From the sequence record SRR31156797_10130: 54,939 nucleotides of DNA; one strand, 5' to 3'. Under the pieces are notes generated by a model, which ran no database searches, was not told the DNA's origin, and saw only the letters and a list, made by a program, of their open reading frames with translations. Every line of letters begins with the position of its first letter. Position 1 is the stretch's first letter. Both the position numbers and the translations under genes were made by a program. Shown in pieces: positions 1 to 54,939 of this stretch.

Positions 1-28
1 GCCAGTCCCCGCTGGCGGGCTCCTTTTT
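1..28 (+). terminator. Partial intrinsic terminator of an upstream gene
   Basis: GCCAG-loop-CTGGC stem followed by GGGCTCC and a T-tract; the 5' arm is cut by the window edge. Confidence 0.5.
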
Positions 29-40
29 GTGAGATTGGAC

Positions 41-69
41 TTGCATTTCTTCCTAGAAAGGATTATCTT
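41..69 (+). promoter_or_regulatory. SigA promoter of tRNA-Leu
   Basis: TTGCAT(41-46)-17 bp-TATCTT(64-69), 8 nt before the tRNA. Confidence 0.65.
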
Positions 70-77
70 TATCTTAT

Positions 78-159
78 GCGGAAGTGGCGGAATGGCAGAC
101 GCGCACGCTTCAGGCGCGTGTGAGTTTATCTCGTGTGGGTTCAACTCCCATCTTCCGCA
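78..159 (+). tRNA. tRNA-Leu(CAG), CCA not encoded
   Basis: Acceptor GCGGAAG/CTTCCGC plus discriminator A; D arm GGCGGAATGGCAGACGC; anticodon stem CACGC/GCGTG with loop TTCAGGC; long variable arm GAG-TTTAT-CTC; T loop TTCAACT. Confidence 0.96.
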
Positions 160-162
160 TTT

Positions 163-192
163 AGCAGTTCAGCTTTCTGAACTGCTTTTTTT
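163..192 (+). terminator. tRNA terminator
   Basis: AGCAGTTCAG/CTGAACTGCT hairpin followed by a T-tract. Confidence 0.85.
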
Positions 193-197
193 GTTGC

Positions 198-231
198 AAA
201 AAGCGCATGTTCATCGAATAAACATGCGCTC
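198..231 (-). terminator. Terminator of oppA-like gene
   Basis: AGCGCATGTT/AACATGCGCT hairpin with a T-tract on the minus strand. Confidence 0.75.
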
Positions 232-252
232 TTCATTCAGCTATTTTTCTCC

Positions 253-1905
253 TTATTCACTGACATAGGCGGTGCGGAAAAAGAAATGCGCGCCATAGGC
301 TGGGAATTGGATGTCTTTTACATTTGATTTGATCAGATAATTTGAAGCACTTTGGTATAGAGGGACTTGCGCAGCATCTTGTTCCAACAAAATTTCTTCT
401 GCCGCTTTGTAATCTTCAAAATATTGATCGGGGTCATTGGCATGAACGGTGCGAGCATCTTCCGTCAATGCCGTATATTCTTCGTTGACATAGCCGCCGT
501 AGTTAAAGGAAGCGCCATTTTTGTATAAGATAAAGAACATATCCATGTCACTACTTCCAGCGATCCAGCCAGAAACGGAAAGCTCGTAATCACTATTTGC
601 TCTTGATTGATTCAAGCTGGCACGTGGCTGTTTGTTGATGGAGATCGACAAGCCTGGCAAGTTTTCTTGCAGTTGGCTTTGCAAGTACTCCCCGATTTTT
701 TGACCATTGTCATCATCTGTCACTAATAAACGCAACGTCGTACTTTCGCCAATTTCCGCTTGGGCTTTTTCCCACTCTTCCTTGGCCGCCTCTAAATCAT
801 ACAAGTTGTAATCACCGCTATATGCTCGAAAATCTTCACCGGTATTTGGATTCGCAGCTAAGCCGGTGGGGATCAGCCCGTTTAAAACTTTCGCTCCATC
901 GTTCAACACATTAGCCACGAGACTTTCTTTGTCGATCGCCAACGCGATCGCTTTACGCACATGAACATTTGCCAAGGCATCGTTGGCCGTTTTGTTAAAG
1001 TCTAAGAAAAAGTTCGCAACATCATTTTGCGTAACTAGCTCTTCATTGTCTCCATATTGTTGAACGTAGATCCCACTGATTTTTTGCAAATCCAGGTCGC
1101 CGCTTTCAAACAATTGGATCCCAGTATTTTCTTCTTTGATGGTGGAGCCTTTGATCTCTTCCAATTGAACGACATCAGCATCATAGTATTGGTCATTTTT
1201 CACCAATGTCCACTCATCCCCAGTCTGTTGCCAATCGGTCAAGGTAAAGGGACCAGAATACAGCAAATCTTCACTTGTACGAGCATAGGTATCACCTTTT
1301 TCTTCAACAAAGGCTTGGTTTTGCGGTGCCAACCAGCCGATGGAAATCAAGGATAAAAAGGATGGCTGTGGCTGCTCCAACTGCACGATAAAGGTCGCGT
1401 CATCTGGGGTCTCCAGACCAATCGTTTCTATATCAGCATTGCCTTCACGAATGTCTTTACTATTAACTACATTATCTAACAAATAGGCGTTAGGTCCCAT
1501 CGTTGCTGGATCGACTAACTTTTTCCACGCATAAGCAAAGTCAGCTGAAGTGATCGCTTCGCCATTGCTCCACTTCGCATCCTCTCGCAAGGTAAAGGTA
1601 TAGGTTTTGCCATCTTCACTGATTTCGACTCCTTCTGCCAAGCCCGGAACTGGTTCACTGTTTTCATCGAAACGGTAAAGCCCTTCGAATAAATGTTGAA
1701 CGATGGTAAATGTTGCTTTATCCGTCGTTTGAGTCGTATCGAGAGTCGTCAGCTCAGCCGGTAGACTCACCGCAATCGCTTGATTCGGCGCTCCGTTAGT
1801 TTCAGCCTCTGATCCCTCGGTATTTCCTGTTGTCGTGCAGCCGGAAAGGGTCAACCCAATCACTCCTGCTGCAACCAATAAACGCTTCTTCCAGATCATT
1901 TCCAT
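253..1905 (-). CDS. oppA: Oligopeptide ABC transporter substrate-binding lipoprotein (SBP family 5)
   Basis: Lipobox LSGC; TLD..LFEGL, YTFTLREDAKWSNG and GPF motifs; start reassigned to ATG 1905 after AGGAGG. Confidence 0.92.
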   Translation of the reverse strand: MEMIWKKRLLVAAGVIGLTLSGCTTTGNTEGSEAETNGAPNQAIAVSLPAELTTLDTTQTTDKATFTIVQHLFEGLYRFDENSEPVPGLAEGVEISEDGKTYTFTLREDAKWSNGEAITSADFAYAWKKLVDPATMGPNAYLLDNVVNSKDIREGNADIETIGLETPDDATFIVQLEQPQPSFLSLISIGWLAPQNQAFVEEKGDTYARTSEDLLYSGPFTLTDWQQTGDEWTLVKNDQYYDADVVQLEEIKGSTIKEENTGIQLFESGDLDLQKISGIYVQQYGDNEELVTQNDVANFFLDFNKTANDALANVHVRKAIALAIDKESLVANVLNDGAKVLNGLIPTGLAANPNTGEDFRAYSGDYNLYDLEAAKEEWEKAQAEIGESTTLRLLVTDDDNGQKIGEYLQSQLQENLPGLSISINKQPRASLNQSRANSDYELSVSGWIAGSSDMDMFFILYKNGASFNYGGYVNEEYTALTEDARTVHANDPDQYFEDYKAAEEILLEQDAAQVPLYQSASNYLIKSNVKDIQFPAYGAHFFFRTAYVSE

Positions 1906-1980
1906 TCTTCCTCCTATGTGATTGCGCAACCAACGCAAGTGTTTTTCATGACGGCAAAAAACGCATTCATCGATAAAAAG

Positions 1981-2245
1981 AAAAAACCTCATCCCTTTGC
2001 TTATCAATTTTGACAAACAAAGGGACGAGATTTTCGTGTTACCACCCTTTTTCGCACCATCCTCACAAATGGCACCTCAACAGTACGCTAAGATACTTGG
2101 CACGATAACGGCTGCTTTCCGTCTGATTTGCGTGAACAAATCAGATCACTCAGAGCTCATCTTCACTTTTTTTCTGCTGCCCTTTCTCACCATCCGGGTT
2201 CTCTTCTAACAGATTCCAAAGCTACTCTTCTCTTCATCGTCTTTC
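1981..2245 (-). ncRNA. T-box riboswitch, Met (AUG) specifier
   Basis: Minus strand: GAGTAG, AGAGA and GGTGAG stem-I motifs; GAAG-ATG-A specifier (2160-2158); T-box AAGGGTGGTAACACG (2049-2035); terminator CTCGTCCCTTTG/CAAAGGGATGAG plus T-tract. Confidence 0.93.
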
Positions 2246-2302
2246 TTTTTATCTAAAAAACAGGTAAATGACGTTTTTTGGTCTATTTCATGATTGTTAT
2301 AA

Positions 2303-2331
2303 AGTATACTATTGGTGTTTTTGGAAGTCAA
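2303..2331 (-). promoter_or_regulatory. SigA promoter of T-box/oppA
   Basis: TTGACT-17 bp-TATACT on the minus strand. Confidence 0.75.
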
Positions 2332-2392
2332 CAAGAATTGCGAATATTCAGTTTTTTATGATTTTTCTGGCAGACCTTTTTTTGCATCTTGC

Positions 2393-2421
2393 TTGCCTTT
2401 CATCACGTTCTTCTCTAGGAT
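2393..2421 (+). promoter_or_regulatory. Putative SigA promoter of DIP1984 gene
   Basis: TTGCCT(2393-2398)-17 bp-TAGGAT(2416-2421). Confidence 0.5.
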
Positions 2422-2467
2422 AAGAACTAGATAAGCTGTTCTCATTTGTAAAAAGGAGTGTGCCAAA

Positions 2468-2920
2468 ATGAAATTAGCAGAAGCGTTACTTTTAAGACGG
2501 GATTTGAACAATCGTCTGTTTCAATTACGTAACGAGATCTCTAGCAGTGTGTTAGTCCAAGAAGGCGATACCTTGGATCGTAGTATCACAGAATTGTTCA
2601 AGGAATACGATGAGATCAATCAACAATATTCAGAATTAGTCGTTGCCATCAATCGGAAAAATGCGACTGCCTCTTTAGCAGATAGTGCGTTATTGCTGAT
2701 GGAAGCACTAGAACAGCGAGAACAGCTGCGCCGCAAGCATGCACTGCTAACGCAAGCACTGGATGAAACCAAAGCAGCTCCCCGAATAGGTCGCAACGAA
2801 ATTCGACTGGTGCGTACGATCGATACAAAAACGCTAACGGAGCAATTGAATGCGACCGCCAAGCAGCTGCGAGAATTAGATGGAAAGATCCAACAAACCA
2901 ACTGGCTAGTCGATCTTTAA
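2468..2920 (+). CDS. DIP1984-family all-helical coiled-coil protein, function unknown
   Basis: Characteristic N-terminus MKLAEALLLR, VQEG motif, C-terminus LDGKIQQTNW; RBS AAAGGAG. Confidence 0.88.
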   Translation: MKLAEALLLRRDLNNRLFQLRNEISSSVLVQEGDTLDRSITELFKEYDEINQQYSELVVAINRKNATASLADSALLLMEALEQREQLRRKHALLTQALDETKAAPRIGRNEIRLVRTIDTKTLTEQLNATAKQLRELDGKIQQTNWLVDL

Positions 2921-2927
2921 TCAATAT

Positions 2928-3085
2928 GGGTGGGTGTCAAAGGCGAGCACAAAGCAGGTACAGGCTGATATGTACACTATGGAACGTCTGGCAGAGACGT
3001 AAACGTAACAACCACTGCTTACGAATCACAATCGTAACAATCACATTGTATTTTTTAGCGACCACGTGCTGATTTGACTGGATGG
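2928..3085 (+). ncRNA. Putative novel structured RNA in the 3' region of the DIP1984 gene
   Basis: Six mutually compatible helices including an end-to-end closing stem, two 12-nt repeats, and a downstream terminator (see findings). Confidence 0.65.
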
Positions 3086-3088
3086 GAA

Positions 3089-3123
3089 AAACCCTCTTCT
3101 TTTTTGAGAAGAGGGTTGTTTTT
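3089..3123 (+). terminator. Bidirectional intrinsic terminator
   Basis: AACCCTCTTCT/AGAAGAGGGTT hairpin with an A-tract before and a T-rich tract after, between convergent genes. Confidence 0.85.
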
Positions 3124-3155
3124 ATCGTATCCAGTCGTACATGGAGGCGGCTCTT

Positions 3156-3872
3156 TTACTGCGAAGCCTGCTGCTTGTTACTCACAGCGGAAGGACGCGC
3201 CAGAAACGCTTGCCCTTTCTCACTGCTCCAAAACTCCTTCATCAATGCCGTCAATCCCTCTTTGGTTTGATTGGCACCAAAGAAAGGACTGCCGGGTTCC
3301 AACATGATGCCATTAGCTAAAGCACCGATAGGAAAGGGATCAAAGCCGAAAGCGTCAACGATTTCGTCTGTCTGATCGAGGGCGGTTTGGTCATCACCAG
3401 CAATGGCGATGGCTTTTTTGGCAGTTCCTTGAGCAGCCGTTCTCGTCAGCAAGGATTCCTCTTGGATGTCGTGGTACCCCATATGATTGAATCCTTTGAC
3501 TACTTTACTTTGGGAAAAATAGCGTTGCACACGTTCCGAAGAAGTCTGCTCGATGGATGAGTATTCTGTTTCTTTGCCATCGACTTCCCACCAATAATTC
3601 ATGGCATCGATCACTAGCTTACCAGCCAAAGCTTCTGCCGGCAGCTGTTGGTACTTACTCAACGGAATGGCCAAAATGATCGTTTGAGCTTCCGCCATCA
3701 CTTCAGCGGCATTTTTTGCGATTGCTCCCGGAGCCAACACAGAAACGGACAAGGCGATTTTTTCTGCTGGCTTCGTACTAGCAATCAAGACCCGATAGCC
3801 CGCCTGGGCACCAAGATTTGCGAGCGCTAAGCCTAACTTGCCTGCGCCTAAAATACCGATGGTTTTAGGCAT
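3156..3872 (-). CDS. NADPH-dependent F420-reductase-like dinucleotide-binding oxidoreductase
   Basis: GILGAGKLG Rossmann motif, IDAMNY and VVKGFN motifs; overlaps the LLM gene stop; start could be 3872, 3878 or 3881. Confidence 0.85.
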   Translation of the reverse strand: MPKTIGILGAGKLGLALANLGAQAGYRVLIASTKPAEKIALSVSVLAPGAIAKNAAEVMAEAQTIILAIPLSKYQQLPAEALAGKLVIDAMNYWWEVDGKETEYSSIEQTSSERVQRYFSQSKVVKGFNHMGYHDIQEESLLTRTAAQGTAKKAIAIAGDDQTALDQTDEIVDAFGFDPFPIGALANGIMLEPGSPFFGANQTKEGLTALMKEFWSSEKGQAFLARPSAVSNKQQASQ

Positions 3873-4926
3873 TGCCATCACCTGCTGCCAACAATTCTTT
3901 CACTCGTGGAATCACTTTGGTTCCATACAATTCAATCGTTTTGAAACGGTCTTTTTGCAGCTGGCCGCCAGTACCGTAAACCAGATCAAAGCGTTCTACA
4001 CCGACTTGCGGCATCATACGGGCGATTTTTTGCGCCACGGTTTCTGGACTGCCAACATAATAAGACCCATGTTCGACTTCAAAGTCAAAGCGCTCTTTGC
4101 TCATAGCTGGCCAGCCGCGATCAAGACCGATTTTGTCCATGCTCTTTTTGATGTAATTCCAGCCGATTTCATAGGCTTCTTCGTCGGTATCGGCGATCAC
4201 ACCATGAGAGTGCATGCCGATTGGTAAAATCGGTTGCCCCAGTTGCTGCGCTGCCTTTTTATATAGGTCAACATAGGGCGCAAAACGAGCGGGTTCGCCA
4301 CCGATGATCGCTAACATAACAGGAAACCCATAACGGACGGCACGAATGATCGATTCAGGGGTTCCACCGACACCCACATAGGTATCTAGTTGATGCCCCT
4401 CAATTTTTGGAAAAACGTCGGCATGTTTTAAGGATTGCGTAAACTTGCCTTCCCAAGTTAATGGTTTGCCTTTTCTCAATTCACTGAACATTGCTGTTTT
4501 TTCTTCAAATAGTTCTTCATAATCTTGCAAGTCGTAGCCGAATAGAGGGAATGATTCAGTAAAAGATCCTCGTCCCAGCATGATTTGTGCGCGACCGTTC
4601 GACAACGCATCAACGGTCGCGAACCGTTCGTAGACCCGCACAGGATCATCCGAACTCAAGACAGTTACACCGGTACCTAATTTGATGGTTTTGGTAACCA
4701 TTGCTAAAGCCGCTAGTACCGTATCAGGACTTGAGATCGAATATTCTTCCCGATGGTGCTCCCCTAAGGCAATGACATCGATGCCGACTTCATCGGCTAA
4801 TTTTCCTTCTGCTACGATATTGCGCAACGATTCGCTGTAACTGATTCGTTCTTTCGTTGTATCATCAAAGGCTAGATCGCCAAAAGTATCTAACCCAAAT
4901 TCAAGATTTCTGTGATTGATGGTCAT
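3865..4926 (-). CDS. LLM-class (luciferase-like) flavin-dependent oxidoreductase
   Basis: GEHHR, LSSDDPVRVYERFATVD and GRGSFTESF motifs; RBS GAGG before ATG 4926. Confidence 0.92.
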   Translation of the reverse strand: MTINHRNLEFGLDTFGDLAFDDTTKERISYSESLRNIVAEGKLADEVGIDVIALGEHHREEYSISSPDTVLAALAMVTKTIKLGTGVTVLSSDDPVRVYERFATVDALSNGRAQIMLGRGSFTESFPLFGYDLQDYEELFEEKTAMFSELRKGKPLTWEGKFTQSLKHADVFPKIEGHQLDTYVGVGGTPESIIRAVRYGFPVMLAIIGGEPARFAPYVDLYKKAAQQLGQPILPIGMHSHGVIADTDEEAYEIGWNYIKKSMDKIGLDRGWPAMSKERFDFEVEHGSYYVGSPETVAQKIARMMPQVGVERFDLVYGTGGQLQKDRFKTIELYGTKVIPRVKELLAAGDGNA

Positions 4927-5009
4927 TTTCTTTTCCTCATTTCTCATTTCTCATTACTGATTCTCTGTTCTCACTATAACAAGGAACAAAAAAAGTTGCG
5001 AACAATATG

Positions 5010-5024
5010 CTTACTTTTTGTAAG
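5010..5024. promoter_or_regulatory. Palindromic operator, HxlR/DUF24-like
   Basis: CTTAC-TTTTT-GTAAG upstream of the LLM/reductase operon. Confidence 0.5.
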
Positions 5025-5042
5025 TTAACGATTTTAAAGCGA

Positions 5043-5080
5043 AAAAAACACTTTCCCGAACAAAAATTCAGGAAAGTGTT
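5043..5080 (-). terminator. Intrinsic terminator
   Basis: AAACACTTTCC/GGAAAGTGTTT hairpin with a minus-strand T-tract. Confidence 0.8.
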
Positions 5081-5086
5081 TGGTCT

Positions 5087-5449
5087 TTAAAGATAGATCC
5101 CCTTACGATGGAGATTCACTAAGCATTCTTCCAAGTATGCTTCATCATGTTCTGGATAGATCGGCGTAGTCAAAGGGACGGCTTGAACGGATGATTCCAG
5201 CGGCAGATTTTTGCCACGATACGCCGGATCGTACCATTCAGGTGCTGGCCGATAGCCTCGACGGGTCATTTCATCCAGCACTAACTGATGGTATTGAAAC
5301 AATTTATAGGGTGGATGAGTAAAAACGTAATCGACGGTTGCATGCTTCTTGCCCCAGCCTAACCCTCGTAAGGCTGCTGCTTCACGATGCTGGCCTAACA
5401 GCTGCTGCCGAGGCAAAGCAGGTATCAGTGCTTCATGCCATAAGCGCAT
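5087..5449 (-). CDS. TIGR02328-family protein (pyrimidine dimer DNA glycosylase-like)
   Basis: MRLWH..LPRQQLLGQHRE..ALRG.GWGKKHATV signature. Confidence 0.9.
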   Translation of the reverse strand: MRLWHEALIPALPRQQLLGQHREAAALRGLGWGKKHATVDYVFTHPPYKLFQYHQLVLDEMTRRGYRPAPEWYDPAYRGKNLPLESSVQAVPLTTPIYPEHDEAYLEECLVNLHRKGIYL

Positions 5450-5463
5450 CGGTTCAGCCTCCT

Positions 5464-6432
5464 TTATTCTGCGTCTTGGCTGATGAAATTGTCTTGATTT
5501 TCAATAACGATCTTGCCGACCGCATGATGTGTCTCACTCAATGCGTGGGCATCGTAAATTCCTTGTGCCGTCAATGGGAAGGTTGCACCGATGACACTGT
5601 TGACTTTTTCTGCTTCGATCAGCTCTGTCAATTCTGCCAATTGTTTGCCGTTGGTTCGTAACCAAACTGCTTTGGCGAAGATGTCTTTTTCTTTTGCCAA
5701 GTCTTCGTCTTCAATACTCAAAATCGAGATCAGACGGCCCTTAGGTTTTAAGACAGTGAAACTTTTCTTCTGGGTGTCGCCCCCCATCGTATCAAAGACC
5801 AAATCGATGTCTTGCAAGACTTCTTCAAAATCTGTCGTGTGGTAATCGATGATCTCATCGGCACCAAGTTTTTGCAATAACTCATGGTTACGTGGACTAG
5901 CCGTCGTGATGACGTAAGCGCCAACTGCTTTGGCCAGTTGGATCGCATAGGTACCAACTCCGCCTGCTCCGGCATGGATCAAGACTTTTTCCCCTTCTTT
6001 TAAACGACCGTGTTCAAACAACGCTTGGTAAGCAGTCAAACCAGCTAATGGCACTGCAGCTGCTTCTGCGTAGTTTTGGTTTTCTGGTTTAATCGCTGCT
6101 AACTCAGCATCCACGATGGCATAATCAGCATACGTCCCAAAACGAGTCGTTTCAGGGCGGGCATAGATTGCATCACCAACTTTGAATTCTGTCACGTCAG
6201 CGCCTATTTCTACGATATCCCCTGCGACATCCCAGCCTAAAATAATTGGGAAGTCCCATGGAAACATTTGTTTCAAATAGCCTTCTCTTAATTTCCAATC
6301 GATTGGGTTGATGGATGTTGCGGCAACTTTGACTAATAATTGATTTGCTTTTAATTCTGGTAATTGGACCGTTGCTTCTTTTAATTGGTCTTTTCCACCA
6401 TAGGCTTCAATAACGACAGCACGTGTTTCCAT
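5464..6432 (-). CDS. NADP-dependent quinone oxidoreductase (MDR family)
   Basis: SINPIDWK, ILGWDVAG and HAGAGGVG motifs; RBS AAGGAG before ATG 6432. Confidence 0.9.
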   Translation of the reverse strand: METRAVVIEAYGGKDQLKEATVQLPELKANQLLVKVAATSINPIDWKLREGYLKQMFPWDFPIILGWDVAGDIVEIGADVTEFKVGDAIYARPETTRFGTYADYAIVDAELAAIKPENQNYAEAAAVPLAGLTAYQALFEHGRLKEGEKVLIHAGAGGVGTYAIQLAKAVGAYVITTASPRNHELLQKLGADEIIDYHTTDFEEVLQDIDLVFDTMGGDTQKKSFTVLKPKGRLISILSIEDEDLAKEKDIFAKAVWLRTNGKQLAELTELIEAEKVNSVIGATFPLTAQGIYDAHALSETHHAVGKIVIENQDNFISQDAE

Positions 6433-6699
6433 TGATGCTTCACTCCTTACATTCATTCTTCATCAAAGAGAGGTTCCTGTTTTTCCATCCCTTGATTTCT
6501 CACTTCCCTAGCTTAGGCAAAAGGAAGAAATTTGACAAATGATATGTTTGGAAACTGCCGCAGCCACCTGGCCGTTCCTCCTGCTAAGCCTTGAAAGAAA
6601 CGGGTTTATTTTTTCTTCATTTTTTTATTGCCTTTTCTTTAAAAATCAATTACGCTACTCAAGAAATACGAAATTGTAGAGAAAGAAGGAATTGATGAA

Positions 6700-7779
6700 T
6701 TGAAAAGGTTGTGGGTATTTTTTGGCGGTGTGATCGGCATCACCGCATTGCTGTTTTTCGGTGCTTCGGTGTTAACGAAAGAATCGGGGGCAGCAACGTC
6801 GTCCGACAAAAATACAGTGATTATTTACAATTGGGGCGAATATATTGACCCCGAATTGATCAAAACATTCGAAACTGAGACTGGTTACTCAGTGATTTAT
6901 AATACATTTGACTCCAACGAAGCGATGGAAACAAAAATCAAACAAGGCGGCTCACGCTATGATTTGGTTTTCCCTAGCGAATCGATCATTCCGAAAATGA
7001 TCGAAGAAGGACTGTTAGTGCCTTTAGACCATCAGAAATTGACGGGAACGGAAGATCTGTCGCCTTTTTTGATGGACCAAACCTTTGATCCGGACAATAC
7101 CTACTCGATCCCCTATTTTTGGGGCACGATCGGGATCATGGCAAATACTGAAGAAGTCGATGTTTCTTCGATCCATGGCTGGGGGGATTTATGGAACCCT
7201 GCATTTAAAAATGATGTATTGATGGTGGATGGTGCTCGCGAAACCTTAGGAATCGTGTTACAGACGCTCGGTCTTTCCCAAAATGAAAAGGACCCGACCA
7301 AAGTCGCCAAAGCCTTGAAGAAGCTGGAAAGTATCCGTCCCAATGTCAAAGCAGTTTTGACCGACGAGATCAAAACCTTGATGATCAACAACGATGCCCC
7401 TTTAGGAATCGGGTATTCGGGCGATGCCGCTTATGTGATGGCGGAAAATCCTGCCGTCACCTATATCGTTCCCAATGACGGCGGTGCGATTTGGACAGAC
7501 AATTTTGCGATCCCGAAAACCGTTGGTAATCTTGAAGGAGCCTACGCCTTCATCAACTTTATGCTGCGACCAGAAAATGCCGCACAAAATGCCGAATACG
7601 TGGGCTATGCCACGCCGAGTGAAACGGCCAAAGCCATGCTGCCGGCTGAACTGACTGCTGACAAAGCTTTCTACCCTGAGCCAAGTGCGATGGAACAAAT
7701 GGAACATTATGAATATTTAGGAAAAGAAGCGGTTGAGCTTTACAACGACCTTTTCCTTGAATGGAAGTTGGGATTATAA
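6700..7779 (+). CDS. potD: Spermidine/putrescine-binding protein
   Basis: YNWGEYID, FDSNEAM, SIPYFWGT and IWTDN motifs; N-terminal TM anchor. Confidence 0.88.
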   Translation: MKRLWVFFGGVIGITALLFFGASVLTKESGAATSSDKNTVIIYNWGEYIDPELIKTFETETGYSVIYNTFDSNEAMETKIKQGGSRYDLVFPSESIIPKMIEEGLLVPLDHQKLTGTEDLSPFLMDQTFDPDNTYSIPYFWGTIGIMANTEEVDVSSIHGWGDLWNPAFKNDVLMVDGARETLGIVLQTLGLSQNEKDPTKVAKALKKLESIRPNVKAVLTDEIKTLMINNDAPLGIGYSGDAAYVMAENPAVTYIVPNDGGAIWTDNFAIPKTVGNLEGAYAFINFMLRPENAAQNAEYVGYATPSETAKAMLPAELTADKAFYPEPSAMEQMEHYEYLGKEAVELYNDLFLEWKLGL

Positions 7780-9384
7780 TTGTCACTATTACTAAAATCT
7801 GAACACATCTTTGATACCAAAACGAAAACGACTTTTGCGGGCTTTCTCCTGATAGAAGACCAGAAAATCACGGCTGTAGGTCCTCTTTCAGCGCTGCCAA
7901 CACTTGCTGAAGACACCCAGGTCATTGATCTCAAAGAACAAATGATCATCCCGGGCTTTATTGATGCTCATGTTCATTTTTATCTTTCCGCATTACTCCA
8001 TCAAGGGGCACTGACCCATCTTACGGGAGTGACAGAAGAAGCCGTTGCCCAGCAAGTGCCCGCGCTGCCCATCACCCATGGATGGAAAATCGGCATCGGC
8101 TGGTTCAGCAGTGATTTCGGTCAGCAAGTCTACCCAACGAAAGATTCGATCGACAACTATTGTGCCGACACGCCTGTCATGCTGATTTCCGGTGATGCCC
8201 ACAGCATTTGGTTGAATAGCCAAGGGATCGCTGCTTTAGGGATCACACCTGAGAACTTGCCAACGGGGATCAGCGGGGAGGCATTGCTTGACGAAAACAG
8301 CGGACAATTAAGCGGCTGCTTTTTAGAAGCAATCGCCATTCATTATTTAGCAAAGGTCTTACAGTCATTCCAAGCGCAAAGCCCTGCTGCGTTTTTGACC
8401 TATATGAAACAGCTCAATCAATACGGCATCACGACGATCGGCGATGTTGCCTTGACAGGAGAAAGCTGGGACGATCTAGTCTATCCCACTCTTTATCGAC
8501 AGACGGAAGCAGAAGCGACCTTGCGCGCTGTCTTTTATCCAGCCATGCGAGAAGACATCACGCAACTAAAAGAAACTTACCGTACGTATCGCTCCGAAAA
8601 AGTACAAATGGGCGGCGTCAAACAATTTTTTGACGGCGTGACGAGTACGCACACGGCTTTTTTAAAAGCAGAATATGAAACACCGTATTTTGCTGGTGAT
8701 GTCGGGATGCCGTTGATCGATGTTCAACGGATGCGCCGCTTTATATTACAAGCTAACCAGCAAGACTGGCCGATGCGCATCCATACCATCGGTGATGAAG
8801 CGATTCGACAAGCACTCCTCTTTTATCAAGAAAGTGCTGCTGCTCACCCGCTTTCTAAAGGCAAAGCCAATACCTTGGAACACTTGGAAGTGATGGATGC
8901 CGCCGATTTGCCACTAGTTCGCCAAGAACAACTGGTACTCTCCGTACAGCCTAGCCATTTATTAGTCGGTTATGAGACCCTCGATGAAGAAGTAGGACCT
9001 CAGCGTGCCAGTCAAATGTTTCCTTTTCAATCCTTTCTAGAGCAAGGTGCCACCTTGGCTTTTGGGACTGATACGCCGGTCGTGATCGACGTGCCCCCTT
9101 TAGACTCGCTGTATTATGCGGTTGCTCGACAAGAAAAAAATGGCCAGCCAGCAGGCGGATTGATGCCACAGGAAAAAATCACCATCGCCGATGCCCTCTA
9201 TGCCCACACCGCAGGCGCCGCCAAAGCCTTGAGTCGGCAAGATATCGGTCAATTAGAAGTTGGCTGTTTAGCCGATCTTTGTATTTTGTCACAAAACATC
9301 TTGCCTTTAACTGCCGAAGAATTGCTTCAAACGACCGTTGAAGCCACCGTATTTGATGGACGATTTGTTTATCGGGGCAACTAA
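7780..9384 (+). CDS. Metal-dependent amidohydrolase (Amidohydro_3/YtcJ-like)
   Basis: PGFIDAHVH, KQFFDG, HTIGD, EH and FGTD motifs; TTG start directly after the potD stop. Confidence 0.88.
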   Translation: MSLLLKSEHIFDTKTKTTFAGFLLIEDQKITAVGPLSALPTLAEDTQVIDLKEQMIIPGFIDAHVHFYLSALLHQGALTHLTGVTEEAVAQQVPALPITHGWKIGIGWFSSDFGQQVYPTKDSIDNYCADTPVMLISGDAHSIWLNSQGIAALGITPENLPTGISGEALLDENSGQLSGCFLEAIAIHYLAKVLQSFQAQSPAAFLTYMKQLNQYGITTIGDVALTGESWDDLVYPTLYRQTEAEATLRAVFYPAMREDITQLKETYRTYRSEKVQMGGVKQFFDGVTSTHTAFLKAEYETPYFAGDVGMPLIDVQRMRRFILQANQQDWPMRIHTIGDEAIRQALLFYQESAAAHPLSKGKANTLEHLEVMDAADLPLVRQEQLVLSVQPSHLLVGYETLDEEVGPQRASQMFPFQSFLEQGATLAFGTDTPVVIDVPPLDSLYYAVARQEKNGQPAGGLMPQEKITIADALYAHTAGAAKALSRQDIGQLEVGCLADLCILSQNILPLTAEELLQTTVEATVFDGRFVYRGN

Positions 9385-9403
9385 CATGAACCCCTGATAT
9401 GGA

Positions 9404-9429
9404 CCACGCGTGTTTTACGCGTGGTTTTT
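9404..9429 (+). terminator. Intrinsic terminator
   Basis: CCACGCGT/ACGCGTGG hairpin plus T-tract. Confidence 0.75.
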
Positions 9430-9456
9430 GTTTTGTACGCGCTGAAATTGATACGC

Positions 9457-9495
9457 AAAAAAACTCCAGCACTTGTACACCGCAAGTACTGGAGT
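9457..9495 (-). terminator. Terminator of bgl operon
   Basis: ACTCCAGTACTTG/CAAGTGCTGGAGT hairpin plus T7 on the minus strand. Confidence 0.75.
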
Positions 9496-9501
9496 ATTTA
9501 A

Positions 9502-10953
<1,452 letters not shown>

Positions 10954-10960
10954 CTAATGG

Positions 10961-12832
10961 TTAAAAAATGGCTAATAACTGATCGCCAGCTTTAATTTCT
11001 TGCTGTTGGGCAAGTGCCACAACATCTAAGAAGTCTGCCGTATTGGTAACAGTGATCATAACGGTATCTTCATACCCTGCCTGAGCGATTTTTTCTGCAT
11101 CAAAGTGCAATAATGTTTCTCCCATAGTGATTTGATCACCTTCATTGACTAGTCGTTCAAAGGCACTTCCTTGCATATTCACCGTATCAATACCGATGTG
11201 GATCAGTAGTTCAATCCCCTCGGTACTGGTAAGTCCAATCGCATGATTTCCTGGAAAAACGGCAGAAACCTGTCCCGTAAATGGGGCAATCACCTGTTGA
11301 TCTTGTGGCTTAACAGCAATTCCTTTACCTAATGCCAATGAAGCAAACGCCTGATCATTGGTTTCTGTCAATGGAACGGCAGTTCCTTTTAAAGGTGATA
11401 ATACAATTTTTTCAATCGCTGATTGTTCTTTCTTCGTTTCAGAAGAAACATCAGTTGCTTTGGCTGTCACATCTTGCGCTCCAGATTTGACTGCTTGCGG
11501 CTGATTATTATTAGGAAAATCTGCATCTTTGACCATGACCCAGGTGTAAGCAAAGGCAATCGCAAAAGTAATCAACGAGCCGATCAGCGCATGAAACACA
11601 CTGCTGTATGATGGAAGCGCCACAAATGAAGCAATGACTACTGGCGTATTGATTTTCATCAAACCAAAATAAAGTCCCCCAGCAGCACCCCCAAGGATCA
11701 TTCCGACAATCGGTTTTTTCAGACGTAATGTTACTCCGTACAAAGCAGGTTCAGACACACCCATCAAGGCAGTAATTGCCGATGAAAAACTCACTTGTTT
11801 AAATTCCGTATCCTTAGCTTTGATTCCAGCCGCTAAACAAATCGCTGCTTCGGCAGCCAATCCAAGCAGCATACCAGGGACGATCAAATCATCATACCCG
11901 TACGTTGCCAAAGAAGTTAATAAAATAGGGGTCAGCGTCGTGTGCATGCCCGTCATTACTAGCAATTGAGCAAAGGCACCCATAAACAAGACGGCTAACG
12001 GACCAAAATTGTTTGTTAAGTAGTTCAAAAACTGTGACACATAGTTGCCGATCGTCACACCTAATGGTCCGATTAGCAATAGAGCCAGCGGTGTGATCAC
12101 GATGATGGCGATCAATGGACGTAGAATAAATTTGACACTGTTCGGTAAAATCCGATCGGCGAACCGATAGACATAAGACATAACCCAGACACTTAATAAG
12201 ACTGGCAAAACGGAGGCATTGTAGCTCACATTCGGTACGAGCAATCCAAACAATGTGATTCCTCCTTCTTGGCTAAGAAGGGCCGTCAATCCTGGCATCA
12301 CAAAAATCGCTCCGACGTAGCTTCCTAAGAAAGGATCAATTTTCAATCGTTTGGCCACAGAATTTCCTAAATAAACGGGAATGAAAAAGAAGGCTGCTTG
12401 CGATACTTGATACAATACGAGATACGTATCGTCAGTTGCAGCTAAAATTCCTGATAACTCCAATAGTGAAAGGACCACTTGCAGCATTCCTCCAGCTGCT
12501 ATGATTGCAATCATCGGTGTAAAACAGCCTGCGATAAAGTCAAGGAGTCGTGAGATGATCGATTGATCGCTACTGCTTTGATCAGCCGTCGTTTCTGTCG
12601 TCGGTAGTTGAGCGTATACACTCGATACATCTGGCCCAATAATCACTTGGTATTGACCATTTCCCTGAACGAGTCCAGTCACTCCTTTTAACTGTTTGAT
12701 TGCTTCACTGTCAGCTTTTTTGTCGTCGGCCAGCGTGAAACGCAGTCTTGTTGCACAGTGGGTCACGTGCTGGATATTTTTACCACCGCCGACATTTTCA
12801 TAAATTTCATTGGCTAGTTGTTTATAGTCCAT
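10961..12832 (-). CDS. PTS beta-glucoside transporter EIIBCA
   Basis: HCATRLRF (EIIB), GVSEPALYG (EIIC), LIHIGIDTV (EIIA). Confidence 0.94.
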   Translation of the reverse strand: MDYKQLANEIYENVGGGKNIQHVTHCATRLRFTLADDKKADSEAIKQLKGVTGLVQGNGQYQVIIGPDVSSVYAQLPTTETTADQSSSDQSIISRLLDFIAGCFTPMIAIIAAGGMLQVVLSLLELSGILAATDDTYLVLYQVSQAAFFFIPVYLGNSVAKRLKIDPFLGSYVGAIFVMPGLTALLSQEGGITLFGLLVPNVSYNASVLPVLLSVWVMSYVYRFADRILPNSVKFILRPLIAIIVITPLALLLIGPLGVTIGNYVSQFLNYLTNNFGPLAVLFMGAFAQLLVMTGMHTTLTPILLTSLATYGYDDLIVPGMLLGLAAEAAICLAAGIKAKDTEFKQVSFSSAITALMGVSEPALYGVTLRLKKPIVGMILGGAAGGLYFGLMKINTPVVIASFVALPSYSSVFHALIGSLITFAIAFAYTWVMVKDADFPNNNQPQAVKSGAQDVTAKATDVSSETKKEQSAIEKIVLSPLKGTAVPLTETNDQAFASLALGKGIAVKPQDQQVIAPFTGQVSAVFPGNHAIGLTSTEGIELLIHIGIDTVNMQGSAFERLVNEGDQITMGETLLHFDAEKIAQAGYEDTVMITVTNTADFLDVVALAQQQEIKAGDQLLAIF

Positions 12833-13679
12833 TGTTTTTCTCCCTTTCTCCTTGTTCCGTCAATTTCTGGATATGGAGTGATAGATAAATTTCTTCATTT
12901 TCTGAGATGTTGATATCATACGTATTTTTGATATAAACCTTGATTTTTTCCACACAGTGAAACGCTTGCGGATACATCTTCTCAATTTGTGCATAGAGCG
13001 TCGACGCTTCATAGCTGGGAAGTGTATGATTGATCACATTTTGTGCAAAATAGTGCAGATGCGTGACAAAGCGAGAATAATGAAAACTATTCTCATCAAA
13101 ATTTTGTTTGTACTCATACTTTACGATCGTCAGTACGTCTTCTATAAATTTCGCGATTTGATTGGTAACCGCCATATCCTTCTTTTGTGATTGGACATTT
13201 ACAAAATGCAATGCGATGGAGATCGCTTCTTCTGTTGGTACATCGATCGTTAGTTCTTGCTCCATAAGTTGGACAGCATACACCCCAATGGCATATTCAT
13301 CGGGATAAAATCGCCGAATATCCCATTGCAAAGGACTATGAAAAGTCATTTGCTGCTTGATACGATGAACAGTGAAATCAATATGATCCAGCAAAGTCAA
13401 ATAAATATAGTCGCTGACTGCTAAGCGATAATTCTGTTTGGCATAAGCCACGATTTTAGCAACGATCGCTACGTATTTCGGATCGCACTTTCCTAATTGA
13501 TAGCTAAAATGTTCCAACATTGCGTGAGTATCCAATACAAAAATCTTTTCAAAATCTTGTTCTTCTACATCATCTCCTACCTTCTTATTGAAGCTGATGC
13601 CTGTAGAAAATCCGATAATTTCATTGCTGCCTTTCTTTAGTAAGACAACATTATTATTTAAAAACTTCTTTATTTTCAT
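12822..13679 (-). CDS. BglG/LicT-family antiterminator (CAT plus two PRDs)
   Basis: MKIKKFLNNNVV CAT domain; PRD histidines in LLDHI, ALHF, FVTHL and SLHI; RBS GGAGG before ATG 13679. Confidence 0.93.
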   Translation of the reverse strand: MKIKKFLNNNVVLLKKGSNEIIGFSTGISFNKKVGDDVEEQDFEKIFVLDTHAMLEHFSYQLGKCDPKYVAIVAKIVAYAKQNYRLAVSDYIYLTLLDHIDFTVHRIKQQMTFHSPLQWDIRRFYPDEYAIGVYAVQLMEQELTIDVPTEEAISIALHFVNVQSQKKDMAVTNQIAKFIEDVLTIVKYEYKQNFDENSFHYSRFVTHLHYFAQNVINHTLPSYEASTLYAQIEKMYPQAFHCVEKIKVYIKNTYDINISENEEIYLSLHIQKLTEQGEREKNNGL

Positions 13680-13703
13680 GATTTCCTCCACCTTAAAAAC
13701 ACT

Positions 13704-13764
13704 AAAAAACCTCATACTCCACCCTTGGTGGAATATGAGGTTTGCCTTCTTACAGTAACACGCC
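13704..13764 (-). promoter_or_regulatory. RAT antiterminator overlapping a conditional terminator
   Basis: Minus strand GGCGTGTTACTGTAAGAAGGCAAACC (RAT-like) overlapping the AAACCTCATATTCCACC/GGTGGAGTATGAGGTTT terminator. Confidence 0.85.
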
Positions 13765-13782
13765 TCTTGGTCACAGCACTTC

Positions 13783-13837
13783 TGTAACCGTTATCTAATT
13801 ATATCGGTATCATAGCACTTCAAAAAAAACTTGTCAA
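13783..13837 (-). promoter_or_regulatory. bgl operon promoter with downstream cre-like site
   Basis: TTGACA-17 bp-TATGAT with extended TG; TGTAACCGTTATCT at 13783-13796. Confidence 0.7.
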
Positions 13838-14340
13838 TCGCTTCCTTAAATTTTTTCGCACGATCGTTAAGCCCCCGTTGAGCTTCTCACAAAAGATATT
13901 TTTGTCAGACTGGTGTTTTAAGAACAACTTTTATTTTTTTAATCCCCAAACCAGCAACTTGTCGGCACAATAAACAACAATCTTCGTGCTTATGCAGCGC
14001 TTGAATCATCGTTTCTTTCTACAAACCATTTTTTGAGGGGAAAATGTCTCAATAACACGCAAAATCGAAAATAGATTCTCTTCTCTACTTTTGACACCTA
14101 TCTTAGCTATTCCTCGATTGGTCTATTTGTTTAAATTTCAAAACAAAATCGCTTTCATTTTTTGTCCTTCTATGCTGGAAAGCAAGTAGCAGTAAATTTA
14201 TACATCTAGGTTCCTTCGTCTTTCCTTTCAAATGCGCATTGGTCTATTCCACACCTCCCTTTATCCCTCAATCTTTTCTTAAGCGTTTGAACAATTTCTT
14301 AATAAAATAACTAACAAAAAATAAAGTTTTACTATATCTC

Positions 14341-14369
14341 TTGAATGTAAGCGGTAAATTTGTTATTAT
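14341..14369 (+). promoter_or_regulatory. SigA promoter with cre-like site in the spacer
   Basis: TTGAAT-17 bp-TATTAT with extended TG; TGTAAGCGGTAAAT at 14346-14359. Confidence 0.65.
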
Positions 14370-14396
14370 TACGAAGGATAAGGAGGTGTTTATCGA

Positions 14397-14543
14397 TTGT
14401 ATGCGATTAAAATCTTTCATGGTTATCTAACCGCCGAAGGAAAAAGAACACGGGACAAAACAATTGCATTGACCTATACTTGCAGAGAAGATGCTGAACG
14501 TTTCGCAAATAAAATCGGCGGGAGAGTTAAAAAAATTGGCTAA
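14397..14543 (+). CDS. Small basic 48-aa protein MYAIKIFHGYLTAEGKRTRDKTIALTYTCREDAERFANKIGGRVKKIG (not in the ORF track)
   Basis: Perfect SD AAGGAGGTG, TTG start, own promoter and terminator. Confidence 0.82.
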   Translation: MYAIKIFHGYLTAEGKRTRDKTIALTYTCREDAERFANKIGGRVKKIG

Positions 14544-14554
14544 CCAACTAGAAT

Positions 14555-14594
14555 AAAAAAGGCTGTCAACCTCAGTAGGTGACTGCCTTTTTTT
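14555..14594 (+). terminator. Intrinsic terminator
   Basis: AAAAAAGGCTGTCA..TGACTGCCTTTTTTT. Confidence 0.8.
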
Positions 14595-14762
14595 GTTATC
14601 TGATTTCTTTCAACTCTTTTCGCGGTACTAACTTTTTACATAACCGTCCCTATCCTTTCCTTGTCGAATCACGCTGTGAAGCAAGTTAGTTGGTTTTGAC
14701 GCCTTGAATCTTTATACTGAAACAAAGGCAGCAGCCAATCCAAAAAAAGGAGTGACCCGTCC

Positions 14763-15347
14763 ATGTGCGGCCGATACTTATTTGATCCATCAACTGGCGA
14801 ATTGTCAGAATATTATCAAGAAGCCGCGGCGAAAGCCCGCAAGCGCCAACAGACTGTCGCTATCAATGATGTTTTCCCCTCCAATCACGTCGTAACCATC
14901 GGTGCAAATCAACAACAACAAGTTGTAGCCGGTGTGACAAGATGGGGCTTTACCGGCTTTAAAAAAGGGCATTTGATGATCAATGCGCGTTCTGAGACTG
15001 TTGAAGAAAAACCGACTTTTCGCCAGCCTTTCCAAGAGCATCGCTGTGTCTTTCCGATGTCTGGTTTCTATGAATGGAATCATGAAAAGGAAAAGTTCCT
15101 CTTTTCGCAAGATCACGTGATTTATGCTGCTGGTTTTTATCGCATCCTTCAAAAAGAGGATCAGATCGAAACCGAATCAATCATTCTAACGACTGCCGCG
15201 AACGATTCTGTTGAACCAGTCCATGATCGAATGCCTCTGTTCTTAGAAAAAGAAGCGATTGCTTCTTGGATCAATGACTTGGCTTTTGCTCGCCAACAAC
15301 TCAAAGCAGAAATGCCCAAGCTGAAAACCCAATTGCTCTCTTCTTAA
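14763..15347 (+). CDS. SOS response-associated peptidase (SRAP/HMCES/YedK family)
   Basis: MCGRY catalytic Cys2, INARSET, GFYEW and HDRMP motifs. Confidence 0.95.
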   Translation: MCGRYLFDPSTGELSEYYQEAAAKARKRQQTVAINDVFPSNHVVTIGANQQQQVVAGVTRWGFTGFKKGHLMINARSETVEEKPTFRQPFQEHRCVFPMSGFYEWNHEKEKFLFSQDHVIYAAGFYRILQKEDQIETESIILTTAANDSVEPVHDRMPLFLEKEAIASWINDLAFARQQLKAEMPKLKTQLLSS

Positions 15348-15375
15348 CTGCTTGCTACTTCTTTTTCAGCAGAAC

Positions 15376-15413
15376 AAAAACCGCCAAGTCAGCTTTGATT
15401 TGGCGGTTTTTTT
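15376..15413. terminator. Bidirectional terminator
   Basis: AAAAACCGCCAAGTCA/TGATTTGGCGGTTTTT. Confidence 0.85.
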
Positions 15414-15429
15414 CTACTTCTGCTTTTTC

Positions 15430-16035
15430 TTAATAAACGGTGAAGGTCTTGCCAGTCATGATTCCAAAGACTGCTTTTTGATACGCTGCAAAAACGGGTG
15501 CGTCACCAACGGGAATAAAGCCTTTGAAAGAATCGGCGAAGGTTTCCCAAGAGCCCACAAGCGCATTGGGACTGACTGCATTGATTCGTATCCCCTGACC
15601 GATCTCAAAAGCTGCCGATGCCACGAAGGCTTCTAAACCGCCGTTGACCAGTGCTGAAGGCGTGCCCATTGGGATAAATTCGTCTTTGATAATTCCAGAA
15701 GTCAGCGTGATACTGCCACCTTCATTGAGAAAATGCTGGCCAATCAACGCAAGGTTGACTTGTCCTTGCAGCTTCGAAGCCACCGACTGTTGAATATCTG
15801 CTGGCGTCAATTCCTCAAAGGGTTTAAACACTGTGCTTCCCGCAGCGGAAACAATGGCATCCACTTTCCCAGTAGCTGCAAATAGCTGGCTGACACTGTC
15901 TGCATCCGCAATTTCGACTTGATGATCGCCGCTGCTACGGCTAGCCGTGATCAGCTCCACCTCTGGTAGCTGCTGAAAGCCTTCAACTAAAAGCTGCCCA
16001 AGTGTGCCGGTATGACCAATCAAAAGTAATTTCAT
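15430..16035 (-). CDS. Short-chain dehydrogenase (atypical short SDR)
   Basis: IGHTGTLG, DAIVSAAG, SKLQGQVNL and RINAVSP motifs. Confidence 0.88.
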   Translation of the reverse strand: MKLLLIGHTGTLGQLLVEGFQQLPEVELITASRSSGDHQVEIADADSVSQLFAATGKVDAIVSAAGSTVFKPFEELTPADIQQSVASKLQGQVNLALIGQHFLNEGGSITLTSGIIKDEFIPMGTPSALVNGGLEAFVASAAFEIGQGIRINAVSPNALVGSWETFADSFKGFIPVGDAPVFAAYQKAVFGIMTGKTFTVY

Positions 16036-16193
16036 TTGCTCGCCTCTTTTTTTTGTTTGTGTTTCGATTCTAACCCAACCAAGCGATTTCGACCATTCAT
16101 CTGCTTTTCCTGCCTTTTAGGTCTATTCTTGCCCTTGTCCATTTGTTCCCCTACTACCTGCGTAGTGATTGGAATCACCTATCACGAAAGCAA

Positions 16194-16222
16194 TTGACAA
16201 CTTTCTCATCTTGTTCTAAGAT
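16194..16222 (+). promoter_or_regulatory. SigA promoter
   Basis: TTGACA-17 bp-TAAGAT. Confidence 0.7.
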
Positions 16223-16239
16223 ACTACTAATTTCATACA

Positions 16240-16497
16240 CATGCAGTGAGAAGAAGAGTACGATCCCCCCTTTCTTTCAAGAGAGCTCGGAACTGGTGAA
16301 AACGAGTAAGGAAGACGATCCGAAGATGACCTTTGAGCATTCGTGGACGAACAATCCCCGACGGAGAAAGCCCGATAGCGCAATGCAGTTTATTTGATGA
16401 ACTGACTGAGGTTTTTTGTTTCAGCAAAAAACAAACGAAGGTGGTACCGCGAAATGATCATCCTTCCCAAAGACTATTCTTTGGGAAGGCTTTTTTT
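16240..16497 (+). ncRNA. T-box riboswitch, Met (AUG) specifier
   Basis: GAGTA, AGAGA and GGTGA motifs; GAAG-ATG-A specifier (16326-16328); T-box AAGGTGGTACCGCG (16438-16451); terminator CCTTCCCAAAGA/TCTTTGGGAAGG plus T-tract. Confidence 0.94.
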
Positions 16498-16517
16498 ATA
16501 AAAAAGGAGGAAAAGTT

Positions 16518-17357
16518 ATGAAACGAAAGATTCGATTGGGTGTGGGCATTGGTTTATTGTCCTTAGTTTTATTTGCCGGTTGTGGCAATCAAGAAGAAGT
16601 AACGGGAAATGCCGAGGAACAGCAGACAGAAATCAGATTGGGGACGACACCAGGGCCTTACAGCGAACTGTTTCTCAAAGGAATCAAACCGATTTTAGAA
16701 GAAGCTGGCTATACTGTGACGGATATTGGCTTTACTGGGGTCTTGGAAGCGGACATTGCATTGAACGATGGCGAGATCGACTTAAACGTCGATCAGCACA
16801 CCGCCTATTTAGAAAACTTCAATGAAAACACGGATGCCGATTTAGTGGGTATCACACCGATTCCTACCGTTCCAGCCGGCTTGTATCCTGGCAGAAAGGA
16901 CAGTTTAACAGCGATTGAAGCAAACGATACCATCGGGATCCCCAATGATCCGTCAAATAGTGCCCGGGCCCTGTTGCTGCTGCAAAAAGCCGGCTGGATC
17001 GAACTTGACCCGGAAGTGGCGCCCATTGACGCGACGTTAAGAACCATTACTGACAATCCTTATGACTTGGATATCGTTGAGATGGATTCTGCGCAAATCC
17101 ACCGCAGCTTAGCAGATTTAGACTATGCTGTGATTCCCGGCAGCATCGTTTACAGTGCTGGAATCGCTGCAGAGGAAAGCTTATTAAGTGAAGACATTTT
17201 GCAAGAGTATGAACTGGTGGCAACGGTAAAAAAAGCCAACAAAGATAGTGACTGGGCACAGGCAGTGGTGGCAGCTTATCATTCTGAAGCCTTTAAAGAA
17301 CTGCTGGCAGAAGAAAATCAAACGGGTTATTGGTTTATTCCTGAAGAATTGCAATGA
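16518..17357 (+). CDS. metQ: MetQ/NlpA-family methionine-binding lipoprotein
   Basis: Lipobox FAGC, DLNVDQH and IPNDPSNSARALLLL motifs; Met T-box upstream. Confidence 0.9.
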   Translation: MKRKIRLGVGIGLLSLVLFAGCGNQEEVTGNAEEQQTEIRLGTTPGPYSELFLKGIKPILEEAGYTVTDIGFTGVLEADIALNDGEIDLNVDQHTAYLENFNENTDADLVGITPIPTVPAGLYPGRKDSLTAIEANDTIGIPNDPSNSARALLLLQKAGWIELDPEVAPIDATLRTITDNPYDLDIVEMDSAQIHRSLADLDYAVIPGSIVYSAGIAAEESLLSEDILQEYELVATVKKANKDSDWAQAVVAAYHSEAFKELLAEENQTGYWFIPEELQ

Positions 17358-17495
17358 CCGCTTCACAAGTAGCAATAGGCAGCAACTGTCGTCGTATTTT
17401 TTAAAGAAGCTTCTATTACTATAGAAGGAAAAGACATGACTACTATTGATTAGTGGACCATTCCCCGTCTGAATCTTTGTAAAGGAGGTCAAAAA

Positions 17496-18407
17496 TTGAA
17501 TATTCAACAAATGCGCATCGTGCAAGCGATCGCTGACCATGGAAGTTTTCGTGAAGCAGCCAAACGGCTGTATCTTTCGCAGCCAAGTCTTTCCCAAGCC
17601 GTGAAAGAGTTGGAAACAGAATTGGAGGTCCAGCTTTTCGAGCGTACGAATCAAGGCGCCCGCTTGACTGCCGAAGGCTCGGAATTTCTAGACCATGCCC
17701 AGCCGATCTTGAGTCAAGTGGCGCAGCTGCAAACGCGTTTTTCCAGCAAGCAAGCAGCGAGTCAAACCTTCGCTATCGCAAGCCAGCACTATGATTTCAC
17801 GGCTGGAATTTTCAGTGAGCTGCTGCAGGAATTTCCCGACTGCCGCCAGTTTCGCTTATTAGAAACCACGACCTTAAAGGTGATCACGGACGTGCAACAA
17901 TATCGAAGTGAATTTGGGATCCTTTATTTGAATGAGCAAAACCAAGCAGGATTGGAACGACTGCTGCAAGGCGCCCAATTGTCCTTCGAGGCGTTGGGAC
18001 GGTTTCGCCCCCATGTCTTTTTGCGAGCAGCTCATCCCTTGACAGAAAAAAGGCAGCTTTCCTTAAGAGATCTCGCCCCTTATCCACAAGTACGCTTTTT
18101 GCAAGAAGATGAACGCTATTCGTTCTTCTCAGAAGATTTGATCGACTTCGCTCAAAGCCCTCAAGTGGTGCATGTCAGCGATCGAGGCACGATGGTCCAG
18201 CTATTACAACAGACGGATCTTTATGGAACCGGCTCGGGGATCGTTGCCCAACCAGAACGCCAAGGCTTGGCTTTTCTTCCTTTGATCGACGCGTCCGAGG
18301 GTGAGATCATCCTCATTAAAAAGAACGATCGCCCGTTATCAGTGATCGGCGAGCGTTTCTTAGCAAAATTACGGCATCATCTTACAGCTTTTCCTAGTGA
18401 TATATAA
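17496..18407 (+). CDS. LysR-family regulator, streptococcal CpsY/MtaR(MetR)-like
   Basis: HTH SFREAAKRLYLSQPSLS; ASQHYDF, ETTT, GILYLN and FFSE motifs typical of CpsY/MtaR. Confidence 0.88.
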   Translation: MNIQQMRIVQAIADHGSFREAAKRLYLSQPSLSQAVKELETELEVQLFERTNQGARLTAEGSEFLDHAQPILSQVAQLQTRFSSKQAASQTFAIASQHYDFTAGIFSELLQEFPDCRQFRLLETTTLKVITDVQQYRSEFGILYLNEQNQAGLERLLQGAQLSFEALGRFRPHVFLRAAHPLTEKRQLSLRDLAPYPQVRFLQEDERYSFFSEDLIDFAQSPQVVHVSDRGTMVQLLQQTDLYGTGSGIVAQPERQGLAFLPLIDASEGEIILIKKNDRPLSVIGERFLAKLRHHLTAFPSDI

Positions 18408-18464
18408 GCGAAGGCCTCCTCTTCCAACTCCCCATAGATGATTGGCTGCTCCTTCGCATTATAT

Positions 18465-18513
18465 AAAAAATCCTTGAGCCACTTCCCATGCAGGAGGCTC
18501 AAGGATTTTCTTT
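18465..18513. terminator. Bidirectional terminator
   Basis: AAAATCCTTGAGCC/GGCTCAAGGATTTT. Confidence 0.8.
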
Positions 18514-18544
18514 TACGGTTAACATTGTCGGCAATCACCGCTGA

Positions 18545-20293
18545 TTACAGCTGCTCTGCCTGCATTTGATACATTTGCTGATAGATTCCTTGCCCTTGGA
18601 CAAGACTCGAATGGGTTCCCCGTTCCACGATCTTCCCTTGATCCAAGACCAAGATTTGATCTGCTTGTTTGATCGTTGACAAACGGTGAGCGATCATAAA
18701 GGTCGTCCGTCCTTTTTGCAAGATGGTCATCGCCTTTTGAATGATGGATTCTGTTTCAGTGTCCACATGGCTCGTCGCTTCATCCAGAATCAAGATTTTC
18801 GGATCAAACACTAATGCACGGGCAAAACTGATCAGCTGGCGTTCTCCACTAGAAAACTCATTGCCTTTTTCAACGACTGGATGATGGATGCCTTTTTCGT
18901 AGCGGCTCAAAAGGTAGTCAGCGCCGACTTGTTTCAAGGCATCGATAATCATCGCTTCGGTGATCGTTGGATCGTTCATTCCGATGTTGCTGGCGATCGT
19001 TCCAGTAAATAGATAGGGATCTTGCATGACGATCGCCATTGAATCTCTTAAACTATGACGATCAAAATCAGCGATCACTTGTCCATCCACAACGATTTTT
19101 CCGTGCTGCGGATCATAAAAACGGAACAACAGGTTCAAAATACTCGATTTTCCAGAACCAGTATGACCGACTAGAGCAATGGTCTCTCCTGCGGCAACGT
19201 CAAAGTTGATATCGTGCAAGATCGCTTGCTCAGGATCGTAGCCAAAGGTCACCTGTTGGAAAGAAACATCGCCATTCGTGACAGTCAGCTGCTCACTTTG
19301 TTGTTTTTCAACCGGCTGATCAGCAAACTCAAAGACCCGCTGTCCGGCAGCCAATGATTGCTGCACATTGGTGATGGTTTGGACAAGCCCTTCGATGGGA
19401 TCATACAGGCGGTTGATGTAATCAATAAAGGCATACAGCAAGCCTGCTGAGATCGCCAAGCGGCCATCAAGGAAAAAGGCGGCCAAGGTCGTGATCAAAA
19501 TCAAGATCGTTGAGTTTCGCAACAAATTGCCTAATCCCCAAGCGATACTTGAATCGAGTAAGAGGTATTTGCGTCCGGTTTTGAACCATTTCTCTACTGT
19601 TTCATTAAATTCTTTCTGCAACTGCTTTTCTCGTTGGAAGGCTTGGATTATCGCCATTCCTTGGACAAATTCATTTAACTGCCCACTGATTTGTGAGATG
19701 TATTCCCGCATTGCTAAATTGTAACGAGAGGCATATTTGGTGTAAAAATGCTGCCAGATTCCTAAAATCGGGATCAGGATCAGCATCGCTGCTCCTAAGG
19801 TGCGGTTCAAAAGAAATAATGCAATAAACGCACCAATGATTTGGATGATGTTGCTTAACAAATTACTGATCACGATCACGTAGAAATTAGACCGCAAAAC
19901 TTCGGTGTCATTCGTAATCCGTGCGACGACTTTACCAGCTGGGATCTGGTCAAAGTAAGAAACCGGTAATTTGTGCATATGGTCAAAAAGCTGATCCCGC
20001 ATTTTTTTGACAATACTGTTGGACATTTTTCGCAATTGCAGCAAGCTGATATAACGAAAGAGGGAACCAATCAAATTGACCAGCAAATACCCAGCGAGTA
20101 ATTGGATCAAAAGCATCGTGTTTAGGTTTCTGCTGTCAACCGCCGGTGTCATCACTCGGTCGATCAGCTGTTTGGCAATCAGTGGTGAAGTCAGCTCGAG
20201 CGCTGCTGCTAGCAACAGCAAGATCGCGCCCACGGTAAATTGTTTTTTATAATAGCTCAAATACGTGAGCAAACGCTTAATCGTTGAGAACAC
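18545..20293 (-). CDS. Heterodimeric multidrug ABC exporter subunit (BmrD/YheH-like)
   Basis: TMD plus NBD; GHTGSGKS, degenerate signature FSSGERQ, ILDEATS. Confidence 0.92.
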   Translation of the reverse strand: MFSTIKRLLTYLSYYKKQFTVGAILLLLAAALELTSPLIAKQLIDRVMTPAVDSRNLNTMLLIQLLAGYLLVNLIGSLFRYISLLQLRKMSNSIVKKMRDQLFDHMHKLPVSYFDQIPAGKVVARITNDTEVLRSNFYVIVISNLLSNIIQIIGAFIALFLLNRTLGAAMLILIPILGIWQHFYTKYASRYNLAMREYISQISGQLNEFVQGMAIIQAFQREKQLQKEFNETVEKWFKTGRKYLLLDSSIAWGLGNLLRNSTILILITTLAAFFLDGRLAISAGLLYAFIDYINRLYDPIEGLVQTITNVQQSLAAGQRVFEFADQPVEKQQSEQLTVTNGDVSFQQVTFGYDPEQAILHDINFDVAAGETIALVGHTGSGKSSILNLLFRFYDPQHGKIVVDGQVIADFDRHSLRDSMAIVMQDPYLFTGTIASNIGMNDPTITEAMIIDALKQVGADYLLSRYEKGIHHPVVEKGNEFSSGERQLISFARALVFDPKILILDEATSHVDTETESIIQKAMTILQKGRTTFMIAHRLSTIKQADQILVLDQGKIVERGTHSSLVQGQGIYQQMYQMQAEQL

Positions 20294-22031
20294 TTGTATC
20301 GTCCTCCTTTAACTGTTGATGGTAATACTGTTCTTGGTACCAGCCTGGCGTTTCGATCAACTCCTGATGGGTACCACGCTGTGTGATCCGTCCGTCTTCT
20401 AAGACGATGATTTGATCCGCTTCGGTGATGGCGGACAATCGATGGGTCACGATGATGGAGGTCGGTGCCTGCTTCATCGTTTTCAAATTCGTGATGATGG
20501 CTTGTTCCGTTTTGGCATCAACTGCCGAAAGGGCATCATCCAGTAAGAGGACTTCACTGTTTCGTAAAAACGCCCGTGCTAAGGACAAGCGTTGTTTTTG
20601 TCCACCAGACAGGGAAACGCCTTTCTCACCGACGACCGTTTCGAGCCCTTCTGGCATCCGCTTGATGTCTTCACTAAAGCAAGCGGCTTCCAGTGCTTCC
20701 CACAACACTTCTTCTGAAGCATCTGGCTGTCCGAATAGCAAGTTCTCGCGAATTGTTCGTGAAAACAAGGTATGTTCTTGCGGCACTTCTGCAAAGTGGT
20801 TGCGCACTGCTGTTGTTTGATAGGTCGTCAACGGCTGCTCGTTAATCAAGGGTACTTGATCAGAGTATGGATAGCGGTGACCGAATTGTCTTAGCAGCGT
20901 CGTTTTTCCGCTACCGGTCTTCCCAACGATCCCTAAGACTTCTCCACGAGTGATCGTCAAATCCAGTCCTTCTAACACATAACGAGCTGCTTGTGGGTAT
21001 TGGAAATGGTATGCTTCAAAACGGATCGTATTGATGGCTTGCAGGTCGGCTTCACCAGGAGTTTCTAATTCATCACCCGTCTGCAGCACTTCATTGATCC
21101 GACGCCAGGATGCGGCACCTTGTTGCATCACATTCACAAGATCTCCTGCTGAGATCATCGGCCAAACGACCATTGTCAAGTACACTTGGAAAGAGACCAT
21201 CGCACCGATGGTGATCGTTTGGTTGGCAACAAGAAACGCCCCGACACCAAAGCTCATCACAAAACTGATCGCTAAGATGATGGTAATCAGCGGCCCGAAA
21301 CGGGAATCGATCTCAGAAACGATATTGTTTTTTGCTCTTGTTTCCAGTGTTTTCTTTTGAAACTGTTCCGTGGTGGCTCCTTCTAGTCCATAAGCTCGGA
21401 CGACCCGAATGCCATCAATGATCTCCAACACTTCACTGTTCATCTCAGAAACAGAATTCTGCGCTTCCGTAAACGCCTTATCGACTTGCGAGCCCCATTT
21501 GAAAATGTAATAGGCTAAAAGCGGCATTGGAATCAAGGCAATCAAGGTCAATAGCCAAGAAACCGTCCCAGCCATCATCGCCACGATAAAACTTAGATAC
21601 AAACTAGTATTTAAGAAAACCATCAGTCCATACCCCACGGTCATCCCCATCACTTGGACATCGTCACTGGAACGAGTCATTAAATCGCCTGTTCGGAAAC
21701 GATGGTAAAACGGCGCCCCCATTTTAAGAAAGTGGCTCATCAATTGTTCCCGCAATTGTTTTTGCAAATCGTAGGAACCAATAAATAAATTAAACGTCCA
21801 AACAAATTCGGCCAGATATCCTAACAAGATAGCTCCGGCAAAGAGGGTCACGTATTGGACCAGTACCGAATAATCAAAATTATCTTGGATCAGCGCATCA
21901 ATGAATAAGCGCAAGATATAGATTGGTGCGACATACATCGCACTAGCAATAACCATAAAGACGAATACGAAGGTATAGCGCACCTTATGTTCTTTAAAAT
22001 ACGTTGTTAATTGTTTTAATACATACTTCAT
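20277..22031 (-). CDS. Heterodimeric multidrug ABC exporter subunit (BmrC/YheI-like)
   Basis: TMD plus NBD; GKTGSGKT, LSGGQKQR, degenerate Walker B LLDDALS. Confidence 0.92.
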   Translation of the reverse strand: MKYVLKQLTTYFKEHKVRYTFVFVFMVIASAMYVAPIYILRLFIDALIQDNFDYSVLVQYVTLFAGAILLGYLAEFVWTFNLFIGSYDLQKQLREQLMSHFLKMGAPFYHRFRTGDLMTRSSDDVQVMGMTVGYGLMVFLNTSLYLSFIVAMMAGTVSWLLTLIALIPMPLLAYYIFKWGSQVDKAFTEAQNSVSEMNSEVLEIIDGIRVVRAYGLEGATTEQFQKKTLETRAKNNIVSEIDSRFGPLITIILAISFVMSFGVGAFLVANQTITIGAMVSFQVYLTMVVWPMISAGDLVNVMQQGAASWRRINEVLQTGDELETPGEADLQAINTIRFEAYHFQYPQAARYVLEGLDLTITRGEVLGIVGKTGSGKTTLLRQFGHRYPYSDQVPLINEQPLTTYQTTAVRNHFAEVPQEHTLFSRTIRENLLFGQPDASEEVLWEALEAACFSEDIKRMPEGLETVVGEKGVSLSGGQKQRLSLARAFLRNSEVLLLDDALSAVDAKTEQAIITNLKTMKQAPTSIIVTHRLSAITEADQIIVLEDGRITQRGTHQELIETPGWYQEQYYHQQLKEDDTSVLND

Positions 22032-22063
22032 GTTTTATCCCTCACATTCTAAAAAAGTACACA

Positions 22064-22098
22064 AAAAAGCTCTGTCCCTTCGGAAAAAGGACAGAGCA
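22064..22098 (-). terminator. Attenuator terminator in the ABC exporter leader
   Basis: GCTCTGTCC/GGACAGAGC stem plus T6, about 30 nt before the start codon. Confidence 0.85.
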
Positions 22099-22130
22099 TA
22101 AACGTCGTTATTATAGACATTATCTGTACA

Positions 22131-22199
22131 CTAATGGTTACCGAATGAGGGATTCACTTTATTCAATTTGGTTGTTTTTTTATCAAATACTTTTTGCAT
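22131..22199 (-). CDS. Putative leader peptide MQKVFDKKTTKLNKVNPSFGNH (BmrB-analogous)
   Basis: Strong SD AAGGAGG 8 nt upstream; ends just before the leader terminator. Confidence 0.65.
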   Translation of the reverse strand: MQKVFDKKTTKLNKVNPSFGNH

Positions 22200-22494
22200 C
22201 GTAATCCCTCCTTCTCTTTTTATTTTGCTGACTACACCTAACACTTTACAGATAAGTTTCTGAGAATGCAACAACTTTTATTAATTTTCTTTAAAAAAGA
22301 TTGACTTTTCTAAAAACACAGATGTGAAAACAGCCCTTTTTAACAACCTTTTTTTGAAAACGAATTCCTGTTTTACCCCAAGAGTTGCAACGATTTTGGC
22401 TAAAATAAAAAAACAGATGCCCTTCTCTTCAACAAACGCTGTTTGATCAGCACACTTGGTTGAAAAAAAGTTCCTCTGTTTTCTTACTACCTGT

Positions 22495-24138
22495 TTATTC
22501 TGTGACAGATGCTAGGCGATAGGATACTGTTCGTCCAAAAGGAAACACTTGCACCCCTTGCAAACGATCTGTTTTCAAATACGCCACCGCCCCTTGATAT
22601 AACGGCAAAACGGCTGTATCTTCAACGATCAATTGTTTTTCCAGTTCTTTCAATAAGTCCCAACGTGCAGCTGGGTCGTTTGCTAAAGTCGTCCGTGCTT
22701 CTGCTAACCCTTGATCGTAACTTTCACTAGCATACCCAGACGTATTCAAGCCACCTGTTGAATCATAAAATTCTAAGAAGTTGATCGGGTCCGCGTAATC
22801 TGGTGTCCAAGTCCCAAAGACGAGATCAAATTCACCTTGGGATTGCAAGTCCAAACGGTTTTGTAAAGGAATCGACTTGGCATCGATGGTTAATCCCGGC
22901 AAATTGGTTTCTAACTGCCCTTGGACAAACTCGATGGTTTTCTTGGCTGCTGCTGTATCTGCTGACAACAGTTCCAAAGTGATTTCGTCTTGTCCCAACT
23001 CTTCTTTGGCTTGTGCCCAAAGCTCTTGTGCGGCTGTTAAATCGTACGGCAGTAAATCGCCATTTTCTTCACGAAAATCTTGGTCTGTTTCAGGATCTTT
23101 GGCAAAGTTGCTTGGCACAAAGCCGTTCAATGCAGTGGACCCATCACCTAAGATATTTTCGGCAAATGCCTCTTTGTCCATGGCTTGTAAAATTGCTTGA
23201 CGTACTTTGACATTGCCTGTGACTTCTCGTTTTTGGTTGGCACTTAAATACCCCACTAGCGCCTTTGGCACATAGTTGGCTTGAGCTGAGTTTTGGTATT
23301 GCTGCGCGTAAGTATCCGTTAAGGTGGTGTAGTCCAGTTCTCCTGTTTCAAAAAGGCTGACACCAGTCGCCGTTTCCTTCACTACTTGCACGTCGATCTT
23401 GGTCAATTGGACATTCTCAGCATCCCAATAATCAGGATTTTTCGTTAACGTCCATGATTCGTTGGTCCCGTTCCACCCTTCGATCAAGAATGGGCCATTG
23501 CCGACAAAATTTTCCGCTGATAACCCATAATCGGCACCTTTTTCTTCAGCAAACGCTTGGTTTTTTGGCATAAAAGGTGTCCCGACCAAAATTTGATCCA
23601 GATACGAGATTGGACTTGCCAATGTCAGCTCTAACGTCTGCTGGTCCAATGCTTTGGCTCCTAACTCACTCACCTCAACGTCCCCTTGACGCACTTGACT
23701 GCCATTTTTCAACACATCCATTTGATTACTGCTACTAGAACCATTCTCTGGATTAGCAACATATTGAAAGGCGTAGACAAAATCATCCGCAGTAACAGGA
23801 TCGCCATTGCTCCATTTTGCATCACGAATGGTGAAGGTATAAACCAGTCCATCTTCTGATACCGTAGGCTCTTCAGCGGCCATCGCAAGCTCAGGATCCC
23901 CCTCTTGATCCAGACGGTATAACCCTTCTGCCACTTGTCCGATCATATCGGAGCTATTGACATCCGTGTATTGTCCGCTATCAAGGGTTGATAAGGCGCC
24001 AGCGGTTGACACTTGAATTTCTTGCGCAACGGCTCCTTGCTCCTCTTGCTGTCCAGAATCCGTCGTGGGGCTCGTGGTACTGCAGGCACTTAAAACCAAT
24101 ACTGTGAAAGCAGTGATACCCATCATTCTCTTTTTCAT
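22495..24138 (-). CDS. oppA: Oligopeptide ABC transporter substrate-binding lipoprotein (second paralog)
   Basis: Lipobox LSAC; YTFTIRDAKWSNGDPVTADDF and WTPDYADP motifs; start reassigned to ATG 24138 after AGGAGG. Confidence 0.92.
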   Translation of the reverse strand: MKKRMMGITAFTVLVLSACSTTSPTTDSGQQEEQGAVAQEIQVSTAGALSTLDSGQYTDVNSSDMIGQVAEGLYRLDQEGDPELAMAAEEPTVSEDGLVYTFTIRDAKWSNGDPVTADDFVYAFQYVANPENGSSSSNQMDVLKNGSQVRQGDVEVSELGAKALDQQTLELTLASPISYLDQILVGTPFMPKNQAFAEEKGADYGLSAENFVGNGPFLIEGWNGTNESWTLTKNPDYWDAENVQLTKIDVQVVKETATGVSLFETGELDYTTLTDTYAQQYQNSAQANYVPKALVGYLSANQKREVTGNVKVRQAILQAMDKEAFAENILGDGSTALNGFVPSNFAKDPETDQDFREENGDLLPYDLTAAQELWAQAKEELGQDEITLELLSADTAAAKKTIEFVQGQLETNLPGLTIDAKSIPLQNRLDLQSQGEFDLVFGTWTPDYADPINFLEFYDSTGGLNTSGYASESYDQGLAEARTTLANDPAARWDLLKELEKQLIVEDTAVLPLYQGAVAYLKTDRLQGVQVFPFGRTVSYRLASVTE

Positions 24139-24166
24139 TTTTCTCCTCCTTGCGTGATCCTCTTTC

Positions 24167-24877
24167 TTACAATACGTCAACGACATACTTGAAAACCGCT
24201 TGTTCTTGTATAAGCGCATCATAGGCAAAATCAGGATGCCATTGAACCGCCAACAAGCGCTGACCCACGTGTTCAATGCCTTCAATGATGCCATCAGGAC
24301 TCCAAGCTGTCTTTTGCAATGGACGAGCCAATCGATCCACCGCTTGATGATGAAAGGAATTAACCTTTGTTTTTTGACCGTAAACACGAGCCAACATGCT
24401 TTTTTCAGCCGTCACGATGGCATGGGTCGGCACTTCTTTCGGAATCGGCGCCTGCATATGAATGATCTCACTGAAGGTACTGATGTCTTGCTGCAGCGTG
24501 CCACCGAATGCCACGTTGACCAGCTGCATTCCCCGACAAACCGCAAAAATTGGTTTCTTTTGCAGCAGCGCTTCATCGATCAGCGCTAGTTCAAACTCAT
24601 CCCGTGCCAACAAGCCGCTTCCAGTTGCCTGATGGGCCTCCTGCCCATAAAACTTGGGTGAAACATCTTGTCCACCAGCTAATACCAGTTTATCGATCTG
24701 TGAAACATAGTCCTTGGCTGCAGCTGGCTCACTGATTGGTACGAGCAATGGCAGTCCGCCCGCTTGCTGGATCGCTCGCACATACCCTAATGGTGTGTAG
24801 GCGATCGGCAAATGATGCAGCACATCGCCAGCATCTTGCACTTCATTCGCAGCGATCCCTATAATTGGTTTGCCCAT
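24167..24877 (-). CDS. Gamma-glutamyl-gamma-aminobutyrate hydrolase family (peptidase C26, PuuD-like)
   Basis: GGQDV, AVCRGMQ nucleophile, VNSFHHQ and VQWHPD motifs. Confidence 0.9.
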   Translation of the reverse strand: MGKPIIGIAANEVQDAGDVLHHLPIAYTPLGYVRAIQQAGGLPLLVPISEPAAAKDYVSQIDKLVLAGGQDVSPKFYGQEAHQATGSGLLARDEFELALIDEALLQKKPIFAVCRGMQLVNVAFGGTLQQDISTFSEIIHMQAPIPKEVPTHAIVTAEKSMLARVYGQKTKVNSFHHQAVDRLARPLQKTAWSPDGIIEGIEHVGQRLLAVQWHPDFAYDALIQEQAVFKYVVDVL

Positions 24878-25127
24878 CGACATCCCTCCCTGATTAACGA
24901 TTTTTTCAGAAAAAAGCGGTATCTAGCAGTTGAACAAGGCAAGCGCCGCACTTTTTCTCAAGATATGTTTCAACTATTCTAAACCAATCCGCACTTTTTG
25001 TGAAACACTATTTTCACTTTCGCGATCATTTATTACAATCACCATTCTATTTAACCCCCTCTTTGATAAGCAATAAAGAACACCGCTAGTCAGATATAGT
25101 TGAATTTTGCCAATGCTTTCTCTACGT

Positions 25128-25165
25128 AAAAAAACATGCGAGAAGCCGTTGCTTTCCGCATGTTT
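25128..25165 (-). terminator. Intrinsic terminator
   Basis: AAACATGCG/CGCATGTTT stem with a minus-strand T-tract. Confidence 0.7.
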
Positions 25166-25170
25166 CGTCA

Positions 25171-25629
25171 TTAAAATAATCGATTGTCTTTTAAAAACTC
25201 CAGCATCTGTGTTTTTAGGGGATCTTTTTCATTACGGATCGACTTTGTTTGCGTCGTTTCATCAAGTGTCGATGGCCGCTTTTTAGGAAAAGGCGCCGCT
25301 GGTTCTTCTGCCAACTCTATGATTTGGAAGCTATCCACCACCACTTCTGCCGCACAAAGTCTCTGACCTTCTGGTGTTTCATAAGGACAGCCTTGCAAGT
25401 GTCCATTGATTTTGATACTTGCCCCTTTTTGAGTATACCGTAAAAAGGTCTCTGCCTGTTTTCCATGAATGACGCAAGCAAACCATTCATGGTGCACTTC
25501 TTCACTGTTTTGCCATTGAGACACAATGACAAGATCAAAACGTACGCCCTGATCGTCCGCCGCATCAAACGCTTCTTTACTAGGCATCTCTGCGATTTTC
25601 CCAGTAAGAACCACTTTATTCATTGCCAC
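25171..25629 (-). CDS. Single-stranded DNA-binding protein paralog (OB fold)
   Basis: MNKVVLTG, G.QAE....Y..KG..I.I.G.L and EVVVD motifs; start GTG 25629 or ATG 25623. Confidence 0.8.
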   Translation of the reverse strand: MAMNKVVLTGKIAEMPSKEAFDAADDQGVRFDLVIVSQWQNSEEVHHEWFACVIHGKQAETFLRYTQKGASIKINGHLQGCPYETPEGQRLCAAEVVVDSFQIIELAEEPAAPFPKKRPSTLDETTQTKSIRNEKDPLKTQMLEFLKDNRLF

Positions 25630-25829
25630 GTTGCATCCTCGCTTTTCTCTCATTTCTTGAGTGATCTTAACTTATGCGACCTATTCTACCACATTCCAAA
25701 AAACAAGCAATCAAAGGTCGAATGGCTTAAGAAATGCTTTGAACAAAATGAACCAACTCAAAGAATTCATCTGATCCTGCCAATAATGTGCGATTTTCTG
25801 ACTGAAAACTTCTCTTTGCTCCAGACAGC

Positions 25830-25868
25830 AAAAAAACAGTTGGTTCAATCCCCCTCTGAACCAACTGC
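25830..25868 (-). terminator. Terminator of cluster 1 operon
   Basis: CAGTTGGTTCA/TGAACCAACTG plus a T-tract on the minus strand. Confidence 0.8.
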
Positions 25869-25881
25869 CTTTTGCGGATTT

Positions 25882-26943
25882 TTATTTAGCAAAGGAATCT
25901 TGACTACCATAGCGATCAAAATGGAGGGTTTCGCTTTCGAGATAATCGATGATCGCTTTGGGGATTATGACCCCTTCTTGCTGGGCTTTTTCAAAGTGTA
26001 TTTGGCTGATCTCTCCAGGATAGTAGACTTGTGATTGCCCTTCTACTGGCGGGATTGCATGCAGCTCAGTCACCATCTGATCGATGCTTTGCTTGAAGGT
26101 TTCGGTGTTGGTAAAACGAGATGGATCAATCACAAGAAGGAATTGTCCTAAGCGGCGTTTTTCCGTCAAGTCCGCATACATGGAGGTGACCTGTTTACCA
26201 AAAGCCAAGCCTAGCATCGAGCCAGCTAAAATATCCACCATCATCATCAAGCCATATCCTTTAGCACCAGCGATTGGCAATAATCCTTGGACAGCATAGG
26301 GATCGGTGGTAGGCAAGCCATGCTCGTCTACTGCCCAAGTATCGGGGATCTGCTGCTTCTTCGAGCGAGCGTCCAAAATTTTGCCCCACGCTTGAACCGT
26401 CGTCGCCATATCAAAAACCACCGGTGGATGATTGGCTCGTGGTGCAGCAAACGCGATTGGATTGGTGCCAAAATAGTTTTCGGTCCCACCAAAAGGCACC
26501 GCCATCGGATCCGATTGACACATGGCGATCGCTACTAAGTCGGCTTCAGCAGCCTGTTTGACGTAATACGCCATCGTCCCGCTATGGCTGGTCTGCTCGA
26601 TTCCTACTGCAGCGATCCCGGCTTCTTTTGCCAGATGAATGGCGATCGCCATCGCTTCATTGCACACATAATGCCCCATGCCGTTATCTCCGTGGAAAAT
26701 TCCGGTAGCGGCGCCTGTTTTTTCAAAAGACATGTTTGGTTCCAGCGTGATGCCACCTTTTACTAAACGCTCGGCATAGTAGTCCATCCGCACGGCACCA
26801 TGAGAATGGATCCCGCAAGCATCCGCAAAGGTCAAATGCGCCGCTGTTTCACTGGCAGCGGCTTCTGGCAAACCAGCAGCCAATAGTTTCTTTTTCATCA
26901 ATGCTTCTAATTCCAGCAGAGAACGTCTGCTCATTTCTTCCAT
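25882..26943 (-). CDS. allD: Ureidoglycolate dehydrogenase (Ldh_2 family), copy 1
   Basis: GIHSHGAVR, SHSG, FGTNPIAF, DMATTVQAWGK and KGYGL motifs. Confidence 0.9.
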   Translation of the reverse strand: MEEMSRRSLLELEALMKKKLLAAGLPEAAASETAAHLTFADACGIHSHGAVRMDYYAERLVKGGITLEPNMSFEKTGAATGIFHGDNGMGHYVCNEAMAIAIHLAKEAGIAAVGIEQTSHSGTMAYYVKQAAEADLVAIAMCQSDPMAVPFGGTENYFGTNPIAFAAPRANHPPVVFDMATTVQAWGKILDARSKKQQIPDTWAVDEHGLPTTDPYAVQGLLPIAGAKGYGLMMMVDILAGSMLGLAFGKQVTSMYADLTEKRRLGQFLLVIDPSRFTNTETFKQSIDQMVTELHAIPPVEGQSQVYYPGEISQIHFEKAQQEGVIIPKAIIDYLESETLHFDRYGSQDSFAK

Positions 26944-26991
26944 CTTTTCTCCTCCTTAGAAAAAGAGAAGCACGCTTGGCAACGGCTTCTC

Positions 26992-28209
26992 TTATTGATT
27001 AAACACGCGATAATCCAGTTCATCGGCTGACTTAGCGATCAGCAGCGCTGAATAGACGTCTGAGTTCACGTTCAAAATTGTCCTCAGCATGCCAACAAAC
27101 CATTCGACACCAGCAAATAGCGCAATGCTTTCGATTGGTAAACCAAGCTGGGGAATGATGATTGCCAAGGAAACTAACCCCGCTCCGGGAACAACTGCAT
27201 TGGCTAAAGAAACGAAAGTCGCAGTTACAGCTACCGTCACCATTTGGATCCCGTCAAAGTTGATTTGATACATTTGGGCGATTGTCATGACGGTAATCGC
27301 CATATGCATCGCTGACCCATTGCTGTTCAAAGACATGCCCAATGGCAATACCAAATTGGTGATGCGGCTACTGAGTCCTAATTTGTTCTGGGATTCTTCC
27401 ATAGCGATCGGCAGCGTGATGGCAGAGGAGGTTGTCGCCAATGCCATGACCGACATATTCTTCATGTTTTTGATCAATCGTAACGGATTGATCCGACAAT
27501 ACACGGTCAATAAGACTAGCCACAGCCCAAGGAACGTGACGGTGGCTAGACCGTAGACGAGCAAATAGCTGCCTAATGGCAAAATGATCTGCAAGCCCAG
27601 GGAGCTGATTGTTGAAGCGATCAAAGCAAAAATACCGATTGGTGCCACGATCATCACGTAACGAATGATAGCAATGACAACCTCATTTAGATCCACGATC
27701 AGCCCATAAAGAGATGACTCAGGTTTCTTTTGCATAAAGCGATTGAGAGCAACACCAAAGAACAACCCAAAAACGATGATTTGAATAATTGACCCTTTAC
27801 TCAACGCATCGAAAATATTCGTGGGAATAAAGTTGATCACAGTCTCTGATATAGAAATTTCTTGTGCTTGCAGAGGTTCGCCGGCAGCTTGTGAAAAGTC
27901 GATCCCTTTGCCTGGAGCAAAGAAGAGCGCCATCAGCACGCCCCATGCAGCAGCGAATAAGGAGGAAATCCCAAAGACAGCGATCGTTTTTCCACCCAAA
28001 CGAGTGAGTTCTTTCGGGGCAATCCCCCCAACTGCTTGAATGATTTGTCCAACGATCAATAACGGGATCGCCATTTGCATCAGACGCAAGAAAAGATCGC
28101 CCAAGATTTTTAGGAATGAAGCGGCTTGCCCAAAGAACAAACCGCAAAGAATCCCTAGAAGAACGGCAATAACGATCTGCGTCACCATCGGTAGTTTTTT
28201 TGCTTTCAC
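26992..28209 (-). CDS. Dicarboxylate/amino acid:cation symporter (DAACS), copy 1
   Basis: ATTSSAITLP, LPLGMSLNSNG and MLRTILNVNSD motifs; GTG start. Confidence 0.9.
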   Translation of the reverse strand: MKAKKLPMVTQIVIAVLLGILCGLFFGQAASFLKILGDLFLRLMQMAIPLLIVGQIIQAVGGIAPKELTRLGGKTIAVFGISSLFAAAWGVLMALFFAPGKGIDFSQAAGEPLQAQEISISETVINFIPTNIFDALSKGSIIQIIVFGLFFGVALNRFMQKKPESSLYGLIVDLNEVVIAIIRYVMIVAPIGIFALIASTISSLGLQIILPLGSYLLVYGLATVTFLGLWLVLLTVYCRINPLRLIKNMKNMSVMALATTSSAITLPIAMEESQNKLGLSSRITNLVLPLGMSLNSNGSAMHMAITVMTIAQMYQINFDGIQMVTVAVTATFVSLANAVVPGAGLVSLAIIIPQLGLPIESIALFAGVEWFVGMLRTILNVNSDVYSALLIAKSADELDYRVFNQ

Positions 28210-28222
28210 TTTGATCCCCTCT

Positions 28223-29155
28223 TTATTTTCGAAGTATGGTTCCTGTATGCTGATCTAGTTCAGCTAACTTTTCGATTGAGGTAATAATCGCGGTTCTGGC
28301 TGCATCTTCTTCAACAAAATCAATCGCAGCTTCTATTTTTGGCAACATACTTCCCGCTGCAAAATGGCCTTCCTCGATGTAGCCCTTGGCTTGTGCCACA
28401 CTGATTTCCCCTAAGGCTTGCTGATTCGGCTGATTGTAATTGATGTAGATATTGTCGACACCGGTCAAAATGATCAGGCGATCGGCCTGCACGTCTTTTG
28501 CTAAGACACTGGCGGTAAAGTCTTTGTCGTTGACGGCTTCCACGCCAGTAAACCCATTATCGTTGCGAACGACAGGTACGCCACCGCCACCGGCACAAAT
28601 CGTGATCACACCTGCATCGACCAATGTTTTGATGGCTTCTTTTTCAACAATTTCTTGCGGTTTCGGCGATGGAACCACTTTGCGGTAACCACGCCCAGCA
28701 TCTTCTTGATATACCCCGCCATTGGCTGCCATCGCAGCATTGGCTTCCTCTTCACTATAAAAAGGTCCGACTGGTTTGGAAGGTCTCTCAAACGATGGAT
28801 CTGCTGGATCGACACGAACTTGGGTGACTAATGAGATTACCGATGGATGTGCTTGACGTGTGGCAAACTCATTGATCAAGGCATTTTGCAGCCAATAACC
28901 GATACTTCCTTGGGTCATCGCTACGCAGCTGTCTAATTTCAATTGGGGATTTTTTTCACTTTCCCCGGCTTTTTGCTGCAACAGCAAGTTGCCGACTTGT
29001 GGTCCATTGCCGTGACAAACAATGACTTTTTCCCCTTTTTCGACAAAATCGGCAATATAACGTGCTGCTTGCGCAACGACTGCTTTTTGTCCTTCATCAC
29101 TGGGGTCTTTATCTAAAATAGCATTGCCGCCTAAAGCGATCACATTCAAACTCAT
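28223..29155 (-). CDS. arcC: Carbamate kinase, copy 1
   Basis: ALGGNA, HGNGPQVG, EDAGRGYRKVVPSP and GSMLPK motifs; start 29155 overlaps the MFS stop. Confidence 0.93.
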   Translation of the reverse strand: MSLNVIALGGNAILDKDPSDEGQKAVVAQAARYIADFVEKGEKVIVCHGNGPQVGNLLLQQKAGESEKNPQLKLDSCVAMTQGSIGYWLQNALINEFATRQAHPSVISLVTQVRVDPADPSFERPSKPVGPFYSEEEANAAMAANGGVYQEDAGRGYRKVVPSPKPQEIVEKEAIKTLVDAGVITICAGGGGVPVVRNDNGFTGVEAVNDKDFTASVLAKDVQADRLIILTGVDNIYINYNQPNQQALGEISVAQAKGYIEEGHFAAGSMLPKIEAAIDFVEEDAARTAIITSIEKLAELDQHTGTILRK

Positions 29156-30402
29156 TTTATGCTCTCCTTCTGATTTTCCTTTGCTAATACGGCAAAAACA
29201 CCTAATCCGATCAGCAGTAATAGACAAGACAGGTAAAACCCGACCTGCATCGATCCTAAAGAATCGGCTAAAAAGCCAGTAACATAAGGCGCTAAGATCG
29301 ACCCCGACATCCCGATAAAGTTATAGGCACTCAAGGTTGTTCCTAAGGCGCCTTTTGGTGCGTTTTTCGTCACAAAGGTCACGACGATTGGATCAAGCGC
29401 CAGCTTGCCAGTCAATCCATACAAAATCAAAACAGTGATCAATAAGGTACGATCCGTTACAAAGGCAATGGCAAATACGGAAAGGGTCGCCAATGGGACC
29501 AATAAATAGACTAATTTTTTCGTCGCGCCAGTTTTATCATTCAATCGAGCAAAAATCAACGCACCTGGAATCGATGCCCATGGGACTAAGGAAGCAATAA
29601 AGCCGACACTCGCCCCTTCAAAGCCACGCTCGGCAATCAAGAATTGCGGCAGCCAAGTTATAATCACAAAGTTTGCATAAATGCTGGTAAAGCATAGAAC
29701 AAAGGCTGCCACGAGATTGCGGTTTGAAAAAATCTGCTTCAAGGAAATCTTTTCTTTTGGCCCCTCTTCTTTTATTTCTTGTCCTTCATCTTCTGGACGA
29801 ATCACTTTTTCTTTCAAAACAAAATAGAACAAGACACCGACGATCAAGGTCGGAAACGCCATTAGGAAGAAGGGTTGGCTCCAATGGCCCCCGTTATCCA
29901 AGACCAATTTACTAGAAAGCAAGTACCCGCCAGACGTTCCAAACGCCATCCCACTGTTGATAATGGCATTTCCGACGGTCCGTTTGTTGTCGGGAATCGC
30001 TTCGGTAGACAATGCGTATTGCGGACCGTAATAGGCACCTTGACCAATCCCTGCAATGGCACGAATCACTAAGAACAAAACGAAGCTTGTGGCTAGTCCA
30101 CTGAAGTAAGTAGTCACCGCCAATAAAACAAAACCTAGGGCGATCACCAATTTGCGACCGATTTTGTCGCCGATGATGCCAAAAGGAATTTGCGCAACGG
30201 CATATGTCAAAAAGAAAATACTATTGGCAAGTCCTAGTTGTGTGTTGCTTAAATTGAATTCTTCTCCGATCACACCCATGATTGGATTGAAGATCGTCCG
30301 TGTGGCGTACATTAAAATCCAGCCGACAAAGAAAATAGCAACGACTTTTTTCCAGTAAGAATTGCTTACTTTGACCGCATCTTTCTGGTTACTGATTTCC
30401 AT
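29152..30402 (-). CDS. MFS transporter, copy 1
   Basis: 12-TM hydrophobic pattern, motif A GIIGDKIGRK. Confidence 0.92.
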   Translation of the reverse strand: MEISNQKDAVKVSNSYWKKVVAIFFVGWILMYATRTIFNPIMGVIGEEFNLSNTQLGLANSIFFLTYAVAQIPFGIIGDKIGRKLVIALGFVLLAVTTYFSGLATSFVLFLVIRAIAGIGQGAYYGPQYALSTEAIPDNKRTVGNAIINSGMAFGTSGGYLLSSKLVLDNGGHWSQPFFLMAFPTLIVGVLFYFVLKEKVIRPEDEGQEIKEEGPKEKISLKQIFSNRNLVAAFVLCFTSIYANFVIITWLPQFLIAERGFEGASVGFIASLVPWASIPGALIFARLNDKTGATKKLVYLLVPLATLSVFAIAFVTDRTLLITVLILYGLTGKLALDPIVVTFVTKNAPKGALGTTLSAYNFIGMSGSILAPYVTGFLADSLGSMQVGFYLSCLLLLIGLGVFAVLAKENQKESIK

Positions 30403-30417
30403 GATTTCTCCCCATTT

Positions 30418-31239
30418 CTATTCTTTTTCCTCAAGTGACAATGACTCCAACGCTAACAAGAACCCAAAACTAAGATCTTTGCCTGACGAATGACCAACGG
30501 ACATCAACTGCTGCACATCTTTTTCAATCACTTGTGGGTTTTGCTTTTTTAAGTCTTTGAATAATTGCAGCATCAGAGAATTGACATACCCTTGACTGGC
30601 ACTTTGAATATAAGCAAGGCTGACATCCGTCGTAGACAGCGGTTTTGCCAATGCTTGCGCTAACGCGTCAGCTTCCGGCTGCTGCAAGGCATAGAGCATC
30701 GCTTGATAGGCAACTAAAAGATCATCGCCGCTAGGTGTCAATCCTTTGCCGCGGCCAATCAGGTGAGCAATGATTGGTTCCCAATCTGAGACAGGCTGCC
30801 GCAATGCCGCAAACACTGCTTGGGTTTTCTCATCTTCGGGCAACCCAATCTTGGTTTCTAGTTTTTGTTGAAGCAGGATTTCTTTCAAAAGCTGCAATTC
30901 CGCAGAGGTGAAGGATAGCTCCTTCACCTGCAGCGAAACCAATTCTTTTTCCTCTAATGAAAGAGAAAATGTTCCTTTTGTGCTGTAAAAGGTCAGACCA
31001 TGCTCTCGGACTTGCACGCGATTGCCGACCTCGATCAAAGGCAGGACTTGCTCAAACAATGCATCTGGTAAAAAGACTCCGAAGCCAGTCAAATAGTTGC
31101 GATAGTTGTTGATATTGACCAGCTGCTGCCCGATCATCACATTGAATGAACGATCAAACACGCTATGCACCCGACCGGTACGACCGAATCGTTGCAATGG
31201 GTCTAGATAATCACTGATTTTGATTTTCTCAGTCAACAT
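30418..31239 (-). CDS. DUF2877 / YlbF (AllH-like oxamate carbamoyltransferase subunit), copy 1
   Basis: LIGRGKGLTPSGDD, STTDVS and GHSSGKD motifs. Confidence 0.88.
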   Translation of the reverse strand: MLTEKIKISDYLDPLQRFGRTGRVHSVFDRSFNVMIGQQLVNINNYRNYLTGFGVFLPDALFEQVLPLIEVGNRVQVREHGLTFYSTKGTFSLSLEEKELVSLQVKELSFTSAELQLLKEILLQQKLETKIGLPEDEKTQAVFAALRQPVSDWEPIIAHLIGRGKGLTPSGDDLLVAYQAMLYALQQPEADALAQALAKPLSTTDVSLAYIQSASQGYVNSLMLQLFKDLKKQNPQVIEKDVQQLMSVGHSSGKDLSFGFLLALESLSLEEKE

Positions 31240-34237
31240 CGATCCCCAGATCCTTCGCATAAGCCGTCAAGGCATTTTCAAAACAGCCTAACGGTGCACG
31301 CACCGTCCCTGCACCGACTTGACCGACACCTGCTTCTTTATGGGCGATCCCAGTATTGATGATTGGGGTGATGCCTGTTTCAACGACTTTCCGGATGTCG
31401 ATCCCCAAACAAGTCCCCTGGAAGTCCCATGTTGGGATCGAGAAGGTCGGATTATGACCGAAACAGATTTTTGCCATTTCATTGGAAGTTTCTAGCGCAT
31501 CTTCAAAGCCACCAGCGCCGACAAAGCGTGTTACACCTGGTGCGGCTACCATCGCCATTGCTCCGACACCGACGGTTTCAGTAATGGCACTGTCCCCAAT
31601 ATCAGGATTGCCATCTGCTTCGGTAAACCCAGTAAAGTACAAACCTTTCGGCGTATTGACTGGTGCAGTATGCCATTGGTCTTCTGTTTGGGCGACACGA
31701 ACCCCAAAATTGACGCCGTTTCTCGTCATGGTGGTCACGATCGTTCCTTTGGCATCGACACGGGCACCGTCAACGATGGCTTTGCCGGTTGCCATCATGA
31801 TATTCAAGAAGAACTGATCGGTATCTGCTAAGAACTTGATCACTTCATATTTTTGCTTTTCATCGATTTCTGTTTGGATGATCAACGGCGCGATCTCTTT
31901 CAAGAAGTTCAATGATGCTGCAATATTTCGTTGATGGAATTCATCCCCCATTGTGATCGACCGGGCAATCAATACATTCAAATTGATGCCTTCTTCAGTT
32001 AGTTTTAATGCCTTGGCAATGGTTGGTCCTAAGACGTCTTTGATCCAATCCAAACGATCGATGACTTCTTGTGAATAGGCACCAAATCGTAAGACTTTAC
32101 CGATCCCTTCGTTCAAAATACAGTAGGCTTTGTTGCCGACAAGGCGGTTTTCAACCACAAAGACAGGCATATTCCCAGAAGTGATTCCCCCCATTGGTCC
32201 AACTGCCTGGACATGGTGACATGGCATAAAGCGGACTTCCCCACTTTCGAGTAAGCGGCGGGCTTCGTCTTCATCTTTCGCCCAGCGTTCAAACAAGGCA
32301 GCGCCGATACAAGACCCTTGCATCGGTCCCGTCATTTCCGACCATTGGATCGGCGGTCCTGCATGCAGCAAGGTTTTCTGACTTTCGTTTAATTCAGCGA
32401 TCACTGATTTAGCCGGAACGACATCGATCAAGAATGGTTGGGCATTTTTGATTTTATCCGTCACTGCTTGGTTTTCATCTGTGATTTTTTCGTCAAATTC
32501 TTCTAACGCGTCTAAAATACGGATCATTTTCTTGTTGCCGTTGGCACGAGGACGCCAGTTGAATTGTTCTGTTTTCCCGCCATATTGCAGGATCGATTCA
32601 TTGAAGCTTTGCAAGCCAACATTGATGATCCGTGGTTTGGTGGTCAACAGCTCCATTACTTTCTCGCTGACTGTCGGCACCTCAACCTTGCTACCAGTAT
32701 AGTCATTGACTGTTTTGTCTGCTTCAGAAAGAGTCGCCCCTTTTAAAGCTAGGGCTAATTGCACTGCTTGAGCATTGCTCGGTGCCACATAGACGCCAGC
32801 TGCTTTCAAACGGTTGACTGCTTCTTGGTAGTTTTGCGGATCTTTTTCAGTTCCGCAGACGGTAGCAACAAAGTACAACGCGCGATCAGCTGCTTGGGCT
32901 GTTTGCTGTGCAGCTTCGATAGCTGGTAACAAAGCTCCTACCATATCTGTATGCGCGCCGTAACCTAGCACCACATCAAATAAAATGACCCCGGTTTGCT
33001 CATCTTGCGCATAGTCTTCGATTTTTTTGATGCGCACTTCAGGATCGATCATTGGATGCGGTTTGCCTTGGGTATAGATATCATCACCAAGGTCGATCAC
33101 ATCATAGCCGTGGGAATGCAAGATATAGCCTTCTTGTTTTACAAGGCCTTCTAGATTCAAGGCTTCGGAGATCAGCATTCCTGCTTCGGCAGCTAATGTA
33201 CCGCCAGAATAAAGACCTTTGACCACTTTGTCTTCAGCGAGTTTGGGCACATCTGGGGATTTCACGCGTTCAAAATAGTTCGCTTTGACGGGTTCTTCAT
33301 TGGCAAGATCAACAGCGATACGCGCTGTTTCTTCCAGCGTATGTGCCAAATAGACTTTTCCTTCATGGGCTTCTGGTTTTTCTCCTAAGAAAATCGCTAC
33401 CACAGGTTTGCTGATACTTTGCAGCAATTGAACGACTTCATCCCGCACTTCTTTTGCAGGTGGTTTCGAGATCACGCAAATCACATCTGTCGGTTCATGA
33501 TTTTCTAAAGCAACGATGGCATCTTTGACAGTGATCGCCCCAACTTTGTCGCTTAAGTCACGTCCGCCGGTCCCGATGGCATGAACGACACCACCGCCTA
33601 ATCGGTCAATGATCGTCGTCACTTCTTGAATCCCCGTACCAGAGGCACCAACGACGCCGATGTTTCCTGGTGCCACGACATTCGTGAAGGCAATCGGAAT
33701 GCTAGAAATAATACCAGTCCCACAGTCAGGCCCCATCATCAATAAGCCTTTTTCATGAGCCAGCTTTTTCAAACGCACTTCATCTTCGATAGCGACATTG
33801 TCCGTAAACGAGAAAACATGCAAGTCATTTTTTAGCGCTTTTTCCATCTCGGCTGCGCCATATTCCCCAGGAATACTAAATAATGCAACATTGGCATCTG
33901 GCATTGCGCTCAAGGCTTCTTGCCATGAAGCCGCCGCTGGCGTTTCTTTGCCTTGATCTTTTGCTGAAAGATCAGCTAAAAATGAATCGATCGCTGGCAT
34001 TACTTGATCCATGATCTGTTCGTTTTGGCTATCGACCACGATCATCATATCGTTGGGTGAAGCACCTTCTGCCTCTTTAGAAAGCAATCCAGTGTTATTT
34101 AATATGTCTTTGTTTGCATCCGTCCCCATCATGATTTGACTCATTTCGACATCGCCTAGATCATTGATCGTATTCGTCAGCAGCATTAAGTTAATGGAAT
34201 CTTGGTAGTTATTCTTTAAGATTACTGTGTGCAGCAT
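31229..34237 (-). CDS. fdrA: FdrA-YlbE(DUF1116) fusion (AllF-AllG-like)
   Basis: N-half: MGPDCGT, GASGTGIQE, GKPHPMIDP; C-half: LHAGPP, GKVLRFGAY, MGDEFHQRN, DIGDSAITE; one continuous 1002-aa frame. Confidence 0.92.
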   Translation of the reverse strand: MLHTVILKNNYQDSINLMLLTNTINDLGDVEMSQIMMGTDANKDILNNTGLLSKEAEGASPNDMMIVVDSQNEQIMDQVMPAIDSFLADLSAKDQGKETPAAASWQEALSAMPDANVALFSIPGEYGAAEMEKALKNDLHVFSFTDNVAIEDEVRLKKLAHEKGLLMMGPDCGTGIISSIPIAFTNVVAPGNIGVVGASGTGIQEVTTIIDRLGGGVVHAIGTGGRDLSDKVGAITVKDAIVALENHEPTDVICVISKPPAKEVRDEVVQLLQSISKPVVAIFLGEKPEAHEGKVYLAHTLEETARIAVDLANEEPVKANYFERVKSPDVPKLAEDKVVKGLYSGGTLAAEAGMLISEALNLEGLVKQEGYILHSHGYDVIDLGDDIYTQGKPHPMIDPEVRIKKIEDYAQDEQTGVILFDVVLGYGAHTDMVGALLPAIEAAQQTAQAADRALYFVATVCGTEKDPQNYQEAVNRLKAAGVYVAPSNAQAVQLALALKGATLSEADKTVNDYTGSKVEVPTVSEKVMELLTTKPRIINVGLQSFNESILQYGGKTEQFNWRPRANGNKKMIRILDALEEFDEKITDENQAVTDKIKNAQPFLIDVVPAKSVIAELNESQKTLLHAGPPIQWSEMTGPMQGSCIGAALFERWAKDEDEARRLLESGEVRFMPCHHVQAVGPMGGITSGNMPVFVVENRLVGNKAYCILNEGIGKVLRFGAYSQEVIDRLDWIKDVLGPTIAKALKLTEEGINLNVLIARSITMGDEFHQRNIAASLNFLKEIAPLIIQTEIDEKQKYEVIKFLADTDQFFLNIMMATGKAIVDGARVDAKGTIVTTMTRNGVNFGVRVAQTEDQWHTAPVNTPKGLYFTGFTEADGNPDIGDSAITETVGVGAMAMVAAPGVTRFVGAGGFEDALETSNEMAKICFGHNPTFSIPTWDFQGTCLGIDIRKVVETGITPIINTGIAHKEAGVGQVGAGTVRAPLGCFENALTAYAKDLGIDVD

Positions 34238-34278
34238 TTGTTCTCCTCCTTTTCTTATACTCTCATTCTAACGAGCCT

Positions 34279-34332
34279 TGTTTGCGTTTTCATTGGATAA
34301 AGTTCTAAAAAAATGCTATACTTTTTATCCAA
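34279..34332. promoter_or_regulatory. cre site plus PucR-like box/inverted repeat in the divergent fdrA-pucR spacer
   Basis: Minus-strand TGAAAACGCAAACA (34292-34279); TTTCATTGGATAA (34288-34300); TTGGATAAA..TTTATCCAA inverted repeat. Confidence 0.6.
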
Positions 34333-34353
34333 AAGAGAAAAAAGGAGCATTTT

Positions 34354-35931
34354 ATGAAATTAAAAGAATTGGTTGAACTGCCGCTTTTTGAAAAAAGTAA
34401 AGTCCTGACTGGCTCCATTGGTTTAACAAATTCCGTTGGTTCCGTTATGGTGTTGGAAGCGATGGATATCGAAAAATGGAGCAAAGCCCATCAATTGATT
34501 TTGACTTCTTTTTATGCCTTCAAAGACCAATCGCCTGAGGAACTGCGTGTTTTTTTTGAAAAAATGCAGCAAATCGGTGTCAGCGGTTTAGTGATCAAAG
34601 TGGATCGCTTGATCCCTATGATTCCAGATTGGGTGATTGAGCTTAGCTTTGCTTATCAGATCCCTTTGATCAAAGTACAGCAAGAAGTCAGCTATGAAGC
34701 CATCATGCTAGCGGTTTACGAACCATTGCTGAATCACCAAACCCAGCTGCTGCGTACCTATTACGAAGTTCGTCAGCGCTTCATGAAAGTCGAGCGCAAC
34801 CACTCTTCTTTCGATCAGATCATGCAAGAGTTCTATCAATTGATCGAAAAGCCTTGTTCTTTGCGCATCCCCCATTTAGATGTGCATGTGTCCGTCGGTC
34901 AATCCTTTAAGAATTTCGTGGTGACCAAACAAGAACCCATGAAAACCGTCGAGTTTACCAAGAACCACTACGAATATTTAGAATTATTTTCTCATGAGAA
35001 CAATCAATATGTGACTGCCATCAAAGTAGAGATCATCAATCCTTACAATGATTTATGTACCTTGATCGTTTATCAGAAAGATTCGCAGATCCCTGAGGCA
35101 AAAGTCATGATTATTGAAAATGTGATCGACGTCATCTATGAACGCCTCCAAATGGCGTATTTGTTGAAGAAAGAGCGCTACAATCGCATGAACAATCTTG
35201 CCGATGCGATCTTGCAAAACACTCCTAGCAATTTGGCTGAGCTGGATCTTTTGTTAGAAGAAGCGCAACTGGATCGCTACGATTTCTACCAAGGCATCGC
35301 CTTTGCTTCCAACAGCTTTAAAGATAAGGAGCGTAAGTCCGTCGTTTTGCACAAGCTACGGGCGTTGAAAACACCCCACGTCTTTTTTGAACACCACAAT
35401 TATTTGGTGATCCTCTATAATTTCCAATCGATCGCCCATCAGGTGACGAAACAGATGCTGCAGACATATTTTGATGATGCCCTGCTAGCCGATGAACATG
35501 GCTGCTTGGTGGTCAGCGAAGTCTTGCGCAAGGAACAGATCAAAGAGATCCTGCCAGAGTGTTTGGATGCGATTCGCTTCAATCGGCAGTTTTATTTGGC
35601 GCCGATCATTGCCTATAGCGACTTAGGTATCTTTAGTTCCTTTATCAAGGAGAACCAACTGGAAAAGCTGCAGCAAAGCATTCCCCCGAAGCTGTATCAA
35701 CTCTCGGAAGAAAATGAAGAGCTGTTCAAAACGCTATATACCTTTTTTATCACGAATCGCAATTACAAAAATACGGCTGAAACCTTGTTTCTTCATGCCA
35801 AAACGATTCGTTATCGGCTAAGCAAAATCGAACAGCTACTAGAGATCGATCTGACAAGTCCGATCCAATTAGTCAATTACGAGATCGGCACCTATTTATT
35901 AGAGCTTCAGAAAAGGAGTCAAGCAAAATGA
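34354..35931 (+). CDS. PucR-family transcriptional regulator, copy 1
   Basis: N-terminal PucR domain (VMVLEA.D, LILTS); C-terminal HTH TAETLFLHAKTIRYRL. Confidence 0.9.
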   Translation: MKLKELVELPLFEKSKVLTGSIGLTNSVGSVMVLEAMDIEKWSKAHQLILTSFYAFKDQSPEELRVFFEKMQQIGVSGLVIKVDRLIPMIPDWVIELSFAYQIPLIKVQQEVSYEAIMLAVYEPLLNHQTQLLRTYYEVRQRFMKVERNHSSFDQIMQEFYQLIEKPCSLRIPHLDVHVSVGQSFKNFVVTKQEPMKTVEFTKNHYEYLELFSHENNQYVTAIKVEIINPYNDLCTLIVYQKDSQIPEAKVMIIENVIDVIYERLQMAYLLKKERYNRMNNLADAILQNTPSNLAELDLLLEEAQLDRYDFYQGIAFASNSFKDKERKSVVLHKLRALKTPHVFFEHHNYLVILYNFQSIAHQVTKQMLQTYFDDALLADEHGCLVVSEVLRKEQIKEILPECLDAIRFNRQFYLAPIIAYSDLGIFSSFIKENQLEKLQQSIPPKLYQLSEENEELFKTLYTFFITNRNYKNTAETLFLHAKTIRYRLSKIEQLLEIDLTSPIQLVNYEIGTYLLELQKRSQAK

Positions 35932-36725
35932 AAAAAGAATGGCAATTGACCACCGGTGCTTCCGTGACCCTCTATCCTGCTTCGGAGAAATACCTGATTT
36001 ATTTTCACGGCGGCGGTTTTGTTTATGGAACCCGCCAAGACATTCCCGCATCACTGATCACACTATTTCAAGCGCAGCAATACAGCGTCCTCACAGTCGA
36101 TTATTTACTGGCGCCCAATTCCTCGTTAGCGGAGATTTTGGCGCTGAACTGGCAAAATTTTCAAGAATTGCAAGCAACTGTGCTTAAAGATAACCCGTTT
36201 TGTTTCTGCGGACGCTCAGCTGGCGGTTATTTGATGCTGGCGCTTACCCAGCAATTACTGAAGGAACAACAGAGATTGCCTGAAAAACTGGTCAATTTTT
36301 ATGGGTATACCGATCTTTCTTTTATTGAAAACAAACGAGTCTTGCAGCAGCCGCTCTTAAGCAAAGAGCAAGTCCCTTCTTTGGATCAAACCGAGATCGT
36401 TTGGGATGATCCGCAGTTTCAGCGCTATTTGCCTTATGTTTATTGGGTTCAACAGCAAGAACTCACAACGATCTATGGTCTAACAGCTGAAGCTCTTTCT
36501 GACTATGCCATTGATCCTGAGCTGCTTGCTCAATTTCCTCCAATTTTCAGCAGTGCCAGCAGTACCGATGAGGAAGTTCCTTTTCGTTACAGCAAAGGCT
36601 TGAAGAAAGTGCCTAAAAGCAAATTTGTCCCTGTCTATGATTTGCCCCACGACTTTTTGAAAAACGTCGAGGAGCCGCAAGTCCAAATGGTTTTTCAACG
36701 GCTTGCCCGTTGGCTCGAACAATAA
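35928..36725 (+). CDS. Alpha/beta hydrolase (HSL-like), copy 1
   Basis: FHGGG, DYLLAP, GRSAGG, DEEVP and HDF triad motifs; ATGA overlap with pucR. Confidence 0.9.
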   Translation: MKKEWQLTTGASVTLYPASEKYLIYFHGGGFVYGTRQDIPASLITLFQAQQYSVLTVDYLLAPNSSLAEILALNWQNFQELQATVLKDNPFCFCGRSAGGYLMLALTQQLLKEQQRLPEKLVNFYGYTDLSFIENKRVLQQPLLSKEQVPSLDQTEIVWDDPQFQRYLPYVYWVQQQELTTIYGLTAEALSDYAIDPELLAQFPPIFSSASSTDEEVPFRYSKGLKKVPKSKFVPVYDLPHDFLKNVEEPQVQMVFQRLARWLEQ

Positions 36726-36929
36726 TTTGTTACAAGTAAAGTGAAAATAATGTTTTTTTATTTCGACGAGTGCACAGAAAAACTCTGATTGCCTTCGCTT
36801 CCTCCTTATCTCAAAAAACGTGTGGTTTAATGAAACTCTTTTAATAAAAAAAGGCTTGATACAGGCTCAATTCAAGAGAGAATGCTATACTAAAGGGGAG
36901 TATGTTATAGGAAAGAAGGATGAGGTTTT

Positions 36930-38075
36930 ATGCATTTTGTCGGGATTTTGTGTTTGATCCTAATCACGACGACCCTCTTCTCGCATCTGGCGAGACGGAT
37001 GGGCGTTCCTGCTGTTATCGGGCAGTTGTTAGCGGGGGTTTTATTAGGAGGCGCAGGACTCAATTGGGTCCATCCAGATATTCTGGTTCATGATTTTTCA
37101 GAGATTGGTGTTATTTTGCTGATGTTTTTAGCGGGATTGGAAAGTGATATTTCTTTATTGAAACGCTATTTTCGTCCAGGGATGCTCGTTGCCCTTTTGG
37201 GGATCGTGTTCCCTATGCTCTTCGGGTATGCCACGGGGGTCGGTTTTCAAAGCAGTCCCACAGAAGCGTTCTTTTTCGGGATCGTATTAGCTGCCACCTC
37301 AGTCAGTATTTCTGTCGAAGTATTGAAAGAGTTGAATGTGGTGAATACGAAAGAAGGGTCGACGATTCTTGGTGCTTCCGTCGTGGATGATATTTTGGTC
37401 GTGTTGGTTTTGAGTCTTAGCCTTTCCTTTTTAGGCGGCGAAAGCAGCCAAGCAACACCACTGCCGGTCACCTTATTGGTAGAATTGATTTATTTTGTGT
37501 TGATTTTTCTATTAGTGAAATGGATTGCTCCGTTCTTATTGGCACTTGCAGAAAAGCTATTTGCAAATTCCGCGGTGATCATCATGTCACTGATCATCTG
37601 CTTAGGAATGGCGTATCTTGCTGACCTCGTTGGGTTAAGCTCGGTCATTGGTGCCTTCTTCGCAGGGATCGCTGTCAGTCAAACGAAGGTTCGTGAGGAA
37701 GTGGAACACAGTGTCGAAGCATTAGGTTACGCCGTCTTCATTCCGGTGTTCTTTGTCAGCGTTGGCTTAGAAGTTGATTTTTCCCGCTTAAATGAGCAAT
37801 TATTCTTTATTCTTGCCTTTACCGTGGTCGCGATCATGACCAAATTGGTCGGCGGCTATGTCGGGGCGAAAATCGCGAAATTCTCAAACAACAGTGCTTG
37901 GATGGTGGGAGCTGGAATGATTTCCCGAGGTGAAATGGCATTGATCATTTTACAGATTGGTCAACAAAACCAATTGATTTCGTCCGCATTGTATTCCCCT
38001 TTGGTGATCGTTGTCTTGTTGAGTACCTTGATCTCTCCCCTGATCTTAAAATACTTTACGAAAAAGATTTATTAA
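36930..38075 (+). CDS. Cation:proton antiporter (CPA2, NapA-like)
   Basis: LMFLAGLE, ATSVSIS, VVDD, FIPVFF and GMISRGE motifs. Confidence 0.92.
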   Translation: MHFVGILCLILITTTLFSHLARRMGVPAVIGQLLAGVLLGGAGLNWVHPDILVHDFSEIGVILLMFLAGLESDISLLKRYFRPGMLVALLGIVFPMLFGYATGVGFQSSPTEAFFFGIVLAATSVSISVEVLKELNVVNTKEGSTILGASVVDDILVVLVLSLSLSFLGGESSQATPLPVTLLVELIYFVLIFLLVKWIAPFLLALAEKLFANSAVIIMSLIICLGMAYLADLVGLSSVIGAFFAGIAVSQTKVREEVEHSVEALGYAVFIPVFFVSVGLEVDFSRLNEQLFFILAFTVVAIMTKLVGGYVGAKIAKFSNNSAWMVGAGMISRGEMALIILQIGQQNQLISSALYSPLVIVVLLSTLISPLILKYFTKKIY

Positions 38076-38112
38076 GCGATGTAGCAACAGCTAGGCGATA
38101 CCGATGATTGCG

Positions 38113-38201
38113 AAAAAAACAGCGCGGGTTTTGTAGTGACCGCTCAACGGCCGATTGTTGATCGAACGTTGGGCGGTCGCTTCCTTTCCCGCGCTGTTTT
38201 T
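38113..38201. terminator. Long imperfect hairpin / bidirectional terminator
   Basis: AAAAACAGCGCGGG..GTGACCGCTCAACG..CGTTGGGCGGTCGC..CCCGCGCTGTTTTT. Confidence 0.7.
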
Positions 38202-38231
38202 CTCTATACAGGTATAAAAGCGACTATGCTG

Positions 38232-39701
38232 CTAGTTACTAGAAACCAATGTTAATTTCCCATGATCGATTAGATACACGTCATCCGCGACGGCATCGAT
38301 AAACGCTTGATCGTGAGATGTGAACAAAACGATGCCTCGATAGCTGCGAATCAATTGTTCCAAGACGGTGATTGTCGGTAGATCAATAAAGTTCGTCGGT
38401 TCATCAAGTATCAAGACATTGGCAGATTGAGTAAAGATGCGTGCGAGCTCGACCCGTGTCGCTTCCCCGCCGCTTAGCACATTGACTGGCTTCATCACGT
38501 CAATCTGGCTAAATCCCAGATTGTGTAAAATACTGCGGACCAGTGGTTCCTGATAGTCTGTTTGAGCCATCAATTCCGTCAAAAGCGGTGTGGTGCTGTT
38601 TTTTCGATAGCCCATTTGCTCGTAGACCGCAAAGACGATTTTCGGTGATACATAGATTCCCTCTCCACCTGCGATGATTTCTTTTAGTAAAGTCGACTTC
38701 CCCGAACCGTTCGGACCCACGATAGCGATTTTCTTCCCGGCAGCAAACTGGAAACTGCTGCTGTCTAGCAAACGTTTCGCCCCTCTTTGAATGGTTACTT
38801 GCTCCCCACGAATCGGTCGTTTATTATGCAGCTCCACTGCAGGGACTACTGGAAAACGAATCACCTGCTGCCGGGCAACACCCTTCACTTCTTCCAACTG
38901 ATCCAAGCGGCTTTCCATGGCTTTGACTGTTTTTTGCAATGACTTTTGCACCGTGTCTTTTTGTTTTGATGACGACAAACGGTCTGGTCGGATGTTCTGC
39001 TGCCGCTTTTTTTCAGAAATGCGACTGCTCTTGATCGCTTGTTCTTTTTTCTTTTGGATCGCTTGGGTCAACTGCTGTTTTTGTTGCTGATACTGCGCAG
39101 CCTCCCAGGCAACACGCTGTGCCGCTTGCTCTTTTTGCTGTCGATAACTGTCATAATTACCAGAATACTCGGTGACTTTTCCTTGATCGACTTCCCAGAT
39201 TTTCGTTGCCAGCTGATTCAATAGATACCGATCATGACTGACCACGATCAGGGTGCCATAATAATACTGCAGTTCATCAATCAAGACTTGAATTCCTTGC
39301 TGGTCCAAGTGGGTCGTTGGCTCATCGAGCAAAAGTCCTAACTGATAGGAAGATAACGTTTGTGCCAACCGGTATTTGGTCTCCTCCCCGCCGCTTAGTG
39401 TCGCCAATTCATTTGTTGGGATCGAAAAACGACCGAACAGCGCCCAGTCAAGGGCCTCTGTCTTTTCAGTCACCTCAGCGATTTGCGGGAAATAGTGAAA
39501 CGAATTTTCTTTTTGGATCGTTCCTGAATCAGGATCGACCACTCCCGCAATCAACTTCAGCAAGGTAGACTTGCCTTGCCCGTTTGCGCCCACGATCCCG
39601 ATACGATCCGTTTGATAGGCACTCAGTTCTTCAATGTTCAGTACTTCTTTGGCCCCATAATTTTTGATTAGATTGTTTATTTTTACACTTAATTGTTCCA
39701 T
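38232..39701 (-). CDS. msr: Msr-family ABC-F ribosomal protection protein, msr(C)-like
   Basis: Two NBDs and no TMD; linker IRPDRLSSSKQKD.VQK as in Msr(C)/Msr(A); start ATG 39701. Confidence 0.88.
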   Translation of the reverse strand: MEQLSVKINNLIKNYGAKEVLNIEELSAYQTDRIGIVGANGQGKSTLLKLIAGVVDPDSGTIQKENSFHYFPQIAEVTEKTEALDWALFGRFSIPTNELATLSGGEETKYRLAQTLSSYQLGLLLDEPTTHLDQQGIQVLIDELQYYYGTLIVVSHDRYLLNQLATKIWEVDQGKVTEYSGNYDSYRQQKEQAAQRVAWEAAQYQQQKQQLTQAIQKKKEQAIKSSRISEKKRQQNIRPDRLSSSKQKDTVQKSLQKTVKAMESRLDQLEEVKGVARQQVIRFPVVPAVELHNKRPIRGEQVTIQRGAKRLLDSSSFQFAAGKKIAIVGPNGSGKSTLLKEIIAGGEGIYVSPKIVFAVYEQMGYRKNSTTPLLTELMAQTDYQEPLVRSILHNLGFSQIDVMKPVNVLSGGEATRVELARIFTQSANVLILDEPTNFIDLPTITVLEQLIRSYRGIVLFTSHDQAFIDAVADDVYLIDHGKLTLVSSN

Positions 39702-39736
39702 CAGTCTGTCCTTCCCGTCTAGGAAAACGCAAGCAC

Positions 39737-39767
39737 AAAAAAAGGGCATAGCCTACCGCTATACCCT
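39737..39767 (-). terminator. Attenuator terminator in the msr leader
   Basis: AGGGTATAGC/GCTATGCCCT plus T-tract. Confidence 0.8.
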
Positions 39768-39847
39768 GATTTTAATAAGAAATTGGAAAAAAGAGGACAC
39801 TCATCCCTTGAAATCACGATTGCCTAGACTTTTGAAATAGATTTAAA

Positions 39848-39892
39848 TTAGCTATTCAAAAGGTCAATCCACAATTTCATCGATGCTGTCAT
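39848..39892 (-). CDS. msr leader peptide MTASMKLWIDLLNS
   Basis: SD GAGGAGG; MTASM(K/R)L start shared with known msr leader peptides. Confidence 0.85.
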   Translation of the reverse strand: MTASMKLWIDLLNS

Positions 39893-40060
39893 GTTTTTTC
39901 CTCCTCTTTTTGTCGTATTTGTCTGTTGAATGACAAGCGGAAAATCAGCCGCTACTGTTTACCGTTTACGGTATTTCAGGAAGCTTCTTTAGTCTATCAA
40001 CGAATCAATCGTAGCACGTTTCCAAAAAAGAGTAAAGTTTCATCACAAGAATGATTGGTC

Positions 40061-41329
40061 TTATACGCCATCGGTGATTTTTTCTGCTAATTTGACCTGG
40101 GCTTTTTCACCATTGAAGATTGCACGATCCAGTTCTCCTTCATCATGAGCAACGATCAACGCCACCGTGACGTCAGGGTCAACATTCAAGAGGGTCCGAA
40201 ACATCCCAGAAAACCAATCGATCCCTGCCAGTAAGGCGATGCTTTCATTAGGCAGTCCTAACATAGGTAAAACCGTAGCCAGTGTGACTAATCCGCCGCC
40301 TGGAACGACGATCGTTCCCAAGCATGCCAACGAGGACAACAAGACCACTTGCAAAAGATCCCCCCAGCTCAATTGGATCTGGTACGCCTGAGCAACGGTT
40401 ACGATTGCCAGGGCTAAAAATAAGGAGAGCCCATTGCTATTTAAGGTCATGCCTAGAGGCATCACGAGCTTATTGATTCGATCACTGATCCCAAATCGTT
40501 CTTTGCCATCTTCGATTTGAAACGGCAATGAAACAGCAGAAGAGGTGGTCGTAAAGGAAATCACCGATAGACGCCACATATTCTTTATCAAACGAAACAA
40601 GGAAACTTTGCAATAGAGCGACGTCAAGAGAAACCAAAGAAACAAAAAGAGCAAAGATGCCGCTGCTAACGTCAATAAAAAACTGGCTAACATTCCCAAC
40701 ACACGAATGCCGGTATCTTCTACCAAGGAAGCAACAAGGCCGAAAATCCCGATCGGCGCCAACTTCATGATCATGCTGACCATTTTTAACAAAATATGAT
40801 TAAAACTACTGATCATATCTAGAAACAGCTGATTCTTTTTTTCATGCTTGATTAAGCTCAAGGCAAGGCCAAAGAAGAGCGAAAAAATAATCACTTGGAT
40901 CATATTCTGCTCCACCATGGCTTGAATAATGTTCAGTGGAACAAAGTTCAAGATGACTTCTTCTATACTGCTGGTACTTAATGCAGTTTCTGTACTTTGC
41001 AGCAGCGACTGGTCAAGGCCTGCGCCGGGCTTGAGGATCAAGGCGAACAAGAGACCGAAAATAGCGGCGACGAGGGTCGAACCGGTAAACCAGAGGAAGA
41101 CTTTCCCGCCGATCCCACCTAATTCTTTTGGATCAAGTCCCCCCACCGCTTCAATCACCGAGCCCATGACCAACACGACCACAGACATTTGAATCAGTCG
41201 CAAGAAGAAGTCCCCGACTAGCTGCATTTGATCACCTAAACCGGGAAAGGAAACGCCCCAAAAAATCCCCAATACCGTTGCAATCATGATTTGGTTGGTC
41301 AAACTGATTTTTAAGGATCGTTTTTTCAT
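40061..41329 (-). CDS. Dicarboxylate/amino acid:cation symporter (DAACS), copy 2
   Basis: FTTTSSAVSLP, MPLGMTLNSNG and MFRTLLNV motifs. Confidence 0.9.
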   Translation of the reverse strand: MKKRSLKISLTNQIMIATVLGIFWGVSFPGLGDQMQLVGDFFLRLIQMSVVVLVMGSVIEAVGGLDPKELGGIGGKVFLWFTGSTLVAAIFGLLFALILKPGAGLDQSLLQSTETALSTSSIEEVILNFVPLNIIQAMVEQNMIQVIIFSLFFGLALSLIKHEKKNQLFLDMISSFNHILLKMVSMIMKLAPIGIFGLVASLVEDTGIRVLGMLASFLLTLAAASLLFLFLWFLLTSLYCKVSLFRLIKNMWRLSVISFTTTSSAVSLPFQIEDGKERFGISDRINKLVMPLGMTLNSNGLSLFLALAIVTVAQAYQIQLSWGDLLQVVLLSSLACLGTIVVPGGGLVTLATVLPMLGLPNESIALLAGIDWFSGMFRTLLNVDPDVTVALIVAHDEGELDRAIFNGEKAQVKLAEKITDGV

Positions 41330-41347
41330 CTGTTGTTCCTCACTTTT

Positions 41348-42598
41348 CTACTTTGCTGTTTTCTTAGAGTTTACAGTCAAGAATAAGAATGTACCACCGA
41401 TCAACAAAATAATTGCGATATAAAAGCCCATTACTTTTGACCCTGTTGCATCCGAGATCGATCCGGTCAATGTTGGTGCGATAACGGAAGACATCATGCC
41501 GAAAAAGTTGAAGACCCCTAATGTCGTACCGACCCCAACTTTTGGTGCATTTTCCCCTAGCCAAGAAATGATGATTGGTTCAACCGCTAGTTTTCCAAGG
41601 AACCCGTACAAGATCAACGCGATCATTAAGAAGGTCGAATTTGTTGCTTGCACCGTTACTAATAACATCAACGCCGCTAATATTTCTAAAATAACGATAA
41701 AGGTAACTTTTTTATGCATGTATTTGTCTGCCAAGCGGCTAAAGAACAAGGCCCCAGGAATCGAAGCAAATGCCACCAATGAAGAAGAGAATCCGATTGC
41801 GACTCCTTGGAAGCCTCGTTCTGTTCCTAAGAAGTTTGGTAGCCAAGTAACCGTCATATAGTAGGCATAACACGTCGCAAAATATAACACATACGTAAAG
41901 AGCATCCGCAGGGAGAACAAGGTCGAAAGGGAAACTTTTTCTTTCGGCTGATCCGTTGTTTCTTCTTCAGCTGCTGCTTGACTCTCCAAGAAAGCTACGT
42001 CTTCTTTGTTGCTGCGGATCACCAATGCGAAAGCGATCGTCATACATACGATCAAGAAAGCGGATAAGTACATCATTGTTTGCCAAGGCATATTCATCTG
42101 AATAACGATAAAGCTTGATAAGATCATCCCAAACCCTGAACCAACGGCAGAACCACTATTGACGATCGCTGTTGAGAAGCTCTTCTTTTCTTTCGGAATG
42201 TTCTGTGAGGTCAAAGAATACGCGGAACCATAAAATGATCCACAGCCGATCCCTGCTAAAAAGCTACCGGTATAGATCATGGAGATTGAAGAGGCTTGTG
42301 AAATCAGTAAAGCTGCCAGTGCAAATACCACAAATCCCGGAAGCAGAACTGTTTTCTTCCCAATCTTATCCACTAAAAAGCCGGCAGGGATCTGCATGAT
42401 CACATAGCCGAAAAAGTAAAAGCTGGCGATCGATCCTAATGCTGTATCAGAAATATTGCCACCAAGTGACTCATTGATTTGCGGATAGACCGGTGATAAC
42501 GCAGCGCGATAAATCCAGATAGTGACCCAGCCTGAACACATTAAGATAATAATTTGTTTCCAGTAGGCAAGCCCACCACGTTCTTTATTGATTTCCAT
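41348..42598 (-). CDS. MFS transporter, copy 2
   Basis: GFLVDKIGKK; shares YWK, TWLP.FL..ERGF and ENAPK segments with copy 1; start ATG 42598 after GGAGG. Confidence 0.92.
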   Translation of the reverse strand: MEINKERGGLAYWKQIIILMCSGWVTIWIYRAALSPVYPQINESLGGNISDTALGSIASFYFFGYVIMQIPAGFLVDKIGKKTVLLPGFVVFALAALLISQASSISMIYTGSFLAGIGCGSFYGSAYSLTSQNIPKEKKSFSTAIVNSGSAVGSGFGMILSSFIVIQMNMPWQTMMYLSAFLIVCMTIAFALVIRSNKEDVAFLESQAAAEEETTDQPKEKVSLSTLFSLRMLFTYVLYFATCYAYYMTVTWLPNFLGTERGFQGVAIGFSSSLVAFASIPGALFFSRLADKYMHKKVTFIVILEILAALMLLVTVQATNSTFLMIALILYGFLGKLAVEPIIISWLGENAPKVGVGTTLGVFNFFGMMSSVIAPTLTGSISDATGSKVMGFYIAIILLIGGTFLFLTVNSKKTAK

Positions 42599-42646
42599 TT
42601 TTTTCCCTCCATCAGTTACACAAGTAAAGTTTGTGAAGCACGCCAA

Positions 42647-42746
42647 CGAAAGCGCTTTAAGATAGTCTTAGTGTACGTTTTTTTGCCGACTATTGCATTT
42701 GTCATTTTTCACAAAGCGCTTTCAGTCGTTGTGCATTTGTGCTAAA
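42647..42746 (-). promoter_or_regulatory. Two cre-like sites and a PucR-type motif upstream of MFS2
   Basis: CGAAAGCGCTTTAA (42647), ACAAAGCGCTTTCA (42711), TTGTGCATTTGTGCTAAA (42729). Confidence 0.55.
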
Positions 42747-42749
42747 ATT

Positions 42750-43964
42750 TCAAGTCGTTTTTTGGTAGTAATTTAACGCAGCGATGAGCGCTTTGCCGGC
42801 AGAAATTGGTGCTTGCTGGTACAATAGTGCCCCTTCTAACGCGGCTAGGACATGTAAAATATTTTCTTTGCGGCTGCTGTAGCCCATATTTCCAATCCGC
42901 CAGATTTTTCCTTTTAGATCACCAAATGAACTAGCGATCTCTACACCAAAGGAGTGAAGCATCTCTTCTCGGACAGCTTCGCCATCAACACCTTCTGGAA
43001 TAAAGATGGGGGTAACTGTCGGCATTTTGGTTGCTTTTTCGCCATAAATCGAAAGCCCCATTGCCTCCAGTCCAGCGACCAACGCCCCTTCATTCGTCAA
43101 ATGACGTTGATAGGCTGCATCGAGGCCTTCGTTTAGCAACATCCGTAATCCTTCATGAAGCGCATAGATCATACTCGTCGCTTCTGTGTGATGGTTGATT
43201 CGCTCTTTGTTCCAGTAGCGTTGCAATTGACTCAAATCCAAGTAATTACTCATAATGTGCCGCTTGTTTCGATCCGTTTTGCTCAAGCCTAATTCTTTTT
43301 GGTAACGGGCACTAAGGACGGCTTCGACTCGATCGTTGTAGGTCACTAATGAAAGACCAGACGGCACACTTAAACACTTCTGTGTACCGGCAATTGCCAA
43401 ATCGACACACCAATCATCGACTGACAGGGCCACGCCACCATAAGTCGCCACCATGTCAACGACAAAGAAAATATCTTTTGCGCGACAATACTGCCCGATT
43501 TCTGCTAACGGCTGCATTTGCCCATTGGCAGTTTCCCCGTGGACCATCGCCACGATCTTGGGTTGAAATGCGTCGATTTCTTTGATGACCTCTGCGGGTG
43601 CAAAAGGAGCCGTCCATTCTTTTTCTACATATTTGACTTGCGCTTGGGCACGTTCACAGATTTCTCCAAGTAAGAAAGCAAAGCGCCCATAGGCGGGGAT
43701 CAAGACTTTGTCCCCTGGTTCGATCAAAGCGATCAGCGCCGCTTCTAAACCAGCTCGGGAAGTCCCATCAATGGCAAATGCCTCTTTGTTTTTGGTTCCA
43801 AACGGTTGTTTGATCATTTCTTTGACCTCATCCATGATCGCCAAAAAATTCGGATCAAACTGTCCCAAAATACGATTGGTCATTGCTTGAAGAACAGCTG
43901 GATGTGCTTCTACAGGCCCAGGTGTCATGATCGTACGTTGTGCGATCGTTAACTCTTTATACAT
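42750..43964 (-). CDS. pucG: (S)-ureidoglycine-glyoxylate aminotransferase (class V PLP)
   Basis: MTPGP, GTSRAGLE, HGETANG, GTQKC and NHHTEAT motifs; ureide cluster context. Confidence 0.85.
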   Translation of the reverse strand: MYKELTIAQRTIMTPGPVEAHPAVLQAMTNRILGQFDPNFLAIMDEVKEMIKQPFGTKNKEAFAIDGTSRAGLEAALIALIEPGDKVLIPAYGRFAFLLGEICERAQAQVKYVEKEWTAPFAPAEVIKEIDAFQPKIVAMVHGETANGQMQPLAEIGQYCRAKDIFFVVDMVATYGGVALSVDDWCVDLAIAGTQKCLSVPSGLSLVTYNDRVEAVLSARYQKELGLSKTDRNKRHIMSNYLDLSQLQRYWNKERINHHTEATSMIYALHEGLRMLLNEGLDAAYQRHLTNEGALVAGLEAMGLSIYGEKATKMPTVTPIFIPEGVDGEAVREEMLHSFGVEIASSFGDLKGKIWRIGNMGYSSRKENILHVLAALEGALLYQQAPISAGKALIAALNYYQKTT

Positions 43965-44007
43965 CTTTTCCCCTCATTTCTCTTTTTGATTTCACTGCCC
44001 AACGCCT

Positions 44008-44045
44008 TGTCAACGTTTCCAAGTTTGTTGTACAATAAAGCTAAA
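44008..44045. promoter_or_regulatory. cre site and PucR-type motif in the pucG-pucR spacer
   Basis: Minus-strand TGGAAACGTTGACA (44021-44008); TTGTACAATAAAGCTAAA (44028-44045). Confidence 0.55.
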
Positions 44046-44094
44046 AAAGGACATGTTTTTGTTTGTTTTGTTCAATTCTAAAAGGAGTTTCTCT

Positions 44095-45726
44095 ATGAAG
44101 TTAGTTGCTGAATTGCTTGCTACACCACGCTTTTCCAATTTGCGTTTGTTGACAGATCCCATTACCGCGGAAATTCCCGTCGACAGTATCGAAATCACTG
44201 AGACCCCCGATATCGCACACTATATTCCTGAGCATACCTTTATCTTAAGCACGGCGATGGTTTATAAAGATAATCAAGGAGCACTGCTTGAACTGATCGA
44301 TTCCCTCGTAGCCAAAAATGCCGCTGGATTAGGCATCAAGATCGGTCGTTTTTTGGATGTCATCGATCCTGAAGTCATCGCCTACGCCGATAGTTTAGGT
44401 TTCCCCATCGTAGAAGTACCTGCCACGATGCCGCTGGGCCGTTTGATGCACCAGCTTTTGAATTTACTATGGAACACCAAAACCGAGCAGCTGAGTTATG
44501 CCTTAGATATCCAAAAACGGTTCTCTGCTTCCTTGATGAAGGATGTCAGCATCGCTCGCTTTATCGCTGATTTTGGCCAAATGGTCAATACACCGATCAT
44601 TTTGTTGAATCCTTTCAAACAAGTGATTGCCCATTCCAAGCATTTCACCCGCATGTCAAAACCCGCGGAGTACTACATCCATCAATTAGGACAAACGAAA
44701 GGGGTTTTTACTGGTGAAAAAAGCGGGGCGATCCCTATCAAAGATCTCCATGAAAAAACGTCACAAATTTCTTATTATGCCATTGAAACCTCCACTTATT
44801 TCCCCCATTATTTAGTCATTTTGAATCCTGAGGCGATTCCTTATCCTGTCTCGGATTTTGCGCTGGAACAAGCAGCATTGGTCTTGTCGTTTATGCTCTA
44901 CAAAAACCAAAAAGTGCAAGAATCTTTTGAAGATTTAAAAAGTGACTTTTTAACACGGATGATCGAATACCAGCAATCTTCCAAACAGGAACAAAAAGAT
45001 TGGTTAGATCTCGGAAAGACTTACGGGTTGGTCAAAGCCCGCCATTATCGTGTCATCTATGGTGCCTGTGAACCAACCAAAGAAACCAAAGACAAAGACA
45101 AATACCTAAAAGAAGAAAGTGACTTGGTCTATCAGTGGTTTAGTGAACAACTGCCTTATCGCATCAAAGATGTTTGTCTCTTTCGCTTAAAGGGCAGCAA
45201 TCACTTTGCGATTTTCGTGCAGCATAAGTGTGATGCCTTAGAAGACCATTTGATTGAGACCGCCAATGCTTTGACCAATCGGTTGCCTTTTCGAATGGCC
45301 TTTGGTGTAGGGAGTGTCTGTGAAAGCATCAATGATTTAGCCAGCTCCTACATTGAAGCAAAGACTGCTTATGAAGAACGAAGAGGCCAACATGATTCTC
45401 CCATCGTCTCTTTCTACCATCAACGGGGAATGCGGAGTCTATTTGAAAAAATGAGCCCTGAAGATATCCATTATTTCTGCCGCACGATCCTCAAAGAATT
45501 GGCGTTTCCGCAAGAAGATGCCACCATCGAATTGCGCAAAACCTTACGGGCTTACTTGGATTATCAATGTGAGATCACCCGCACCGCCAAAGCCTTGTTC
45601 GTTCATCGCAATACGATCAAATACCGCATCGAACAGTGCCAAAAGCTACTAGGAAAAAACGTGCATGATCCTAGCATTAGCCTGGATCTGCGCTTAGCCC
45701 TTGAGCTGTCCGAAGAAGGCGACTAA
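44095..45726 (+). CDS. PucR-family transcriptional regulator, copy 2
   Basis: IEITETPD, GLGIKIGRF and HTH TAKALFVHRNTIKYRI motifs; RBS AAGGAG before ATG 44095. Confidence 0.9.
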   Translation: MKLVAELLATPRFSNLRLLTDPITAEIPVDSIEITETPDIAHYIPEHTFILSTAMVYKDNQGALLELIDSLVAKNAAGLGIKIGRFLDVIDPEVIAYADSLGFPIVEVPATMPLGRLMHQLLNLLWNTKTEQLSYALDIQKRFSASLMKDVSIARFIADFGQMVNTPIILLNPFKQVIAHSKHFTRMSKPAEYYIHQLGQTKGVFTGEKSGAIPIKDLHEKTSQISYYAIETSTYFPHYLVILNPEAIPYPVSDFALEQAALVLSFMLYKNQKVQESFEDLKSDFLTRMIEYQQSSKQEQKDWLDLGKTYGLVKARHYRVIYGACEPTKETKDKDKYLKEESDLVYQWFSEQLPYRIKDVCLFRLKGSNHFAIFVQHKCDALEDHLIETANALTNRLPFRMAFGVGSVCESINDLASSYIEAKTAYEERRGQHDSPIVSFYHQRGMRSLFEKMSPEDIHYFCRTILKELAFPQEDATIELRKTLRAYLDYQCEITRTAKALFVHRNTIKYRIEQCQKLLGKNVHDPSISLDLRLALELSEEGD

Positions 45727-45756
45727 TAGGCGAATCAAGCAGTTGGATCGCTGGTG

Positions 45757-46692
45757 TTACCCAGCGATCCTTGTGCCTGCTTCACCTAACAATGCTAAGT
45801 CTGCTTCTTCCAATGAGCAGATGATTGCCGTCTTTCCTTGCTTGGCAAACGCAATCGCTGCTTCCATTTTCGGCCCCATACTGCCTTCTGCAAAATGCCC
45901 CGCATCAAAATATGCTTGCGCTTCACTTACGGATAATCCCGTTAATTTTTCTTGCTCCGGTGTTCCGTAATTGATATAAACGTTGCTGACGTCGGTCAGC
46001 ATCATAAATACATCGGCATCCACTTGTTCTGCCAATTTTTTCCCAGTTCGGTCTTTATCGATGACTGCTTCGATCCCTTTCAAGCCTTCCGCTTGTTTTA
46101 CGACTGGAATCCCACCGCCGCCACCAGCGATCACGATGGTATTTTGATTCAATAAATGAACCATTGATTCCACGCCGTGGATCGTCACAGGTTGTGGGGA
46201 TGGCACGACGCGACGGTACCCACGTCCAGCATCTTCTTCCATCACCCAATGTTTTTCCTCAGCCATTGTTTTTGCTTCTTCTTCTGAGTAGAACAAGCCG
46301 ATCGGCTTCGTTGGCTTTTCAAACGCGGGATCATCCGCTGCCACTTCCACTTGAGTCAATAAGGTCACGACATTGCTGGTCAGTTCTTCTTGATCGATTT
46401 TATTTTTGATGCTTTGCTCCATCAAATAACCGATAAAGCCTTGTGACTCTGCATTGCAGACATCCAGTGGAAAAGGCGGCACGACTTCTTTGGCTTCTTC
46501 ATTTTGTCGTAAAATATTGCCGACTTGCGGCCCATTGCCATGCGTCACAACGATTTGATGGTCAAGTTTCTCGATTTTAGCGATCTGTTCTGCACTTAAC
46601 TGGATATTTGCAAGCTGTGTCTCTACGGTCGCTGGTTGATTCGGTTTTAAAATTGCATTGCCCCCTAGAGCGATGACCACTCGTTTTGCCAT
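45757..46692 (-). CDS. arcC: Carbamate kinase, copy 2
   Basis: ALGGNA, THGNGPQVG, EAVIDKD and GSMGPK motifs. Confidence 0.93.
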   Translation of the reverse strand: MAKRVVIALGGNAILKPNQPATVETQLANIQLSAEQIAKIEKLDHQIVVTHGNGPQVGNILRQNEEAKEVVPPFPLDVCNAESQGFIGYLMEQSIKNKIDQEELTSNVVTLLTQVEVAADDPAFEKPTKPIGLFYSEEEAKTMAEEKHWVMEEDAGRGYRRVVPSPQPVTIHGVESMVHLLNQNTIVIAGGGGGIPVVKQAEGLKGIEAVIDKDRTGKKLAEQVDADVFMMLTDVSNVYINYGTPEQEKLTGLSVSEAQAYFDAGHFAEGSMGPKMEAAIAFAKQGKTAIICSLEEADLALLGEAGTRIAG

Positions 46693-47528
46693 ATGAATTC
46701 CTCATTTCTATTGTTTTGAAATTGATTGATACTGCGAGCAAACCCTGCCAAAAAGTCAGCCCCCGAGGTATGACCGATCGCTAGTATCTCTTTGATTACT
46801 TGGTAAAAAGCCGCTGAATCGGTACACCTGGTCAAGGATAACGCCGATTGATTGAATGCGCCTGTCAACGCATGCAGAAGATAATGTTTACTGACGTCAG
46901 TCGTCAAATCATTGACTGTCAACAGCCTTCTTTGTAGATAAGCCACCAAGCGGGTATCTTCTTGCCCCATCACTCGGCGAGCCAGTAAATGGCCAACTAG
47001 CATATCATCGCCTGTGGGGGTCAATCCGACACCCCGTCCGACTAAATAAGCGACTGCTTGCCGTTGTTCTTTAAATGAAGGCGTGCATAGCTGATCGATT
47101 GCGTCATAAAACGGATGATTGCTGCTGATGGTTTGTGAAACAGCTTCTTGAATCCCCGTCTTTTCCGTGACATGTTGGAGGGTTGACCAAAACAGTTCTC
47201 GATCAAATGGGACTGTGCCAGCTGGGAAGGTGGTTGTAAACATGGCTGCCTTTTGAAAAGACAGACGATGATGCGGAAAATGGATCACTCGTTGCTGAAC
47301 CAAAAGAGTGGTACCAGCAAGCAAGTCGGTCGCCAACGCTGCATAATCGTCGGCAGCTAAAATCATTCCTTTGGGCATGCGAGCCGCTTGTTTGGAGACA
47401 CAGATCAGCTGATCCTGACGAGGATCTTGCAGATTGAAACTATGCTGAAACACACTGTGAACGAGCCAGGTGCCATTGATAAATGCGGGTTCAAATAAAG
47501 CTTGGTCGATCCATTTTGCCTGTATCAT
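46665..47528 (-). CDS. DUF2877 / YlbF (AllH-like), copy 2
   Basis: VGRGVGLTPTGDD, TTDVS and GHTSGAD motifs; start ATG 47528 after AAGGAG. Confidence 0.88.
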   Translation of the reverse strand: MIQAKWIDQALFEPAFINGTWLVHSVFQHSFNLQDPRQDQLICVSKQAARMPKGMILAADDYAALATDLLAGTTLLVQQRVIHFPHHRLSFQKAAMFTTTFPAGTVPFDRELFWSTLQHVTEKTGIQEAVSQTISSNHPFYDAIDQLCTPSFKEQRQAVAYLVGRGVGLTPTGDDMLVGHLLARRVMGQEDTRLVAYLQRRLLTVNDLTTDVSKHYLLHALTGAFNQSALSLTRCTDSAAFYQVIKEILAIGHTSGADFLAGFARSINQFQNNRNEEFIWQNEWSSL

Positions 47529-47565
47529 CGCTAGGTTGCTCCTTTTCACGTTTTCAGACCCTGAG

Positions 47566-48828
47566 TTATTCTTCAAATCCTAATTTTTTTGCATAAGCCA
47601 AGACAGCTTTTTCAAAGCAATCCATTGGTGGTGTCACTGTCCCGGCCCCAATTTGTCCCCGTCCAGCTTGTTTGTTGGCGATCCCTGTATTGATCACCGG
47701 TAAGATCCCTGTTTCCACGACTTTCCGAGCATCGATCCCTAAACAGATCCCTTTGAAGTCCCATGTAGGAACGGGAAAATTCGGATTGGTATCAATGGAG
47801 ATCTCTAACATCTCATTGCTGGTTTTCAACGCATCGTGAAATCCGCCGGAACCAACGAAGCGTGTCACAGCTGGGGCAGCAATCATCGCCATTCCCCCAA
47901 CACCAAAGGTTTCCGTAATGGCACTGTCGCCCATATCTGGAGAGGCATCTTCTTCACTGAATCCTGAGAAATACAACCCTTTTGGTGTATTGACAGGACC
48001 GGTAAACCACTCGTCCCCCATACCAGAAATACGGATACCGAATTCATGCCCGTTGCGACACATTGCTGTCACAACCGTTCCTTCTTCAATCGTCCGGGCG
48101 CCATCAAGCACCGCTTTTGAAGAAGCCATCATGATATTCAAGAAAAACTGATCCGTGTCTGCTAGAAACTGAATGACTTCTGGTTTTTCTTTTTCAAATC
48201 CTTCAAGGGTAACGATCGCTGGTGCTACTTCTTTTAAGAACGCCAACGAAGCAGCGATATTCCGTTGATGGAACTCATCCCCCATGGCGATTGCTTTTGC
48301 GACTAAGACATTGATGTTCAAGCCATCGGGTTTTGTTTGTAGTGCAGCACTTAAAACTGGTGCTAACGTATTTTTCATCCAATGCAAGCGATCAATGACT
48401 TCTTGAGAATAGGCGCCAAAACGTAAAACTGCCCCAATCCCTTCGTTCATCGTACAGTACGCTCGGTTGCCGTCTGTTTTGTTTTCCACCACGAGAACCG
48501 GCATATTGGCAGAGGTGATGCCCCCCATTGGGCCAACCGCTTGCACGTGGTGACAAGGAATCAGTTGAACTTCCCCAGATGCTAATAAATGACGTACCTC
48601 TTCTTCCGTTTCGCCCCAGCCTTCAAAAAGTCCCGCTCCAACACAAGCGCCTTGAATCGGATCGATCATCTGGTCGTAGCGGATCGGTGGTCCTGCGTGC
48701 AATAGGACTTTTCCTTCACCTAATTCTGGAATGACACTGACTGCTGGAACGACATCCAACAAAAAAGGCGAACCGGCAACGATCTTGGCAATAACGGCTT
48801 GGTTTGCTTCTTCAATAGTTTCGTACAC
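47566..48828 (-). CDS. ylbE: YlbE / DUF1116 (AllG-like oxamate carbamoyltransferase subunit)
   Basis: LHAGPP, GAVLRFGAY, MGDEFHQRN and DMGDSAITE motifs; GTG start. Confidence 0.9.
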   Translation of the reverse strand: MYETIEEANQAVIAKIVAGSPFLLDVVPAVSVIPELGEGKVLLHAGPPIRYDQMIDPIQGACVGAGLFEGWGETEEEVRHLLASGEVQLIPCHHVQAVGPMGGITSANMPVLVVENKTDGNRAYCTMNEGIGAVLRFGAYSQEVIDRLHWMKNTLAPVLSAALQTKPDGLNINVLVAKAIAMGDEFHQRNIAASLAFLKEVAPAIVTLEGFEKEKPEVIQFLADTDQFFLNIMMASSKAVLDGARTIEEGTVVTAMCRNGHEFGIRISGMGDEWFTGPVNTPKGLYFSGFSEEDASPDMGDSAITETFGVGGMAMIAAPAVTRFVGSGGFHDALKTSNEMLEISIDTNPNFPVPTWDFKGICLGIDARKVVETGILPVINTGIANKQAGRGQIGAGTVTPPMDCFEKAVLAYAKKLGFEE

Positions 48829-48840
48829 GATAACTTCCTC

Positions 48841-50595
48841 CTACTCTGATAGTGACACTTGTGCTAAGAAACGTAAGGCTTTTTGTAACGTTACGTTCCC
48901 ACCAGCAATTGGCTGCCAGTCATATTGAACGACTTGACCGTGATGCGTCTGGATCGCTTCTGCAAAGCTACGCAATCCTACATTGATGAACGCGTCATTC
49001 GACAACAATTCGCGGCTCTTTTCAGATGGCTCTGGCAACCCATCGGCAGTTGTCACTGCTTTTGGCAACAGCTTACGACTAATTGGGGAAAAGGGATGGC
49101 CGAGCATTGCTAAAGCTTTTTTGACTGCTTGGGCATTGCTTTGACACAAAATCACGCCAGCTGCGGTTAAAATCTCTGCTTGCTCGTTGCTATCTTGGGG
49201 GTCTAAATCAGTTCCAACGATCGTAGCGATCACCGCTAACTCCCGACCAGCTGCTTGTGCTTCTTCCTTCAATGATTTGATGGTCGGTGCCAATTCACTC
49301 GCCATATCTTGATGAGAGCCGTACCCTAAAACGATATCTAACAAAATCACTGCCGTTTCAGGATCTTCCCCCGCTTGTTTCAACAGTTCGATCCGCTTTG
49401 TTGGGTCGATCATCGGATGGGGCTTGCCTTGAGTATAAATGTCATCACCTAAATCGATGATCTCATGGCCAGCTGCTTTTAAGATGTACCCTTCCTGATG
49501 GGTATCTTCTTGTTCCAGATTTAATCCTGCTTTAACAAGCATCGCTGCTTCGTACGCCAATGTTCCGCCAGAATAGTAAGCTTTGATTTTTTGTTGTTCA
49601 GGTCCAAAAGTGGCAGCTGCTGTTTCCTCTTTCACTGGCTCTAGTCCAATCTGTTCTTGGCGTAGCAGCTGCACGGCTAATTGAGCCGCTTCTTCCAGCG
49701 TGTAGGCTCGGTAAAGATTTTCTTCGTGGTCCGTTGGCTCTTCCCCAAGAAAAATCGTGACTGCAGGTTTTGTTCCTCTTCTTAAAAGTGCCAACACTTC
49801 ATCTCGGACACGTGGTGCAGGTGGTTTGGAGATCACCACGATCACCTCCGTATCAGGATCGTGTTCCAAGGCAAGAATGCTATCTTTCATGGTGATCCCA
49901 CCGACGGCTTCTTTGAGATCTCGTCCACCGGTTCCGATGGCTTGTGTTACACCGGCACCCAATTTATGAATAATAGTGGTGACTTCTTGGATACCAGTAC
50001 CCGAAGCGCCGACAACACCGATTTTCCCTTTACGGACGGCATTGGTGAAGGCTACTGGTATCCCATTGAGAATCCCTGTGCCACAATCTGGTCCCATTAA
50101 AAGAAGTCCTTTTTCATGCGCCAGTTTCTTTAGCCGAACTTCCTCTTCCAATGAAACGTTATCACTGAAACAAAATACATGTTTGCCCGCTGCTAATGCG
50201 GTTTCAATTTCTGGTGCTGCCATAGTACCGGGAATCGATAAGACAGCGACCTTCGCATCTTTTCCAAGATCTAAGGCTTTTTCCCAAGTTTTGACGCTTT
50301 GGGTTTCCTCTCCTGCGCTATTGCTTTGGTCCGATAAGAAGGCATCGATTTCTGACAGGACTGTTTCGATGATTTCTTCCTCTTCGATGTCTAAAACGAG
50401 CACCATATCGTTGGATGTCGCATTGCTCATCTCCTCGGTATAAAGACCACCCGTCTTGAAAATGTCCTTATTGGCAGGTGTGCCCATCATGACCGAAGCG
50501 TTGTTGATCCCTTCGATCGTCAGTAGACGATTGGTCAAAAGCATTAAAACAATGGAATCTTGGTAATTGTTTTTTTGAATAATAGTGTGTAACAT
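48841..50595 (-). CDS. fdrA: FdrA (AllF-like, acyl-CoA synthetase fold)
   Basis: YQDSIVLM, MGPDCGT, GASGTGIQE and GKPHPMIDP motifs; start ATG 50595. Confidence 0.92.
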   Translation of the reverse strand: MLHTIIQKNNYQDSIVLMLLTNRLLTIEGINNASVMMGTPANKDIFKTGGLYTEEMSNATSNDMVLVLDIEEEEIIETVLSEIDAFLSDQSNSAGEETQSVKTWEKALDLGKDAKVAVLSIPGTMAAPEIETALAAGKHVFCFSDNVSLEEEVRLKKLAHEKGLLLMGPDCGTGILNGIPVAFTNAVRKGKIGVVGASGTGIQEVTTIIHKLGAGVTQAIGTGGRDLKEAVGGITMKDSILALEHDPDTEVIVVISKPPAPRVRDEVLALLRRGTKPAVTIFLGEEPTDHEENLYRAYTLEEAAQLAVQLLRQEQIGLEPVKEETAAATFGPEQQKIKAYYSGGTLAYEAAMLVKAGLNLEQEDTHQEGYILKAAGHEIIDLGDDIYTQGKPHPMIDPTKRIELLKQAGEDPETAVILLDIVLGYGSHQDMASELAPTIKSLKEEAQAAGRELAVIATIVGTDLDPQDSNEQAEILTAAGVILCQSNAQAVKKALAMLGHPFSPISRKLLPKAVTTADGLPEPSEKSRELLSNDAFINVGLRSFAEAIQTHHGQVVQYDWQPIAGGNVTLQKALRFLAQVSLSE

Positions 50596-50603
50596 GGGTC
50601 TCC

Positions 50604-51680
50604 TCACTCTCCTGTTCCTGTCTGTGCAAAGGCATCTGACCCAGAATACTGGTCAAAATGAACCGTGTCGCTAATGAGATAGCGATAAATGTTCTTCTCG
50701 ATGGGAATGCCTTCTGCCATATATTTTTCATAGGTTAGTTGATTGATCTCGCCTGGATAATAGACTTGCTGGAACTGTTCAGCAGCCGGTATGTCATGCA
50801 GTTCGGCAACCATCGTCTCCACCGACTCTTTAAATGTGTCTAAATCTGTAAAGCGTTGCGGATCGATCAGCAAAATAAATTGCCCTAAGTCGCGACCTTT
50901 CGTCAGATCGTTGTACATAGAGGAAACATGCTTGCCAAAAGGCAGCCCAAGGAGCATTCCTGATAAGATATCCACCATCATCATCAACCCAAAGCCTTTT
51001 GGCCCTGAGATCGGCAGTAAGCCGTGGACATGATGTGGATTCGTCGTTGGCTTGCCATGAGCATCCACGGCCCATGTCGCAGGAATCTCTTTATTTTTGG
51101 AGCGAGCGTCTAATATTTTGCCCCACGCTTGGACCGTCGTTGCCATGTCAAAGACCACCGGTGCCCCCTGTTTTCTTGGTGCGGCAAATGCGATTGGATT
51201 GGTACCAAAATAATTTTCTTTGCCGCCAAAAGGAACCACCATTGAATCTGATTGGCACATAGATAATGCAATCAAGTCAGCTTCTGCAGCTTTTTTGACA
51301 TAATAGGATAGCGCCCCACTATGACTCGTTTTCCGTACACCAACCGCCGCGATCCCAGAACGTTTGGCCATCTCAATGGCATGCTTTGTCGCTTCTAATA
51401 CAACGACCTGCCCTGCGCCATTTTGACCGTGAACGATCCCGCTGCTAGGCCCAGTCTCTTCAAACGTGATCTGTGGAGTGCGATTCATTCCACCTTTAGC
51501 GATCCGCTCTGCGTAATAGTCTACCCGTACAGCCCCATGAGAGTGGATCCCGCTGGCATCGGCAAAGACCAAATGCTCTGCAACGATGGCTGCGTGCGCT
51601 TCAGACAAACCAGCAGCCGCTAATTTTTTTTGGATCAATTGCTGTAACTCTTGTGACTGTACAATAACCGTCTCTTCCAT
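50604..51680 (-). CDS. allD: Ureidoglycolate dehydrogenase, copy 2
   Basis: GIHSHGAVR, SHSGALSY, FGTNPIAF and DMATTVQAWGK motifs. Confidence 0.92.
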   Translation of the reverse strand: MEETVIVQSQELQQLIQKKLAAAGLSEAHAAIVAEHLVFADASGIHSHGAVRVDYYAERIAKGGMNRTPQITFEETGPSSGIVHGQNGAGQVVVLEATKHAIEMAKRSGIAAVGVRKTSHSGALSYYVKKAAEADLIALSMCQSDSMVVPFGGKENYFGTNPIAFAAPRKQGAPVVFDMATTVQAWGKILDARSKNKEIPATWAVDAHGKPTTNPHHVHGLLPISGPKGFGLMMMVDILSGMLLGLPFGKHVSSMYNDLTKGRDLGQFILLIDPQRFTDLDTFKESVETMVAELHDIPAAEQFQQVYYPGEINQLTYEKYMAEGIPIEKNIYRYLISDTVHFDQYSGSDAFAQTGTGE

Positions 51681-51693
51681 TTTCTAAACTCCT

Positions 51694-52479
51694 TTAAATT
51701 TCCGGATCGCGGTTGCAATCTTTGGAATAAATATAGGTCAATGGTTCATCACGACCGACACCATAGGCCGCTTGCTGTACATAGGCACTCATGAAAATAT
51801 AGTCGCCTTTTTCCACTGGGAACCACTCATTGTCTAAGTTATACATCCCTTTACCTGACAGTAAGTACGCCCCGTGTTCTTGGTAGTGGGTCTCAATGTA
51901 GCCATGACTTGCCCCTGGTTCAAAGGAAAGGATATGGATATTCATGTCAAAACCCAACTCTTTCGGTAAGAAATCCCAAAGCAGGACGTCTTCCATCCCT
52001 TCGTATTGGATCGGTATCAACTCTGAAAGATTCCCCACTACTTTGTAGGCTTGGTGATTTTCTAACGGTTGGTAACGCTTCTTATATAAGAACACTTCTG
52101 TCGCTTCTTCTTGGAGATTTTTCATATACAGTTTTTCTCCAGCAGGCAGATAGATATAGCCTCCGTCCGTCAATGTATGGGTTTCTTTACCATCACTCAC
52201 TTCCAGTTTGCCCGAGATGACATACAAGAAACTCTCGATCTCTGGTCCGCCGAAGCCCAATTGGTTGGCGCCATCTTTTTTGAATGAAATGATGTAATCG
52301 ACAAAAGACGCCCCTAATTTTGGTGTGCCGAGTATCGAACATTCACAGTTTTCGAATCCTGGAATGACATTATTCACTAACCCGTCATGCGGCAAGATCG
52401 CAAAATTATTTTTTCTAATGACTGCACGTGATTGCAGCAATCCATCTAAATAGCCCGTATTATTATTTTTGTATCCCAT
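51694..52479 (-). CDS. allE: (S)-ureidoglycine aminohydrolase (bicupin)
   Basis: [25 protein letters not shown] and [10 protein letters not shown] motifs. Confidence 0.95.
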
Positions 52480-52494
52480 GTGTGTCCCTGCTTT

Positions 52495-53724
52495 CTATTC
52501 TTTGTATGCTAGCTCGTAAAGGGAAGCTGCTAAAACTTCTACCCCAGCTGTTAAATCTTCGATAGTTGTTGCTTCGGCTGGGTTGTGGCTAATCCCATCA
52601 ATACTTGGTACAAACAGCATCGCCGTTGGAAAATGTGGTGCAATGATTTGGGAATCATGACCCGCCCCACTATGCATCACTTTGTAGCGTTTGCCGGTTT
52701 GCTTCACCGCTTGTTCCACCGTGGCAACGATCGTATCGTCCATCGGCACTGGGCGTTCATCCATCCATAGGTCCATCTCCACTGTCAGGTCGTGCTCTTT
52801 GGCGATCGCTTGAATGATCTGTTCTGCTTCAGCAGTAAAGGCATCCAATAGCTGCCCATCAGTATGGCGACAATCCATCGTAAACAACACTTCACCAGGA
52901 ACCACGTTGACCGTATTCGGCTTTGGCTCAACTTTACCGAATGTCACAACTAATGGATCCCCAAGATCTAAGCCACGGTCGATCACTGCGGCACACATTT
53001 TGGCAAAACCATACACAGCATCTTGACGATAGCCCATCGGTGTGGTGCCTGCATGATTGGCTTGTCCTTTTAAGACAAAGGTGTAGCGCTTTTGACCAGC
53101 GATACTATTGACGACACCGATCTGCAAGTTTTCTTTTTCTAAAACACTGCCTTGTTCGATATGGATTTCCACGAAGGCTTTGATGTCTGATCGAACCGGT
53201 TCTTGTGGGTCGCGAAAGTCAAAGCCTTGGCGTTGCATCTCTGCCACGAAGCTATTGCCTTCAAAATCTGCGATCGCTTCAACATCGGCTTTTTTGGCCT
53301 CTCCGACAAAGTTTTTACTTCCCCAAAAAACGGTTGGAAAACGACTGCCTTCTTCTTCTGCCATTGAGATGACTTCCAAGGAGCGTAAAGGTTGCCCATA
53401 GGTCTCTTTTAAATACTTGATCGCTAAAGCAGCAGCAACGACCCCGTATTGACCGTCTAATGTGCCCCCGTTGACGACGGTATCGATATGTGACCCTGAA
53501 AGAATCGTTTCTTCTGGATACTGGCTGCCTTCCATTCTGCCGAAGAGATTGCCGACTGCATCATAGGACGTCGTTAAGCCAGTTTTTTTTAATTGTTTTT
53601 CTACAAATGATTGCGCTTCTTTCCATGAATCGGTATAAAGCAGTCTAGTCATTCCTCCAGTTGGATCATTCCCAATCTGAGATAATGCATCGATCATTGC
53701 CGCTACTTCTTTTTTCAACTCCAT
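52495..53724 (-). CDS. allC: Allantoate amidohydrolase (M20 family)
   Basis: GSHIDTV, DGQYG, EEEGSRF, EIHIEQG, NHAGTTPM and SGAGHD motifs. Confidence 0.93.
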   Translation of the reverse strand: MELKKEVAAMIDALSQIGNDPTGGMTRLLYTDSWKEAQSFVEKQLKKTGLTTSYDAVGNLFGRMEGSQYPEETILSGSHIDTVVNGGTLDGQYGVVAAALAIKYLKETYGQPLRSLEVISMAEEEGSRFPTVFWGSKNFVGEAKKADVEAIADFEGNSFVAEMQRQGFDFRDPQEPVRSDIKAFVEIHIEQGSVLEKENLQIGVVNSIAGQKRYTFVLKGQANHAGTTPMGYRQDAVYGFAKMCAAVIDRGLDLGDPLVVTFGKVEPKPNTVNVVPGEVLFTMDCRHTDGQLLDAFTAEAEQIIQAIAKEHDLTVEMDLWMDERPVPMDDTIVATVEQAVKQTGKRYKVMHSGAGHDSQIIAPHFPTAMLFVPSIDGISHNPAEATTIEDLTAGVEVLAASLYELAYKE

Positions 53725-53754
53725 TGTTCTGCCTCCTTTGATTTATACGGTTAT

Positions 53755-53798
53755 TGTAAGCGTGTTACTGAAGGACATCATTGTTCACTTTCGACAAA
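53755..53798. promoter_or_regulatory. cre-like site and PucR-type motif upstream of allC
   Basis: TGTAAGCGTGTTAC (53755, imperfect); TTGTTCACTTTCGACAAA (53781). Confidence 0.45.
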
Positions 53799-53893
53799 AC
53801 CGTTTCTATTTTTAGTCATAACGCTGTTTTCTAAACCGCTTCCTTCTCCTATACTCTTCCTTATACTATCGAAGAAGAGAAAGGAAGAAAACA

Positions 53894-54766
53894 ATGGTTT
53901 ATCCTAAAAATGCCTTTGCGCAAACAGAAAAAATCCAATTTGACACCTACGGCATTTTGCCGTTAGAAGTGACGATCCTAAAAGCAGCGCAGCCTCGGAT
54001 CAGCCTTTTGTATTTTCATGGTGGTGGCTTCCTCTATGGTCAGCGGGAAGACCTTCCGCAGGATTATGTCCACCAATTGCTGGCTGCCGGTGTTAGCCTT
54101 TATCTCTTTGATTATCCACTGGCTCCCGAAGTAGCGCTGAACGACATTTACCTTCATACAAAAAAGGCAGTGGAATGGTTTTTGACAGAGGGCTGGCACT
54201 TCAGCGGCGTTGGTGCAAATGAGTACATTCTATTCGGTCGCTCCGCCGGCGGTTTTTTAGCGACCTTACTGACCGCACGCACAAAGCATCCGGAGCAAAA
54301 AGGCTTGATCCGATTTTACGGATACCAAGAGTTGTTTTATAAAGAATTTTTGCAGCCGGCACGCTTTTACACGCAATTTCCGAAAGTCCCGCCACTCGAC
54401 GCCGAAGCTATGATCGAAAGCCAACCAATCACCCACGGCACGTTAGAAAAACGATTCCCTTTGTACCTTTCCGCCCGTCAATATGGCAACTGGCAGCGTT
54501 ATTTAGGCAATCGGGAACAGCTGGCAGCCTTGGCGATTCCTGCTGCCGCTTACAAAGACTTTCCTCCTTGCTTTGTCGTTCATTGCAAAAAAGATCCAGA
54601 CGTTCCCTTCAGCGCCTCCGAAGCTTTCGCAGCACAAGTCCCCCGTGCCAAAACACTTTGGCTCGATTTAGATCAGCATGACTTTGATCGGACACCAAAT
54701 GCGATCGCTGATGAGTGCTATCGAGAGATGATTTCATGGCTCCTTTTAACAATAGAGAAAAATTAA
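53894..54766 (+). CDS. Alpha/beta hydrolase (HSL-like), copy 2
   Basis: FHGGG, DYPLAP, GRSAGG, DPDVP and HDF motifs. Confidence 0.9.
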   Translation: MVYPKNAFAQTEKIQFDTYGILPLEVTILKAAQPRISLLYFHGGGFLYGQREDLPQDYVHQLLAAGVSLYLFDYPLAPEVALNDIYLHTKKAVEWFLTEGWHFSGVGANEYILFGRSAGGFLATLLTARTKHPEQKGLIRFYGYQELFYKEFLQPARFYTQFPKVPPLDAEAMIESQPITHGTLEKRFPLYLSARQYGNWQRYLGNREQLAALAIPAAAYKDFPPCFVVHCKKDPDVPFSASEAFAAQVPRAKTLWLDLDQHDFDRTPNAIADECYREMISWLLLTIEKN

Positions 54767-54797
54767 GCGCAGATTTGGCCATGCTTCTTTAGTAAAC

Positions 54798-54849
54798 AAA
54801 AACAGGCGATCTTCAAAGGAATGTTCCCTCTAAAGATCGCCTGTTTTTT
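54798..54849. terminator. Bidirectional terminator
   Basis: AAAAACAGGCGATCTT/AAGATCGCCTGTTTTT. Confidence 0.85.
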
Positions 54850-54851
54850 GA

Positions 54852-54938
54852 TTATAGTGAGTTGAAGGTATTCACGACATTCTCAACACTGAAGCCGAAT
54901 TCCGCTAAGACTTTGTCGCCAGGTGCTGATGCACCGAA
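54852..54938 (-). CDS. tkt: Transketolase, C-terminal fragment (runs off the window)
   Basis: FGASAPGDKVLAEFGFSVENVVNTFNSL* matches the transketolase C-terminus. Confidence 0.88.
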   Translation of the reverse strand, partial: FGASAPGDKVLAEFGFSVENVVNTFNSL

Positions 54939-54939
54939 G

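Follow-up and report, generated by a model that had tools for sequence, protein, structure and literature searches.

A conserved, pseudoknotted RNA encoded directly behind a DIP1984-family gene and its probable partnership with the gene product

The DNA analysed here (a stretch of 54,939 nt from sequence record SRR31156797_10130, referred to as the window) was found to carry a gene of the DIP1984 family and, within the 170 nt behind it, a structured RNA on the + strand. Comparison with related loci showed, at the level of sequence, that the 3' part of the predicted transcript is a conserved, covarying and pseudoknotted + strand RNA. As this RNA is located directly behind the gene in the window, in distant bacteria and on plasmids, the DIP1984 protein and the RNA probably act jointly, as an RNA-protein pair that has not been described before. 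In the explanation favoured here, to which we attach somewhat better than even confidence, the gene is transcribed as one unit with the 170 nt behind it, and the 3' RNA of this unit would be processed and bound by the protein to give a small RNA-protein particle. A dedicated RNA would represent the first concrete lead for DIP1984, a family without known function whose members are encoded on hundreds of Acinetobacter plasmids and are labelled there as a cytolysin. Furthermore, a structured RNA of such size without an Rfam match would add a class to the non-coding RNAs known from bacteria.

The features of the region are listed below by their positions in the window, with helices 1 to 6 numbered as in the initial annotation, in which they had been drawn by hand.

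2393-2421, + strand: candidate promoter TTGCCT-17-TAGGAT, putative and weak, recognised by eye, 8/12 consensus match
2454-2458, + strand: ribosome-binding site AGGAG, 9 nt ahead of the ATG
2468-2920, + strand: DIP1984/DUF6847 gene, product of 150 aa, predicted four-helix bundle; stop codon at 2918-2920
2927-2934, + strand: 5' G-rich box UGGGUGGG, single-stranded, invariant in 11 close relatives, outside the 144-nt contig described below
2936-2941, + strand: 5' strand of P1 (helix 1), pairs with 3073-3078, 100% paired
2942-2945, + strand: internal loop GGCG, opposite GA at 3071-3072, conserved
2946-2950, + strand: 5' strand of P2 (helix 2), pairs with 3066-3070, 100% paired
2952-2957, + strand: 5' strand of helix 3, competes with the P5 loop for 3015-3019, poorly conserved
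2958-2975, + strand: P4 hairpin (helix 4), 2958-2962 pairs with 2971-2975
2984-3000, + strand: P5 hairpin (helix 5), 2984-2989 pairs with 2995-3000, loop GGCAG at 2990-2994
3015-3019, + strand: CUGCU, pseudoknot partner of the P5 loop 2990-2994, 95.7% paired
3026-3038, + strand: single-stranded motif of the uACAnnnGUA type, conserved, overlapped by helix 6 (3028-3032/3045-3049)
3060-3065, + strand: GACCAC, immediately 5' of the P2 3' strand
3066-3078, + strand: P2 3' strand (3066-3070), GA (3071-3072) and P1 3' strand (3073-3078)
3080-3086, + strand: 3' G-rich box GGAUGGG, short counterpart of the GAGGGYGGGnnnGGGG tail of most relatives
3090-3123, no strand assigned: intrinsic terminator, a 12-bp stem (3090-3117) followed by a T run and preceded by an A run

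The RNA, which starts at 2927-2936, follows the gene on the same strand. No terminator was observed between them, the first one standing after the RNA, and the next gene (3156-3881) converges from the other strand; because of the A run ahead of it, the terminator can also serve this convergent gene. The scan program listed no promoter on the + strand, the candidate at 2393-2421 falling below its threshold, and one relative (L017) was shown to carry a similar TTGCCA-17-TAAGAT pair upstream of its DIP1984 gene. Of the self-contained unit previously proposed, the ribosome-binding site, gene, RNA and terminator were thus found, whereas the promoter is weak and represents the weakest part of the proposal. 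Overall, the presence of a real, self-contained gene-plus-RNA unit is supported, and co-transcription and tight linkage of the DIP1984 gene with the RNA are well supported. A reading as a riboswitch or 5' leader was rejected, as the RNA is not located upstream of a gene, is followed by a terminator and faces a convergent gene.

At least five of the six helices, together with the stop codon and the terminator, were located where the initial annotation had placed them, and the minimum-energy fold of the region calculated by RNAfold reproduces the hand-drawn helices. The folding energy is ordinary (z = +0.25, with 111 of 200 shuffles at least as stable) and neither strand folds better than shuffles, so that the single sequence provides no evidence of structure. 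Support was obtained from a MAFFT alignment of 14 relatives (alignment A4), which was fitted to no structure. Helices 1 and 2 were paired in 100% of cells, with both sides changed in 3/6 and 4/5 pairs, respectively, and with replacements of G-C by A-U or G-U in helix 1; helix 4 was 97% paired, with G-C replaced by A-U in one sequence, and helix 5 was 88% paired, with both sides changed in 5/6 pairs. Helix 3 reached 73.8% and helix 6 42-46%. The structure as drawn was 84.6% paired, compared with 29-41% when the 3' partners were slid by 1-3 columns. Accordingly, helices 1, 2, 4 and 5 of the six nested helices are kept by compensatory changes, whereas helix 3 is poorly kept and helix 6, which overlaps a conserved single-stranded motif, is unconserved and was discarded.

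The 5' segment of helix 3 (2952-2957) is altered in 5/14 rows, and its partner CUGCU is unchanged in 12/14. Judged from the alignment, a pseudoknot between the P5 loop and this partner (GGCAG 2990-2994/CUGCU 3015-3019) appears to fit better than helix 3: 95.7% of its cells are paired, close relatives contribute one compensatory pair, and among wider relatives GGGC pairs with GCCC at the matching site, compensatory variants included. The fold including the pseudoknot is paired in 96% of cells and contains 14 pairs changed on both sides, a level of covariation reached by 0/500 shuffles, while slid controls were 28-44% paired. Furthermore, a U-G pair in P5 was observed in 9/14 sequences; such pairs, like G-U pairs, are compatible with the + strand alone and place the RNA there.

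The unpaired elements are similarly conserved. In two lineages, G2942 and A3072 of the GGCG/GA loop are jointly replaced by A and G, and ACC 3061-3063 is invariant in 25/25 sequences of a further alignment (A5), the following A being nearly invariant. Interpretation of the GGCG/GA loop as a K-turn or box C/D motif was considered and rejected, as the register misfits by hand and G.A is replaced by A.G in relatives. A small protein encoded inside the RNA was likewise rejected, since the frames of the two internal ORFs (2926-3072 on the + strand and 2937-3065 on the - strand) are not conserved in relatives and match no family.

The RNA was retained in 8/8 genomes of the window's genus and in other Enterococcaceae genera, and its nucleotide identity to the window equalled or exceeded that of the ORF in 9/9 comparisons (for example, 83% versus 59%). 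Among 134 Enterococcaceae genomes, 15 were shown to harbour the gene and 12 to contain strong matches to the RNA model, all 12 directly 3' of the gene; the sole weak extra match is located inside an ORF, and, of the three genes that lack a model match, two are followed by an RNA of the wider type as seen by eye. No recognisable RNA was observed behind the DIP1984 gene of locus L034. The element was present at 10/10 further Lactobacillales loci and at 20/20 Bacillota loci inspected, and the wider RNA family follows nearly every DIP1984 gene examined in Bacillota. In a DNA pattern scan covering one genome per species, a DIP1984 ORF was found to end 18-104 nt upstream at 18 of the 80 listed loci; these 18, from named genomes of five phyla, show 5-8 of 8 P1 pairs, and the other 62 behave as chance matches. 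In a copy on an Acinetobacter baumannii plasmid, P1 differs at every base and still pairs, with an identical GGCG/GA loop. The RNA was also found behind a DIP1984 gene on an Enterococcus plasmid (E. faecium), and the gene-RNA pair moves jointly into differing gene neighbourhoods and onto plasmids. The linkage between RNA and gene is strict.

The window RNA belongs to a wider RNA family, of approximately 150-230 nt, that occurs in at least five phyla and on plasmids, and represents its reduced form in Lactobacillales. The closing P1 and P2 around the GGCG/GA loop and the ACCA ahead of the P2 3' strand are all present in the window. The tails of the wider family (GAGGGYGGGnnnGGGG at the 3' end and GGUAGC at the 5' end) are absent, GGAUGGG and UGGGUGGG being found instead; proteobacterial copies are similarly devoid of the tails, and the paralogues L080 and L081 are without the G-rich tail. 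Many relatives were seen by eye to carry a tRNA-like T-arm hairpin (GGUUCRAnnCC) between P5 and the pseudoknot partner, which neither the window nor its close relatives possess. The Enterococcus form may be a stripped-down one, which would have lost the T arm and split its G-tracts between both ends. Whether DIP1984 proteins and their 3'-encoded, pseudoknotted RNAs represent a widespread and hitherto unrecognised class of small RNA-protein particles, each assembled from a single transcript, present in at least five phyla and spread by plasmids and possibly by phages, we regard as evenly balanced.

The initial annotation had recognised no tRNA, riboswitch or SRP fold in the region. Searches of Rfam 15 returned nothing meaningful at E ≤ 10 for the window region or for one example of the wider type, and neither in the window nor in 20 loci did any match at the element attain the gathering score. 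No paper describing a DIP1984-linked RNA was found, and the supplementary motif lists of surveys might hold it under another name.

The window protein matched Pfam PF20935 (DUF6847; E = 4.7e-38, 130.8 bits against a curated cut-off of 27) and NCBIfam NF038048 (E = 1.2e-42, 145.6 bits against a curated cut-off of 70) over its full length. DUF6847 was its sole significant Pfam match, an NIT match remaining below its cut-off. The AlphaFold2 model consists of four helices (pLDDT 95.4), and Foldseek aligned it to 3kdq of Corynebacterium diphtheriae (TM 0.91-0.93), with otherwise no match at E ≤ 0.001; 3kdq, which also matches by sequence (E = 2.4e-15), is thus the sole structural relative, released in 2009 under a PDB title without functional annotation. 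Both sequence and fold therefore assign the protein to the DIP1984/DUF6847 family, of which 1124 cluster representatives were retrieved at E ≤ 0.001 from a library of 1.84 billion proteins. A search for look-alikes in Protein Atlas returned none at a usable score.

On Acinetobacter plasmids, older GenBank records name the DIP1984 protein 'septicolysin'; for one and the same plasmid protein, CP007578.1 gives the name 'septicolysin' and RefSeq records give 'DIP1984 family protein'. Thiol-activated cytolysins possess a large, beta-rich domain. The DIP1984 protein is all-helical, comprises 150 aa and has no Pfam cytolysin domain; its identity as a cytolysin was rejected, and we argue that the virulence label is unfounded. 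A DIP1984-family protein is termed a putative virulence factor in the relevant passage of PMC5559437 and a hypothetical protein in that of PMC10889530, and the RNA is absent from both passages.

With respect to expression, the RNA species of about 150 nt that had been predicted to arise by processing finds support in one observation. In one metatranscriptome (X1), a separate contig of 144 nt covers exactly 2935-3078, with adapter sequence adjoining both ends, whereas three other RNA-labelled runs (X2, X3 and X5) are uninformative, each holding the whole stretch inside one long contig. The depth of the 144-nt contig was 1618, compared with 66.6 for the contig of the gene (24-fold), although contigs cannot prove ends or levels. 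One run thus hints that the core 2935-3078 builds up as a separate RNA of 144 nt, at a level far exceeding that of the coding part. This contig corresponds to the core closed by P1 and leaves outside both G-rich boxes, which may be trimmed or may not be part of the stable RNA.

In the particle model favoured here, the RNA has a fold in which P1 and P2 flank the fixed GGCG/GA loop, with the P4 and P5 hairpins inside, the P5 loop paired with the downstream CUGCU, and the ACAnnnGUA and ACCA blocks single-stranded in the junction. The mRNA would be cleaved or trimmed so as to release this 3'-terminal RNA, and the four-helix-bundle protein would bind it, with contacts probably made through the invariant GGCG/GA loop, the junction containing ACCA and the G-rich tails, so that a small RNA-protein particle would be assembled from a single transcript. 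Binding of the RNA by the protein is a prediction, against which the acidity of the protein counts: its pI is 5.94, i.e. not basic, and the family is mostly acidic (median pI 5.93, with 42/57 members below 6.5).

The best-surviving alternative, although an unlikely one, is that the RNA functions in cis, within the 3' UTR of the DIP1984 mRNA, where it would block exonucleases or serve as a feedback site for decay or translation without forming any particle. The RNA always follows the stop codon of a gene, starting only a few bases past it, and precedes the terminator of that same gene, and a nuclease-resistant folded core would equally explain the 144-nt contig. However, the fold, with its pseudoknot, invariant loops and, in some relatives, a T-arm hairpin seen by eye, is elaborate for a stabiliser; moreover, the RNA is kept across phyla at least as well as the ORF, and the 24-fold depth of the X1 fragment relative to the coding part is not readily accommodated.

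Somewhat less probable still is a conflict module (toxin-antitoxin-like addiction, phage defence or counter-defence) in which the RNA would neutralise or license the protein, close to the type III toxin-antitoxin-like or defence role suggested by the initial annotation. The gene is patchily distributed (in 15/134, 12/301 and 22/401 genomes), occurs on 366 plasmid records (341 of these from Acinetobacter) and four phage records, and near-identical modules were observed in three Enterococcaceae genera and on the E. faecium plasmid. Type III toxin-antitoxin systems similarly combine a protein gene and a structured RNA in one unit, often on plasmids or phages. In ToxIN, the antitoxin RNA ToxI is an array of tandem 36-nt repeats that precedes the gene of the toxin, the endoribonuclease ToxN. 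The window RNA, conversely, is single-copy, repeat-free and downstream of its gene, Tandem Repeats Finder detecting no array in 2200-3300, and the DIP1984 four-helix bundle has no ToxN/AbiQ-type nuclease match, nor did the AlphaFold2 model and Foldseek reveal any nuclease or other toxin-like fold. The only PADLOC match, LmuB, was far from significant (E = 0.55), and the PHROGs search of the protein gave weak matches, none of them significant. The suggested role consequently found no backing in these analyses.

A third alternative, which we deem improbable, holds that the RNA functions independently of the protein, either in trans as a small RNA or as a tRNA-like decoy, and that the two merely have a promoter in common. 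The T-arm-like hairpin GGUUCRAnnCC of some relatives and the far greater abundance of the X1 fragment relative to the coding part would fit this proposal. Nevertheless, no convincing RNA copy was observed away from a DIP1984 gene in the Enterococcaceae genomes or in the cross-species pattern scan, the RNA subtype follows the protein subtype, the window variant is without a T arm, and ARAGORN identified 0 tRNA or tmRNA genes in 2200-3300 and in six related loci. Finally, the notion that the helices are chance products of hand folding in an ordinary spacer ahead of a terminator, with which the shuffle-like folding energy (z = +0.25) and the unconserved helix 6 would agree, retains virtually no credibility, since the comparison refutes it: the RNA is conserved, its pairs change in a compensatory manner, and its linkage to the gene holds strictly across phyla.

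The proposed RNA-protein pair bears partial resemblance to several other known systems. In bacterial Ro60-Y RNA/YrlA and tmRNA-SmpB, a structured RNA of 100-350 nt is associated with a small protein of its own, the gene of which lies close by. Relatives of the window RNA similarly contain tRNA-like elements and pseudoknots, whereas there is no sequence or Rfam similarity, the protein folds differ, the DIP1984 RNA is the 3' end of its partner's own mRNA and the window variant has no T arm. Enterobacterial 3' UTR small RNAs such as CpxQ are short, weakly structured, Hfq-dependent and confined to narrow clades. They share with the DIP1984 RNA an origin at an mRNA 3' end, a common terminator and a stable processed species (hinted at here), yet the latter is ~150-230 nt long, pseudoknotted, found in five phyla and associated with one gene family. 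TnpB and IscB are RuvC/HNH nucleases of ~400 aa or more that are encoded in transposons, and their RNAs, among which HEARO is included in Rfam, end in a variable guide. These guide RNAs (omega RNA, HEARO) are also structured and encoded at the 3' end, or beyond it, of the gene for the protein that uses them, but DIP1984 is a 150-aa helical bundle, and its RNA has no guide-like variable end and no Rfam match.

Two additional candidate pairings were noted. The G-rich tail was seen by eye to covary with CCCRCC after P2 in loci L059, L060, L064, L089, L092 and L128, a pairing that is absent in the window. The 5' tail may pair with the ACCA block (UGGU/ACCA in most relatives, GUGG/CCAC in the window); either strand is near-invariant, and the sole compensatory case, recognised by eye, is AGGU/ACCU in L071-L072.

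The DIP1984 (DUF6847) gene of the window and the RNA region behind it were shown to form one unit ahead of a terminator, as the initial annotation had proposed, with no terminator between the two and a terminator stem following the RNA. The gene product matched both Pfam DUF6847 (PF20935; E 4.7e-38) and NCBIfam DIP1984_fam (NF038048; E 1.2e-42) over the full length. Its stop codon is followed by 169 nt without a conserved ORF, as in-frame comparison with relatives revealed no conserved reading frame within this 3' region, and then by an intrinsic terminator which, being preceded by an A run, can serve both the DIP1984 gene and the convergent gene at 3156-3881.

Features of the window surrounding the RNA region
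78-159: tRNA gene; no other Rfam match in the whole window reaches gathering score
Upstream of 2468, + strand: AGGAG, 9 nt ahead of the ATG
2468-2920, + strand: DIP1984/DUF6847 ORF, 150 aa, with full-length Pfam and NCBIfam matches
3090-3117 (stem): intrinsic terminator, 12-bp stem followed by a T run, with an A run ahead of the stem
3156-3881, - strand: homologue of F420_oxidored-type NADP oxidoreductases, opposite to the DIP1984 gene

A patch conserved among relatives was also observed upstream of the DIP1984 gene (2274-2349). It contains the sole promoter-like site obtained from a scan (TTGACT-17-TATACT, 2303-2331, - strand), which is directed at an oligopeptide-binding-protein gene (253-2016), the leader of which spans ~290 nt and exhibits a faint, partial T-box match (2200-2246; 15 bits, E 0.94).

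The RNA had been drawn by hand with six helices (H1 to H6), all of which are present in the sequence and reproduced in the RNAfold minimum free energy structure. The fold of the single sequence alone nevertheless provides no evidence, since its energy is ordinary (z=+0.25, with 111 of 200 shuffles equal or better) and the opposite strand folds about equally well. The 3' region was matched in all eight nearest-genus genomes and in four further genera of the family, always directly behind a DIP1984 gene, and its nucleotide identity to the window was equal to or higher than that of the ORF in nine of nine comparisons (e.g. 83% vs 59% and 74% vs 64%). To assess the helices, 14 relatives were aligned with MAFFT without reference to any structure (alignment A4).

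Pairing of the hand-drawn helices in alignment A4
H1 (P1), 2936-2941/3073-3078: 100% of cells paired; 3/6 pairs changed on both sides
H2 (P2), 2946-2950/3066-3070: 100% of cells paired; 4/5 pairs changed on both sides
H3, 2952-2957/3015-3020: 73.8% of cells paired; 1/6 pairs changed on both sides
H4 (P4), 2958-2962/2971-2975: 97% of cells paired; 1/5 pairs changed on both sides
H5 (P5), 2984-2989/2995-3000: 88% of cells paired; 5/6 pairs changed on both sides
H6, 3028-3032/3045-3049: 42-46% of cells paired, too low for support; alignment gaps divide it into two short segments

The structure as drawn was paired in 84.6% of cells, compared with 29-41% for slid controls, and covariation in the form of two-sided changes was found for H1, H2, H4 and H5; H6 found no support and H3 was weak among the relatives. 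Five of the 14 rows carry changes in the 5' strand of H3, and its partner CUGCU is unchanged in 12. This same CUGCU (3015-3019) is complementary to the P5 loop GGCAG (2990-2994), the two being paired in 95.7% of cells. With this pseudoknot replacing H3 and with H6 dropped, 96% of all cells are paired, and none of 500 shuffles matched the observed covariation. Only the + strand fits, because the commonest pair is U-G at one P5 position and G-U at one pseudoknot position. The region was thereby shown to encode, on the + strand, a pseudoknotted RNA that is conserved.

Beside P1, position 2942, where the GGCG loop begins, and position 3072, the A in the GA across from it, swap together from G/A to A/G. 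The swap occurs in an Enterococcus lineage and, as a separate event, in a remote genome of Bacillota (loci L007-L009, L017 and L060), which suggests, at the level of sequence, a non-Watson-Crick G.A pair adjoining P1.

Within the catalogue and full-text literature searched, the RNA has neither an Rfam family nor a describing paper. Rfam 15 returned no meaningful match in E-value mode for the window region or for a wider-type example, and none at gathering score at the element in the window or in 20 related loci. The absence of a recognizable tRNA, noted in the initial annotation, was borne out by ARAGORN, which reported no tRNA-like gene in the window region (2200-3300) or in six related loci; Tandem Repeats Finder detected no repeats in 2200-3300. 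Full-text searches with DIP1984, DUF6847 and 'septicolysin' retrieved no paper describing the RNA, which supplementary motif lists could still hold under another name, and among the matches listed none joined 'septicolysin' with RNA terms. PMC10889530 refers to the DIP1984 protein as a hypothetical protein on an OXA-24/40 plasmid, and PMC5559437 terms it a putative virulence factor.

To relate gene and RNA, a covariance model of the window-type RNA (R1) and a gene profile were run over an identical set of 134 Enterococcaceae genomes. The gene was present in 15 genomes, and strong R1 matches (110-181 bits) were obtained in 12, every one directly 3' of the gene, with none in the remaining genomes; a single weak extra match (26.8 bits) falls within a long ORF. 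Of the three genes that R1 did not match, two (L032 and L033) are yet followed by an RNA of the same build but different look. The third (L034), behind which no RNA was recognized, is the only such case in this family, and its next gene starts ~180 nt downstream. Wider sampling recovered the gene from Lactobacillales (12 of 301 genomes) and Bacillota (22 of 401), with a 170-240-nt element behind it in all loci inspected (10/10 and 20/20, respectively).

Plasmids carry the pair as well. An Enterococcus faecium plasmid (NZ_CP034945.1) encodes a window-type RNA (R1, 178.9 bits), and the region behind the DIP1984 gene of an Acinetobacter baumannii plasmid (NZ_CP084722.1) scores only 13.9 bits with R1. 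In the latter RNA, P1 differs at every base with pairing kept, the GGCG/GA loop is identical, P2 reads AGUAC/GUACU and the ACCA block is present. A core-pattern scan over 185,579 species genomes matched at least 120 stretches, of which 80 listed matches were analysed. Among these 80, 18 lie 18-104 nt downstream of a same-strand DIP1984 ORF; of the eight possible pairs between the bases that flank their core on its two sides, 5-8 are formed (at least six in 16/18), and ten possess the strict G-tail pattern. The other 62 pair at 1-6 of 8 flanking positions (five or fewer in 59/62), have no tail (0/62) and behave like random hits in GC-rich sequence. Judged by record title, the 18 linked matches span Bacillota, Actinomycetota, Pseudomonadota, Chloroflexota and Vulcanimicrobiota, the last represented by Baltobacteraceae. 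The Pseudomonadota are Ottowia, Comamonadaceae and Acinetobacter, and the Chloroflexota are Anaerolineae; Desemzia is also among the genera represented. Gene and RNA were shown to be inherited strictly together in different phyla and on different replicons.

The shared parts of this wider family were identified by eye in Lactobacillales and Bacillota loci.

Parts of the wider RNA family, 5' to 3'
First half: GGUAGC 5' tail; long P1; GGCG loop and P2; hairpin; second hairpin with GGGC-type loop
Middle: often a tRNA T-arm-like hairpin; GCCC block; ACAnnnGUA motif; CUACCAnGURCUGA
3' end: return strands of P2 and P1; tail GAGGGYGGGnnnGGGG

An alignment-free duplex search recovered the P1/P2 helix beside the ACC block in 31 of 32 non-redundant elements, the sole exception (L080) being without the tail. 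Pairing between the GGGC loop and the GCCC block, for which compensatory variants occur (GGACA/UGUCC, GGGCG/CGCCC, UUGGGC/GCCCAA and GGGGC/GCCUU), is the counterpart of GGCAG:CUGCU in the window. The window form retains the core, is devoid of the T arm, and is flanked 5' by UGGGUGGG and 3' by no more than GGAUGGG; it represents a reduced Lactobacillales variant of the wider family.

G-tracts around P1 total near four, split two and two in the window type (2927-2934 and 3080-3086) and one and three in most relatives, with none flanking P1 in proteobacterial copies. Protein binding, pairing elsewhere and a G-quadruplex are candidate roles. In six relatives (L059, L060, L064, L089, L092 and L128), the tail (GGGUGGG/GGGCGGG) is complementary to CCCACC/CCCGCC right after P2, with U/C covarying with A/G, which looks like a putative second pseudoknot; this complementarity is absent in the window. 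Two genomes (L062/L081 and L063/L080) each harbour two DIP1984 genes ~2 kb apart, and at the second copy the RNA still has P1, P2 and the ACCA block, with a AAAGGAGGUGA stretch in place of the missing G-rich tail.

The DIP1984 protein was predicted by AlphaFold2 (57 relatives) to be a four-helix bundle (pLDDT 95.4), for which Foldseek returned the Corynebacterium diphtheriae DIP1984 structure (3kdq) as sole match (TM 0.91-0.93), with no other chain at E ≤ 0.001; PADLOC, PHROGs and protein Atlas searches added nothing. It is slightly acidic (pI 5.94; family median 5.93, with 42 of 57 members below 6.5), has seven well-conserved basic and ten conserved acidic positions, and so differs from typical basic RNA-binding proteins; any binding to the RNA would involve a local surface, or else the protein would act on the RNA in another way. 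The 'septicolysin' of older Acinetobacter plasmid records is the same protein, a label at odds with a helical bundle of 150 aa. Two homologues (L075 and L076) have a C-terminal extension, and at these loci a same-strand ORF begins a few bases past the G-rich tail instead of the usual terminator.

The RNA region is present in 18 RNA-labelled runs, each time as an assembled contig, and four of these (X1, X2, X3 and X5) were compared with the window. A processed species of ~150 nt, as anticipated in the initial annotation, has a counterpart in X1, where a separate 144-nt contig corresponds exactly to 2935-3078 (one base plus the P1-closed core) at depth 1618, although contigs cannot prove ends or levels; X2, X3 and X5 hold the entire stretch within one long contig each. 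In X1, the contig over 1800-2964, which includes the gene, has a depth of 66.6 and that on the far side 161, depths which likewise prove no levels. The letters adjoining both ends of the 144-nt contig are Illumina adapter sequences, so that many library inserts would equal exactly this fragment; in the case of a dUTP-stranded library, their orientation would indicate a + strand origin. These contigs of one run hint that a stable, nuclease-resistant core of ~144 nt accumulates. We consider it probable that the RNA is released from the 3' end of the DIP1984 mRNA and bound by the protein from the same transcript, which would yield a small particle. That it is a purely cis-acting 3' UTR element appears rather unlikely. 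A conflict module composed of gene and RNA, which would be compatible with protein-RNA binding, is judged improbable, and action of the RNA independently of the protein very improbable.

Near-identical gene and RNA modules occur in two further Enterococcaceae genera (L009 and L017) and on the E. faecium plasmid (L057, RNA at L057:2957-3118), and a record named 'Enterococcus phage Efs 1-1-1' contains a protein 60% identical to the DIP1984 protein of the window, suggesting that the whole unit may have spread horizontally in recent times. Right after the A. baumannii plasmid RNA, a 28-nt stretch (L058:2752-2779) resembles the XerC/XerD (pdif) site consensus, and gene and RNA may be mobile there as a single pdif module.

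Follow-up and report, generated by a model that had tools for sequence, protein, structure and literature searches.

What are two nearly identical 12-mers doing in a small RNA encoded next to a gene of the DIP1984 family? In the window (the whole 54,939-nt stretch of sequence record SRR31156797_10130 analysed here), CGTAACAACCAC at 3004-3015 and CGTAACAATCAC at 3033-3044 agree at 11 of 12 positions with a period of 29 nt, as a sequence-only reading of this DNA had pointed out, and the partial copy AATCAC that it placed between them is present at 3024-3029. That reading took the 12-mers for repeated sites of protein binding or cleavage, displayed single-stranded as in repeat-based type III antitoxin RNAs, or for a template-like segment with a possible conformational switch.

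A conserved structured RNA downstream of the DIP1984 gene

The gene (2468-2920, plus strand) encodes a 150-aa four-helix protein of the DIP1984 (DUF6847) family (NCBIfam NF038048, 1.2e-42; Pfam PF20935, 4.7e-38), whose PDB match is 3kdq (2.4e-15) and whose AF2 model consists of four helices (pLDDT 95.8). The RNA follows on the same strand as a core closed by helix P1 (2935-3078), which is the candidate mature 144-nt species as judged by contig ends. The 5′ strand of P1, GTCAAA (2936-2941), pairs with 3073-3078; among 9 relatives 100% of cells are paired and three of the six pairs carry compensatory changes, and across phyla its letters diverge widely with complementarity kept. Next come the conserved internal loop GGCG (RGYG; 2942-2945), facing GA at 3071-3072, and the 5′ strand of P2, AGCAC (2946-2950), which pairs with GTGCT (3066-3070), again in 100% of cells in the 9 relatives, with compensatory changes at four of five pairs and covariation across phyla (e.g., AGTAT/ATACT, AGCGT/ACGCT, AATGC/GCATT). 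P3, formed by AGCAG (2953-2957) and CTGCT (3015-3019), is paired in 97.8% of cells in these relatives and lacks covariation because its sequence is invariant. It leads into the P3a hairpin GTACA-GGCTGATA-TGTAC (2958-2975; 95.5% of cells paired) and the P4 hairpin CGTCT-GGCAG-AGACG (2985-2999; 100% paired, four of five pairs compensatory), at whose position distant members carry a tRNA-like T-arm. Conserved GACCAC (3060-3065; family consensus tACCAy) stands directly 5′ of the P2 3′ strand (P2′), and GTGCT, the loop GA and the P1 3′ strand TTTGAC complete the core (3066-3078).

Outside the abundant species lie two plus-strand G-tract flanks, GGGTGGG (2928-2934), which abuts the contig end at 2935 and is invariant except for one T/C column among the 9 relatives, and GGATGGG (3080-3086). 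An intrinsic terminator with a 12-bp stem and a T run follows (3090-3123, plus strand), and the MFE z-score of 2918-3125, terminator included, was −3.39. A kink-turn at the P1/P2 internal loop was ruled out on paper by a C-C mismatch in that register. We also rejected a 48-aa open reading frame over the RNA (2926-3072): its ATG is missing in four of five other species-level forms, being kept only in the near-identical casseliflavus-group locus L002, and other relatives have lost the frame through a 1-nt indel (alignment column 12).

In metatranscriptome run X1, a 144-nt contig coincided exactly with 2935-3078 at a depth of 1618, compared to 66.6 for the gene contig (~24-fold) and 161 for the downstream contig, and Illumina adapter letters adjoined both of its ends. 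As this is one run, with contigs only, we take the 144-nt species only as a hint. This contig spans both repeat copies, and no contig end fell within 3004-3044, with the proviso that contigs may miss minor cleavage. In runs X2, X3, and X5 the stretch was covered by one long flat contig each, which is uninformative on RNA ends, and a promoter scan, an insensitive method, found no plus-strand promoter for gene or RNA.

Neither Rfam 15 nor the text-searchable literature contains the DIP1984-associated RNA. At the gathering score, the sole Rfam match in the window was a tRNA at 78-159; searching 2300-3250 at E up to 10 returned chance-level matches only (E 1.3-8.9, mostly terminator), and 20 distant loci searched at E up to 0.1 yielded only genuine tRNA genes elsewhere and nothing on the RNA. 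Our comparisons were built on the nearest genome (G001) and its relatives, and related loci were sought from a 12-protein alignment. A helix descriptor (P1, RGYG loop, P2 ... P2′, 1-3 nt, P1′, with the letters of P1 and P2 free) fitted 55 of 81 sources, namely the window and 54 of 80 other loci, with five low-score matches (L024, L039, L046, L068, L070) left out; it is looser than a covariance model and probably gives false extra matches elsewhere in some loci. The window fits it as GTCAAA, GGCG, AGCAC ... GACCAC, GTGCT, GA, TTTGAC, and the strand facing RGYG, on which the search set no condition, reads GA, GG, AA or AT. Overall, 71 of 80 loci, drawn from many phyla, show at least one hallmark of the RNA 3′ of the gene. 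Matches to model R1 lay on the gene's strand in 35 of 35 cases and started no more than 80 nt from the stop in 31 of 35.

Of 61 related genomes, 10 have the gene, and these 10 and no others carry the RNA, in one copy each and adjoining the gene. The gene is patchy among genera (3 of 33), yet present in 8 of 8 genomes of its own genus. RNA and gene also travel together on two plasmids, one from E. faecium (166 bits) and one of 8.7 kb from Acinetobacter; 321 of the 341 plasmids with the gene are from Acinetobacter, and on small plasmids of this genus the DUF6847 gene is common and still annotated 'septicolysin'. The three neighbouring genes that we scanned encode an OppA-like binding protein, an NADP oxidoreductase, and an LLM monooxygenase. 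The gene after the RNA in the window lies on the opposite strand, and neighbours vary among the loci inspected, only the DIP1984 gene being constant. We conclude that the element is an uncatalogued, conserved structured RNA tied to the DIP1984/DUF6847 gene.

AC-ending units on a 7-nt lattice before P2′

We examined the strand leading to P2′ across 52 RNAs. G makes up 15% of the 50 nt before P2′ and 27.6% elsewhere in the RNA, a depletion seen in 50 of 52 RNAs, and the tract is less paired than the remainder in 49 of 52. Within it, [GT][CT]AC occurred 3.25 times per junction versus 1.0 in shuffles, and YAC spacings of 7 and 14 nt were seen 27 and 14 times versus 4.2 and 2.5, the shuffles being mononucleotide and blind to dinucleotide bias. 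Counted from P2′, YAC peaked at −9, −16, −23, −30, −37, −44, −52, −59, and −66. Family AC lattice centres fell at −58, −51, −43, −36, −29, and −22; for each unit, 23-38 of the 52 RNAs had an AC no more than 1 nt from the lattice point, compared to 0-14 at off-phase positions. In total, 268 of 356 AC dinucleotides were in phase (expected share 0.45), and the in-phase share was at least 0.50 in 12 of 12 clades, where the centres were taken from the same 52 sequences that were later counted and related sequences are not independent. When periods 4-12 were compared, 7 scored best in 31 of 52 RNAs and reached p<0.05 in 21 of 52.

The array has a fixed length and register. In 30 of the 33 RNAs in which P3′ could be placed, the span from P3′ to P2′ was 44-46 nt. 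Closer to the helix, the family unit at −15 has its AC in 23 of 52 RNAs and that at −8 in 33, and AC stands at −5 in 51 of 52, a count partly built in because descriptor scoring favoured ACC upstream of P2′. The base before AC (unit position 5) is nearly free (A 0.29, C 0.32, G 0.17, T 0.22), so that all four NAC triplets occur. In AT-rich members, those of the T-arm group, the tract can fold into two small hairpins (81-83% of cells paired) without convincing covariation, and part of it may therefore be structured. AC-ending units on a 7-nt lattice in the G-poor strand before P2′ are newly described here. As far as sequence comparison can tell, the best explanation is that array, length, and register to P2′ have been kept across bacterial phyla as the letters between the ACs drifted.

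The two 12-mers as doublets of array units

On the plus strand of the window, this arrangement can be followed through both repeats. Copy 1 falls into adjacent units AAACGTAAC and AACCAC (3001-3015; AC at −58 and −52 from P2′), followed by two heptad units, TGCTTAC and GAATCAC, the latter including the partial copy AATCAC (3016-3029; AC at −45 and −38). Copy 2 falls into AATCGTAAC and AATCAC (3030-3044; AC at −29 and −23), after which two degenerate U-rich unit positions, ATTGTAT and TTTTTAGC, carry no AC (3045-3059). These six ACs lie within 0-2 nt of lattice points. The period-7 signal of the window's own sequence is not significant (p=0.41), period 7 was best in 0 of 5 Enterococcus RNAs, and only 16 of 27 of their ACs were in phase; the 7-nt phase is loose in Enterococcus itself.

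A repeat search extended the match to 3001-3015 and 3030-3044 (13 of 15 positions). In dinucleotide shuffles of the RNA, taken as 163 nt, a non-overlapping 12-mer repeat with at most one mismatch appeared in 37 of 2000 and a 15-mer repeat with at most two mismatches in 13 of 2000; shuffling the 66-nt tract alone gave 9 and 4 of 2000, and all of these tests are post hoc. As a product of chance, the 12-mer repeat is unusual, not extreme. The exact 12-mer is limited to the Enterococcus casseliflavus group: 4 of 4 other Enterococcus species-level RNAs lack it, as does Desemzia, and a 12-mer repeat of any kind was present in only 4 of 52 distinct RNAs. In other lineages, shorter repeats recur at lags of 14-15, 21-22, and 27-30, near multiples of 7. 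These sequences are best explained if each 12-mer is a doublet of adjacent array units rather than half of a stand-alone repeat pair, the E. casseliflavus lineage probably having by chance two near-identical doublets four units apart.

The sequence of the tract is under constraint close to home. Of the five loci compared, four form two pairs of identical rows and represent two distinct diverged relatives; in these, none of the 66 nt of the tract has changed, whereas the flank shows 9-21 changes over 160 nt and the gene 11-12 over 453 nt. When homologues are consulted, the exact 12-mer is not kept, but a fixed-length, G-poor tract with AC units about every 7 nt is kept in nearly all, and because of this the proposal of repeated protein-binding sites survives, sharpened from 12-mers to AC-ending units as putative sites.

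The predicted structure around the repeats differs from the one first drawn by hand. Mean P(unpaired) in a partition function of 2935-3078 was 0.63 over copy 1 and 0.44 over copy 2, so single-stranded display is predicted only in part. Copy 1 had been assigned to a junction strand; its last base, C3015, opens the 3′ strand of P3. Copy 2 was said to form exactly a hairpin loop; its ACAAT (3037-3041) belongs to the stem and CAC (3042-3044) alone forms the loop. In the MFE fold, copy 2 lies within two marginal hairpins (−3.1 and −0.9 kcal/mol) that use the pairs TACGA/TCGTA and ACAAT/ATTGT.

A candidate platform for several copies of the DIP1984 protein

The reading that we favour, at a probability of roughly 0.45, is that the tract may be a fixed-length multivalent platform for several copies of the DIP1984 protein, by analogy with the binding sites of HutP and TRAP. 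The array would fill the long G-poor strand between P4 and the P2 3′ strand of the ~144-nt RNA; several copies of one partner would bind it side by side, one per ~7 nt, and a stable RNA-protein particle would result. Gene neighbourhood makes the co-encoded four-helix protein the obvious candidate for that partner. Its conserved residues include R10, R23, R84, R106, R135, N62, N65, Q31, Q142, N145, and W146, and the family is mildly acidic (median pI 5.7; pI >7 in 6 of 41). Below E 0.001, Foldseek with the model matched only 3kdq and no known RNA-binding protein fold; Pfam matched DUF6847 only, plus NIT at E 3.7e-4; and neither Foldseek, PADLOC, PHROGs, nor the ESM Atlas returned a functional lead.

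The HutP sites of the Bacillus subtilis hut terminator RNA comprise three XAG motifs with 4-nt spacers of irrelevant sequence, a 7-nt period on single-stranded RNA, and the protein is a hexamer with two RNA-binding faces in which each motif is read by one subunit (PMC2425495). Our array likewise has a short motif at a 7-nt period; however, the motif is NAC rather than XAG, there are 8-9 lattice positions rather than 3+3, and the RNA is a candidate stable, processed species downstream of its presumed partner's gene, whereas the HutP site is a leader terminator. Family-wide, at least three copies of a 2-3-nt motif do occur at fixed spacing (the window itself being the non-significant case given above), but the RNA lies 3′ of the gene and not in a 5′ leader position controlling a terminator. 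The candidate partner has no homology to HutP or TRAP in Pfam, NCBIfam, or Foldseek. TRAP binds (G/U)AG repeats in the trp leader, and the protein sponges CsrB/RsmZ and CrcZ offer many short motifs to one protein. Both share with our array many very short motif copies on one RNA, but motifs, spacings, and proteins differ; sponges present their motifs in hairpin loops and follow no fixed lattice, whereas here unit number and register are fixed relative to a helix. Y RNAs and YrlA, which associate with Rsr, are stable RNAs of ~100-200 nt with a terminal helix, in many cases a T-arm module, and a gene beside that of the protein partner. The DIP1984 RNA resembles them in being probably stable, helix-closed, equipped with a T-arm in many members, and located beside its presumed partner gene, yet the Rfam searches gave no sequence or structure match and the partner belongs to another family. 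To our knowledge, Y RNAs have no heptad array.

A more specific version of the platform, which we regard as doubtful, makes the RNA the scaffold of a so far unrecognised RNA-protein particle of bacteria and their plasmids, with ~8 NAC units at a 7-nt pitch acting as a protomer 'ruler'. A helix-closed, tRNA-like core would bear the ruler and thereby set the number of DIP1984 protomers lying side by side, much as each subunit of a nucleocapsid protein takes up a set number of bases, and the 12-mer pair of the window would be two pairs of putative protomer sites. In a bolder variant, the NAC triplets, beside the T-arm, might dock the GUN anticodons of four queuosine-family tRNAs.

Other readings need no such protein. 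Conceivably the tract is a passive linker, a fixed-length unstructured strand from P3 to P2 in which G-depletion and AC richness serve to prevent pairing and the 12-mers are a functionless lineage accident by local duplication or convergence. Its depleted G content and kept length of 44-46 nt suit this idea, as do the narrow distribution of the 12-mer (no copies in the four other Enterococcus species-level RNAs or in Desemzia, a 12-mer repeat of any kind in 4 of 52) and its moderate improbability in shuffles (37 of 2000). We nonetheless judge it unlikely, since a linker does not predict an AC lattice fixed to P2′ in 12 clades, shorter repeats at lags near multiples of 7 elsewhere, or 0 substitutions in 66 nt next to flanks that changed by 6-13%. 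Docking to other RNAs, either to target mRNAs in the manner of sRNA seeds or to tRNA GUN anticodons (Asn, Asp, His, Tyr), of which we take the NAC triplets to be the complement, would account for the nearly free base before AC and would suit a G-poor, little-paired tract. Distant members bear a T-arm GTGGTTCGAWTCCAC together with an anticodon-arm-like hairpin, and tRNA genes lie just 5′ of the gene in L057 and L063. Three-base contacts, however, are too weak without a protein or stacking platform, and sRNA seeds as a rule keep their sequence and lack periodicity, which leaves docking improbable.

The remaining proposals of the sequence-only reading fare worse. A conformational switch would have TTACG (3019-3023) and ATTGT (3045-3049) each pair with either CGTAACAA copy. 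The complementarities behind it are real, TTACGA (3019-3024) with TCGTAA (3032-3037) and, for a pseudoknot, GCTGA (2964-2968) with TTAGC (3055-3059); the MFE fold uses two of the hairpins, and the T-arm group can form its two small hairpins at similar places. But among the 9 Lactobacillales relatives the three helices proposed for switch and pseudoknot reach no more than 42%, 53%, and 69% of cells paired, compared to 96-100% for the real helices. The two switch helices (42% and 53%) pair fully only in two casseliflavus-group rows and are worth only the marginal energies given above, G-poor high-GC members are unable to form them, and the T-arm hairpins lack convincing covariation, so we hold a switch to be very improbable. 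More improbable still is a type III toxin-antitoxin-like module in which the neighbouring protein binds and cuts each repeat. Type III antitoxins (ToxI, AntiQ, CptI) are tandem repeats of ~34-36 nt upstream of an endoribonuclease toxin, with a terminator between RNA and gene, and the toxin cuts them into units. A module of one small protein gene and one adjoining, internally repetitive RNA, present on many plasmids and patchy among genera, looks like one at first sight. However, 2850-3200 holds no long-repeat tandem array, only the 15-nt pair, and the 14 nt after each copy are unrelated; the RNA follows the gene and the terminator follows the RNA; no ToxN/AbiQ-type family was matched in Pfam, and PADLOC gave nothing below E 0.55; the abundant species, going by the run X1 contigs, spans both copies uncut; and a gene carried by 8 of 8 genomes in its genus does not look like part of a typical toxin-antitoxin module. 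We give scarcely any credence to a template copied by a polymerase in the style of a retron, DRT, or telomerase: a short repeated tract does sit within a structured scaffold, but none of the three neighbouring genes scanned encodes a reverse transcriptase, and neighbours vary between loci.

Discussion

The eye-catching 12-mers of this locus are, on our account, a local expression of a periodicity that is older and runs deeper, and the value of the present analysis is in that respect corrective. What it brings into view is an RNA kept from Bacillota to Chloroflexota, Planctomycetota, Pseudomonadota, Deinococcota, and Bacteroidota beside a single gene without an assigned role, even though 3kdq is a solved structure of the DIP1984 family. 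The heptad NAC lattice turns the platform reading into a concrete and directly testable hypothesis, specifying protomer number, bases, and spacing, and thus the nucleotides to mutate. If binding is true, the DIP1984-associated RNA would be a new kind of multivalent RNA platform and would provide the first function for DUF6847.

Architecture and genomic linkage of the RNA

Directly 3' of the stop codon of the DIP1984-family protein gene (150 aa; 2468-2920, + strand; NCBIfam NF038048, 1.2e-42; Pfam DUF6847, 4.7e-38) lies a helix-closed, conserved RNA that is tied to this gene and carries, on a G-poor strand of fixed length, AC units at a 7-nt pitch in fixed register to helix P2. An intrinsic terminator follows at 3090-3123; just past it, 3133-3152 (+) holds another terminator-like hairpin, a weaker one. 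The nearest named record to the protein is from Enterococcus casseliflavus (99% protein identity). Its AlphaFold model has four helices (pLDDT 95.8); only one related structure has been solved, that of an uncharacterised protein from Corynebacterium diphtheriae (3kdq), which is also the only Foldseek match below E 0.001, and searches of PADLOC, PHROGs and ESM Atlas added nothing.

RNAalifold on nine Lactobacillales sequences placed, on the + strand, P1 (2936-2941 with 3073-3078), P2 (2946-2950 with 3066-3070) and the P4 hairpin (2985-2999), each paired in 100% of cells, with three, four and four pairs, respectively, changed on both sides; P3 (2953-2957 with 3015-3019) and the P3a hairpin (2958-2975) are 96-98% paired and nearly invariant. 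A 48-aa ORF overlapping the RNA (2926-3072, +) was rejected as coding: its ATG is missing in four of five other species-level forms, being kept only in a near-identical casseliflavus-group relative (L002), and a 1-nt indel changes the reading frame in further relatives.

We asked how closely RNA and gene are linked. Of 61 genomes surveyed around the one nearest to the window, ten carry the gene. R1, a covariance model of the RNA, has a single match in every one of these ten, next to the gene, and no match in the remaining 51; R1 was built from those ten genomes' sequences, and the informative part is that there are no extra and no orphan copies. For the best 80 of 558 confirmed DIP1984 loci, which come from many phyla, R1 gave 35 matches (E up to 10), every one on the gene's strand; 31 begin no more than 80 nt from the stop, the other four being L088 and three weak matches with E >4. 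A scripted helix descriptor (6-bp P1 with one mismatch allowed, RGYG loop, 5-bp P2, 60-330 nt, P2', 1-3 nt, P1') fits 55 of 81 sources, with five poor matches removed, while the letters of P1 (GTCAAA/TTTGAC, ATACTG/CAGTAT, ACCCCG/CGGGGT) and P2 (AGCAC/GTGCT, AGCGT/ACGCT, AATGC/GCATT) vary freely among phyla. At least one hallmark (descriptor, R1 match, or the conserved 3' tail GAGGGNGGG...GGG) occurs in 71 of these best 80 loci; of the nine lacking all three, one is N-masked and one cut short.

Plasmids carry the gene too, in 341 records of which Acinetobacter accounts for 321; both of those examined, L091 (A. baumannii, 8.7 kb) and L092 (E. faecium, 46.6 kb), have the RNA 3' of it. The plasmid gene is often annotated "septicolysin" and often adjoins a TonB-dependent receptor gene. 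By the loose descriptor, the whole RNA occurs in two or three tandem copies after the gene in L034 (1712-2140), L035 (1711-2479), L042 (1713-2125) and L077 (1897-2218); three of these loci are from Acinetobacter and one is from Bacteroidota. Other double matches under this descriptor are probably false. Upstream of the gene, L057 has a cluster of five tRNA genes plus a sub-threshold tRNA-Sec-like match (208-1157), L063 one tRNA (916-989) and the window one at 78-159, about 2.3 kb away; these may be coincidence.

G-tracts flank P1 in the window (GGGTGGG, 2928-2934, on the 5' side; GGATGGG, 3080-3086, on the 3' side; 2+2 tracts), and 36 of the 80 loci (L018-L089) have a 3' tail GAGGGNGGG(N2-5)GGG plus a 5' GGTAGC (1+3 tracts), about 170-300 nt after the gene. 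In the literature text available, the human c-MYC G-quadruplex sequence has GAGGGNGGG as its core; the tracts may form a G-quadruplex or serve as a processing signal. An alignment of nine distant members (L019, L023, L028, L036, L037, L062, L070, L074, L082; columns 72-122) contains a tRNA-like module, in which the loop GGGC of a GACTT/AAGTC hairpin pairs with a downstream GCCC (100% paired, three of four pairs changed on both sides) and this pseudoknot is followed by a T-arm, GTGGTTCGAWTCCAC; in Enterococcus the corresponding sites are taken by P3a and P4.

Rfam 15 returned only the tRNA at 78-159 for the whole window at gathering score, chance-level matches for 2300-3250 at E up to 10, and only genuine tRNA genes elsewhere in 20 distant DIP1984 loci at E up to 0.1. 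In the full text that was accessible, literature on the DIP1984/DUF6847 family yielded no account of the RNA, "septicolysin" papers among the matches listed were mostly Acinetobacter plasmid annotation with nothing on RNA, and the conserved G-rich string and IPR047741 led only to human-DNA G-quadruplex papers, none on an RNA. The RNA is absent from Rfam 15 and, as far as these literature searches reach, from print.

Expression

RNA runs were available as assembled contigs only. In X1, an ant-gut metatranscriptome, one contig of 144 nt spans precisely 2935-3078 with a depth of 1618, compared with 66.6 for the contig over the gene and 161 for the downstream contig. Illumina adapter letters stand against both of its ends, which match the foot of P1, one base beyond it on the 5' side. 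Three other runs gave one long flat contig each, uninformative on RNA ends. As a hint from contigs of one run and study, X1 suggests an abundant, discrete 144-nt RNA with both repeat copies inside and the G-tract flanks (2928-2934, 3080-3086) outside; the species containing the array appears to be abundant.

The 12-mer pair

The sequence-only reading had reported two near-identical 12-mers with a partial copy between them, and all three are in the window: CGTAACAACCAC (3004-3015), CGTAACAATCAC (3033-3044) and AATCAC (3024-3029). A repeat search extends the pair to 3001-3015 and 3030-3044, 13/15 identical and 29 nt apart. When the 163-nt RNA was shuffled with its dinucleotides preserved, a post hoc test, 37 of 2000 shuffles gave a non-overlapping 12-mer repeat with ≤1 mismatch and 13 of 2000 a 15-mer repeat with ≤2 mismatches; restricted to the 66-nt tract, the counts were 9 and 4 of 2000. 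On these counts the pair is real and somewhat improbable by chance, the test being post hoc.

The two distinct diverged genomes of the casseliflavus group stand for four of the five loci compared, whose rows are identical two by two. In them the RNA carries 0-2 changes in 163 positions and the tract 3000-3065 none in 66, against 11-12 in 453 for the gene and 9-21 in the 160 nt past the terminator; judged from these comparisons, the tract is under sequence constraint in this lineage. Beyond the group the 12-mers are not kept, other enterococci having, for example, TTCAGCAATCAC and CGTATCCATTAC at the two positions. The shorter repeats of other lineages tend to be spaced by 14-15, 21-22 and 27-30 nt, and a Deinococcales RNA has one 12-mer pair at lag 27 in the same region. 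The sequence-only reading had proposed looking in homologues for an A/C-rich repeated tract: such a tract persists as AC units on a 7-nt lattice, while the 12-mer does not, any 12-mer repeat with ≤1 mismatch occurring in only 4 of 52 distinct RNAs.

A 7-nt AC lattice across the family

We anchored these 52 RNAs on the first base of P2', the 3' strand of P2, and counted positions upstream as negative. G content in the 50 nt upstream is 15% versus 27.6% in the remaining RNA (lower in 50/52), the top enriched 4-mers are GCAC, TCAC, TTAC, ACAA and ACCA, and [GT][CT]AC occurs 3.25 times per 55-nt junction versus 1.0 in mononucleotide shuffles, which preserve base composition only. Consecutive YAC motifs are spaced by 7 nt 27 times (4.2 expected) and by 14 nt 14 times (2.5 expected), with peaks at -9, -16, -23/-22, -30/-29, -37/-38, -44/-45, -52/-53, -59/-60 and -66. 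Cut into heptads, many RNAs give near-perfect arrays, as in a Planctomycetota member (CCCTAAC AATTTAC ATGTTAC ATCTGAC AAATTAC AATTAAC CACCAC); the pooled unit is approximately A-N-N-K-N-A-C, the base preceding AC being almost free. An AC falls within 1 nt of each lattice point in 23-38 of 52 RNAs versus 0-14 at off-phase points, and 268 of 356 AC dinucleotides are in phase (expected share 0.45; 0.50-0.84 in each of 12 clades), the lattice having been derived from the same, non-independent RNAs. Among periods 4-12, the strongest is 7 in 31 of 52 RNAs (p<0.05 individually in 21), and the strand from P3' to P2' measures 44-46 nt in 30 of 33 RNAs with P3' located.

The Enterococcus array is a loose copy of the family array. 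In the window, AC stands at -58, -52, -45, -38, -29 and -23 versus lattice points -58, -51, -43, -36, -29 and -22, and the units (3001-3065, +) read AAACGTAAC / AACCAC / TGCTTAC / GAATCAC / AATCGTAAC / AATCAC / ATTGTAT / TTTTTAGC / GACCAC. Units 1-2 make up copy 1 and units 5-6 copy 2, with the partial AATCAC as unit 4; the 29-nt period breaks down as 9+6+7+7. Enterococcus units vary between 6 and 9 nt in length, the final two positions lack AC and are rich in U, and period 7 is best in none of five Enterococcus RNAs (p=0.41 in the window's own test).

Pairing within the tract

Single-stranded display of both copies had been proposed, and it is predicted only in part: in the thermodynamic ensemble of 2935-3078 mean P(unpaired) is 0.63 for copy 1 and 0.44 for copy 2, which is divided between two marginal hairpins (-3.1 and -0.9 kcal/mol). 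Nor can copy 2 be exactly the loop of an ACAAT/ATTGT hairpin, because ACAAT, the hairpin's 5' arm, lies within it. Across nine relatives that hairpin is paired in 42% of cells and the alternative TTACG/CGTAA in 53%; the suggested GCTGA/TTAGC pseudoknot has 69% of cells paired and its central C-G in only two of nine. Two small tract hairpins can be drawn in nine RNAs of Tissierellia, Clostridia and Streptococcus (81-83% of cells paired, hardly any double changes), and G-poor high-GC members allow no such pairing. With the tract predicted less paired than the remaining RNA in 49 of 52 (0.54 vs 0.43), the most fitting view is of a largely unpaired strand, with weak hairpins in particular lineages.

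Candidate function of the array

We place a probability of roughly 45% on the array strand being a multivalent platform, where a single partner would dock in several copies, one per ~7-nt unit; the candidate partner is the co-encoded four-helix DIP1984 protein. TRAP is one analogue of such periodic-motif binding. The other is HutP, whose mode of binding this would resemble: the hexamer reads XAG triplets with four sequence-independent bases between them, a 7-nt period (PMC2425495, in the text available). The likeness lies in this motif period, XAG for HutP and AC units here, with binding on the RNA side putative. Against a platform stand the mildly acidic DIP1984 family (median pI 5.7), its fold without RNA-binding relatives in Foldseek, and the loose 7-nt phase in Enterococcus.

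The mostly unpaired strand could instead be a passive linker, which we consider unlikely beside its phased AC units. Docking of another RNA or a tRNA, which the tRNA-like module of distant members brings to mind, is more doubtful still, and a conformational switch is improbable, the alternative helices being poorly kept among relatives. The repeats also recall type III antitoxins, a very slim prospect, and a template function is scarcely credible; on the features examined, membership fails for type III antitoxins, HutP/TRAP sites, retron-type templates and any Rfam family. What likeness is left is functional only, to periodic-motif protein-binding RNAs, with partner and function putative. If the RNA-protein particle envisaged in the platform reading is real, it would be a new RNA-protein system.
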